From: Eledone cirrhosa
Lineage: Eukaryota
Assembly (NCBI GenBank): GCA_964016885.1
Contig: OZ024743.1
Location: forward strand, 282,658,001 to 282,722,000
Direction of reading: 5' to 3'
DNA length: 64,000 nt
The translations under genes were made by a program, and so were the position numbers. Below, in pieces: positions 1 through 64,000 of the stretch. Every line of letters starts with the position of its first letter. The first letter of the stretch is position 1. The notes beneath the pieces were generated by a model. That model made no database searches. It was given only the letters and a program-made list of their open reading frames with translations, and was not told the origin of the DNA.

Positions 1-218
1 TTTGACTCTAGGCCGTGCTTCCATGTTTGGAATTTCTTCTCTAGCTCGGCCATTGATTCCGCTATGAGTGTCAGGTCGTCTGCGTATAGGAGTTCCCATG
101 GGCAGCCTGTCTTGAACTCCTCCGTTATAGCCTGAAGGGCAATAATAAATAGTAGGGGGCTGAGAACAGAGCCCTGATGGACGCCAACTTTTACGCTAAA
201 CTCTTCACTATATTCGTT
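1..218 (-). mobile_element. RTE LINE family A, 5'-truncated copy on the minus strand (continues off the window)
   Basis: Near-exact reverse complement of about 32765-32983 (RT region including YADD). The truncated 5' end abuts (TA)n. Confidence 0.9.
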
Positions 219-578
219 ATATATATTATATACATTATATATATATATTGTATATATATATATATTGTATATATATATATATTGTATATATATATATATA
301 TTATATATATATTATATATATTGTATATATATTGTATATATATTATATATATATTATATATATATTATATATATATATTATATATATATTATATATATAT
401 ATTATATATATATATTATATATATATTATATATATATTATATATATATATTATATATATATTATATATATATATTATATATATATTATATATATATATTA
501 TATATATATATTATATATATATTATATATATATATTATATATATATATTATATATATATTATATATATATATATAATA
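219..578. repeat. Compound (TA)n microsatellite with periodic TT interruptions
   Basis: Directly visible ATATATATT-type repeats. Confidence 0.95.
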
Positions 579-3500
579 AGATAAGATAATAGACGTAAAT
601 AGAGTGAACGACAGAATAATTAAAATAAGACTTGTCCTCAATAAAACTACGGTGACAGTAATATCTGCGTACGCACCCCAATCCGGACTGCCCGGCGCTA
701 TAAAAGACAGATTCTATGAGACACTGATGCTCGCTACCTCCCAAATAACCGACAGTGACTATATAATTATTGCAGGCGACCTAAATGGTCACGTTGGACA
801 ACATTGTGACGGCTATGACGGAATCCATGGAGGCTATGGGTTCGGTACTAGAAATGAGGAAGGCTCCAGAATCCTGGAATTCTGTGACGCAAATAACTTA
901 ACTATCTGTAACACTAACTTCAAAAAACGAGACAATCACTTGATCACCTATAGATCGGGGGAACACACAAGCCAGGTAGATTATATCCTTACCAGAAGAC
1001 GTGACAGAGTGTCTGTTGTTAACACTAAATCCCTCCCCCATGAAGAATTCACCTCCCAACATAGACTGATAATTAGCGACCTCATAGTCAGGACGAGACA
1101 TACTAGACAGCGGAAGAGGACTATCCTCAGGAGAAAAATATGGAAGCTAAAGGACCCCATAGCCAGAAATAAATTTCAAAGCATATTACTTGATGCTTTC
1201 GACAGTAAGGAAGAGCAATTAGAGTCGTATAATATAGAGGAACAGTGGGAATTCCTGAAAGCAAACCTGCTGACGGCGGCAGACAAAGTCTGTGGCTGGA
1301 GCAGGCCTGTAGGTAGGAGGAGAGTAACATGGTGGTGGAACAGTAAGGTGGAGGAGTTAATTAAGGCCAAAAAGCAGGCTTGGAAAGTATGGCGGGATGG
1401 GGGAAGTAGAGAAGACTATCAAGTGGCCAGGAGGGAAGCTAGGAAACAAGTGTACTTCGCACGAAGGGAAGCAGAGGAAAGAAAGTTCAAGCATGTTCTA
1501 CAACGTGAGGACCAAAAACGTGAGGTGTTCAGGATTGCTAGGCAATGTGTCAAGGAAAACCGTGATATTGTCGGGGAGAAGTGTGTACTTAACGATGATG
1601 GCATACTTGCCATCACCGACGCTGATAAGAAGGTAGCTTGGAAGTGTCACTACGAAAGGCTTCTAAATGAGGAGAATAAATGGGAGAAAGACAGTCTCCC
1701 CCACATCGACCCAATAGAGGGACCAGCAGTGTTAGTCGAGGGTAGTACAATAAGTAAGGCAATCAAAGAGATGAAGACGGGTAAGGCGGCTGGGCGTTCG
1801 GAAATAGTTGCTGAGATGCTGAATGCATCTGGTTCGGTGGGACACACCATGGTCACCCGGATAGTTAACCAAGTCGTACAGAATGGGGTTGTTCCGAAGG
1901 AGTGGTGTAGCAGCATCATCGTTAACTGCTATAAGGGAAAAGGAGAAACTATAGAGGCATTAAATTAATCAACCAGGTCATGAAGGTCACGGAAAAAGTA
2001 ATAGCGCAACTAATCAGAGAGAGAATTGATCTAGATGAAATGCAGTTCGGGTTTGTGTCAGGCAAAAGTACCACAGACGCTCTTTTCATTGTACGACAAC
2101 TACAGGAGAAGTACCTAGCTAAAAGTAAACCCCTATACTTAGCTTTTGTCGACTTGGAGAAAGCTAGGTGTTGACGAATGGCTTGTGAGAGCTATACAAG
2201 CCATGTATAAAGAAACAGTCAGTAAGGTTAGAATTAACAACGAATATAGTGAAGAGTTTAGCGTAAAAGTTGGTGTCCATTAGGGCTCTGTCCTTAGCCC
2301 CCTACTATTTATTATTGCCCTTCAGGCTATAACAGAGGAGTTCAAGACCGGCTGCCCATGGGAACTCCTATACGCAGATCATCTAACGCTCATAGCTGAA
2401 TCAATGACCGAACTAGAGAAGAAATTCCAAACATGGAAGCACGGCCTAGAATCAAAAGGCCTTAAAATTAACCTGGCTAAGACTAAAGTTCTAGTTTGTA
2501 AGAAAGAAAATAAGGCGGCGGTCCCTTCCGGGAAATGGCCATGCTCAGTGTGTAGGAAAGGCGTAGGTAGAAACTCCATTTTATGTCCCCAATGCAAAGT
2601 ATGGGTGCATAAAAGATGTAGTGGGATCACAGGTAAGCTAACTAAGAACATAGATTTTACATGTGGCCGGTGCTCTGGTGCAATAAGTAGCAGCAAGTGC
2701 CCACTAAATACTAGCTCTTTCAATTGCGCAGAGGGTTCTATAGAAATAGTGGACAGCTTCCGTTACCTGGGTGACAAAATCAGCAGTGGGGGAGGGTGCT
2801 CTGAAAGTACAGTAGCTAGAGTCAGAACTGGATGGAAAAAGTTCAGAGAGCTTATACCACTATTAGCCGCTAGAGGGTTCTCCCTAAAAATGAAAGGCAG
2901 GTTATACGATGCCTGCATACGAACAGCAATGCTGCATGGCAGTGAGACCTGGGCATTGTGTGCAGAGGATATACGCAGACTAGAGAGGAACGAAGCTTGC
3001 ATGCTCCGCTGGATGTGCAATAGTAATATACGTGAACGGCTAAGCATAAACGAACTAAGGAAAAAATTAGAAATAAGAGGGATCAGATGTTGTTTACTCG
3101 AGAGAAGGCTACGTTGGTACGGTCACGTGATGCGCATGAAAGACGACAGCTGTATAACAAAGTGCAGGGCAATAAAGATAGACGGTAGCCACGGAGTAGG
3201 CAGACCCAGAAAAACCTGGGACGAGCTGATAAATTCCGACCTCACACGCTTACACCTCTCCAAGACAATGTCACTGGACCGAGACCTTTGGCGGTACTCA
3301 GTAATAGAGAAGACCCGCCTTACCTAAATACAAAGTAAAAACCTACTACAGTCAGTAGGCATCACCCCCCGTCCCACCACCTCCACCCCATCCACACCGC
3401 CCCTTTCAATGTAAAGTTATGTTGGTCCCACAACATCCAGGCCAAAACAAATGAGATCGTGTAGGGGTCACGACAAAAAAAAAAAACACACAGTCCACGC

Positions 3501-3710
3501 TGTAATGTGGCCATGTAGGCAACACGGTAAAAACCTGCCAGCCCCACACTGTAAATGTGGTTGGTGTTAGGAAGGGCATCCAGCTGTAGAAAACCCGCCA
3601 GACAGTCCTATGCGAGCAAGACAACCACTCTTGCCTCAAGTGGGAAAACCCCCGTCCAAACCCATGCAAGCGTGGAACACGGACGCTAAACCTGATGATG
3701 ATGATGATGA
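579..3710 (+). mobile_element. RTE LINE family A, 5'-truncated and inactivated (APE endonuclease + RT pseudogene)
   Basis: ORF pieces 604-1968, 1980-2174 and 2404-3327 are highly similar to the 30.7-kb copy. Lesions: deletions near 1947 and 2164, a TAG stop at 2281, and YADD changed to YADH. 3' UTR ends in (GAT)n at about 3693-3710. Confidence 0.95.
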
Positions 3711-3854
3711 TAATATATATATATATATATTATATATATAAATAATATATATAATATATAATATATATAAATAATATATATAATATATATATAATATATA
3801 TATAATATATATATATAATATATACATATAATATATATATAATATATACATATA

Positions 3855-4203
3855 GTGGTAGAGCACTCAGTCCATGGGACGAGTTAGGTAGAAGTGGTTA
3901 CACAACAGTCAGTTCACCATACCGAGAACAATTGTTTCACCTTAGCGGATCCTCAGCTCGTAATGGGCATGGTTATAGGAACAGGAAGGACAACCGTACG
4001 AAGGCACATGCGCAGAAACCCGGTCACCTCACACAGGCAATACTAGAATGCGTGCGAGGTGTAAGGGAGATAATTACGAAAGTCCGAACATTTTTAGTTG
4101 AAAATAAAATTACAAGGAATCAATCCGGAGCTTTGTAGTTATGCAATAGGTGTTTGGCGACGTGTGGACAACGTGTGAAAAATTCATTTCTTGTGTTTAG
4201 GAA

Positions 4204-4209
<6 letters not shown>
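3855..4209 (-). mobile_element. Penelope-like element 3' fragment (GIY-YIG C-terminus + pLTR) between (TA)n tracts
   Basis: Minus strand 4209-4120 encodes SDFLNTRNEFFTRCPHVAKHLLHNYKAPD*, resembling the LNxRxE..xxCxH C-terminus of Nematis-type PLE endonucleases. A hammerhead motif follows downstream. Confidence 0.7.
3923..3960 (-). ncRNA. Minimal type-I hammerhead ribozyme motif
   Basis: Minus strand: cgag-CTGAGGA-tccgctaaggt-GAAAC-aatt-GTT-ctcg. Stem I is cgag/ctcg, stem III is palindromic acaattgt, and the conserved core boxes are present. Confidence 0.7.
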
Positions 4210-4263
<54 letters not shown>

Positions 4264-4973
4264 CTATATATATATATAATAGAATCTAAATAATCTGAAG
4301 AATGTATATGTTGCTATTTCTTGACAAAACAAAAAATTGTGTTTACATTCTACACCTCTCAGTTACAGTACTAGCATTTTGCATAAAGAAATACACAATT
4401 CAATTTAACTTGCACATTTATAAAATGTATGACCTATAGCACATTGAACTTGTTTGAATTTACATTCAAACCAGTGTCTGATTTAAGTATATAAACATTT
4501 TATGTTGCCAGCCATAACTCAGATAATATTTAACAATAACTGGCTTGGTATAGATGTCAAAAATGCCAGAGTTATGATATGGACATTACAAACATTTACT
4601 ATTATATAAAGAAAGAATGAAAACATCACTACTACCTCCCAAAAAGCTATGCATTATAATCTACTTAAATATAAAACAGATATTTAGAGACGATGGCCAA
4701 TATAATTTCATTGATGACAATGATTAGACTGCTAGTGTTATATTGTGTTAGAGATATATTGATTACAAGCACATTGGTTAATGCCAATTGCAACTAGCTG
4801 ACAAAACATTGTGGCAGGGATGGTACAGAAGTTTTTGTTATTTTTATTAATGCCAAAAAATCAATAAAAGATGATTGGAGGAGGGGATAGGATGGAAAGT
4901 ATTACTTAGAGAATAATACTACTACTGCCAATAATAACAACATATACATATATGTATCCATTCATCCCAGCAG

Positions 4974-5013
<40 letters not shown>

Positions 5014-5669
5014 TAATAATAATTGGTGGGATGAATTGATACATTACATATTTGTTTATTGAAGTAGATAGATAATTTTCAATGAGAGCAGCATTTTAGC
5101 AAACTTAACCATTCACAAATCAATAAGAAACACTTTGATCTAGACAAATACATCAATCTTCTGGGAAAGGATAGTGTTTCAATTAAGAAGATCTACTCCT
5201 GACTAATATTACTATTATTTCTGTATAGTTAAGAGAATTTAGAGACATCACATAGAATGTTCATAGATGACTTTTATAAAAGATATGGATCATTGAGAGA
5301 GAGAGAGAGTGTGTGTGTGTATGTGTATGTGTGTGTGTATATATATATATAATAGTTTGCCTAATAATACTAACAGCATAACTAAAGACTACCACTAAAT
5401 AAATTTCAGTAAAGAAGGACGATATTGGAGAAAAATTGAGATCTGTCTTGAAGTGTAAACGAACCAACTTCTGGTATCAGAAAATCTACAGAAATATTCT
5501 TTTTACTGGCTTCACGCTTTGGACTATGGTTATGCTGGGACACAGCTTCCATGTATGATAAGGCTGGACTTTTGAAATACTAATAGGGTCAATTTAATGG
5601 GTTTCTAAATAGTTTCTGTCTACCCAGTTTCACTCATATGGCTTGGGCCAACCTGAGACAATGGCCAAG

Positions 5670-6009
5670 ATGCCAAAAGTGGGATCAAACACAGAACTTA
5701 GTGATTGTGGCGCAAACTTCTGAACCAATTCAACCATGTGTCTACACACACTATATATATATCATCATCATCATCGTTTTACGTCCGTTCTTCCACACTA
5801 GCATGGGTTAGACCTATATATATATATATATATATATATACGTCTAACCCATGCTAGTGTGGAAGAATGGACGTAAAACGACGATGATGATGATGATGAT
5901 GATGATATATATATATATATATAGTGTGTGTGTGTAGACACATGGTTGAATTGGTTAAGAAGTTTGCTCCACAATCACTAAGTTCTGTGTTTGATCCCAC
6001 TTTTGGCAT
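5670..6009. repeat. Fold-back inverted duplication centred on (TA)n
   Basis: 5670-5813 is the reverse complement of 5842-6009 apart from about 3 substitutions and microsatellite length differences. Each arm holds a SINE head piece and a ~50-bp RTE-type (GAT)n tail. Confidence 0.9.
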
Positions 6010-6408
6010 AACTTAGTGAGCTAAAGTAATTGCTTTTATAATCCACAAAACTAATCAAAATTCAAAACACTAACTCTTTGAAGTAACACTTGTATGTTTT
6101 TAAGACTTTTGAACTTTAGTGAAATCACAAATAATCACCCAAATTCATAAAACAAATTTTTACTCATTCCAACCACGCAGCAATGGAGTGAAGCACCACC
6201 ATAAAAAGAATGGAACTCAAACCATGTATCTATTGCTTGCCAGGTAACTGAGTTACTGATTGTTATTAGGTAGCAAAATAACAGGAACTCTTGAAAAATA
6301 GTTCAAAATTGGTAACTGCCAACATTTCACCTAGCTTCATGTCACATGTTTGCTGAACAAAAGCAAATCATACCAACAAGAAAGACCCTTACAAAAAACA
6401 TTGTTTAA

Positions 6409-6613
6409 CCCTTTCGCATTTAAACCAGCTGTATCCAGCTAGAATTCTCTCACCTCTTACTGTTTAAACCAGCCATAACCAGCCACTCATACTTATGTTA
6501 AGGTATTTTTCTCTAAATAAATAATATCAAAATCTCCTAGATTTATTATGTGAGGTAAAGCCTTTACCATGAAAATACAATAGTAAATATAGAGTAATGT
6601 AAATGCTAAAGAG
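6409..6613 (+). mobile_element. piggyBac-like MITE (TTAA-CCCTTT...AAAGRG-TTAA); related copies at 7687-7907, 12137-12334 (-) and about 57147-57361 (-)
   Basis: TTAA flanks, short CCCTTT/AAAGGG termini, and a ~200-bp body shared by four copies. Confidence 0.7.
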
Positions 6614-7080
6614 TTAATCTGCTAATACAGAGGCCAACTCTTAATTACAGTATTTATTATAAATGGGGGGGGGGGGGGCCTATTATATTGCCTCCAGTGC
6701 TTGAATAGTATTTCATTTCATTGGCCTTGCAAGGGTGAAAGGCAAAGTTAATCTTGGCAAGATTTGAACTCAACACAAAGACTATGAACAAATACATTAA
6801 AGCATTTTTCCAACACTAACAGTTCTGCTGACAAACCATCAGTGAACTAAATAGTAAAATTTAAGTAAACCAAACTAAATAACATACTAAAAAAAATATA
6901 ATAAAGTAGGCCAGTAGTTCAGTGGCCTATCAACTAGCTGAATAGTAATATTGATAAACTATTTTGATAGCTTACAATTCTGAGTTAGAATCCAACCTAA
7001 TATTGACTTTAGCTAAAGTCGAAACAAACATAAATTACAAAAATACATGATCAAACACTATCAGGTGTTATGAGTTCTAA

Positions 7081-7312
7081 CCCTTTTATTACCATATTTC
7101 TAATGAGAGATACCTTTGAAAATAATCAAGAATTTGGATAGAGGTAGTAATATGACTAACTTTCTCATTATTAAGTTAGTGTTTCAAGCATAAGATTCTT
7201 ACATAAAATTATGATAGACAGATTTTAAGATAATTATTAATCCTTTAAATTAAACAATGTAGTTATCATAGAACCAGGATAATTTTAGACAGTTTGGTAT
7301 CAAAAGAGTTAA
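7081..7312. mobile_element. Second piggyBac-like MITE family; degenerate relatives near 15838-16185, 24195-24420, 56600-56920 and 58990-59093
   Basis: Ends ggtatcaaaagagTTAA / TTAAcccttttgata, with a shared internal 'catagaaccagg' motif. Confidence 0.5.
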
Positions 7313-9564
7313 GGCAGAAACCAAAGTGTTCACTGAGTTATTATATCAAATTTAAATTATCCAACATTAATAATTAGGGAGGAATGAAATTACACTCCAC
7401 TTTTCCAGCAATTATTTGAAGGCCAAATTATTCTTCAAACAAAATAATTTCTTACAATTTTACACTGTCTTAGATTTTAAGATGCAACATAGTCAAATGA
7501 TTATGAAGTTTGCTTTATAATCATGATGTTCCAAACTCAGCCCCACTGTGTGGCATGATGGGCAAATGTTTTTTTTATCTTAGTTCAGGTCAGATAGGTA
7601 GAAACTATTTGAAAGTATATCATAATTTAATAGGCCAGCCTTGTCACAGACAATGTTCTGCTGAATCTTGCTCAGAATTACATTAACCCTTTAGCATTTA
7701 AACCGACCGTATCCGGCCAGAATTCTCTCCTCTCTTTCTGTTTCGACCAGCCATAACTGACTGCTCGTACTTATGTTAAGGTACTGTTCTCAAAATAAAT
7801 AATATCAAAATCTAAAAGATTCGATATTATATGAGATAATTATGTGAGATAAAGTGTTTAGCGTGAAAATACAATAGTAAATATAGAATAATGTAAATAC
7901 TAAAGGGCTCAGGATACACATGTTTGTGGGATACTCAGCTACAATAATTTAATGAGTAGGCCATCCCATTGACTGGACAATGGAAGCACTTATCAAACCT
8001 GACATAGGTGCTTTTATTTTTGAATTTCAAGAGTTACTTGATAACAATTAACTTTTGTCAGACACATTCAGATCACACACTTCTTACACACACACACACA
8101 CACGTATGCACATATGCAAACTTTTCCAATGCATTCTTTAGATTAACAAAATGACAAATATACAGTTATTAGTTGAATACTTTAATTGAACCTAGACTAA
8201 GAATATAGCAGATGTAATCTAACATCAGTGTTTATTATATAAATGAATTTAAGAAGAAAAAAAATGGATACTGATATTTTTTAGTGACATTTAACAAAAT
8301 CTGTAACTTCCTAAATAATGCTACAACTACTTTTAGATAGAGTTGGTAGCACTGAAATACTTTGAATTAATAATTTATTAAAAATAAAATATTTTTAATT
8401 AAAAGATATCATCATATTTTTCTCACAACAAGACAAATTACAAAATTTGATATATTACTTATTTCTTTCTAGAAGACTGAGTTTCCTGAGGTCAGAGCTT
8501 AACACCTCAGTTATCATTACTTCCATTAATTAATTAATTAATTAAATGATTCAGATGAAATAACATCTTGTTAAAATAACATCAAGTAAAAATAACTAAG
8601 TATGTTGTCTAGTGGCTATGGTGTTAGCCTCACAATTGTAAGATTGCGGACTTAATACATAGACCAGGCGATGTTGCATCCTTGAACAAAGACTTCCAGT
8701 CCATTCAGCTGGAAAAATAAGTACCAGCAGTAGCTGAGGGTTAAACTTGTGATGGAGTGTTTGGAACCTCATTGTAATTCAAACAGCCTTGTACTCTTAA
8801 TAGCTTGACACCACACAAAACCAAGATAAGCTCTGATCTGATCAGCTTCTAGGCCTGAGAAAGACTAACTTTTTAACTAGACACAAAATAACAATGACAA
8901 GATCACCCAGCTTTATTTCTTCTAAATAAGAAACTGTAAAATGTGAACATGACCCAATTAAAAAGTTACATACTAAAAGCTAATATATGTCAGAAAGTAA
9001 AGAAAACATTGTTTTACAAGTTTTGAGATAGCATATATGCACCGAAGCTGCTTAATTAGCAGGAAGAATTGAAACAATACCGGTTATCTAGTTGGAATAG
9101 TTTTACACAAGTCATATGTAAATGAAACCAGCTACAAAATCCTGCAGAACAAAGTTACTAATGAGCTCACAATGACATCTAAATAAGGTCAACAAAAAAT
9201 CTGGCAGCTATTTCCTTTTGGCATAATGTGAAAAATTCTGTTATTGTCTCTTCAGCTGCCCACCCATCTTTTCTACTGAACATAAGCAAATATGTGCATG
9301 CATATGAGAAAAAGAAGAAAGAATAAAGAATATGATCTTTGTTACTCTATGCAAAGGAAAGGGCCCTAAACCTTGTTGATGACTGAGTTCTGAGCACAAA
9401 AGGCCAAGTGTTTTAGATTGGATTTCTCAAACACACACACACACACACACACACACAATATATTTAAAGATATTCTTCAATACAAATCAAAGATCAGATT
9501 TAACGGAGTACTCAGTACACAATCTGTGTAGTGTAGTGTAGTGTGTGTGTACATATATATATAT

Positions 9565-9608
<44 letters not shown>

Positions 9609-9644
9609 CTGTTATATATATATATAATATATATATATATATAA

Positions 9645-9790
9645 CAGTCATAGCAATGAATGAAACAAAAATTACTCAGAATCATAAAGTAAGGTTTTTA
9701 TTTAATTTGGTCAACTGAAACCAACACTGGTAACTATTATTAGTTTTCCTATATGGAAGTCATACCATTCATCAGTCAGGTCACCATGTT
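9645..9790 (-). mobile_element. Degenerate PLE-like terminus with a hammerhead-like core, ending in (TA)n
   Basis: Minus strand CTGATGA-atggtatgacttccatatag-GAAA at 9775-9745, followed by AATAAA and a (TA)n tract. Confidence 0.4.
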
Positions 9791-11462
9791 AGAATATAAG
9801 TTTCAAAATAAGCAGTAGTGATAACAGCACAAGTATCATTTTGATCTCGTATCAGAGGCACTACAGCAATAACTTTTTGTATTTAAAGCAAGGGGATTTA
9901 AAGAAGGGGAATTTGTGAGTTAAATTTGGGAAAGGAGGGAACTAACATGTAACCTCAAAACAGGAACATACTGAACTACAAAACTACAATGACCCTTTCA
10001 TTATAAATACAGCTGCCATTTAATATGTTAAGTTCAATCTGATAAGCAGGCCTGTGCATGGACTAGATATTTTTGAGTTAATTTTCTATTTGTGTTTTGA
10101 AATTGCTGGCTCTCTCTCTCTCAATTGTGCTTTTAATACAGAAAGTTCTCACTTTAATACCTAGGATAATGCTAAATAAAAACAGAATTTGTGCTGATAT
10201 CTGTTAACATAATTCGTTTTGAAGTTTATCCCAGCATGTCAATCTGATAATTGGCATGGATCCTACATAAGGGAACCATTAATAGTTATAAAATTAAAGA
10301 CCATATTAAATAAAAAATAAAAATTAGCATGCAATCAGAAATATTACAACTTCGACTTTTGTTAAAATCTCACAGCTTTAACAAAGCTCAAGTTTCATTT
10401 ATCTCTCACCTAGACATTAAATAGACTTTCAGTTATGACTGTGGGGTGGGTGTGACAATGTTGTAATGAAAATCACAACATATGAACTTGAGAGATGTAA
10501 TATCTTTTTTTTTTAAATGAAATCAATTATGTTTACATAAATTTATTATTATTTTGAATTTTTTTTTTTTACTGGATTCAGTCAGACTGTGGCTATGCTG
10601 GGGCACTGCCTTATATGAAATTATACATCATTAATATTAATGAATAATCAATCAATATGCCATAAACATCTTCTAGGAGTGTAATAAAGTGTCAATTATA
10701 TGACTTTCTTATTTATTGGCTACCTACAAATGGATGATTGGTTCTAACAATTCAGTAAAATAACAATTGGAATATTCATATCTATTCCCAGAGCAGTAAG
10801 CAACGAAAATGGACAAATGTTACAATCAAACCAGTTTCGGGATGTTGGTTTATCCAGAGCTGTTATGTTTGCTACAATTATTACAAAAAGAAGCAGGGGG
10901 GGGGGGGTCATTGCCATCCATTTGCAGTTAGATAAAAAGAAAAATGGAATATTTTGAAGGGAGTTAACTCTTAAGATATTGTAATGATTAAAAAAGAAAA
11001 AAAAAATTTATTCAAATGTTCATAGTACTTTTACTAATGTACAGATTGTTGAGAGAATTTGCAGTATCAGAATTAAAGACTTCCATTTTTAAAGTAATGC
11101 ATACTTTTCCAGAATATTTTGCTAATGCGATTTCATGTCGTATAGGATGTTAAGTATTAATAGGAAAATGAGAACATCAAATGTTAAACATTTCATGAGA
11201 AAGAGCACCTTTTTTATAATCTGTTATATTTTTTAAATAACTCTAAAATAATTTTTAAAAAAACACTTTACAAAAAAAATGCTAGTTCTAAGATAATGAC
11301 AAAAATACAAAGATAAAATAACAGGTTATAATTTTAATTGAAAGTCAGTAAAAATCAGGCAATTTATAGATTCATATGAACTTTTAGTAAGAACTTAAAT
11401 TACTATGGTATTGAATCTGTAAACCAGGTGCATATATGTGTGTATTATATATATATATATAT

Positions 11463-11815
11463 ATTATAAAGAAAACGAAAAATCAGTGATACATCTGGAC
11501 TTAGTTTATTTCGTGTTACAAATGTTTCACCGGCATGTAGCTCGAGTCATGGTCCTTGTATTGATCTGGCTGATTCTACTTCTGCGGGTTCTTTCAGACA
11601 CAGGTGTTATGTCCCGCTGAAGTAGAATCAGCCAGATCCATACAAGGACCATGACTCGAGCTACATGCCGGCGAAACATTTGTAACACAAAATAAACTAA
11701 GTCCAGATGCATCACTGATTTTCCGTTTTCTTTATAATATATACACTCTACTCTGATGAATATCGAATGCTAATTTTGGCATACCGCCTACGGAAGCACC
11801 ATAGCTACCACTATA
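11463..11815. mobile_element. Head-to-head PLE-like terminal hairpin in (TA)n
   Basis: Arms at about 11463-11588 and 11613-11738 (few mismatches) with a 24-nt loop. The right arm has CTGAAG...GAAAC-attt-GTA, AATAAA and a ~70-bp unpaired 3' extension before the next (TA)n. Confidence 0.75.
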
Positions 11816-11820
11816 CACAA

Positions 11821-11890
<70 letters not shown>

Positions 11891-13763
11891 TTAAACCCAT
11901 GTTAGTATGGAAAAATGAATGTGAAATGGTGATGATGATATATAAATAAATAATATGTGTATCTATATATAATGTACGAAACAGTGATGATATATAAATA
12001 TATAGATGTGTGTATGTATATATATATATGAAACAGTGATGATATATAAATATATAGATATGTGTGTGCGTGTGTGTGTATATATACACACACATACATA
12101 CAAATGTATATGTATGTTTCCAGTTAACTGTTTTAACCCTTTACCATTCACATTATTTTATATATACTATTATATTTTCATGGTAAAGATAATTATCTCA
12201 CATAATATCGAATCTATGAAATTTTGAAAGTATTTATTTTGAGAACAATACCTTAACATCAGTTTGAGCGACCAGTTACAGCCAGTTTCAACAGAAAGAG
12301 GTAGAGAATTCTGGCCGGTTTGAACATTAAAGGGTTAAATGACATTGCCTTGCACACCCCACCTCATTTCAACAACTTTCCTGTCTGTTGCATCACCAAG
12401 GTCATTTGTTATTCTGTGGACTGCTACTGCCCCGGGTAAGGTAAGATTATGATTGGGGAGGGGGGGGAGACATGGACACTGCAAGCTGTAGTGGAGAGCA
12501 GTGACTCCATTTGAAAATGAGAAGAACCCATCCAACCCATGTGAGTGTGGAAAAAATGATGATGATACACAAACACAATATTATCAAGCGCTTAAAAAAA
12601 ATGGCATTAGAAATTGCAAAAAGCATAAATACTTGGAGGCATAAAATATGTTTAAGAAAGAAATATTTGAAAACAAATTCAATCAAAATTTGTGCAATAT
12701 GTGTGTGTGTGATATATAGTGTGTAAGTGTGTGTAAACACACACACACGTTTGTTTTGTAAGTTTGTGTTCTTAAGTACACTAAACATGCACCAAATAAA
12801 GGACTCAATACTGATTGTAGAGTCAAAATAATATTTATCATTAACAGTGACTGTGTACTTTGATATTTCACTAATATTGGCTTCTCAAAACAGCATTTTC
12901 TATGATGAAATTGTCCTTAAAACTATAGTAGTAATTTAGTAAGAGGTAGCAGGAGGAGGCAAAGGTTGAAAAATTATGGTATGAACCCCTTTTCCTTTAC
13001 TCATGACCAAGTTTACACCAGGAAAGGTTCTCTCCCAGGCATGTTTTGTGGAAGACCAGCAGTTGCCCAAGCATGTTAGTTTCCTCTCTCCATGCTACCA
13101 ATGTTGTCTAAGGGAAATACATAGACCAATACAACTTGGCAACAGTGCCATCGCAACTCATTTTTACCAGCCAAGTGGAGCAATATGAAATAAAGTGTCA
13201 TGCTCAAGGATACAATGCACTCCCCAGTCCTAGAATCAAGCTTATGACCCTACTATTTAACCCCTATGCCACTTGCAGTCCCATAAAATAGGATAGCGTT
13301 AAACAAAAGGTTGGAAAGAAGGGGAGAAATAGTTACATAGCCAGTCTAGTAATAAATATTCTATTAACTGTTAAGGTGAAGGTCATAGATACAAATAACA
13401 ATAGTATAAATTTGGTTTTATATTTATTTTTTAATTCATGAGTATGCTTAGAAATAATTTATAGATAAACTGTGCAAATGACCATTTTAACTGTCAATAC
13501 CATAGAATGTTTATTATCAAGTTGGTTAAGTACATTGTAAATATCTCTCTCCCTCCCCTTATGTTATCTTTACTACTTCAATCCACTACCTCTTTCTTCC
13601 CTCAACTCAATTACAATAATATATAAAGAAAATTCCAACTCCACAGTTTTGAGAAGCCAGTATCTGAAAAATTTCAAAGCAAACAATTACTATCAGCAAT
13701 CATTATCTTCATTTTACACCTGCTTTCCATTCTGGCATCTATTGGTTGAGTCGTCATGAGTTG

Positions 13764-13811
<48 letters not shown>

Positions 13812-13814
<3 letters not shown>

Positions 13815-14471
13815 TGAGTAAAAAATTATCCACACTTTTGCCATTACATATCTTTAAGTTTGTCACACTGCCTTCAGCTCATGTGTGCTTACAGTTGGTA
13901 CTATTGTGGTCACGCGATCACGCCAGTTTTCTTGCTGCTGTTACATGGCTGCTCTGCTAGCTGTGTGCACTAACAAGGAACAAAGAGCAGTGATCCAATT
14001 TCTCTGGTCAGAAGGTGTGTCAGGTGTTGAAATTCATTGGTGGCTTTTAACACTACACAGTGACAGTGTACTACCATAAAGAAGTGTGTATGAGGGGATC
14101 AAGAAGTTTAAAAGTGGCCAGATAAACATGATGCACGAATGAGGAGCAGGACACCTGTCAACCTTCACCACTGACAAGGAGATTCAGCAAGCTCGAGAGA
14201 TGATAATGGCAAACCGGTGAGTTATCATCGATGAGGTAGCATGTTCTCTGCAGAGATTCTGCTTCTCAAATCATTCATGACGAGATCAGCTTCCATAAAG
14301 TCTGTGCGAAGAAGCAGTACCTAAATGGTTGCATGACCAACCGAAAACCTTAATAGGAATACACAAGCTTGTGGGCCACTGGTCTAAGTGCATCAAAAAG
14401 GAAGGGGACTATGTAGAAAAATGATGCACTTGTTGAAAACAAGAGTGCAGATAATTTTTTACTTTCCCTCG
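13812..14471 (+). mobile_element. Internally deleted mariner transposon
   Basis: TIR-like ends (aaaaattatccacact / agtgcagataatttttt). N-terminus EQRAVIQFLWSEGVSGVEIH and C-terminus KCIKKEGDYVEK* are typical of mariner transposases. Confidence 0.85.
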
Positions 14472-14692
14472 TGCATGCATGTATAGGCTGGTAATAGGAA
14501 GAGCATCCATCTGTAGAAATTATGCCAAAACTAAAATGTATGAAAGCAAGATATGGCCCCTGGCTTTTCTAGGCAGATAGTAGCTTGAATTAAGTATTGA
14601 CTTGGTCTGTGACAACCTGTCCAATGCATGCCAGCATAAAAAAAATAGGTGTATGATGATGGTGATTTCCTCAATTATAGTAGTGTGCACGC

Positions 14693-14732
<40 letters not shown>

Positions 14733-14885
14733 TTAAGGATACTATTTATGGTTATGTATATACTAAAACTTTATAGTTATATATATTTTAAACCCTAAAC
14801 AGTGAAAGACAGTAACTTATTACTACCTTATTACCAGTAAGATAAATAGCTCAATGTAATAACATCAGTTGTTCTACAGAGCAGT

Positions 14886-15201
14886 TATATAGAATTCACA
14901 GGAATCAAAGTTATGTTCAAACCATTTATTAGCTTACAATTGTTTCATCCAAACCGAGGCTTGGAGTCTTCGGAGCATTTTTCAATGTTTGTATACATAC
15001 ATAACCTCCTTTACAACGCAAGAGACATACAGATACATATGTATATATTGATGTACATATGTATCTGTATGTCTCTTGCGTTGTAAAGGAGGTTATGTAT
15101 GTATACAAACATTGAAAAATGCTCCGAAGACTCCAAGCCTCGGTTTGGATGAAACAATTGTAAGCTAATAAATGGTTTGAACATAACTTTGATTCCTGTG
15201 A

Positions 15202-15210
<9 letters not shown>
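14886..15210. mobile_element. Head-to-head PLE-like terminal hairpin (~158-bp arms, apparently perfect)
   Basis: 14886-15043 is the reverse complement of 15054-15210. The right arm ends in (TA)n and contains a hammerhead motif and AATAAA. Confidence 0.85.
15121..15165 (+). ncRNA. Type-I hammerhead ribozyme motif, CCGAAGA core variant (mirrored on the minus strand in the left arm)
   Basis: gct-CCGAAGA-c-tccaagcc(tc)ggtttgga-t-GAAAC-aatt-GTA-agc. Stem I is gct/agc, stem II is 8 bp, stem III is palindromic, and the cleavage triplet is GUA. Confidence 0.65.
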
Positions 15211-15258
<48 letters not shown>

Positions 15259-17865
15259 CTGTAGCTGAGGAAAGCAAATTTTTAGAAAATTTGAAACAGA
15301 TCCAGAAAACAAACAGAAATGGAATAATTCTGAACTGAGTTAAATAAATATGAAATCGGGAAAAATAAAGACTTTAAAATAGATTGTTTGTACACATTGT
15401 GTTAATTACAAAGAATGAAATCTCAAAAGTTCTAGATTTTTAACCAGCATCATCACTGAATTAACATCTGCTTTCCAAATAAAAACACCCACTCACTGAT
15501 GCCAACAAGAGAACCTCTATGCCTCCATATAACTTGCTAGGAATAGCAATTCAAATGTTTCTCAAATCACAGCCTGCTGTCTAGAGAAGCAAGGAGTAGA
15601 CACATTGGATTAATATAATTTCTAAAAAATGAAGGAATTGTCACAGTTGGAACACCCTTTAATCATGCCTGCTGGATAAAGGTCAACTTGGGGGCTGAAC
15701 ATCAGTAACTCACTAATGAATAAGTGTGTCTTGAACAGCTTAAAAACATCTAACTTTATTTGGCTATACAAGTAGCACATGACTAATAGGACAAAGGCAG
15801 CAGAATACATTTTCACTAACTTAAATGAAATCCTTAACCCTTTTGATAACAAGCAGCCTGAAGCTGGCCCTAGTTCTATGATACAAAGCTTTTTATTTTG
15901 AAGGGTTTATATCTATCTAAAAACAAAGTTCCATCATAATTGTTTCTACTTTAGGCACAAGGCCACCAATTACCCAGTGCATTACTGGTACTTTATTTTA
16001 TCGACCCCATAAGGATGAAAGGCAAAGTCAACCTCATCATAATTGTATGCAAAACCTTGGTTATTTTCCAGACAATAGATAAATAATCAGAAAATTAGTT
16101 ATATTCCTAAATTCCACCAGATTTTCAAAATTATTTGAAAATCATAGTCAGTGTCAATCCTTAGAAATATAGTAATGAAGGGATTAAAATAAAGACACTG
16201 AAAAAATTACAAAATAAAATGGCACCAAAGCAAGGAACAAACTGATTCCTAAATGTACTGAATTAAGAAGCAAAATGATATTGTTAATTAGTAAGAAACC
16301 TATTGAAATCAAGTTCAAATGTGGTACATATGAACTTTGCTTTCCACAAAATATTGCTGGCATTTACAGATACTTGGAATTTCCTGATGAGGATAGATTT
16401 GTCATTTCTTTTCCTGAATTTATACAGCATTTCAGATAGCTATGGTTCAACATCCTCATCCATATGTGTAAATCTATTATTGATGGTGCTTTATGATGTT
16501 AAATGGAATATAGGGCAAGTCAATATTTATATACTTGGAGCTATTCTTATAAGATGAAAAGTAGAACATAGAAACCTGAAATGAGAGATTGTTTCAGGTT
16601 TCTCTAAAGTATGAATTAGTTAAAACGGAAAGGAGCTGATCATCTCTATTGGTCTTCCTTTTCTGCTACTATCTACTATTAAATTAATTAAGGAGAGAAC
16701 TAAATGACTTTCCAACTCAAAAGTATTATTAATTCATATTAAAAGAAAATGTTTAAAAAGGGATGTTAATTCACAATAATGAGATATCTATTGTTAAAAT
16801 CTTTGAAAACTCCATTTAGAATTTTTATCATGAACAAAATTTGGGACTTAAAAAATGAACATATTTTTTCATAATAAATTTCTGTTAAGTATATAATTCT
16901 TAAAGTTCATATTCAAAATATTTTTTCTGAATTTCATTATTTACAATTCCTTTAAAAAAAAAGGCAAAAAAACAAACCAAAATGACATTATATTAGGTAT
17001 TAAATGATGGTCAATCACATAAATTGATGAAGTTTTAAAAGTTTATAAAACATTGAACATTTGAAAAAATATAGTAAAAACATTTTAAAAACAAACAAAA
17101 AAAAAAGGTTCCAGATTAATTGTGTAATGTATCATGCATCCAAAAACCTGTTAACCAGTAATTTCAAAAATAATTTCAGAACTAGAGCATTGTTCGGTAA
17201 GATTACCGCCGAGTTACTCTATATGCTCACATTGTTATAGAATCTTGGTTTTAACAACTAAACTAAGATACTAACTTAGAGACACACTAACCTAACAATA
17301 TATGTATATATATATAAAGTTGTCTTGGCAGAGGAATTAAGTAGAGTTGAACTCAATTTCTCTGAGTTATCTTAGTTATTTAACCACAAGCCTTTTAAAA
17401 TAATTACACATTGAAATTAAGAAATAACTTAATCAGAGCTGTACAGTTATTTTCAAATACCATTGACGTGTTTTAATTTATTTTTTGAAAAAAGGTTTAC
17501 CCTAATATAAAACTACATGGACTTTTAATAACATTCGTTCTATAATTAAATCTTTAATAATAAACTATTTGTTATTAAAGTATTTATTAAATTTATTGAT
17601 TTGGTGATCAAAGCAATTTAAATGTAGATTTAATTCCATGTTTTATTTTCTCTTGGACGTATTCTTGCATCACTTCCAACGAATGATAAAGTATTCAAAT
17701 TTACAGACATGTTCAACTCATTTTAATAAGGAGCAAGTATTAAAACAACAACAAAAAAATATATGTTTTACACCCATTTTCTATTTTCATGGATAGATGG
17801 TTCAGAATGTCTTTATTACATTTGAAAGTGCACAAGTTCACACAAAAACCAAACCTTCAAGTGAT

Positions 17866-18150
17866 GTACGAGACAAGAAGTTTTGAGACTTTTTCTTTTT
17901 AGACATTTTTAAATAACTTATGTAATTATCATAAAGGATTTGAAGTGGCTGAGGGCACTATGCACAGAATCATTCCTGATGATCTGAACATGCAGTGACA
18001 TGGTTTGAAAGTCTACAAGGGGGCCTTCCAGAAGTGGCAAGTGCATTGAAGTTGGAGTCTTCTACTTTAAGGGAAACTCGAGTTGTGTGTTGATCTGAGT
18101 TATACATGCCTTCCTGATAAAAGTCTCAAAACCATTTGAGTGTAATTCCA
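17866..18150 (+). mobile_element. Highly degenerate mariner-derived MITE
   Basis: Imperfect inverted ends (aagttttgagact / aagtctcaaaac) and mariner-like remnants (aagtgcattgaa...tacttt). Confidence 0.4.
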
Positions 18151-19920
18151 TATCATATTGAAGCAGTTTACATTGTTAGTTATCAACATTCCAGGTATAT
18201 CTTAACAAAAAACATTCCATTGCTGTTACACACCTTTCTTGAAATTGTTTAAACAATTATCATTTTGCCTTAAAATTAGCCAGAAATTAGACAAAACACT
18301 TTTTTATTATTATTAATAATAATTAGTGTGTGGTGGGATGGCAGTAAACAGAGCCTGTTCAGGCACTACAAACAATCTGGATAACTAACTAGATTGGGTA
18401 CGTGGATAGGAAGAAGGATTTCCAAAGTGGCAGAATGTAGTACTAAAGAATTGGACATTGAACAAAAGTGTTTAGTAGTAACAGGGTCAGGGAAATAAGG
18501 TACAGTGTGGGCAACAGAAAGAGAAGTATGTGCATTGAATGTGTTCAGAGTGAAGTCTGCATACAGTCAACATCTCCAATGGAACAGAAACTATAGACAA
18601 AATATTATTAAGAAACAGAGAAAAAGCACAACTCAATGCTGGACCAGTAATTAGAGAATTCTGACAAGTTCTACAATACCCTTGAGTTGACTGATGCCTT
18701 CAGAGTGAAATATAGGCATAGACATGATTGGTTGGTTAAAAAGTTTGCTCACAACTATGTAGTTTTGTGTTTGATCCTATTGCACAGCACCTTGGGCAAG
18801 TGTAAACATTGTGAAATTTACTAGATGTAAACTTTGTGGAATCCTCTTGTATGCTACTATCTGGCTCTTAACTGCCTATCTTCCTCCTCTACCTAGCCAT
18901 TAGAAATATAATGAGTAGCCTTGTTTAACCTTTTCATGCAGTTTGATGTAAGGTGGGGTCCACCTATCAAAATGCCTGAATAATACATTACTGGAGAGTA
19001 CATTTATACTTTATAAAGTGATAGCAACTGTCTGTCTGAAATATTTTTTAGCTTCAAAGAGGAAATCAAGCTTTTCTGATTGTCTTAGCTATTTTGGGAG
19101 TGAGAAAGAAGGGAGAGAATTTTCTAGTAAAGATTACAAAAGATTATAACTGTATAATTATGAGGTGTTCCATAGTGCAATGTTTGAAGATTACAGTTCA
19201 TTAGTAGAAGCACTAGTGAACTGTATTTTTCATTTAAGGTATGTAGCATTTGGGATTTTGTACCCCTGAATAAAAACTAAAATCTTCAGGCCACCATTGT
19301 AAAGATGGTGTCTGGACAAAATGTAGACAAAGAAATTAAGAGTAGAGATAGTCGTGATGTCAACAGATTTGACAGAAAGACCACAAGAAGATAGTTGGTA
19401 TAACCATTGGCAAGTAACTTAGCCAAATTGTTATGACAATCAAAAGGTTCATTGGTGTCAAAGACAACCACTTTATTATCAAAATCTTCAAAAAGTATAG
19501 ACTACAGGCATCTACTGTAAAGTGTCATATTCAAAGTAGTTTAACAATTTGTTTTCTTATTCACTAATTCTACTTTCAACATGTGTATATGTGCACATAT
19601 GATTGTGTATAGATGTGTGCATGTGCACACATGCACTCAAGAAAATGTATTCTGTGCCCACACAATATAATTTAACTGGCCTGATCCTCTAGTAAGTAAT
19701 CTTTAAACCATGCAAAATAACAACTTGGGGCATCAAGACGAGACAGGTAGATATCTCATACCAAACTTGCATTCTTTGTAGCCATCAAACACCGTCGTAT
19801 ATCAGGGTTGTCTGCTACAACTGTGTACTTGTCCTTGCTTTTCTCAAATTCACTATGGTATTGAATCTAGAAGCCATGCGTAATGAGCATAAAACATCAA
19901 TAAGGAGGAAAGCAATTGTA

Positions 19921-20467
19921 CAAGGGTAAGTCTAAAATTATCTGTACTTTTGCCATAACATATCTTTAGGCTTGTTACATTACCTTCTGCTCATGTGTGC
20001 TTATAGCTGATACTATTGTGGGCCTGTGATCAAAATTTGCTATCAAATCATCCACTACGAGCTTGTCTTCCATAAAGTCTGTGCAAGATGGGTGCCAAGA
20101 GAGCTTACCGCAAAGTACAAACATGTTGAAGTTTGCTAACATTTACTTGACCGCTACAATAATGAAGGCATGACTGTTTGAGTAGAATAGACACAGGTGA
20201 AATGTGGGTCCATTACTATGAGCCAGAATCCAAAAGACAGAGTATGGAGTGGAAACATCCTGGTGTACACTGCTAGTAGAGCTGCCATGTTTACACTGTA
20301 ACAGCAGCAACAAAAAAAAAAAAAAAAGAAAAACGGCATGATCAAGCTCAAACTTCGATCAGGTGATTACAGTAGTACCAACTATAAGCACACATGAGCA
20401 GAAGGCAGTATGACAAGCCTAAAGATATGTTATGGTGAATGTGTGGATAATTTTTGACTTACCCTCG
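19921..20467. mobile_element. Mariner derivative with two inverted left ends and TA target-site duplication
   Basis: TA|caagggtaag...cttaccctcg|TA. Both ends match the left end of the 13812 element over more than 100 bp. The interior encodes KVCARWVPRELT (mariner WVP motif). Confidence 0.8.
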
Positions 20468-22059
20468 TATATTTTTAAAAGCATTCAAGCTATGATGAAA
20501 GAACTTCAATGTAGAAAGATGATTTTAAATATTTAGGTGAGGAAGTGGAGGACCTTAAAGTGGGAGTTGGGAACTTTTTTATGATACCAACCTTTCCAAG
20601 ATAGCCTTTGATCCGTTATTGATATAGTATGGTTTAGGTTAATAAACAGTTCAAATAAATTCAATTATTAAAACAAAAACCCTTCTGTTAACTAGTTGTT
20701 AAAGAAAAGTTCACAATTAACAGAAATAAAAGGGCAACAAAAACTATACAAAATGTTATTGATGTGCATCTATTTATTGCTGCTAATATGTTGACGTTTT
20801 TAATGGCATAACTTAAATACCAAAATGTAGGACATCAGAATAAATATCACAGACCTAATTAGCCAGAAAACAAAGAAGAGGGATTTCATCAATGAGACAC
20901 CATCACCGATAACAATCTTACTAGAAAACTAAATACCAAGATCATGTGTCAATATGATGTTGTATTAGCTGGGATAATCAATAGTTATATTGTCACAAGT
21001 TGACGTAGTAACACTAGTAGCTAATTTGTTGAAACCAACCTTAGTTAATCTAATGCCATTAGCTGCTTCACTGTGTATTCAGAATAAATGAATATAAAAT
21101 AAATAAATAAGCAAATACATAAAAAGAAGGAACAGTAAGTAGCTATATATAATACAGCTATCAAAATAATTCCTTCATTGTCAGGGATAAAAATAAATCT
21201 GGGGAGAAAAATACTATCTTTATGGAGATGAGAAATATTATAAAATAATAACAATATGGGTGAAGGAAAATATCTCAGGAGAGCCTTCTGCATATAAAAT
21301 ACTGTCAGATCTCACTTATGTAATACAGAAAGTTATAAACATTTCAATCAACATTTTGCAAGCAAGGTAGATAACTCCAATAAAATCAATTGATTAAAAT
21401 TTTATTAACAATATAGACAAAGCAGATTTGAGTGGATCTACATAAAAAATTTAAAAAATAAAAATAAAGTTAAATAAATATATGAATAAACATGAAAATT
21501 AAATAATTAATGGATTTGAAATGAGAAAACTAAAAGAAAGTTGAGACATGACCACTCCACCACCACCCCCAAAAAGAACAATTAGAAATATTTTTGTGAA
21601 TTTCCTATGCTGTAGCATCCTACAACTGCATTAATGAATAACAGCAATAATGTTGAACCAATAAGAGAGCCACTACTTCATTGCTCAACCTGCTAGAAAT
21701 TGCAACCAAATCTCCCTTAAATCACTTTCATATCTTAAAAAAGAAACAATATCGATAACGTAGTCACAAATATACAACGAAAAAAAAAAAAAAAAAAAAA
21801 AGAAACGGGATGGTCATGCTTGAAACTTAATTGTAAGCCTGCTCAATCAGGGCTAGCCTAGGAATAAATACCAGCAGCAGCAAGAAAAATAACAGTACCA
21901 CAATCCAAAGAATTTCTCATCAAGCAACAAGAAAACTACATTGTGAATTGTAGATTAGAGTAAGGCAAAACATGTCTAAATGTTTCCTAAATGCATTACA
22001 AAACAGAATTAATGTATTTTTAATATATATATTTTTTTAAGTACGGTAGCTTATTTAAT

Positions 22060-22380
22060 ATAGTAAGTACCCCGAGCTACAGAAATGTTTGGCACCCGTA
22101 ACACACACCAAAGTTGAGTTGTAGCAGAGAGTGTGCACCCACAATTGCACACAATGCAATTTAAGAGACCATGGTAACCACAAGATGGCAGCACTGTAGA
22201 TTCTGCTTATTTGTGCCTCTACTCAAACACTTCTTTATTACTTCTAATTCTTGCAATAAACTATAAACATGACATAAGTTATCTCCCTTCTCTCAAAAAA
22301 GGGGTTGCCTCCTTTTTTTCTTATGTACATATAAGTGTGATGGACAGACAGACAAAGAAACGACTCTTATAATATAGATT
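22060..22380 (+). mobile_element. Possible Helentron/HINE-like non-autonomous element
   Basis: Ends with a (GACA)n run followed by 'ttataatatagatt', an arrangement typical of HINE/DINE-like elements. No other support. Confidence 0.3.
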
Positions 22381-25217
22381 GCACAACTATCCTTCAACAT
22401 AAACTTAAATAAATGCCAATGACCCTTTTTAAAAACTTGAGGCTGGTTTGACAGAGAAAGGAAGGTATCCTCAAACTGAAGATCAAGTCAAATGCTTACA
22501 AGAGATTGAACTCTGCTAAAGACATTCAAGGGTCAAGTGGTGGTATTAAACTGGATGATAGATTAAGTCCATTACTCAAGTAGCCTACATTGAGATTTGA
22601 ACTCAGAATGTAAAAGAGATGAAACAAATACTATAAGACATTTCATTTGACACTAACAATTCCTCTAACTCAATGCCAGAAACTGGTACTTTATTTTATT
22701 GGCCCCCAAAAGGATGAAAGGCAAAGTTGAACTTGGCAGGATTTGAATTCAAAGTGCATTGTACCAGAACAAATATCAGGAGAAATTTTGTCCTCTACTT
22801 TAGTGATTTTGAATGTAATATTTTCTATGAAACATATTGTAATGCTTGACAAGATGTGATAGTTATATTTAATTCTGACAATGTTCTGGTTGATCTTTGA
22901 AGATAAAGTATAATTGTTTTTATCTGCTTTCAAAAATACAATCAAACACAAAATGAGTTGTTCTGGAATCGCTTAAATTGTGAGTTGAAAATAAACTATT
23001 TAAACTTTGCCAACTTCCTTTTAATCAAAATATCTAAGGATCTATATGCATATAAATTTTACTCTGTATTCAATTTTAGTTGTAAAATCAATTATTACTC
23101 AAAGTTGAATATCCCTACCATTTTCAGGATTGAATATATATTGAGTATCTAGCAAATATCCAATATTGTAGATAACAGGAAAGAATTTATATTTGACTAA
23201 TGCAAACCATTGTATATTCATGGGCGAGTTTCTATATGTTCACTTTAGCTGGTAGAAATGGCAGTCAAATTGCATTCAAATCACACCCTTAAAAATGAAA
23301 GTACACATTGGATAAAGAAACCCTATCTGGGTGAAAAAAAGAAGCAGCTGAACAAATTTGATCATAGGCCTGCTTGATCAGAGCTGAGCTGGAGACTAAT
23401 CATCATCATCATTACCTTATCTCTCTATCAAACAAAAATAATTGATCTAATCAACAATGATTTTAGACTTTGCTCAACTTGCCAGAACTGATTATTTATT
23501 TCAATCACATTGTAAAACTGCTCCAACTGTACTTAGGAAAAAATACGTTTGCATCAATTTCAAATTCTTAGTGACTTACTTCAGAATTTGAAATTTCTAT
23601 GGTTAGTTATCTGACATATATTATTGAACTCAATAATCACTACAAAATATTTGACAAGTAAGCTATCTTCCATGCAATATTCAGTAATAACATTGTATTT
23701 TCTCAGATATACAGTACATATTTGAACTATTGATAAAACTCAATTATTCTTGATATATTAAGGACTTCAAAATTAAGAATTGGATTCTTTTGTTAACATT
23801 TTTCCTTAATATACAGGTAACTCTAAGAAATCAAATTTTAGAGACTTAGATTAGCTACGGGAGAACACATCGATTGTTTGTTTTGTTTTGAACCATTTGT
23901 TTTCATTTTTTACATTTGAAAAGGTTGTTAACCCTGAAATATGTCGAAATATACTGGGTAAAAAAAAACACTTTGTTTTATTTTATTTGTCATCCTTTGC
24001 CCTTCATGTTTCCCCCACAATGTAGTAGCTTTCTGAAACTTAGTTATTTATTACATAATTATATATTTTAGATATGATTTCTATATTTTATAGAGGAACA
24101 GATCAAGGTAGGCGTGAGTAACAATTTAAAACTAACCAAAAGCAGATTTCAAATATGTTCAACTATATATTTCAATAATGTGAATTTCTTGAATTCCATT
24201 GCTTTTGATTCCAAACCACCTGAAACTGCCCCTGGTTCTACAAAGTTGTTAATTTTCATATGTTTAATCTAAAAACAATCCATCATAGTTTTATGTAAAA
24301 TCCTTTGTTGTGTTCAAAACACCAGCTTAATAATGAGAAAGTTAGTTATATTATCAAATAGCTCCAAATTCTAGATTCTTTTCAAAATTAATTAAAACAC
24401 ATAGGCAGTGTCTTCCATTAATCTTGAACACTAAACATTAAATCTCATTAAAAATAGGAAAGTTAATTCTTGCACAGAGAATCTTTAGGAAAAGAAAATA
24501 CTAGATATTTTACAATATATGCTGGTTATAAAGTATATAAATAGATATATAGATTCTTGTGTATAAACTGGTAATTTTTTTAAAAAATAAACTGTGGTAA
24601 AATATTTAATAGAATGTTTATAATATAAATGTAACAATCTCAAATTAAATATAGATCAATTCATATAGATTATACGTATCTTGGTTGAGTGGTACATTAG
24701 TTTAAAAAAACCCCAGCTATTTCATCGAAACTGGATGAAATACCATTCAACTATGATACATAGAATAAATACTTTTCTGCTACATGTATGGAGTCACCCT
24801 ATCAGTAAATACGTCTATAAATCTACAACCCAACACTTGTGTGTGTGGACAGATAGATAGATAAATAGATAGAGGGAGAGATTAAGTGATGATGACTATG
24901 AATATTTTACACTTTCCAAATGAACAATCATGAAGCCAAAGTTTTTAAAGCTGAATACTTCAAAAGATTCACAATTGAGAAGTACCCAATAAGAAAAATA
25001 TGTTAAAAGAACTGTTTACATATATTTTTGCAGCCCTAACATTCTCAGCTTATCATCTAGATCAAATAATGAGAAAAACAATTATATAAACAATTTCGGG
25101 GGCGGGGGGGGGGGCCCTATTCTTTATACACACACATAAATGTAAGTTTAAAATTCTTTTATAACACTTTATCAAATTATTAGAAAAACAATTCAAGTTT
25201 CAGTAGTTTACACACAC

Positions 25218-25260
<43 letters not shown>

Positions 25261-25739
25261 AGCAAGATGCAGATGCCTGGCCTATCTGGAATATCAGTAC
25301 CCCACATTAGTACTGACTTGGTCTATGGAGACCCATCCAATCTTTGCTAGCAGGGAAAATGGACAGTAAAACACCGACGATGAATACTGACACAGACATT
25401 CACAAAGTTTTTCTTATTAATTTTTAGAATACAAAGATACAAAAGTGCTCATATAAGTGTGTGTGTGTGTGTAGAGAGAGAGAGAGATCGTCATTCTTTT
25501 AACGTCCACTCACCCTGCTAGCAAGGGTTGGATGGATCTGCATAGACCGAGTAAGTACCGAGACAGGGTTCCTGATCTACAAGGCAGGCCAGGGATCTGC
25601 ATCTCGCTTTTGTGTGTGTGAATGTAAATCAGGATACATTCAGTTTGAAACTGGTTTGACAATTACCATTTCAGCAGCTAGTTCCAGTCTGGAGCTAGCT
25701 GCTGAAACAGCAAGAGCTCAGCCGTCTGGTCCTAACCAT

Positions 25740-25775
<36 letters not shown>

Positions 25776-26819
25776 GATATTAAAAATGACATTATGAAGA
25801 AAGAGTATTCAATACATCAAGTAGAGTTAATATATAATTGAGTGAAGTTGACTGCTTTTTCATTATTTAAAATTGCATGCCAAACAGCAATCAGGAGTAA
25901 TCAACTGAGGTGTTATTCAAAATCCACACACCATATAGTGATTGCAATTGGAAATGAAACCTGTAGAAAATAGTCAACTACACACTCTCACACACACACA
26001 TAATCAACCATGTTTCCCTATAGTAACTATCTTGACCATCCCTGTACATCCCACTCACACTTGCACTATAGCCACACCTATTTAAATCTGAAAGTACTAG
26101 TCATAACTCATCAGTAGCAGTTTGTATCATCACCTCTGTCGGAGATCACCCTTCCCTCTCATCATTTTGATAATTCCCACTACACCTATCATATCCACGA
26201 CGTACTTCCTTACCCTTTTTGCCACTTATCACATGCCCATGATAATATGCTTGTCTTCCCCCTACCCAATGCCCATTACATATGGCATATTTCCTATCAC
26301 ACCTAATAGGCTATGGAGGGCTTTTTATTCAAGTCAATGACTGATAACATCCCTAGTGATGATCCCATCATTATTATCACCAAACACCTTACAGTACACT
26401 CTAAAGTGGTTGGTGAGAGGAGGGGCATCCAACTGTAAAAATCATGCCAAAAAAAAAAAGTCAAAAGGACTCTTCTTTTGTATCAAAGATACATCTCTAG
26501 TGTTGGTGATCCATACAATAAAGGCACCCAGTACACTGTAAAGTGGCTGGTGATAGGAAGGGCATCCAGCCATAGAAGACCTACCAAATATGAGGTCATG
26601 AAGACATTTCAGCTAAGTTGAGGACATGGCAACCTCCTTAGTGTTGGTGCAATGATAAAATGCATCCAGTGCACTCTGCATATGTAAGCAAGAAACCCAT
26701 CTGATAGCTCAGTATCTCCTATTAAGTACTGACTTGGTCTAACAACCCATTCAACCCTTGCTAGCAGGGAAAACAAGATGATGTGTGTGTGTGTGTATGT
26801 GTACATACATTTATATATG

Positions 26820-26987
26820 AGTCTCGGGTTCAATTGAGGGTAAGAACAGTAAGTAAGGTACTCAATACATAGAGTATATACAAGATTTAATATAGAAATG
26901 GCTTCTACAGGACTAGAACTGTTTCATTTGAAGGAGATCATCCTGATGATTTCCTTCGAATAAAACAGTTCTAGTCCTTTAGAAGCC

Positions 26988-26992
<5 letters not shown>
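26820..26992. mobile_element. PLE-like terminal hairpin, family H (older copy)
   Basis: Hairpin aaatggcttcta...tagaagccattt containing CTGATGA-tttccttcgaat-AAAAC. Homologous to 29903-30110 and 41650-41782; abuts (TA)n. Confidence 0.7.
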
Positions 26993-27018
<26 letters not shown>

Positions 27019-28457
27019 AGAAAGAGAGTCATACACACTTTCATTGCCAAAACAACAAAACTTTAATGACTTGGTATAATGACAATGAAACCTAATGATG
27101 TCTGTATTAGCTTACTCTAGTTTGATGCAATCTAATTAATAATGTTTAGACATTACCAACACACTTGGGTCACTAAAATAAACAGACTGCCAGACTAAAA
27201 GCTATACAAATACTATTTCATATCAAAAACAAATTAAATCATTGCATCTTCTTTCTACCTCAAATAAAATGCATTTTATGTGATAAAGTATAGGAGGTAA
27301 GTAACAATTAGTGAATAATAAAATTAAAATAATAACCAGTGAATCTTTTTCTAATTGCCAAATATTTCAGTAAATATCACAAAATCATTAATTAACTTAA
27401 CATTGAGCAAACATTGAAGGACATAACCATGACATAGTACTAGGAAATACTGGCTTTTAGCAGACAAAATGCAATGTTTAATAGAGATAATTAGGTAAAT
27501 GTTATTAGATGTACCTAATAGGTGTCTATTTACATTGTGTTTCCACTAATTTCCTCCAATCTACACCAACATTGGTAGACATGCTAACATTTTAAAAACC
27601 TACTTATTATATTACTGAAACACATGAGGTTTAGTCTAAAGTTACACATATCAAAGTGATGTCATCATTCTTTAAAAAAAAAGCATTGATTTCAAATACT
27701 TGATATAAAGATCTGATATTCTTTATTTTATTTTCATTTTTATTTATTATTGTTTTGTTTTTTTATTTCATCATAAAATTGTTCTACATTAAAATGTGAT
27801 TCATTACAGATGGCCATATGTTTCATTCTGTACAAGCTTTACAAAGAAAGGTTCATGTAGAACTAAAAAATATGTGCCATCTGTAACAGAACATTTATTT
27901 TAATGTAGTGTGTGTGCGCTCTCATGTGCACACTAATTAAATGTTATATTATTGGAGTCCCATTAAATATATAATTAACATGCCCCATCTATTCTACAGT
28001 ACTACCCCTGAAAACTGTTAAACTATTAAATTTCTTTTGATAATACGATTTCGTGACTGTGGCATTTAGCATGCAATAGTGTCTTTCAATAAATATTATC
28101 ACAGTCTGTTCTGCATCATTGATTACTATTGAAAAAAATAAAATTAACATATATTCCTTAGGGTAAGGATTTATGTCTTTTCGTGGATTTACAAACAGAA
28201 GTTTTAATATTGAACATTTAAATGTGATTTCTTTTAATTAAATAAGCAAATGATTTGTTTGTTTAAATACATTGGGATATATTCTGTAGCAACATAAAAA
28301 ATAACCAAAGAAAAGAAAAATGTCATTTAATTATATTAACATATATATCTAAAAAGAGTGTGTGTGTGTGTGTGGTGTGTGGTCTGTGGTGTGTGGTGTG
28401 TGGGTGTGTGGGTGTGTGTGTGGGTGTGTGTTATATATATATATATATATATATAAT

Positions 28458-29880
28458 CGCAGGAAGGCACTTTGCTCTAGCTCCCTCTAATATCCTCCTC
28501 AGCATCAGGATGTGACTGGTGGTTGATCTTCCCTCTCTGAAGCCGTTCTGGTTGTCCCTGAGCTTCTTCTCCATCTCAGGCTGGATCCTGTTAAGAATCA
28601 TCCTGTTGAGGGTCTTTGCCACAAGTGACGTCAGTGAGATCCCCCTGTAGTTGTTGGTGTTAGAGAGATCTCCCTTCTTTGGCACTGGGACGATGTTACT
28701 AATCCTCCACTGATTCGGAGCAACTCCTTTCTCCAGTGCCCGGTTACAGAACCCCAGGATGATATCATCTAAATCACACCTGCGGTCATGGTTTTCATTG
28801 ACTTTAGGAAGGCCTTTGATTCTGTGGACCGTTACTGCCTGATGAAGATCTTACAGGCTTATGGAATCCCCAAGAAGATAGTGGACCCGATATCACTGCT
28901 CTACACCAACACCAAAGCCCAAGTCATTACACCTGATGGGATGACAGAGTTCTTTGAGATACTGGCTGGAGTGCTCCAGGGAGATACATTGGCTCCCTAC
29001 CTTTTTATCATCGTAGTGGACTATTGTATGCGCCTTGCACTGGAGAAACACCAGGACTCTGGCTTTACTGTAGCACCGGCTCAGAGCAGGAGAGTTAGGG
29101 CGAAAAAGGTATCGGATGCTGAATTTGCCGACGACGTAGTTTTGGTGACAAATACAGTGAAGGAGGCAGAGGATTTGATGCGGGAGGTTGAGACTGTGTC
29201 GATGAGTGGGGCTGAGAATGAATGAGACTAAAACAAAATATCTGGTAGAGAATGTTGAGAAGCCAGAGGGGATCACTAATGTAGGCAGGAAGCCGCTAGA
29301 ATTGGTTGAGGGCTTCCTGTATTTGGGAGCAAAGATTGGGAATACGGAAGATGATGTAGTTGAGAGGAAGAGCAAAGCCTGGGCGGTGTGCCACAGCTTG
29401 AGATCGGTATGGAAGTCGGACCTTCGTAAAGACCTGAAAATCCGCCTCTTCATTGCTGTAGTGGAGTCTGTGCTGCTGTATGGGTCTGAGACTTGGACAC
29501 TGACCAAGAAACTCACTCAGATGGTGGATGGGTGCTACACGAGAATGCTGAGGATGGCTCTGAACATTAATCAGTATACACTGAGGATGAAAAATTCAGA
29601 GCTGTATGGGAGCATCCCAAAAGTCAGCTCAAAAGTGATACAGAGGAGACTGAGGTTAGATGGACATGCTCACCGACATCCAGAGTTGACATTGCACTCA
29701 GTGCTCCTTTGGGAGCCCCTACATGGACTCACTAGAAGAGGAAGATCAAGGTTAACGTATGTTGATGCCCTAAGGACAGACACTGGTCTGTTGGAGACGC
29801 AGGACATGGCAGCGATAATGAGGGACAGAGACCGCTGGAGAGAACTCGTCCATGGATCTCGGGAATTTTACCCGCCTTAG
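28458..29880 (+). mobile_element. RTE-like LINE family B, 5'-truncated with a 5' inversion, flanked by (TA)n
   Basis: 28458-28779 (minus) encodes PKKGDLSNTNNYRGISL...QNGFREGRST...LPA. 28779-29880 (plus) continues PAVMVFIDFRKAFD...GVLQGDTLAP...FADD...YLG...YGSETW. One frameshift near 29207. Confidence 0.92.
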
Positions 29881-29902
29881 GATATATATATATATATATA
29901 TA

Positions 29903-30103
29903 CGTAGGTCCCGGGTTGAGTCGGGGATAACCACAGTAAGTAAGGTACTCAATACATGGCAGAGTAAAATTTTTTTATTTTATAGAAGGAGCTTCTACAG
30001 GACTAGTACTGTTTCATTCAGATGAAATCTTCAGAAGCTCTTCCTGAAGATTTCATCTGAATGAAACAGTACTAGTCCTGTAGAAGCTCCTTCTATAAAA
30101 TTA

Positions 30104-30110
<7 letters not shown>
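29903..30110. mobile_element. PLE-like terminal hairpin, family H, between (TA)n tracts
   Basis: Arms at about 29970-30034 and 30044-30110. CTGAAGA-tttcatctgaat-GAAAC-agtact-aGTC hammerhead-like motif at 30044-30077. Unpaired extension 29903-29969. Confidence 0.8.
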
Positions 30111-30147
<37 letters not shown>

Positions 30148-30196
30148 TAAAATAACAGATTAAAGTTTGGATTTTAGTCTTCAATTTTATTATTAT

Positions 30197-30249
<53 letters not shown>

Positions 30250-30599
30250 GGAGGCACACGGCTTAGTGGTTAGAATATTGGCCTTGCAATCGAAAGGTTG
30301 TGAGTTCAATTCTCAGACCTGGTGATGTGTTGTTTCCTTGAGCAAGACACTTTATTTCACATTGCTCCAGTTTACTCAGCTGTAGAAATGAGATGATAGG
30401 GACTGGGGTCCATATCATTCCACTGCAAAGTGGTTGTGGAGGTGCCACGGCAAAAGAAAGCACCCATCACTCAGTGTAAATGAGGTTGGTGTTAGGAAAG
30501 GCATCCAGCTGTAGAAATCAAGCCAGAATCAGTTCCCGTCCCACCCTTGCAAGCAGGGAAAAAGTGGACGTAAAATGAAATGATGATGATGATGATGAT
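30250..30599 (+). mobile_element. tRNA-derived SINE with RTE-type 3' tail; copies at 51724-52052 (-) and 55008-55393 (-)
   Basis: A-box-like ggcttagtggtta and B-box gagttcaattc; central ccttgagcaagacactt. 3' end shared with the RTE 3' UTR (ggttggtgttaggaagggcatccagctgtagaaa...ggacgtaaaa(tga)n). Probable TSD atataatgg. Confidence 0.88.
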
Positions 30600-30710
30600 A
30601 TAATGGCATAACTCAATTTCAAGCAATGCCATCACTTAACAATCCTCTTGGTCATGGCTTTTGCACAGACGCAACGACGATGGATGGATGGATATATATA
30701 TATATATATA

Positions 30711-33700
30711 CACGAGAATGCGAGCACTCTTCTTTGTTTCGCCCCCGGATGGCTAACATAACCCCATCTCCCCCCGCCCCCCACCACCCCCACCCTCCAA
30801 ACGCGATCCAAAACTTCAGAGTTGGTACCATAAATGTAGGCACCCTAAAGGGGCGCGCTAACGAGGTTGTAGAAATGCTTGAACGTAAGGAGGTCGATGT
30901 TTGTTGTATTCAAGAGACCAGGTGGAGGGGTGGGTCTGCTAGATTCATTGAGGGTAAAAAAAAACGATGTTATAAGCTTTTCTGGGTGGGAAACGACGAT
31001 GGGCTGGGTGGAGTAGGAATCATGGTAGCAGAAAAGTGGGCGGATAAGATAATAGACGTAAATAGAGTGAACGACAGAATAATTAAAATACGACTTGTCC
31101 TCAATAGAACTACGGTGACAGTAATATCTGCGTATGCACCCCAATCCGGACTGCCCGGCACTATAAAAGACAGATTCTATGAGACACTGATGCTCACTAC
31201 CTCCCAAATATCTGACAGTGACTATATAATTATTGCAGGCGACCTAAATGGTCACGTTGGGCAACATTGTGACGGCTACGACGAAATCCATGGAGGCTAT
31301 GGGTTTGGTACTAGAAATGAGGAAGGCTCCAGAATCCTGGAATTCTGTGATGCAAATAACCTAACTATCTGTAACACTAACTTCAAAAAACGCGACAATC
31401 ACCTGATCACCTATAGATCCGGGGAACACACAAGCCAGGTAGATTATATCCTTACCAGAAGACGTGACAGAGTGTCTGTTGTAAACACTAAATCCCTCCC
31501 CCATGAAGAATGCACCTCCCAACATAGACTGATAATTAGCGACCTCATAGTCAGGTCGAGACGTACTCGACAGCAGAAGAGGACTATCCTCAGGAGAAAA
31601 ATATGGAAGCTAAAGGACCCCACAGCCAAAAATAAATTTCAAAACATATTACTTGATGCTTTCGACAGTAAGGAAGAACACTTAGAGTCGGACAATATAG
31701 AGGGACAGTGGGAATTTCTGAAAGCAAACCTGCTGTTGGCCACAGACGAAGTCTGTGGCTGGAGCAGGCCTGTAGGCAGGAGGAGAGTAACATGGTGGTG
31801 GAACAGTAAGGTGGAGGAGTCAATTAAGGCCAAAAAGCAGGCTTGGAAAGTATGGCGGGATGGGGGAAGTAGAGTAGACTATCAAGTGGCCAGGAGGGAA
31901 GCTAGGAGAGAAGTGTACTTAGCAAGAAGGGAAGCTGAGGAAAGAAAGTTCAAGCATGTCCTACAACGCGATGACCAAAAACGTGAGGTGTTCAGGATTG
32001 CTAGGCAATGCGTCAAGGAAAACCGTGATATTGTCGGGGAGAAGTGTGTACTTAACGATGATGGCATACTTGCCATCACCGACACTGATAAGAAGGCAGC
32101 TTGGAAGTGTCACTATGAAAGGCTACTAAATGAGGAGAATAAATGGGAGAAAGACAGTCTCCCCCATGTCGACCCAATAGAGGGACCAGCAGTGTTAGTC
32201 GAGGGGAGTATAATAAGTAAGGCAATCAAGGATATGAAGACAGGTAAGGCGGCTGGGCCTTCGGAAATAGTTGCTGAGATGCTGAAGGCATCTGGCACGG
32301 TGGGACACACCATGGTCACCCGCATAGTTAACCAAGTCGTACAGAATGGGGTTGTTCCGAAGGACTGGCATAGCAGCATCATCGTTAACTGTTATAAGGG
32401 TAAAGGAGACGCCCTAGATAGGAGTAACTATAGAGGCATTAAATTAATCGACCAGGTCATGAAGGTCACAGAAAAAGTAATAGCGCAACTAATCAGAGAG
32501 AGAATTGACCTAGATGAAATGCAGTTCGGGTTTGTGTCAGGCAAAAGTACCACAGACGCTCTTTTCATAGTACGACAACTACAGGAGAAGTACCTAGCTA
32601 AAGGTAAACCCCTCTACTTAGCTTTTGTCGACTTGGAGAAAGCCTTCGACAGAGTCCCCCGCTCCATTATCTGGTGGGCTCTTAGAAAACTAGGCGTTGA
32701 CGAATGGCTTGTGAGGGCTATACAAGCCATGTATAAAGAAACAGTCAGCAAGGTTAGAATTAACAACGAATATAGTGAAGAGTTTAGCGTAAAAGTTGGC
32801 GTCCATCAGGGCTCTGTTCTCAGCCCCCTACTATTTATTATTGCCCTTCAGGCTATAACAGAGGAGTTCAAGACAGGCTGCCCATGGGAACTCCTATACG
32901 CAGACGACCTGACACTCATAGCGGAATCAATGGCCGAGCTAGAGAAGAAATTCCAAACATGGAAGCACGGCCTAGAGTCAAAAGGACTTAAAATTAACCT
33001 GGCTAAGACCAAAGTTCTAGTTTGTAGGAAAGAAAACAAGGCGGCGGTCCCTTCTGGGAAATGGTCGTGCTCGGTGTGTAGGAAAGGCGTAGGTAGAAAC
33101 TCCATTTTGTGTCCTAAATGCAAAGTATGGGTGCATAAAAGATGTAGTGGGATCACAGGTAAGCTAACTAAGAACATAGATTTTACATGTGGCCGGTGTT
33201 CTGGTGCAATAAGTAGCAGCAAGTGCCCACACAATACTAGCTCTTTCAATTGCGCAGAGGGTTCTATAGAAATAGTGGACAGCTTCCGTTACCTGGGCGA
33301 TAAAATCAGCAGTGGGGGAGGGTGCTCTGAAAGTACTGTAGCTAGAGTCAGAACTGGTTGGAAAAAGTTCAGAGAGCTTATACCACTATTAGCTGCTAAA
33401 GGGTTCTCCCTAAAAATGAAAGGCAGGTTGTACGATGCCTGCATACGAACAGCAATGTTGCACGGCAGTGAGACCTGGGCATTGTGTGCAGAGGATATAC
33501 GCAGACTAGAGAGGAACGAAGCTTGCATGCTCCGCTGGATGTGTAACAGTAATATACGTGAACGGCAAAGCATAAACGAACTAAGGAAAAAATTAGAGAT
33601 AAGAGGGATCAGATGTTGTTTACTCGAGAGAAGGCTACGTTGGTATGGACACGTGATGCGCATGAAAGTCGATAGCTGTATAACAAAGTGCAGGGCAATA

Positions 33701-34224
33701 AAGATAGACGGTAGCCACGGAATAGGCAGACCTAGAAAAACCTGGGACGAGCTGATAAACTCCGACCTCACACACTTACACCTCTCCAAGACAATGTCAC
33801 TGGACCGAGACCTTTGGCGGTACTCAGTAACAGAGAAGACCCGCCTTGCCAGTAGGCATCTCTAACAAAATACACCCCGTCCCACCACCACCACCCCCAC
33901 CCCATCCACACCACCCCGTCCTATGTAAAGTTATGTTGGTGCCGCGCCATCCGGGCCGAAACAAATGAGATCGTGTAGGTGTCACGACAAAAAAACACAC
34001 AGTCCACGCTGTAATGTGGCCGTGTAGGCAACACGGTAAAAACCTCCCAGACCCACACTGTAAATGTGGTTGGTGTTAGGAAGGGCATCCAACTGTAGAA
34101 AACCTGCCAGACAGTCCTATGCGAGCAAGACAATCACTCTTGCCTCAAGTGGGACTACCCCCGTCCAAACCCATGCAAGCGTGGAACACGGACGTTAAAC
34201 GTTGATGATGATGATGATGATGAT
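30711..34224 (+). mobile_element. RTE LINE family A, near full-length copy with intact ORF
   Basis: Starts right after a (TA)n tract, has a single long APE+RT ORF and a ~340-bp 3' UTR, and ends in a (GAT)n tail. Confidence 0.95.
30749..33865 (+). CDS. RTE retrotransposon APE endonuclease / reverse transcriptase with a PHD-like finger inserted in the RT (~1038 aa from MANITP)
   Basis: APE motifs TINVGTL, IQETRW, AYAPQ, GDLNGH, QVDYIL, SQHR. RT motifs YRGIKL, QFGF, DLEKAFD, GVHQGSVLSP, YADD (32897-32908), FRYLG. No stops or frameshifts. Confidence 0.93.
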   Translation: MANITPSPPAPHHPHPPNAIQNFRVGTINVGTLKGRANEVVEMLERKEVDVCCIQETRWRGGSARFIEGKKKRCYKLFWVGNDDGLGGVGIMVAEKWADKIIDVNRVNDRIIKIRLVLNRTTVTVISAYAPQSGLPGTIKDRFYETLMLTTSQISDSDYIIIAGDLNGHVGQHCDGYDEIHGGYGFGTRNEEGSRILEFCDANNLTICNTNFKKRDNHLITYRSGEHTSQVDYILTRRRDRVSVVNTKSLPHEECTSQHRLIISDLIVRSRRTRQQKRTILRRKIWKLKDPTAKNKFQNILLDAFDSKEEHLESDNIEGQWEFLKANLLLATDEVCGWSRPVGRRRVTWWWNSKVEESIKAKKQAWKVWRDGGSRVDYQVARREARREVYLARREAEERKFKHVLQRDDQKREVFRIARQCVKENRDIVGEKCVLNDDGILAITDTDKKAAWKCHYERLLNEENKWEKDSLPHVDPIEGPAVLVEGSIISKAIKDMKTGKAAGPSEIVAEMLKASGTVGHTMVTRIVNQVVQNGVVPKDWHSSIIVNCYKGKGDALDRSNYRGIKLIDQVMKVTEKVIAQLIRERIDLDEMQFGFVSGKSTTDALFIVRQLQEKYLAKGKPLYLAFVDLEKAFDRVPRSIIWWALRKLGVDEWLVRAIQAMYKETVSKVRINNEYSEEFSVKVGVHQGSVLSPLLFIIALQAITEEFKTGCPWELLYADDLTLIAESMAELEKKFQTWKHGLESKGLKINLAKTKVLVCRKENKAAVPSGKWSCSVCRKGVGRNSILCPKCKVWVHKRCSGITGKLTKNIDFTCGRCSGAISSSKCPHNTSSFNCAEGSIEIVDSFRYLGDKISSGGGCSESTVARVRTGWKKFRELIPLLAAKGFSLKMKGRLYDACIRTAMLHGSETWALCAEDIRRLERNEACMLRWMCNSNIRERQSINELRKKLEIRGIRCCLLERRLRWYGHVMRMKVDSCITKCRAIKIDGSHGIGRPRKTWDELINSDLTHLHLSKTMSLDRDLWRYSVTEKTRLASRHL

Positions 34225-34300
34225 ACACACACAAAAAGGAAGTACAGCATAATCGAACCTCTGGTTGCAGTCAAGCTAACGAATGCAGTCAGGATGTGCA

Positions 34301-34343
<43 letters not shown>

Positions 34344-34451
34344 TATATATATATATATATATGCATATATATATATATATATATATGCATATATATATAT
34401 ATATATGCATATATATATATATATATATATGCATATATATATATATATATG

Positions 34452-35007
34452 TATGAAAAAAGTTTGTCCTTCATCAGTGATCTTCCAACCATCATAGGCA
34501 TTTCATCGCTTTAAAGACCATATACCTCCGGTTGGTGCGAGCAACGGCTAAAAAAAGTCGTTGGGACACATAAATAAAGGGGACGCGAGGGTAAACAAAC
34601 AAAATGGTAAAGCAACAGAAAGTGAGGAAGAAGGAGACAAGTCCCAAATTTCTATGAATTTAAATTCGGTGAAATTTAAATTCGGCGAAATTCCTTCCTT
34701 GCTCACATTTCAACCAGGTTTGATGGTCTTTATTCTCTCGTTCACGATTTCACCGAATTTAAATTCATAGAAATTTGGGACTTATCTCCTTCTTCCTCAC
34801 TTTCTGTTGCTTCACCATTTTGTTTATTTACCCTCACGTCCCCTTTATTTACGTGTCCCAACGACTTTTTTTAGCCGTTGCTCGCACCAACCGGAGGTAT
34901 ATGGTCTTTAAAGCGATGAAATGCCTATGATGGTTGGAAGATCACTGATGAAGGACAAACTTTTTTCATATGTAACCCATTTGCAACTCCGCAGCGCCCT
35001 TATTATC

Positions 35008-35010
<3 letters not shown>
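34452..35010. repeat. Long head-to-head hairpin (224-bp arms) in (TA)n with a 3' extension; PLE-terminus-like architecture
   Basis: 34452-34675 is the reverse complement of 34747-34970 with about 5 mismatches and a 71-nt loop. About 40 bp of extension lies on the right, and (TA)n flanks both sides. Confidence 0.85.
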
Positions 35011-35038
<28 letters not shown>

Positions 35039-35051
35039 TATACATATACAT

Positions 35052-35390
35052 ATCCAATACAATACAATCCAGGGCCTTCTCACTCCTATTAGGGGTAACC
35101 CCTCCCTAGTTGACCACCGTTTCTGTTTGCTCAGAGGTGTAGCCGTATCACGCTTGGCCAATTGAAGGTTGGTGTGCTATTCAACCCATAGTTAAGGTGG
35201 ATGGCCATTGACTCTGAAAAGTTGATGTGTTCATCTGCCTTTTTATCTGCTCCTGGAACTCCACTTACCCTCCTCACTAGACCAGGGTCTTTTGAGGGGG
35301 CTGGTTTAGACACCAGTCACTTGGCCATGAAGCAGGTTGTCCTAGGTTACATAGTACCAGTAGCGGGTAGAAGCCTGGCCATAATATATA
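35052..35390 (-). mobile_element. Unclassified short retroposon-like insert between (TA)n tracts
   Basis: GC-richer ~340-bp island ending on the minus strand in a (ATTGT)n-like tail. Shares 'gtgaggagggt' with 41045-41260. Confidence 0.35.
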
Positions 35391-35394
35391 TATA

Positions 35395-35808
35395 CAGGGT
35401 GTGGACGATATTTGTTCGCAATTTTCAACTGCTAATTTTATGCAAATTTTTTTTACTTCCCTTGTCACTCTTGTTTGTCTTCATAAAAACAGTGACTATA
35501 TTTCCATTATTTATTTTCAGAATAATTGATTATGAATAATTTTGAACTTCCAAATTTGTAGAAGAGACACAGAGCTCTTCTTGGAATCCACGCCAGGAGG
35601 ACAAATAAAGACCAGAAGATCAACTCCCAGAACAACAGGTGGCTCGCTGTCTCATCCAAAGACGTGCCCAGAGTCATGCAGACAAAGTTTCCAGCAACAA
35701 CATTGGTCTTAGGTGTTGTTACCAGTCAAGTTGACGTCATGCCACCCCACTTCTTCCCTGAGGGCCTCAAGCTGAACACCGATGGCTACATCCGCGTTCT
35801 GAGCGAAA
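35395..35808 (+). mobile_element. Tc1/mariner-superfamily (maT/DD37D-like) transposon remnant
   Basis: TA|CAGGGTG terminus. 35610-35808 encodes DQKINSQNNRWLAVSSKDVPRVMQTKFPATTLVLGVVTSQVDVMPPHFFPEGLKLNTDGYIRVL. Confidence 0.8.
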
Positions 35809-38800
35809 GGGTTAAAACTAAAGAATAATGACAGGTAGGATAATTTTTATACATTTTCCCATATTCAGTAAAACATCACATAATACTTACTTTTCTGATT
35901 TTAATACATTAGGAAACTGTGATAAAAAGTTGTGAACTGAGGGAAAAAATAAACTGAACATATGAACCAATAGAACAATAAACCCAAAGGCTGAAGTGGG
36001 GAGCCCTTTAGTAGCTGATGTGCCATACATAGCCTCGTTTGTTCACTACTCCCAGGGGGGGGGGGGGGGGGATCATGCTGTGGTCAAAGTTCCATCCTTT
36101 GACTCAGTATCAAAATTGTCCTACATGAGAATGTTCTTATCTGCAAATCTGCATAAATATAGAAGATTCTTGATAAAAATCCTAATTTGGTAAAAATTCT
36201 AACTTTTTTTGCTAAATAGAAGTAACTTTTTTATCAATGAAATTTAAAGCGTTTGTGTGTAAGTTGTTGTACTGGATTTTGAGAGATTTTAAGTTATAGA
36301 ATTTAAGAAATTTGGTTTTCTTAACACAGGCAAATGAAGCCAGTACTTTGTTAGGTTAATTTAGATATTTAGTAAGCCACTGCTTCAGAATGCATCTCTC
36401 ACTGTTGGTATATCTTTTTGCCACGGGATCAATGTGCTAGAAACGAAAATGATGTGGATCTGATTACTGAAACTGACCCCCAACTAAAACAATTCACTTT
36501 CCATAGAATAATCCTCGAAATCCCTAAACTATTTTTAAAACCATTTTTTGACATTTTCTTATGCACAAAAAATATTCTATCATATGCAAGTTTCATATAA
36601 AACACAGTTTTACATATATAATACTAATACTGTTATATTGATACTGGATTCACTCAAAATCAAGACTAATACCTTATCTCATGCCTAATGTTTATAGAGA
36701 AGTGATGAGATAAGTAACTATAACCATCAGTAAATGTAAGATTTAAAGAATATATTATTAATTCTATCATGAAAAATGATATGTGACCAAGATGGCAAAC
36801 ACATACACACATATAGAGACACTAACAAATGTATTTCTAAGGCTCAAATGGGTCATGATACAACAATGTCACTTTGTCTAAAAATAATTGCATAAAGGAT
36901 GCAGGCACCAAATAATTTTCGGCTTGTATAAAAAATTATTATTCTACTCCTTATTATGACTTAACAAAACTGTGGGAATCAAGGAGCTGATGAAAGTGGA
37001 GTTGTGTCAGCTGTGAGAAAAAATTAGGTTTTAAGCACAAGTATTAACAACAAATATCAAATTTCCAAAAATGACTTTCTAGGAAGACAAATATGGTAAT
37101 GTTTCTTCTCTAAAATCAAAAAGAATAAAATTGTAAATATAAAATAAACAAAAATAAAAAGTACAAGTCATTTAAAATGATAAAAATAAAAATAAAAAAC
37201 AATACAAGTTTCTTCTGAATCTAAAGAACAAATCACAAAAAATGTTAGTAACAAATGCTTGAAAGTATTAGATATTTCCAACAGTCTCTAAAAACAAAAT
37301 CTTGAATGTTTTTTATCATTTCTCCCACTTGATTAATTTTAAGACTTAAATATATTGTAATTCAATAACAGATAACAAATTAAATGAAACTACAGTCATC
37401 AATTGTAATTGACAATGACTTGGTATCAAGTAGTTATTCCCTTTAGCTACAGAACATCTAGAATATGACAAATAGACAGGGATGGGGCTGCACCAGCACA
37501 GAGCTGGTCCTTTATGTATTGAGCATGAAAGGATGAAAGGCAAAGTTTACCTCAATGGGATTTGAACTCAAAGCACAGAGTGCCAGAAGATATTGCAATG
37601 TATTCTATTATATACTCTAACAACCCTGCCAATCAACTGCCTTGAGCAAATTAGATAATGTATGTAAATTTGAATAAGTTCAAATGCAGGCTATGAACGT
37701 ATTCAAATTTCCAAAATATGTTAGATGATTTTTTTTTTTTTTATGCCAACACAAACAACCACTAGTTTCCTAGAAGTATGGCTTTTATTTGCAAATTACA
37801 CATTACAATGTTCAGTCCTCAAATATTAAATGTTAATGTATTAAAAGCAATTCTTTTTTTTTTTTTTTACTATTAATTTATTCATTTACAGGAATAACGA
37901 TGTTGCCATGACAAAAGCTGATTTTTTATTTATTTATCAATCAATAGATGAAAATTCAGCATTGATATATTGACAAAATTTGTCAACATTTACTACTACT
38001 CCAAATCCTAAGAAAAGAAGCAAATTAATATATAACTGATAGTACATGAAAACTACCCTACCTCACCTCAATAGAAATTGGTGTTAAGGTGTGTAAGTGT
38101 GCTGGCTTCCTATGAGGTTGCATCTATCATAAAAAGACTCATCTCTGGGAAAAACACTAGTCCATTGCAGGAGTTAACACCCACTTGCTACTGATTTTTT
38201 TGTCAGCAAAGTGAACTGGAACGATGTGAAATAAGCATCTTGTTCAAGAACACATGCCACCCAGACTAAGAATCAAACCCACAACCTTGTGATTGTGAGC
38301 CCAACACCACTTTCACATATTTAAATCAGCATATTACAGAATATTAAGCAGTGTGATTAAGAGTTGCTGAGGATATGGTTTGACACTATCAGTTCTTTCT
38401 GATATTTTATTCGGTAGGTCTGGAGGAAGAGGCAGTGCCCATATACTTGACAGGCCCTCCAAGACTGGAAAAATGAATGCTGTTAATTCTTTTCTTAAAC
38501 TGTTGCAAGTCCACTCCTTTTGGAAATACATGAGCAGAGAGTTCCAGGGGGCATGTCTGTTACCTACTGGCCTAATAATATAAATGGTTTCTAATTTAGA
38601 CACAAGGCAAGCAATTTGGAGGAAGAAAGGTAAGTTGACTAAATGAATTCCAGTACTTGACTTTATCAATCCGTTAAGTATGAAAGACAAAATTGACTTC
38701 AGTGGGATTTGAACTCAGAACATAAAGAACCAGAACAACTACAGCAAGCATTTTTTTCCCAAGCAGAGGGTTACAGATTGTGAGATGGGTGGGATTAATT

Positions 38801-40204
38801 GTATTGATCCCAGTATTTGACTAATATGTTTCATCCAACCCAAAAGATGAAAAGTAAATTCAGCCTTGCAATATTTAAGCTCAAAACGTAATAAATAATA
38901 AGATAAGGATTTTTCTAACAAGAATATTATCTTAGTTACTTTTAATCATAGAATTACAGCTGTTGTCAATTTTCTTTTCCTCTTTGATAAAAGAAAAAGT
39001 TCAAATAATTACAAAATAAAATCTACTGCCTAGAAATAGTTTAGAGCAAAACTTTCTCTACTCTTATAAAATGTTATATTGTATATAAAGAATATTATAG
39101 AAAGATAGCCCCCAATCCCTAAAGAGTGAAATAAAATAAAAAGAAAATTATGAAGAAAAAAAAAGAAAAAATAGACATATGGAATGAATATGTAATAGTA
39201 AGTATTTTACAGATATATATATATATATATAGGGGTCAATTACTAAAGCCTTCTGGGACATTTGAAGGGCTCAATTAATAAAAGGGTCTATTCAAGAGGA
39301 AATTACTAAATTACTTCCACTTGCAATTTGAGGCAGTTGGCATTTCAAGGATGGATCCAATCAGACTAGTTGTAAAAAGACATACTCATGGGAGAGAAAT
39401 ACTCATGGGACATGTCTTAAAAATAATATACTGAAATAAATAAATACTTCATCTGAAAATATAGATTCAGAAACCATCAAATGAAATTGTATCAATATAG
39501 AATGAGAAACAGATGAATTAATAAATCTCACAGGAAAAAAAAAATGTTCTCGATAAAATTCATTCTTTAAAATGAATTCATTCAAAAACACATGAAAAAG
39601 ATAAAAGGAAGAAAAATATAACTTTTTTCTTTTCTTTTTACATAAAATTAATATGAATGCTGAATGAAATGAAACATTTATTAACTCTTAATTTGTTAAG
39701 ATAAATTTGAATTTATTTTGTGTATGAATCATAAGGGCATAAGCAACATGAATCAAAGACAGAAAGCAAAAATGGAATCTTAACATTTCAATGAATAGCT
39801 TAAAACTTTTACTTGTGGAAAGCTTATTAAATAAAACAATCATATTTAAATGAACATGTTTACATAGTAAAACACACATACACGGTTGACAAACTTGAGA
39901 ATGTAGGTTCAATTTCTAAATAGCTATCTGTATCCCCTCACACACACGCACTCCATCCCTATTTCTTTATAAACATTCTAAATATTTTGGAGCTATACAT
40001 GTTTGGCAAGTGAGTTATCCTGAGCCCAAGAATTGAAACAGAAGCAATTACATCATGGAAGAGCTATTTATAAAATGGACAAAAACTGTTATGTTCACTT
40101 TTCATAGATTTATTTGGTGCTATCAAAGTTTTTGTCAACCCTCTGTGACCCAATCACTGAAACGATTCCTCTGCAGAGATGCGACAGAAAGCTTAACACC
40201 ACTA

Positions 40205-40521
40205 AATAATTGTTTCTACTTTAGGCACAAGGCCAGCAAATTACCCAGTGGATTACTGGTACTTTATTTTATCGACCCCGTAAGGATGAAAGGCAAAGTC
40301 AACCTCGGCGGGATTTGAACTCAGATCGTAAAGGGACGTAACTATGCTGGAAAGCATGGCGTCCGACCCTGCTTTCCAGCATAGTTACGTCCCTTTACGA
40401 TCTGAGTTCAAATCCCGCCGAGGTTGACTTTGCCTTTCATCCTTACGGGGTCGATAAAATAAAGTACCAGTAATCCACTGGGTAATTTGCTGGCCTTGTG
40501 CCTAAAGTAGAAACAATTATT
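40205..40521. mobile_element. Head-to-head dimer of a Deu/Nin-domain SINE forming a perfect palindrome, with an 18-bp TSD
   Basis: Arms 40205-40356 and 40370-40521 (152 bp, no mismatch seen). B-box gagttcaaatcc and Nin-like gcctttcatcctt..ggtcgataaaat. Direct repeat ttaacaccactaaataat at 40193-40210 and 40520-40537. Monomeric relatives lie near 6690-6790, 15940-16035, 22680-22750, 37500-37570, 38650-38720 and 45430-45530. Confidence 0.92.
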
Positions 40522-41649
40522 AACACCACTAAATAATGAGAAGTAAATATAACGGATTTTTTAAACTTTTCAAATAAAAAAAAAACAAAAGGAAAATTAG
40601 CATTCCCCATGAAATGTTGTACGAGAGATTTTTATAAACCATTAGAAAAGATGAAAAGGTCCCTGAATTTCTGAAACAGAGGTTAATTCAATTTGGACAG
40701 ATTGTTTATCCTCTCAAGTTTCTATTTCCTTTTCCTTATCCCCATCCACACACACATTAATAAAAGCCCTAACAATAAATTTACACATGACCATTGGGGT
40801 ACAAATTTCATGTAAGTATGCTAAAATACAAAATATAAAACATTCTTTTTTTTTTAAATCAGCTTTATAGCAATTAGACAAAGCAAGTACAAAACTACAC
40901 ATTTAACCTAAATAAACTATAAAGTAGCATCAACTTATAAAATAACTTTTTTTTTTATATTCAAAAACTATAAATTTAGCTCATTTCAATAAATTATTTC
41001 CTTTTATAACCAAAAGCTAAGCTTTATATGTGCGTGTGCGTGCGAAGTCGCTCATCAGCATTACTGGTAACATGTAACCCAGTTCAACCTGAGCATGGTC
41101 AGGTTGTTGGCGACTAAACCAACAACCACACCAAGCTTGTTTGGTGAGGAGGGTGATTTTGGACACCCTGCTGGATGAAAAACAAAACCTGTCAAAGGGC
41201 AGAACACAGGAGAGTTTTTGTGGAGCAAGAGACTCCTAGTCTTCATTAAGACATCTCTCTAGGAGAAGGTCACTGATATAAAACCTGTGACATCATTTGC
41301 ATCCAATGATGTAGACCAGTTCTTCATTTTGGGCAAATGCATTTGATGTTCTTCACTTAATAAAGCTTCAAGCACAGGCATCACTTGATATTTGACATTT
41401 TTACGATGCATGGTATAGCTGGCCATAGGCAAGTCCCGAGTAGGACAAAAAAGCCACATCCATGATGCTCATGCTTAAGTATCAAGCAATAGCATTACTT
41501 GAAATCAAGTTGCAGCCATTTTATATATATATATATAAATACCTGTTTTTTAAAATCCCTTGGCCAATTACATCTTCAAAATCACCACATTCCCCAACCA
41601 CCAGAAAACATAAATACCAACATATTACAATGTGAATTAGCTTTCCTAA

Positions 41650-41782
41650 TTTCTTTCAAATGAAACAGTTCTAGTAGAAGCCATTTCTATATTAAATTTT
41701 GTATATAAATTTATAAGTACTCAATACTAATGTATTGAGTACTTCACTTACTGTGGTTACCTCCGACTGAACTTGGGACTCA
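41650..41782 (+). mobile_element. Family H PLE-like terminus, single arm
   Basis: atgaaacagttctagtagaagccatttctata...gtattgagtac...ctgtggttac is homologous to the 26820 and 29903 elements and is followed by (TA)n. Confidence 0.65.
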
Positions 41783-41787
41783 AACAA

Positions 41788-41826
<39 letters not shown>

Positions 41827-41829
41827 AAT

Positions 41830-42032
41830 ATGAATTAGCGAGAATCGTATTTCGGCTAGTGAAAAACAACTTCCGAGATGTGTGGCAAGCGCTCAATAAA
41901 TTCTAACAAACTAGAGCTACAACATACGTTAAAAGGCCAAACACACTGAGACGTGGTTAAACCATTATCCGCACAGCCATAGAAACGACCAAGTAATTCG
42001 GGTCAAACAAATAAAAAAAATGTGATTGAAAA

Positions 42033-42036
<4 letters not shown>
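41830..42036 (+). mobile_element. Possible PLE 3' fragment between (TA)n tracts
   Basis: Short coding tail ELARIVFRLVKNNFRDVWQALNKF*, then CTGAGA-(gtggtt...agccat)-a-GAAAC and AATAAA. Confidence 0.4.
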
Positions 42037-42071
<35 letters not shown>

Positions 42072-42302
42072 CAAGTATTGCACCAAGAAAAATATAAACA
42101 TCGGCATGAAAGGAGATTAGGAATTTTTTTGCTTTAACATATATATATATATTGTTATACTTTGGGAGGGTCATGTTGCCAATAAGAAACACGCACCAGT
42201 TGCTTTCACTTCAGTTTATTATAAATTAAATTTATAAATTTAGGAATTTATAAATTTCCGGTTGGTTGGTTGGTTCCACAACCAGACGATTGTTCATATA
42301 TT

Positions 42303-42345
42303 GTCAAAGTTCTTTCGTCACACATTCTGTGACCTCTTCAGTGAC
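42303..42345 (-). ncRNA. Minimal type-I hammerhead ribozyme in the PLE pLTR
   Basis: Minus strand: gtca-CTGAAGA-g-gtcaca(gaatg)tgtgac-GAAA-gaacttt-gac. Stem II is 6 bp and stem I is gtc/gac. Confidence 0.75.
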
Positions 42346-42544
42346 TGGGGATTCTTTTCTTTGTTTTTGTGCCTCTCCTTTGTTCTGTCCTACGCCATCT
42401 TGTTTTTGTGTGTGTTGTGTGCTTAGTTTGTGCATGTGTTACATCCGGGTGTCTGTGTGTGTTTATATTTGTTTATTTATTCGTTTATTTACATGTTACT
42501 GGTTGGTTGTTTGTTCTATGTGTGTGTGTGTTTTCATTTTGTCC

Positions 42545-43545
42545 TTAATTGTAAGTTGTGATGTTGCTGTTCCATTCGTGTTTTCTATTTAATTTTGGTT
42601 GGAGTTCATTTATGTTTATTGTCTCTGTGATTTGTCTAAACCTTGCGTCTTTTCTGTGTGTAGATTCTATTTTTATTTCTATGTTCTCTAATTTACCCTT
42701 ATGTTCTATTTTAGCATGTTGGTGGAGTACAGATGATTCTTTACTATCTTGAAGCTCTCGCCAGTGTTCACTTATCCGTTCCCCTATACTACGAGCTGTC
42801 TCACCTATGTACACTATATTCTTATCTCTACATTGTCCTTCAGTACATCTTATGCTATATACTACATTTCTAGTTTTACAGTTAATATGTGGGCTTAATT
42901 TACAGATTATTCATTTTTTATCTATACAAGCAGGTCTTTGAAAAGGGTATGTATTGCTAATAAGTATTTTTATGGAGGTACCTGGTCTTTCTACTATCTT
43001 AATATTGAGTTTATGTTTATCTAGGGCCCTTCTAAATTTGTGAGCTAATTCACCTCTAGGGGTTGTATCGATGAACATTACACTCTGGTATTTATTGCTA
43101 TCATACCATGAGTTTATTCTATTAACCTTATTCCTAGTTCTTTCTATTCTATTCCAAAATTTGCTCCTATACAAGGGGCAGGTCCCATTTGTATCATTAT
43201 TTACCATTTTTTCCCATTTGGTTCTGGCTCCTCTATATACTCTGATTTTATCTCTGATTGTAACCAGAGAACTGCATACGGTGGATGAAGTGTTGTATGT
43301 GTCTCTCTAGTTCTTTGGGGTTGCACATGCGGGACACGTTTCTCATCACCCGTACCAAATCCGCAATCAGTATGTTGATTTTGGTATGGTCCGAAACAGC
43401 TGAGTTTCGGTGGATCAGATATTTGGAAGTCATGGGTTTGGCATAATGGAAATGGAGGATTTGTTTTTTGTTATTAATGGTATCTAACCAGAGCTCTGCA
43501 TCTAGTACAGGTAATCGATGGTTGGGGTGTTTGCTTGGGTAGTCT
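42545..43545 (-). pseudogene. PLE RT C-terminus + zinc finger + GIY-YIG endonuclease (one frameshift near 43250, in-frame TGA at 42911-42913)
   Basis: DYPSKHPNHRLPVLD, HYAKPMTS, RMQFSGY, PLYRSKFW, FIDTTPRGEL, KIVERPG, C-IDKK-*-IIC, CKTRNVVYSIRC, YIGETARSIGERISEH, LNRKHEW. Confidence 0.88.
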
Positions 43546-43948
43546 ATATGAACAATCGTCTGGTTGTGGAACCAACCAACCAACTGGAAATTTATAAATT
43601 TAATTTATAATAAATTGAAGTGAAAGCAACTGGTGCGTGTGTTTCTTATTGGCAACATGACCCTCCCAAAGTATAACAATATCAGTTTCAACACACGTTT
43701 TCAGATAAAGAATCTTGCTAAACAAATTCAGAAACGAAATATATATATATATAAAACTTAGCTTTTAGTTATAAAAGGAAATAATTTATTACCTAAATTT
43801 ATAGGTTTTGATTATAAAAAGCAAAGTTATATATAAAGACTTTAAAAAAAAAAGCTTAAAAGAAAAGCTTAATAAACCAATTATTTATTTCAAATTAAGA
43901 TATATATATATATAAAGCTTAATACAAACAATATTTGAGCCAACTTAC

Positions 43949-44033
43949 TCTGCTTTGGATTTTGGTGTTTGTAGCTATCCTTCGATTTTCGGGAGTATCA
44001 GCAACTGAAGTAAATTTTGTTGTTGGATAATGC
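43949..44033 (-). CDS. LASP1: Lasp next exon (end of LIM, start of the nebulin-repeat region)
   Basis: Minus strand reads tcttccattcag|GCATTATCCA...CAAAGCAGA|gtaagt and translates HYPTTKFTSVADTPENRRIATNTKIQSR, matching LASP1 [28 protein letters not shown]. Phase is compatible with the 95-bp exon (GC|G = Ala); length 85 bp. Confidence 0.95.
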
Positions 44034-44107
44034 CTGAATGGAAGAAAGAAAAGCATGAAGTCTCCTGTAACAATGTTTTGAGAAAAAATACATCGTACAC
44101 TATAAAA

Positions 44108-44251
44108 CAGTGGTCGGCAACCAGTAGTCCAAGAGAAAATTAGGTTGTCCGCAGAAAAATGTTAATGTATTTATCTTTTTTAAAAAATTCATTAGTGGTC
44201 CGCAGGATTTAAAATTATGAATTTAGTGGTCTGTGAGGTTGGTGACGGATG
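44108..44251. mobile_element. hAT-type MITE with an 8-bp TSD
   Basis: CAGTGGTCGGCAACC...GGTTGGTGACGGATG termini, with ctataaaa repeated at 44100-44107 and 44252-44259. Confidence 0.75.
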
Positions 44252-44639
44252 CTATAAAACATGAATTAATCCTGTGTAATATTGATTTAGGGTATATACT
44301 GGAGTTTCTCAAAGGGATTCCAAGGAACACCAAGGTTTCATGAACAAATTCTGATGTTTCACAAGATGAGGTGTCTTTTAATGAAATCCAATTTTCAATA
44401 TATTCCTGTTTCACACACACACACACACACACACACAATAAAAGACTGATAATTTTCAAGATATAAAGGACAAAGGACTGGGCATGCCATGGATGATGAT
44501 GTGCAAACATGTGCTGAGGCTATGTCATATCCAGCTTTTCCTTGATGCGGAACAGATGTAGTTGCCATTCACTAGACGCGTTTTTCACCAACTCATCTCT
44601 TTGACAGAGCTGCAGTCCTGGATCAAACAAAGACAGAGA

Positions 44640-45400
44640 GAGAGCACTTGGAAACTGGAATGTCATCAAGTACTCACAGCTCTCTGCTAATCAGACAGTA
44701 CAATCAGATTGGTGGAAACTCCACCTTCGCATTCTGTAGAGGGTTAGTGACAGGTAAAAGCAATGATGTTCTTGGGCTTCGATGAAAATCAACTAGCCAC
44801 TCTTTTCCAGAAGACTTCAGTCCTGGGCCCATAGATAATATCCAGAAATCCTTGGCCTGGCAGTGCTACCAGGGAGCATTGCCAGTTAGAGATAATCTCT
44901 ACAGGCATGGAAATACCGTTAGCCACACTAGTTGAGTGTCCGAATATTGCTGACTTGTGGGTTGATGTTGAACACCTGCTGTCACATTTAAACAGATCCG
45001 GATATCATCTGAGTCCATCGTGAAGATTGCTCTGCCCTCTTCCTTTAGCCAGGAAGGACAGGTAGCTTTTATCTACCTGGTGGCCATGGTGAAAAGGCCA
45101 GTGTGGTGACACTTTTGAAAGGGTTGAAGACAAGTACTTTTCTCTTTGGTGAAGCTCTGATTAACTTCTTCAGGCTTCACTTGAAAAGGAAAATTAGGGT
45201 GGGGATAGAAGTGCTACCTTCCAACCAGTTTCTAGAAAGGTGGGTGAAAGTGACAAGCATATTCCAGTGGATAGGTTTGCTTTGAGTATACACCTGTAAA
45301 TTGGAGAACTGGGAGAGGGCACTAGTGATCAGGCTTTTTGTGGCCTTTCTCCATGAGTGAGCCTCAGGTCTCGCCTTATTGGGGAATTTGTTTTTGTTTG
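44640..45400 (+). mobile_element. Degenerate Tx1/L1-clade LINE 3' remnant
   Basis: Interrupted peptides SLAWQCYQGALPVRDNLYRHG, ECPNIADLW, LVAMVKRPVW and FFRLHLKRKIRV...FLERWV, consistent with the zf-RVT region and C-terminus of L1/Tx1 ORF2. Confidence 0.7.
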
Positions 45401-48400
45401 TTTAATTTTAAAATGTTTATTCAAAATGCCTTTCGTCCTTGCGGGGTCGATAAAATAAAGCACCATTAATGCTTTCCCCTCCCACAAATTGCTTGCCTTG
45501 TGCCTATAGTAGAAATCATTTTTATTATTATTATATGTTGCAGTAGGTGAATGATAGCATCATTGGTCACAAGGTTCAAATGGGCTGCAAGAGTGTCAAA
45601 AAATTAGTTGCATAATGACTCAAGCAGAACAAATACAGTGTATGGTATTTTTATTTGAAAGTAGTGGCTTGGCTTTTCAGTTATACATATTTCACTAATA
45701 TACACCAGTGAAAAACACACACACACACGAATAGCTTCCACAGTTTTCATCTACAATTTTCTATTCATTTAAAAAAAAAAAAAACTGGCTTGGGCTGTAC
45801 TGACTGGTGATGTACAATGATAACTAGTCATGCCTATTGCTATATAAATTGATTTTATCTTACAAACATGGAGACTTGAATGAAGAGGTTTGTAAACTTA
45901 TTTATACCAAGAAAACTATAAAAGCGAGTGAATAGGCTGAGTGAACTAAATATTTTACCTGTTCAGGTGTTCTCATTGGCTACATTCTACACCAATACAA
46001 ATTGAATAGCAAATTCATGAGCCTCACTCAACCAGTCATCCTAGTTACCTAATCATAGCTGAGTTCAGAAAGCCATATACCACTTATTTTGGCAAAATAC
46101 TATGCTGTAGTGCATATTATTTCCATGGAATATATATCATCATCGTTTAATGTCTATTTTCCAAACTAGCATGGGTTAGACAAGTTGTCCTATTGGAGGC
46201 AAGTCGGGCCAGGTGACTATGTCTTACTTATACAGAACTTTCTGGCTTGGTTTATATGGCTGGATGCTCTTTCTAATGCCAACCACATTTACAGTGAGTG
46301 CTGGGTGCTTTTTGTTGTGATATCTTCACGACCACTTTACATTGAAGGCTGGGTGTTTTTTGTCATGACACCTACACAACCACTTTACAGTGTAGGTTGG
46401 ATACATACACACATACACACACACAGATACACATATATATGACAGAATTCGTTTATAGTTTCCTTCAACCAAATTCAGTCACTAAACATTGATCAATCCA
46501 AAGCTATAATAGATAACACTTGCCCAAGGTGCCACACAGCAGAGTGCAGATTGAAGCTGTTTTCTCATTAAGTCTTAACCTACGACAGTTTGAACTAAAC
46601 ATCAACTACACCTTATTGACATAAGCATCACAGCCTCATATTTGCTAGTTCTTCCACTTCAGAATATTAGCATAGATAGATACATGTAAAAATGATTTGG
46701 TAGGATAGGCTTTAATTCTATTTAATATCTCTGATTGCTTAGATCAATGCAAAGTTACCCATTATAGTTGAGCATCTCTTATCTTCATTATAATAATTGA
46801 ATATAAATATATAATTCATAACATTACTTTGACTAGACATATAATTGAAATAACCCCTTTTTCAACTTCAGTACAGTAAGCTTACCAAATAATGACAACC
46901 TTTGGGATTTTAAATGATGTTATTCTGAATTTTCCATTGTCTAGGAAATTTTATTTAATGCAGTTATTATGGAAATGAATCATGGGTAAAGTAAATAAGA
47001 AATAGAACTGCAGCACGATAAATACTACTTTATTAGCCAGACAGTAAGCAATTAGAGAAAATAAATAAATAAATAAATAAACACCTTGCGAAATTGTAGA
47101 TATAAAGAGACTAGTGCAACAATGCAGTAGTTAGAAAAGAAAAAAAATGAAAATTACAGTTCACACTTATACGCAAGTTTAGCTGGCCTCCTGTGAGGTC
47201 ACATCTCATAGGTTTCTTTGTTTGTTTTAATAATAGTGGGTCCCAGTCCAATCATCAAAAATATGAAATGGAGAGTCTTGCTCAAGACACAACACATTAC
47301 CCAGTCCAGGAATTGAACCTATGACCCTATATATGGTTGTGAGGTTTAACATCCTAACTACTAGGCTACATACTTTCACTGATTTATATTGTGAACTATA
47401 AACAATGATGTAACAGTTGTTTTAAAAATAACATTTTTTTTAAATATGGAAAATTTGCCACACCTTCCAATAAAACAGTGTAAATAACCCAATGGTCAGA
47501 TATTTTGAGGGCTACGAACATAACCTTAAAGTGTATTTGTTGCCATGAAAGTTTATAAATTAGGATAGTAGCAAGTCTGAAGTTCAAAGAACTGGCTGGA
47601 AACTACTAAAAATAGAAGAAAAAAAATAACCTATTAAATACTGCTAAGTTATTTCTCAAGATGAAGATAATTTTAAATGTATGTAAGTAAGTAGTCCTCA
47701 ACTACAAAAGATCTAACACATATTAGACATCATTAGTGTGAAAACACTTATTTCAAATGGGAGTCAATGAGTTGAATGATTTATCAAAAATTACAATTTA
47801 ATGCCTGTTTCATAATCTTTTAAAAATACACTGAATGGTGATTTGGAAACCATTTTTAAAACTCAACAGTACTCTAGCTGAGGCCATTGACTCAATATAG
47901 ATGTTAAGAGATCCAACTGAATGTTTATTTGACCTGAAATAAAGAAAGATCATAATTTCATATCTAATTATAATAAGCATTTTTATAGTCTGTGCTGTTG
48001 GGCAATGCTATGTTCTCAAAACAGTCTGTGACAAAGTTTCAGTATTCAGTTGATGCTACTTAATTTTATGATACTCTTGGAAAAAAGCATAATTGTCACA
48101 GCCTCACATCACCCATCTTGATAAATCTAATGCATTGTAAGAAGTAAAAAAATTAATCTGCCAACCGTTGCTAAATCAGTAGTTCCCAAACAGTTATATT
48201 TCCCCACTTTATCTTTTACATTTCATGAAAATGACCTTCAGTTTTTCTTGAGTGGATATATTCATTGTCAGATGATTGAATCAATTACCTAAGATTTCAT
48301 GATCAAAAGAATTTATCATTGGATGACAAGCTCTATTGACTTTTAGAGGAAGACAATTAAATACAGCTACTTTTATAGCACTTCCTACAGGAAAAGTTCA

Positions 48401-50269
48401 ACTTAATATTGCAAGTTAAACTACAGCAGTAAGCTGTTTCACAATGATGTCTATTTTCAGCCATATGAGATTTGTCTTAGTCACAGACAAGATACAGTGC
48501 TAGTAACACTGATCTCTTATTTATTAACCTATTGACACAGCTATAATACACACAAAGACCCTGAAGATAGAGTTCATACTTTGAAAGCCTGTGGTGGAAC
48601 TTCTGTTGGCTTAAACAATAAGCATTCGGTTGTTCAATCAACTGAACAACCTTTATGTTAAATAAACATGTATGTTGCTTCGTATTTCACAGACACATGT
48701 ACCCTCAATATAATTCTGAGTGTGACAGTAAGGCTGAACTTTTGAATTACAAGTACAATCCATCCAATAGGTTTCAACAAAATTTTCATCTACCCAATTT
48801 CACTTGCAGCATTGAGTCAACCTGTGGTCACACTTGCCGTAGATGCAGTGAGATCAAAGCCATAATCACATGACTGTGGTGTGAACCTCTTAACCACTCA
48901 ACCATGCTGATTGACATGTCCTCAAAATTAATATTATACCAAATAATCTCTCTCTGTCTCTTCTACCATTACTACAACAGCATCTTCTCCATTTGCTGAC
49001 TTTATACCATTATAACTACCACCATGCTCCATCCCCACTCAATACATCTGCCTTTATGCATCTGCACAACATCTCTATTTACTCCATTTCAAATCCCCAC
49101 CACCATACTACATAGTTCCTCCAAATTCCATTTCCTATAACAGTATCCTTTTTATAACACCCACTCACATCCTTATTTTCCCTCCAATCCTTACAGCGCA
49201 TCAATTCAAATTCAGTAATCACCTCATCCAGTTATCCTTCTCCTCCTCCCAACCCCTTCACTCTAGGAAATAAATCAGACCAACAAAGAAGTTAGTAAAA
49301 CCAAACTTTGTGTATGTGTACCCACCAGTCCATTTAAAACTAAACTAAATATGGATATTTACTGAGACCCATTATCAAAATATGTTTCCAATCTTTACAT
49401 CTCTCTCCAATTTTAATACAATATATACAATGGAAATTAGAACAGCAATGTTTATATTTTATTATTCTAATCTTAGCTCGCTCCCTCCTCCTTTCTCTCA
49501 GAGAGAGAGACAGCTTTTCAAGCAACTTCCTACATAACTGCTCACATCTTGACCTGTGACATACAAACATACTTTGTCGTCAAAAAGTAAAGGGGAAAGG
49601 ACAGGAAAAGAGTTTGTAAAGCACCTCCTAGTTAGTTGGCCTTTTTGTTTTTGTTTGTTTGGGGATGTTTTTATACCACATTAGTAGCTTAAAGGAATTT
49701 GAAATTGATGAAGGATTTTTTCCCTATACTAGGCACATTGTCAAACAATTTTTTATTTTGAAAATAAAAAGAAAACTTAAAATTGCTTTAAAAAAAAGAA
49801 AAAGAAAGGAAAAAAAATGAACTGCATATGTCAATTTAACTGCTTAGAAATATATTAAAACCTTAAACCTTGTCTCAGATGTGGCATGCTGTGTAGATCA
49901 ATATGTAAAAATCTTGGTGAGTGAAATATTCAAGCTAGTTTCAATTCCAAGTTGAGGCCTCTTCACTTCACTCATAACTAATATCCTTCAGAAGGGGATA
50001 TAAACTTGATAGTATTCCATTATCCATTGCCTATTAGTATAGCATCTAACTAATAAAAGCTAGTAGATACAGTTATAGATACAATTATATATTTTGATAT
50101 ACGAGTAAATACAGTTATTTAAAAGTTTACACATATTGAAGCCATCGCAAATAGAGTTCTTTTATAAGACACAAAAATGGAAAGAAAGATAGTGCAATTC
50201 CTAGAGCATAGAACTTAGCATTGTAAACATAACAAACAAATATATATTTAGCTATCATGTCAGTTCATT

Positions 50270-50535
50270 GTTGTATTGGATGAGGAGAATGCACAAGAGA
50301 AAGGGGGCTTGCTCCAAATAGACACAGTCAAGCTACTCAAGTTGATAGCGATACAATTGATAGAATAACTAAGGCAAGAAAAGCATGTTGATCATCAAGT
50401 ATTGCCATTGAATTGCTGAAAATATTTGGCAAGGTGGGTTACATGTTAGTCTTGCACATAGTCAATTAGGTATTATAGGAAGGTGTCATATCAATGACTG
50501 ATGCCATAGTATCACTGAAAACTGCTATAAGGGTA
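50270..50535 (+). mobile_element. Old RTE LINE fragment; further old RTE 3' remnants at 58135-58632 and 63130-63515
   Basis: Degenerate similarity to family A, e.g. ELREKLSIRRIRC...RRLLWYGHVM at 63.2 kb, plus (GAT)n tails. Confidence 0.7.
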
Positions 50536-53500
50536 TCCTGATCATCACCGTTTAATGTCTATCTTCCACGCTAGCATGGGTTAGACGGGTTTGTCCCATT
50601 TGAGGCAAGTTGGGTTGGGTGACCGTGTCTCTGGCTGGTTTTCTACGGCTGGATGCCCTTCCTAGCACTAATCACATTTACAGTGTATGCTGGGTGCCTA
50701 TTGCCATGTCTTTTACACAACCACTTTACAGTGTGGGCTGGGTGCTTTATGTCGTGACACCTACACAACTACTTTACAGTGTGGGCTGGATGTTTTGTGG
50801 TACCAACATAACACACATATACACATACTTGTGTGTATGTGTTTATAAATTCTTTTTTCTACCACTTGTACTGAGCAGCCAGAAGCACTGTAGGATAGGA
50901 GAGATACTTTAGTTCTATCAATGGTTACATCTGTAATGCCAGTGGCATGATAAAATGCTCCCAAGTCCATACTGTAAAAACCATGCACAAAACAGGAAGG
51001 AATGAATTGAGGCAAAGTAAGGAAGAAGAAACAGACTCTTTTGTCTTGGTGATGATGATACAAGTATAAGATGCCTGGATTTCCTCTTGCCATGTGATGA
51101 AAAACTGCACCAAATACGATCGTGTGAGACTTATCCCAACCCATGCCTCCATGGAAAAAAAAACATGGAAAATAATGATGTAGCAGATTTTGAAACTATT
51201 ATATGAAAATATAGTTTTTATCAAAACTGGTTCTTTCTATCAACCCTGCAAGGCTTGCAAGTCAAATATAGCTATATTTTAATAAACTGTTGTTTATTAA
51301 AATAAAATAAAAAAATGGCATACCTGTTCTAGAAAGAAAGAAGTAAAAAGTAAGACAGTTGGTTCATTCAAGGAAGTGCGAAAAGACAATATATGAGCTC
51401 AGAAATATGGGCACCAAATTAGATAATTAAAGAATTAAAAATCAAACAAAAAAAATCCTCCTTCACCTGAATAAACTCCATAACATGTCATGTCAAAGAA
51501 AACTTTGTGGTCACTCATCCTGGTAGAAATAGCACTTAAAACTATGAAATCACACCCCATACCATTTTAAAAAAGGAAGTACAATTGGATAATGTAGTAC
51601 AAGACACCGTGAAAAAATATAGGAAGTTCATAGCTGCAATGTCTGATCAGAGATCTGTTTAAACTCTACTCTAAGTAGACTCCAAAGGGATACCAAGCTA
51701 TCCCCGATTCTATGATACAAAACTCATCATTTCATTTTACGTCCGCTTTTTCCCTGCTTGCAAGGGTGGGACGGGAACTGATTCTGGCTTGATTTCTACA
51801 GCCCTTCCTAACACCAACCTCATTTACAGTGAGTGCTGGGTGCTTTTTTTTGCCGTGGCACCTGCACGACCACTTTGCAGTGGAATGATATGACCCCAGT
51901 CCCTATCATCTCATTTCTACAGCTGAGTAAACTGGAGCAATGTGAAATAAAGTGTCTTGCTCAAGGAAACAACACATCACCCGGTCTGAGAATTGAACTC
52001 ACAACCTTTCGATTGCAAGGTCACTGCTCTAACCACTAAGCCATGTGCCTCCATTTGTTTAAAAGTGATTATATTTATCTAAAAACTTTTTAGCATAATT
52101 TTATATAAGAACCTTTGTTATGTTCCAAACACCAGGTTGGTAATTAGAAAATTCTTGATTATTTTCAAAACTAAAAAGCAGAGGCGGTTTTGCTTCAATA
52201 GAAATATGGGAATGGAAGGATAAAAAACGAACAGATAAAGAATCATCATCATTTAACGCTAGCATGGGTTAGACGGGAGTTGTCCCAATTTGAGGCAAGG
52301 TTGGTCGGGTGACCGTGTCTCACTCGTATATCCAGATAAAATACAAATTTCATTTCTATAAAAGTATTGAAATAATTCACTTCAAATTTAGAGTAGAATA
52401 TACCCAATAAATCAAATGAATAACAAAAGATATATAACTTTATAACCATATAACATAACAGCTGTTTTTTCTCTTATCACAGCTTCATTTTGAAACTCTT
52501 CCATCATGTCCACCATGGCTATGTTAAAAATCTATATTTGGAAAAAAAAAATACCTAATTGTGTAAACACTTTGATTTATACGAGTTTCTTTAAAATATA
52601 GAAAGGTTTTCATGTCATGGAAGCAACTTGAGAGCCTAACATTACACACACACAAACATACATAGATACAACAGACCTAAATCAATGGCACATCCCATTA
52701 TGATATTGTTTAAAGATTATTGCAAATGATATCCATTAGCTTATGAACTAGCTACATGTTATGTGGGATGTGTGAAGGTGTAGTGGTTAGGGTGTTCGGC
52801 TCACAATAGCAAGAACATTGTTTTCATTCCCAGTGGCTTTGAGGAAGACATTTTATTTTATATTGCACCAGTCCACTCAACTGGAAAAATTACTTGTATC
52901 CATGATTCAAAATGCTGGCTTTGTCACATTGAATCTCCTTGAGGATTACATTAAGGGTACTTATGCCTGTGGAACACTTAACTGCTTGCACATTAATTTC
53001 ATGAGCAGGCCAAACAACAGGAATACTTGTCACAACCAAATGAGATTCAACAACAAATGTATATGACCAGCAACTACCTCCTACATAATGAATTTGTTTA
53101 AAACACAAGATACATATTTACAGAAATTTAACTGAGTTACATGGTAACTGCAGCTTTGAACTCTGAGTGTCATTCTTCTCTCTAACCAGGTAAAAAATGT
53201 TTATTTTAAAATTTTTTTTAATTAGCAATTTTACAGCTTAGCTTTCAGACATTTCAAAACAAAACAAAAAGAAATTAAATCTTTTAGTTTGTTCATTGAA
53301 ATCTATAATTTAAAGTTCTTTTTTCTGCTTTAATTTCATTAAATAGGTTAATTAAAATACTTGTTAACTTTACTTTGTATAATTAATTAGTATAATAACA
53401 GTCCAAAGTAAAATCAAACTTGTTCTAAAATGCCTAATCTGGTAGATGGTCTTAATTAAAATAAAGACTATATAAACTATGATCTGTAATTTAACTAATT

Positions 53501-54429
53501 AACAACAATTTTGGCTCTAAATGCTTCCAGTGATTCAGAAATTCCTTCATAAGTACTAAAAGACCTTCAGAACTTTCTAAGTGCAAACTTATTCTGAATT
53601 TCTGATAATTGCAATTTTAATAGACAACAAACTTGTGCCCAGCAATTAAAACTAACAGTGATAATTTTGGATTAAACAAGCAAGAGTAATACATTATCTA
53701 AATTTTGCAGAGGTTTCATTTTTAAATAATAAATCAACAAAAACTGGTTGCATAGATTGCTTAACTCCTAATGCATAAGTGAGACAGTCTTGAGAAGTAC
53801 AAAACAGCACTATAACAACTTCATATTAAAAATTAAGCCTTTACTCTAATACTCCAGAATTTCACAATGATCTGTCCACTAGTTAGGATACTATAAACAT
53901 TTTAATTAACAATCCTGTTTTTAGATATTTTCTGTAAAATCCTCACAGGATACGAAGAATTATAAGTTGAATAACTGATTCTAGACTCTTGCCCCCTAGG
54001 GTGTTTATCATCATACATCAATAATTTTGCTACACCTTGACCAAAATAACAGTAGCCTTACCCTAAAGAGGTTATGGACCATTTAAATGCCACGTAACTA
54101 ATACAAGATTAATTTTTAACCAATCAAACAAAATAAAAAGCAGTAGATGTCTACTCATAAACAAATTCTAAAAATATGAATGTCATATGCAATAACTCCC
54201 AAAACTATGGTTAGTCAATGAATACCTGTTTAACTCTTTTATGTCCTGTACTGCATGAAACCACATTAGCAAGACATTCTATGGCTCCATCTTCATCATC
54301 GTTTAATGTCCAATTTCCATGCTTGTATGGGTTAGGTGGGTTGTCACACTATGAGACAAGTCAGGTTCAGAGACCACATCTTGTTCATAAGGATCTCTAT
54401 TTTGGCTTAGGTTCTATGGCTGGATACCC

Positions 54430-54690
54430 TTCTTAACACCAACCATGTTACAATGTGAACTGGGTGCTTTTTATCATGGCACTGAAATAACCACCTTATA
54501 GGGTGAACTGGGTGCTTTTTGTCATGTCACTAGCATGACCACTTTACAGTTTGGACTGGTTGCTTTTTATCGTGACACCAGCACAGGCACCTTACAGTGT
54601 CGACTGGGTGCTTTCTTTGTCATGTCACCAGCATGACCACCTTACAGTGTAGACTGGGTTCTTTTTCTCATATCACCATCACCTTACATC
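54430..54690 (-). repeat. ~45-bp tandem repeat (about 5 units) inside a retroposon 3' region
   Basis: Repeated accac(c/t)ttacagtgt.gactgggtgcttttt.tcatg. Shorter arrays at 46280-46400, 50670-50790 and 55115-55220. Confidence 0.75.
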
Positions 54691-57600
54691 ACATTAAAAA
54701 TTAAAGTCTTTACACTAATACTGTAAATTTTAATGATCTGTCCACTAATAAAGGTACAATAAATATTTTAATTGACAAACTTTTTTTTTTTAAATAGATA
54801 TTTTCTGCTAAATCATTACAAAGATTTAAATCATTAAAGGGAAAAAACTAGTGAAAACTATTTGTTGATACCTAACTTCCAATAATGGTAGTATCTCAGC
54901 AATGTTATCATTGCTAGCTACAAGTCTACCTTATTAAAAATGCTTGCAGTTATTACACTAACAACTTCCAAACAATGAACATTTCCTATGACTGGTTAAT
55001 ATGTAAATCATCATCATCATCATTTTACGTCCGCTTTTCCCTGCTTGCAAGGGTGGGACGGGAACTGATTCTGGCTTGATTTCTACAGCTGGATGCCCTT
55101 CCTAACACCCACCTCATTTACAGTGAGTGCTGGGTGCTTTTTTTCCGTGGCGCCTACACGTCCACTTTACAGTGTGGGCTGGGTGCTTTTTTGCCGTGGC
55201 ACCTCCACGACCATTTTGCAGTGGAATGATTGGGACCCCAGTCCTAACATCTCATTTCTTTAGCTGAGTAAACTGGAGCAATGTGAAATAAAGTGTCTTG
55301 CTCAAGGAAACAACACATCACCCGGTCCAAGAATTGAACTCACAACCTTTTGATTGCATGCCCAATGCTCTAACCACTAAGCCATGTGCCTCCATAAATA
55401 TGTTACAGAATTCTACTTTCAGCAATATTTCAATAGCTCTAGTACCAATAATCATGTTAAAATCGTATTTTAATTAAAAACAAGAAAAATAAAACCAAAA
55501 ACTTGTTTTTCACTTATACTATTTTTCTGAAGTAAAACATGTTCCATGCAGCTGACATTTCAATTGAAACATTACAGAAATATAGAATTGTTTATCCAAG
55601 ATACTTCTATACAACAGCATATGAAATAATGAACAGCAACAGTAACACGCAAATACCATCATCATCAGTTCCCAAAGGGTTTCTAGCTTCAAACTTAGAT
55701 CCTACACTTGCCAATAGACAGAACATCCCTGCAGTTGTAAGGTGTCCTGTAGTGGGTAAAGCCAATTTCAACCCATTACATATACATGTGAAGATTGCAT
55801 CATAGACAATAACTGACACACAATAGAGACAGATGCTTTGAGACAACTGAAGAGGAATATCTTGCTTCAATGCCAAAAATAGCAAGTGTGGAAGCAAAGA
55901 AATTGTTTACTGATGTAAATATGAATAGGAAAGACGCACAATACCTACAGTATGATAACAACTCCAACTTATGAGCAAATGGTGATAATCATCATCATTA
56001 GTTTTACATCTATTTCTCCTGATTGCATGGGTTAGACAGTTTTGGCATGGTTTCTAAGAATGTCTTGATTAGTTATAAAGCCTTAAATTTAAATGGGAGG
56101 AAATAGGAAATTATGATAATAATCATGCTTTCTGCACAAACATTTGGTGAAGTTTAATGGGGCTTATTTAGCTGAAAATTGCTCTGTCACAGAGCTATAC
56201 AAAAATATACAATAATTAAACTGAAATTATTTTCCCCAATTTTTCTAATATATTAGAAAAGTTAACGAAAATTTTAAAAATAACTTTTTTTTAAAAGAAA
56301 AATTATGAATGTCAGTGAATTTTGATAAACTCCAAATAAAAACCTCCAACATCCACCCATATCATCAAAAATGTTTTGTATTTTGTTGAAGCTTTAGAAC
56401 ATTTTTCTGTGTGATAAGGATTGCTTCAATTCCTTGGGAAAAAAAATTACTGAATAGTAAGATAACAGAAAGAAATTAAATTTTAGCAATTCTTAATATG
56501 AAAGAAGAAAAGAATTGGTAACTTTCTATAGCCAGTTTAGCTTAAGATTCATAACACTTTAATAGAGGATAATAAATAGACTTGAAAAGCAAGTTGATGC
56601 TAGTTTCTCTTATCTGGAAAGGGGAAACGTTTTGAAACTAATTTGATTAAAGCAATAACAAAAGATGCTCAAATTTTGAAAACAATTGGAGTTAAAGCTC
56701 TTTACCACAATTCTAATGAAAGATATCGCCTGTTATTTTCAAATAAATTTGAGGGATATATCAATATAGAAAACTTCCGCATTATTAAATTGCTGTTCAG
56801 AACAAGGTTGTGACATAAATTTATGATGGAAGGATTTTAAATAAATACAAACAGTTTAAATAAACTGCTTAGTATCATAGAACCAGGAACAGTTACAGGC
56901 AGTTTGATATAAGGGCTAAACATCATACAATCAATGGAACTACTGAATTCTATCTCTAATACATGATGCAAGGAATCAGTAGCTTATTGATATAATGGTG
57001 ATTAAAGCTGAATTTTCAGGTATATTGTAAAATTAAGTCAAATCTGTTAAATTTTAATGAATATTTAGCTGTGAAGTATATTTGGGATCCCACAACTCAG
57101 CATACAATTAGACATGTGACCAGTGACACGTGATATAATATTTAAATCATTAGCATTTACATTATTCTATATATACTATTGTATTTTTGTGGTAAAGGTT
57201 TTATCTCATAATTATCTCACATATCGAATCTAGGAGATTTTGATGTAATTTCTTTTGAGAACAATACTTTAACATCAGTATGAGCAGCCAATTATGGCCG
57301 GTTTGAACAGAAAGAGGTAAGAAAATTCTGGCCAGATATGGCCATTTCAAATACTAAAGGGTTAAATGTTTACATATACATTTTGTGTTAATAAAACTTA
57401 ATGTGTCATGAAAAGATTTTGTTCTTAAAAAGTGTCACCAATGTGAAAAGTTCAAACAGCTCTGGATTAGAGTGATTATAGTGTATTCAACAACATTTTT
57501 GCAGCTAACCAAATCAATAGCTAAAGGGTTGATAGTTTGTATTCCATCATGGGCACTGGTTGGAGAAAATGGGTGTCTGTATTATGAAATCCAGTTCACA

Positions 57601-60600
57601 TATTTATAAATAGTTTATCATGAAGAGGGGGGGGGGGGGTTAGCAGTCGTTAGAACACTGGATAGAATTTTGTAGTATTTATTCTGGCTCTCTGCATTCA
57701 GAGTTCAAATCCTGCTTAGGTCCAATGGGCCTCTTATCCTTTTGGGGTTGATAAAGAAAGTAGCAGCCCATTGCTGCTGCAGTTCTCTTTCTTTCCAGCA
57801 GTCACATCCTGGATGTTCTGCTGAATCAAGAGAGAGAAGGTCAAGAGAGTGTCTGAATCTGCATGCGACATCATGGGCACTTAAAACCCTTACTAAAAGC
57901 ATGGTACATACTACTAAGTCATACTCAATTATAAGTGACAATTGTAGTTTAGTTTCTTTTGTTATATCACAGTTTTAAGTTTGTGGAGTACTAAGCTCAA
58001 AGATAATTAACTTGCCCTCCTTATTTAACATGATGACAAAGTATTTTATAGTGTCCCCAACAGCACCATGGATTATGAGAGACACCATTACCATTTACTT
58101 CTAATATAAGCACAAGGCCAGAAATTTTAAAGCAGGAAAGATTGGAAAGAAATAAAGCTTGCATGCTTGAATAGATGTGTAATAGTTGTGTGCATGAAAA
58201 GCAAAGCGTCAATGACCTAAGAGAGAAACTAGGAATAAGAGGGGTCAGATGCAGTGTACAAAAGAGGATTGTGGTGGTATGGGCATGTGATGCGTATTGA
58301 GGATGTCAAGAGAAAGACCTAGGAAAGCTTGGAATAAAGTGATAAAAACTGACCATGCCCAATTAAACTTCACAAAGGAGATGATACAGGATCAAGATCT
58401 CTGGCGTCATGCTGTACTGCAGGAGACCTGTCTTCTCATGTGCATGAAACAAACATGTAGAGAGCATACTAGTCTGCACCAATCTTCTCTTCACCCCTCC
58501 TCACTCATAACACCCTGCCCTCACCAGCTAAATATCCCATACACCTCATCCATGTCAAACTTGCTAACTTGTCTCACAACATGACAACCCATCTGACTAT
58601 GCAAGCATGGAAAAATAGGCGTTAAATGATGATTTCTAATGAAAAAAAAATAATCAAGAATTTGTAATGATTATATTCTTTTAATGGTTTCAATCACAGG
58701 ATTGCTGCCATGCTGGGGCATTGTCTTTAAGGGATTTTGTTGTTTTTAAGCTGGTGCTTCAAACATATAGGTCAACTTTCATCCTTTCAGGGGTAGTGGG
58801 TTGAAGGAATTCTTTTTAAAAACTGCATAAATTTGTAATATATGATCCATCTCAGTGCATTTGGAGTTCAAATGTTGCTGGTTTCTATTAGGATTTGTGA
58901 TCAGCAGATAGTATCATTAATGGAAAGACTAATGAAAATGTTTCCTTGATTTGATTGGACAATTGGCTGTTCATTTTTTTTTTTTTTAAGAGGGTGGACA
59001 TAACAGAATTATGATGAAAGGTTTTAATTTAGATATGGCTTTGTATCATAAAACCAGGGGTGGTTTCTGACAATTTAGTATGAGTAGAGTTAAAGGGCTA
59101 AAAGCAATTACACAAAAGCATCTGTTGAAAGCATCACCCCTAACAATGACATCCGGTTGGCTATTTTATTCATGCTCAATTAAATTATACATTAAATTCT
59201 TATTTACTCATTGTTCATGTGTATTTTATTTATCGCAGTCAGCTGAACCAATATACAATATATGTTTTTGTTTTTTATTATTATTAAGCCCCACTTTCAT
59301 TCATCTAAATTAATTGTCTCAATACACAATATTTCTAACTAGATCTTATGTGAAAATGTAGTTCTTTGCAGACCTTAATATCATACAGGTTGTTATTAAT
59401 GTTGTTTAGCCCCAGGTCAACTTTGATTGAGCAAATTTTTGATGATAAGCATTACAGCCATGACTATCCCATTTTTTGTACATCCAGAACTACATTATCT
59501 AATATATTCTGTCAATAAAATGGTAGAATGTGGTTTGAAGAGGCTTTAGCTGTTATTTCCAAAAGGTTGGCTGGTCAGTTTTTTGCTCAAAATAGGTGCA
59601 ATCCACAGATCAAGCACAAGACTGCAATTAGTGCAATGAAAATGTTGATACTAAGAAGTAAATGATGAATGTAAAGTTAAGGTCACTTGCCAGACAAGTA
59701 CAACTCTGAAACACACACATCCTCAACCTAGTTAACAAATGCACTATGTACTCTAGTCTGCAGTGGTGATTTATCATATGACAGTGTGACAGTCTGGGCA
59801 TGTTATGTTTCCTTCAATCTCTAATCTGTTCCTGTATGCCTGTAGTTTACAGCAGGGTTAAAGTTGTAGCCACAGTACATATACTGCACTATCATTTTTC
59901 ATCATTAAAGTACTAGTCAATGGAGCAATGAATTGGCTGAATTGTTAGACACAGACAGAATGCTTTGCAATATCTGATCTAGTTCTGTGCTTTCTGAGTT
60001 CAAATCTCACTTCCTTCTGTCAGGAATGGAAAGACCAATGAAAACATTGTTTCCTGAGTCTGAGCTAATGAGTGGTTTGTTTCCTTTTTTGTGCATGTGG
60101 GTGTGTGTATGTGTCATTGTCTATGAACAACAGACAATATATGTCATGGATTATAACAGCTTCTCTATAAATTTTATAGAACATAAGATAGCATGCATCA
60201 TCACAGGCAGCACACAAAATACCACACCCTTAGATCGTCTACACAATGAAAATATAATATTACTGTTTACTGTCAAATGTTCAATTGTTAGAAATTGTAC
60301 ACTGCACTTCATTGTCATTTTTATATATTATGAATTAACACAGAAACCTGTGTCTAATTTCTATCTTATCTAAAGAAAGCAAACAGAACTAAAGTTGCTT
60401 TTAAAAGAATGTATTAACAAACAAAAAATATCGAAATATATATTTGCTTATTAATCATGAATCATGTAATCAGAAGGGACACTTAAATGTAGTTTAGCTT
60501 GTTTACATGACCGACCTTTTTCACATCATCACATGCTTTTATTGAACCCTGAAGAAATTTGATATATTACTATGAACTAATAGCTAATACAGTGAAATAA

Positions 60601-62400
60601 TGGAACAAGCAGAATCTAGTATTATTTTACCAGGACTGATGATGAAGTAATATTGAGTAATATTTGACAGAAATCTTGTTTAATACTACAGGACTAATGA
60701 AAATGAAACTAAAAGAACAAAAAGTTGACAGGCTCAAGTGAACACAAGAAAAATGCTGAAAGTATCCTGCAGAATCAATACCACATTTACTCAGATTACA
60801 AACCAGAAAAGCAGTTTGAACTTGCATTATTCCGGAATTCTACTAAAAGAGCTTTAAGAATTAGTAAAAGCTTTAGAATTTTCTCAATAAATGAGTTTTC
60901 CTTTTCTTGAATATATCTAACAGCAACATATATGAATTTGATGGATATCTATTATGAGATCTTCACTAAACTCAATCTCTACACACAAGAGCAACAACAT
61001 ATACAATTCTTTTCTATTATCCTGAAACTGCCAAATGGGTATACTATTTAATTTTTAACTAGCAGATTTTTTTAGTTGAAATACACTGCAAGATTTGTAA
61101 ATTTGGCAGCACACTTAATTCAACATGCCTCTGTTCACCTATCAGGAATAATGAATAGGAGTCAAACCATCTTGGAATGTTACCCAAAATACACGAGAAG
61201 AAAATGTATCTAATCTTTTTAAAACAAAACTATAAAACTTTATGCAAGCATCAGAAGTTAAAATTCCCTGTAAACTTAAAACAATTGTTTTCGCCTTTTT
61301 ACACAATTATCTTGTGTGCTATAAAGAAATGCTACCAATTTTACCAAAAATAAAAGTGAGCTTCAGAAGCATAATTATGATTCTTTAAATGCATCCAACT
61401 ATTAAAAAAAAAGGAGTATCAAAACTATTGAGAACACCTGATCTGGTGAAAGGCCACCAAGTGGTTAGATCAACAGTAGTTTATATCTAATGGATACTTA
61501 AAGTGTGTGTTTGTGTGCATGTATATGTGTATGTAAAGGTGTTTGGCTCACTATTGTAAGTTTGATTTCTGGTAGATGCATTGTGTCCTTGAACAAGACA
61601 CTTTATTTCATGTTACTTTAGCTGGCAAAAAAAAAATGAGTTGTAATTCAAAGGGCCAACCATGCTCCACATTGTATAATACTGAATCTTTCTGAGAATT
61701 GCATAAAGTGCAACATTTTCTGTCACTTGCATGTTAATTTCATAAGCAAGTTGCTCCATTGATCAAACAACTGAAACACTCATCGAAATCACACAAGTTC
61801 AACGACAAGTGAAAATCACACTTCAAAAGTGTGGCAAAAATCAGGTTTCAAAAGAGTAAATAAACCATGTGTGTTGATCTATTTAGTAGATGTATATGGC
61901 AGTTGACTAACAAAGCACATATCGAGAGAGAACAAAAATTAAATTACTGTGATGGAAATAAACTAATTTTATTAATAATAACAGAGTGTGTGTGTACATG
62001 CATTCATAAATGTTGTTTGGCAAATATCAGCAGCAATTCATCAGAAAACTTGGAACAAAGGCCATACTAATGTTATATGTAACAATGGAGATTTGGAATA
62101 TCCTGTGTCTCTTTTCTACCTTTAAGCAAGAAGGGCACTCGACCATAGAATACCTGCCAAAAAAACTCTTCAGCTGTGCTAGTGCCATGATAAAATTAAA
62201 CTGGTGCACTCTGTAGAGTGCAGAAATATATATGAACAAGTAAGTATCCAGTATGTATGAGAGGCCAGTAGCTCTGATTAAGCACTGGTATGGTCTGTGT
62301 TGACCCATCCAACCCTTGTTAGCAGGAAGAACAAATGTTAAATAATGATTTGTAAAAAGGAGAAAAAAATAAGTAAACAAAAACTGAATAAAGGCTATAT

Positions 62401-62874
62401 TACGATATATACTCAAATATCAGCCAGCCGTTGTATGTCTGAGAAGTAGGCAGAAATACAAACCTGCGTATAAGTCGAGGCAACTAATCAACACATTATG
62501 TTTTGAAATTATTATGAGTGGAGAATATAATTATGAAGTTTTAATATTTTGATGTTTAAAATGTTTTAACTGTTATTTTAACATATAGTTTTTGTTTTAC
62601 AACTCCATTACATAATGATTTTTTTCCAAAGTTCTGACCATTTCGAAGGCCATATTCATTCAAAATACATCAAAAACAATAGGAAAAATAAAATTTAACC
62701 TCCAAAGGTAAACTGGTGTAATATTCACCTCTAAAGTGAAAATATTTTAGCACCTCATTTACATAGAATTTGAAAGTTGAAAATCGGCAAAATATTGACC
62801 TCGAATATAAGCCAACTCGCATTTTAAAATTGATTGTCACATATATCTCAGCTTGTATATGAGTATATACAGTA
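62401..62874. mobile_element. Tc1/pogo-type MITE
   Basis: Imperfect TIRs tacgatatatactcaaatatcagcc / gcttgtatatgagtatatacagta, with internal gtataagtcgagg / cctcgaatataagcc subrepeats. Confidence 0.55.
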
Positions 62875-63619
62875 TATGTAATACAGACTGAGGTTTTTAA
62901 CTAAATTTTCTTCTAATAAGTCAATTGTGAGAATGTAGAAAAGGAAAGTATTGAAAATAAATAATAAAATCACTAAAAACTAGAGATTCTAAAATTGAAT
63001 GACAAACAATCTCTGTAAGTTGATTAATCTAATTTTTTAATACTTTTCAAATTGAAAAGTATGTTCTACAATATTTGGTTTAAATAGATAAACAGACATA
63101 TAATTTTGTTAAAATTAACAGAATTTACTTGACAACGAAAGGCCAGTTGTATGATGCAAGCATGCTCTGGTGGGTGTGCAATGTTACTATGCATGAACAA
63201 CAAAATATGAATGAGCTGAGAGAAAAGTTGAGTATAAGAAGAATCAGATGTAGTGCACAGGGGAGAAGACTGCTCTGGTATGGACATGTGATGCATATGG
63301 ATGATAATCCGTGGTGAGAAAGTGCCAAAAAATCCCAATGGATGGAAGCTTCAGTAGAGGGAAACCAAGAAAGACCCAGGCAGAGGTTGTGAGAACCAAT
63401 CTCAAATCGCTGAAGTTCAAAGAGATGACAAAGGATTGCAACAAGTAGAGGGATGCTGTGCTAGAAATGACCCATCTAACTCATGCAAGCATAGAACAGA
63501 TGTAAAATGATGATGACAGTGTTGTGAGAGATGACAAAGCTAAGAGTGAAATTGAAAAAATTAAATATACAGTTCCTACAGAAGTTAAATGAAAGTCTTG
63601 AATGAAATAAAATACTCAC

Positions 63620-63714
63620 GCCACACAAAAAGGCTTTTTGTCATATCCCTTGTAATTCTTCATATTTAAGGTCATTCCACAGACTTCGCATTTGAAGCAA
63701 CTTTTGTGCCATAC
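63620..63714 (-). CDS. LASP1: LIM and SH3 domain protein (Lasp), internal exon encoding the second half of the LIM domain
   Basis: Minus strand reads ttttgcag|GTATGGCAC...TGTGTGGC|gtgagt and translates [32 protein letters not shown]. This matches the LASP1 LIM motif ([31 protein letters not shown]). Splice sites are canonical AG/GT; length 95 bp. Confidence 0.95.
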
Positions 63715-64000
63715 CTGCAAAATATCACAAAGTATAATTTTTAAAGGTATCTAAACAGATAAATTATTTTTTGAAATAATCTATTTTAGAAGAAAAGCTG
63801 AGGCAACAATTAAAAACAATTAAAATTTAAGATGTTATAAATCGTCTGTCTATGAAAATATTTATAAAATATTTCATTGAAAAAATGAAAAAATAATAAA
63901 TTACCAATAATTACTAATCAATCAAATAGATATTTAAAGAAATAATTACTTTTCTTTACTTTCTTCCATAATGCTTTAATATTAATAGTGGTATAATTAC

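Follow-up and report, generated by a model that had tools for sequence, protein, structure and literature searches.

Two copies of one SINE stand head to head at positions 40193–40537 of the window, the 64,000-nucleotide stretch of the Eledone cirrhosa assembly analysed here, and both are enclosed by a single target-site duplication (TSD). The left TSD copy (40193–40210, plus strand) and the right TSD copy (40520–40537, plus strand) are identical 18-bp sequences. Read on the minus strand, the left copy begins with ATTAT, the usual target start of this SINE, and its 3' end, AATAAT, is complementary to the ATT-type tail of the element and would have served as the primer of the first-strand cDNA. 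The primary SINE copy (40211–40369, minus strand) covers family positions from about 29–30 to 187–191 of 191, being 5'-truncated by about 29 nt, and may represent the first-strand TPRT product. Its innermost 13 nt (40357–40369, minus strand) form the spacer between the arms, which was probably the loop of the hairpin. When read on the minus strand, the spacer matches the stretch of family head that precedes the start common to both arms, as seen in full-length copies, which bears out the initial annotation in taking it for extra head sequence of the left copy. At the inner junction (40370), family positions 29 and 43 meet with 1 nt of microhomology, a single base common to both copies, and the head offset between the two copies is 14 nt. 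The second arm (40370–40519, plus strand; family positions 43–191) is an exact inverted copy of the primary copy, putatively made by DNA-templated snap-back synthesis, and meets the right TSD via TT (40520–40521).

Positions 40205–40356 and 40370–40521 are perfect reverse complements over 152 nt, and the SINE palindrome first annotated, with exact 152-nt arms, a 13-nt spacer and one 18-bp direct repeat around the whole, is confirmed as real. Its description as a pair of 152-bp SINE copies is right about the exact identity of the arms but not about their extent, since the 152 nt include TSD sequence, 6 nt on the left and 2 nt on the right; the insert between the TSDs measures 309 bp (146 + 13 + 150). 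Folded as RNA, the hairpin reaches −298 kcal/mol (z = −42 against 100 shuffles).

Although the arms are 100% identical and no contig piece spans the hairpin, a fold-back read or an assembly artefact is an exceedingly unlikely source of it. Logan contigs of runs X7 and X8 connect unique flank with an outward-facing SINE tail on either side (39700–40227; 40497/40499–41000), overlaps that are short, as they reach 17–23 nt into the SINE, less than the 31-nt bridging rule. The two runs represent one sample, possibly the assembly's own, the library not being on record. In the search for an empty allele, pieces of X1 and X10 ended before the TSD was reached, and neither three RAD-seq runs nor contigs of another organism yielded sequence across it. 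Furthermore, a fold-back read would not regain the forward flank at an 18-bp TSD, and the existence of sister loci with diverged arms, described below, also speaks against an artefact.

The SINE family

The SINE is about 191 nt long and non-coding, with an ATT-type tail, and has 52,546 exact head-anchor and 75,081 tail-anchor matches across the whole 3.0-Gb assembly searched. A TSD was detected in 24 of 28 near relatives, with a median of 12.5 nt over all 28, and starts with RTTAT in 18 of 24 ordinary copies. High copy number, a simple-repeat tail and TSDs of variable length together characterize the family as a SINE spread by TPRT. At 40193 the TSD begins with ATTAT in the sense of the left copy and with TTAAC in the sense of the right copy, and the left copy therefore looks like an ordinary TPRT product.

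The body presumably resembles that of octopod SINEs. Motifs like Pol III A and B boxes were seen by eye in full-length copies and suggest a probable tRNA origin; ARAGORN made no tRNA call in four loci, and Rfam held no RNA family for the element, two weak plastid hits being chance hairpins. The Nin-domain (Deu) identity given in the initial annotation, which would entail a Nin central domain of about 120 bp, is not supported by sequence comparison, in which the body, set by eye against the Lottia and Nucella Nin sequences in the accessible part of the PMC4758252 supplement, shows only a 7-nt coincidence. The available portions of other SINE-domain literature (PMC5804259, PMC4824008) were consulted as well.

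Elsewhere in the window, a 5'-truncated copy of the same SINE lies at 15936–16035 (minus strand; 96% identity over 101 nt) and is flanked on either side by a short direct repeat. Near full-length copies also occur in tandem, as four units 197 bp apart with identical variants (L012:1952–2692) and as four matches 192 bp apart (G000:C12:42574445–42575047). The window further contains a LINE (30599–33865, plus strand) with an uninterrupted 1088-codon frame that includes an APE endonuclease, a reverse transcriptase (RT) and, after the RT domain, a PHD finger; a broken copy at 580–3854 has 90.7% identity to it. A GAT-repeat tail is found near 34200–34225, 3' of the LINE. This LINE was considered as the partner of the SINE and rejected, because it ends in that GAT repeat, a tail not common to the SINE.

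Variants shared by the two arms

Both arms carry the same two rare variants. In the left arm (40238–40251, minus strand) these are an extra base in the run 40238–40240 and a G-to-C change, in the SINE sense, at 40251; in the right arm (40475–40488, plus strand) they lie at 40475 and in the run 40486–40488. A 28-mer with both variants has two matches genome-wide, namely the two arms, while a 27-mer with the substitution alone has 114 and the family form of the region 42,630. Since the two rare variants occur together nowhere else in the assembly, both arms come from one template, and the uniqueness of the variant pair, together with the one TSD, upholds the earlier proposal of a single event. 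The one-base insertion is all that distinguishes two other copies, L003 and L004, from the arm; with so many copies such likeness can be chance, and no source gene is claimed.

Head-to-head loci across the assembly

Three pattern searches yielded 58, 28 and 253 head-to-head loci. We examined 50 of the 58, all 28 (26 of them new) and the first 50 of the 253 in contig order, amounting to 126 distinct loci, and after exclusion of L072 and L094, for which arm alignment failed, 124 were analysed. The junction is purely SINE–SINE in 82 of these, hereafter pure loci, while the remaining 42 have a spacer of at least 3 nt, for the most part AT-rich target DNA, and resemble neighbours that inserted independently. 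The genome scan for further head-to-head dimers that had been recommended at the outset thus found many of them, with recurring junctions and with differing flanks and arm lengths.

The number of head-to-head loci was tried as evidence in itself and rejected. Two-tailed head-to-head loci number 253 against 225 in the tail-to-tail control, nearly as frequent an orientation, where uniform chance would give 113; anatomy alone, not the count, is therefore the evidence. With 36 of the 50 examined from this set being pure, the genome is estimated to contain about 180 loci that are both pure and two-tailed, a rate of 0.24% per tail-anchor copy, and loci having a shorter second arm come on top. The hairpin at 40193–40537 is one ordinary member of this class, not an exceptional structure.

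Several individual loci deserve mention. Five tail-to-tail loci that seemed palindromic, and one more, are mostly nested SINE copies. L090 (G000:C3:133587452) and L107 (G000:C27:3232842) are paralogous host repeats with a head-to-head SINE pair at the same AAT-repeat site, and their different junctions and arm lengths indicate a shared insertion hot spot. The flanks of L046 (G000:C4:199498099) and L007 (G000:C7:14768213) are 87–88% alike over 1.3 kb, and at the same site one of them carries a snap-back-type pair, the other just one SINE copy, which is different. L044 (G000:C4:164871922) has near-complete heads, a 5-nt insert like the TSD start, a second arm that ends at position 111, a 17-bp TSD and identical arms, which amounts to a more complex switch.

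Anatomy of the pure loci

In 74 of the 82 pure loci the head offset is 8–21 nt, and in 33 of 36 loci found from tail anchors only, with the junction position free, it is 6–18 nt. The two arms are also unequal in a consistent way: among 42 orientable loci, the head of the primary, tail-bearing arm is the longer one in 38 (p = 2.8e-8). This polarity holds in 29 of the 32 whose second arm is 3'-truncated and in 9 of 11 with run-through and a TSD, two counts that between them include one tie, L042. The exceptions are L082, L100, L103 and L141; 39 of the 82 pure loci, that at 40193–40537 among them, could not be oriented.

Where the second arm is truncated, it may stop anywhere from position 56 to 185. 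A TSD of at least 9 nt starts at the second-arm stop in 19 of 32 truncated cases, as compared with 34 of 992 cross-locus pairings. The event is thereby linked to integration; 13 of the 32 truncated cases and several run-through cases have no clear TSD.

Among 36 two-tailed pure loci there are 21 in which the inverted copy does not end with the tail but continues for 10–142 nt into non-repetitive flank; three of these need gaps in the alignment, which leaves 18 of 36 when none are allowed. Such run-through was seen in 2 of 14 spacer-type loci (Fisher p = 0.01). The run-through is followed by the TSD at L136, L144, L145, L156 and L116, and at L144 the copy spans the whole TSD and about 22 nt more before the TSD comes. 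Because SINE RNA cannot template flank, the second arm at the run-through sister loci had a DNA template. The longest run-throughs (L132, L135, L139 and L156) have left 70–142 nt of host flank as an inverted duplicate next to the SINE pair.

The arms of pure loci still diverge by 4.0% (6.0% across loci), and variants common to both arms make up only 57 of 339 (2.4% across loci; 23 of 308 in the spacer class), which weighs against a fold-back origin. Only 5 of 60 pure loci have identical arms, and the locus at 40193–40537 is thus among the youngest of its class, or homogenised.

The same figures bear on a reading in which two independent insertions at one site were later trimmed and homogenised by arm-to-arm conversion. 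Head-to-head neighbours are indeed common, as the 42 target-derived spacers and the tail-to-tail control attest, but at 40193–40537 there is no second TSD and no target DNA in the spacer, arm-to-arm conversion seems inefficient in view of how few pure loci have identical arms, and the two rare variants are common to both arms. The rarity of this variant pair makes two independent insertions very unlikely indeed.

Origin of the palindrome at 40193–40537

A single SINE insertion is, in our view, the likely source of both arms: the first strand of cDNA would have bent back on itself, and its end would have primed a DNA-templated copy of its own sequence. The event would begin with a staggered 18-nt cut at the ATTAT target, after which the top-strand end, ...AATAAT, would prime reverse transcription on the AUU tail of the RNA, and the cDNA would halt 29 nt before the 5' end. 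The cDNA 3' end would then pair 14 nt back via a weak hairpin and be lengthened, with the cDNA as template, as far as the tail and over a further 6 nt of target DNA; candidate enzymes for this synthesis are the reverse transcriptase of the LINE and a host polymerase such as Pol theta. Finally, the new end would join the other target end via 2-nt microhomology, and the gaps would be filled.

The structure accords with such a course in that the antisense segment is nested in the first-strand cDNA, a short loop away from its 3' end, and in that the antisense end is joined to the other target end, the TSD starting where the arm ends. Of the two arms, the one with the longer head has the usual ATTAT target and the other has TTAAC. 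The second arm stops within ATTATT, which may originate from the RNA tail or from the target, so that this locus alone cannot separate snap-back from tail priming. The mechanism is therefore drawn from the class, which favours a snap-back case that stopped at the tail.

Tail priming at both ends is the alternative that the initial annotation had set beside fold-back. In such double-ended TPRT, both target ends would be primed at the SINE RNA tail, with one RNA used twice or with two RNAs from one source, and the two cDNAs would be joined near their 3' ends. We regard this as unlikely, although the tail adjoins both TSD ends, the right end has 3 nt (TTA) matching the ATT tail, and the source RNA could itself have carried the shared variants. 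Internal duplication in L1 twin priming is, moreover, common, with 283 of 1,703 inverted insertions in the accessible text of 10.1101/2024.08.27.596794. These L1 duplications are short, however, with a median of 22 bp in that text (10.1101/2024.08.27.596794) and 12 bp in the available part of PMC12016303, against 146 bp here, and the right target end is not the usual ATTAT site. Double-ended TPRT cannot yield inverted copies of flanking DNA, and it predicts neither the bias towards a longer-head primary arm nor the 8–21-nt offset that the sister loci display. Among twelve two-tailed loci in which both tails adjoin a TSD, the longer-head arm has the canonical target in 8, another 3 are uninformative, and L091 shows the opposite. 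This last locus (G000:C3:140747240), two-tailed with a 16-bp TSD and the canonical target on the shorter-head arm, fits double-ended TPRT and is the best candidate for true double-ended priming. As for the pair of mechanisms originally put forward, fold-back is strongly favoured by the sister loci, and double-ended TPRT is not needed, though conceivable at this one locus.

A later template switch or break repair in an ordinary SINE copy, by which its head was replaced by an inverted copy, is quite improbable. Fold-back repair of DNA ends does give inverted duplications with short hairpins, according to the accessible text of 10.1101/2024.12.14.628481, and a later switch would copy post-insertion variants, which would account for two rare shared variants in an otherwise pristine locus. 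Against this, the point of return coincides precisely with the TSD and no remnant of the head is left, as is also the case in the 19 truncated cases noted above.

Junction hot spots and the likeness to MITEs

Microhomology of at least 1 nt is present at 49 of 78 junctions, as compared with a background of 26%, and untemplated bases at 17 of the 78. The hairpin energy of junctions is better than background (median +2.8 vs +4.3 kcal/mol; 53 distinct junctions, p = 6e-8), and some junctions exploit a natural 5–7-bp hairpin of the SINE and retain its mismatch. The 29/43 junction is one of the two commonest, at seven loci each. At 40193–40537 its pairing is weak, with the 1-nt microhomology, +2.8 kcal/mol and the 16th percentile among same-offset pairs, so that sequence pairing alone does not explain this hot spot. 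The second arms of the seven 29/43 loci end at positions 92, 115, 116, 181, 188, 191 and 191; because these lengths and the flanks differ, the seven are independent events. An amplified composite was considered and rejected in view of the variable arm ends and flanks and of the variant pair, which is unique.

MITEs are short, non-coding elements with long terminal inverted repeats, flanked by a direct repeat. The hairpin is like them in being short and non-coding, in its long inverted repeats and in its direct-repeat flanks, so that the term MITE-like, applied to it earlier, suits its shape. It does not suit its biology: there is no amplification of the unit, the TSD is of SINE type, with 18 bp and the ATTAT start of the SINE instead of the short fixed length of a transposase-type duplication, and the inverted repeats are a by-product of insertion. 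The structure is a recurring insertion accident, not a new mobile element.

Implications

More broadly, the genome may record hundreds of independent snap-back events of one SINE family, with sequence-determined hot spots and with strand-displacing synthesis through the tail and TSD into the flank, as a routine pathway for resolving LINE/SINE insertions. We lean slightly towards this generalization. If it is true, the snap-back rate is well above the Alu inversion rate, and there is a steady supply of perfect 100–300-bp hairpins able to yield dsRNA against the SINE family.

The 5' junction and second-strand completion of non-LTR elements are still debated, and 5' inversions are usually credited to twin priming. 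The present collection offers dozens of natural events in which self-primed, DNA-templated copying can be separated from RNA priming by loop-sized offsets, fixed polarity and flank run-through. A full census could map the fold-back hot spots on the 191-nt template, and the distributions of synthesis length and microhomology can point to the polymerase. SINE activity is, in addition, a route to perfect hairpins and to small inverted duplications of host DNA. In the literature searched, a scope outside which most subscription papers lay, no account of snap-back palindromes of a natural SINE family was found. Snap-back as a mechanism is known; what appears to be a new variant is that it happens often, and naturally, in a SINE and with run-through into the flank.

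Comparison with known systems

Twin priming of L1 was reportedly described by Ostertag and Kazazian in 2001. The present loci are like L1 twin priming in having head-to-head inverted segments within one TSD and microhomology at the junction. The initial annotation had already noted a mismatch with ordinary twin priming, and correctly so, as the overlap at 40193–40537 is a full 146 nt and there is no upstream inverted segment. Twin priming with internal duplication has been described for L1, and in the accessible parts of the two sources the inverted segment lies upstream and the overlap has a median of 12–22 bp (10.1101/2024.08.27.596794, PMC12016303). Here, unlike in L1, the whole segment is nested within the tail-bearing arm, and it can take in flank DNA. 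Inversions of Alu in the germline stand at 0.02% in Table 1 of PMC12016303, a source available to us in part, against the estimated 0.24% here, two figures that rest on different definitions.

The closest parallel in kind is the snap-back 5' junction formed by R2 protein (PRINT), in which, according to the accessible parts of three sources, the cDNA 3' end primes on the cDNA and then joins the upstream target (PMC11371274, PMC11204384, PMC11331408). The self-primed cDNA and the antisense segment joined to the other target end are common to both systems. As those parts describe it, the R2-protein system is engineered and acts on rDNA in cultured human cells, whereas here a natural SINE is involved, at dispersed sites of an assembled animal genome. 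Unlike the R2-protein junctions, the present loci have TSDs of 9–20 bp, and the copy may extend over the entire element and on into the flank.

For L1, insertions have also been described in which foldback has produced an inverted duplication of the target DNA (PMC10191854; 10.1101/2024.12.14.628481). These resemble the present loci in self-priming from a short hairpin at the TPRT break and in keeping a TSD-like duplication. In the available portions of both sources, the extra synthesis amounts to 52–220 bp, and most foldbacks involve the reciprocal (5') target end, with genomic DNA as the duplicated sequence (PMC10191854; 10.1101/2024.12.14.628481). In the SINE family studied here, in contrast, it is the cDNA end that folds back and the element itself that is duplicated.
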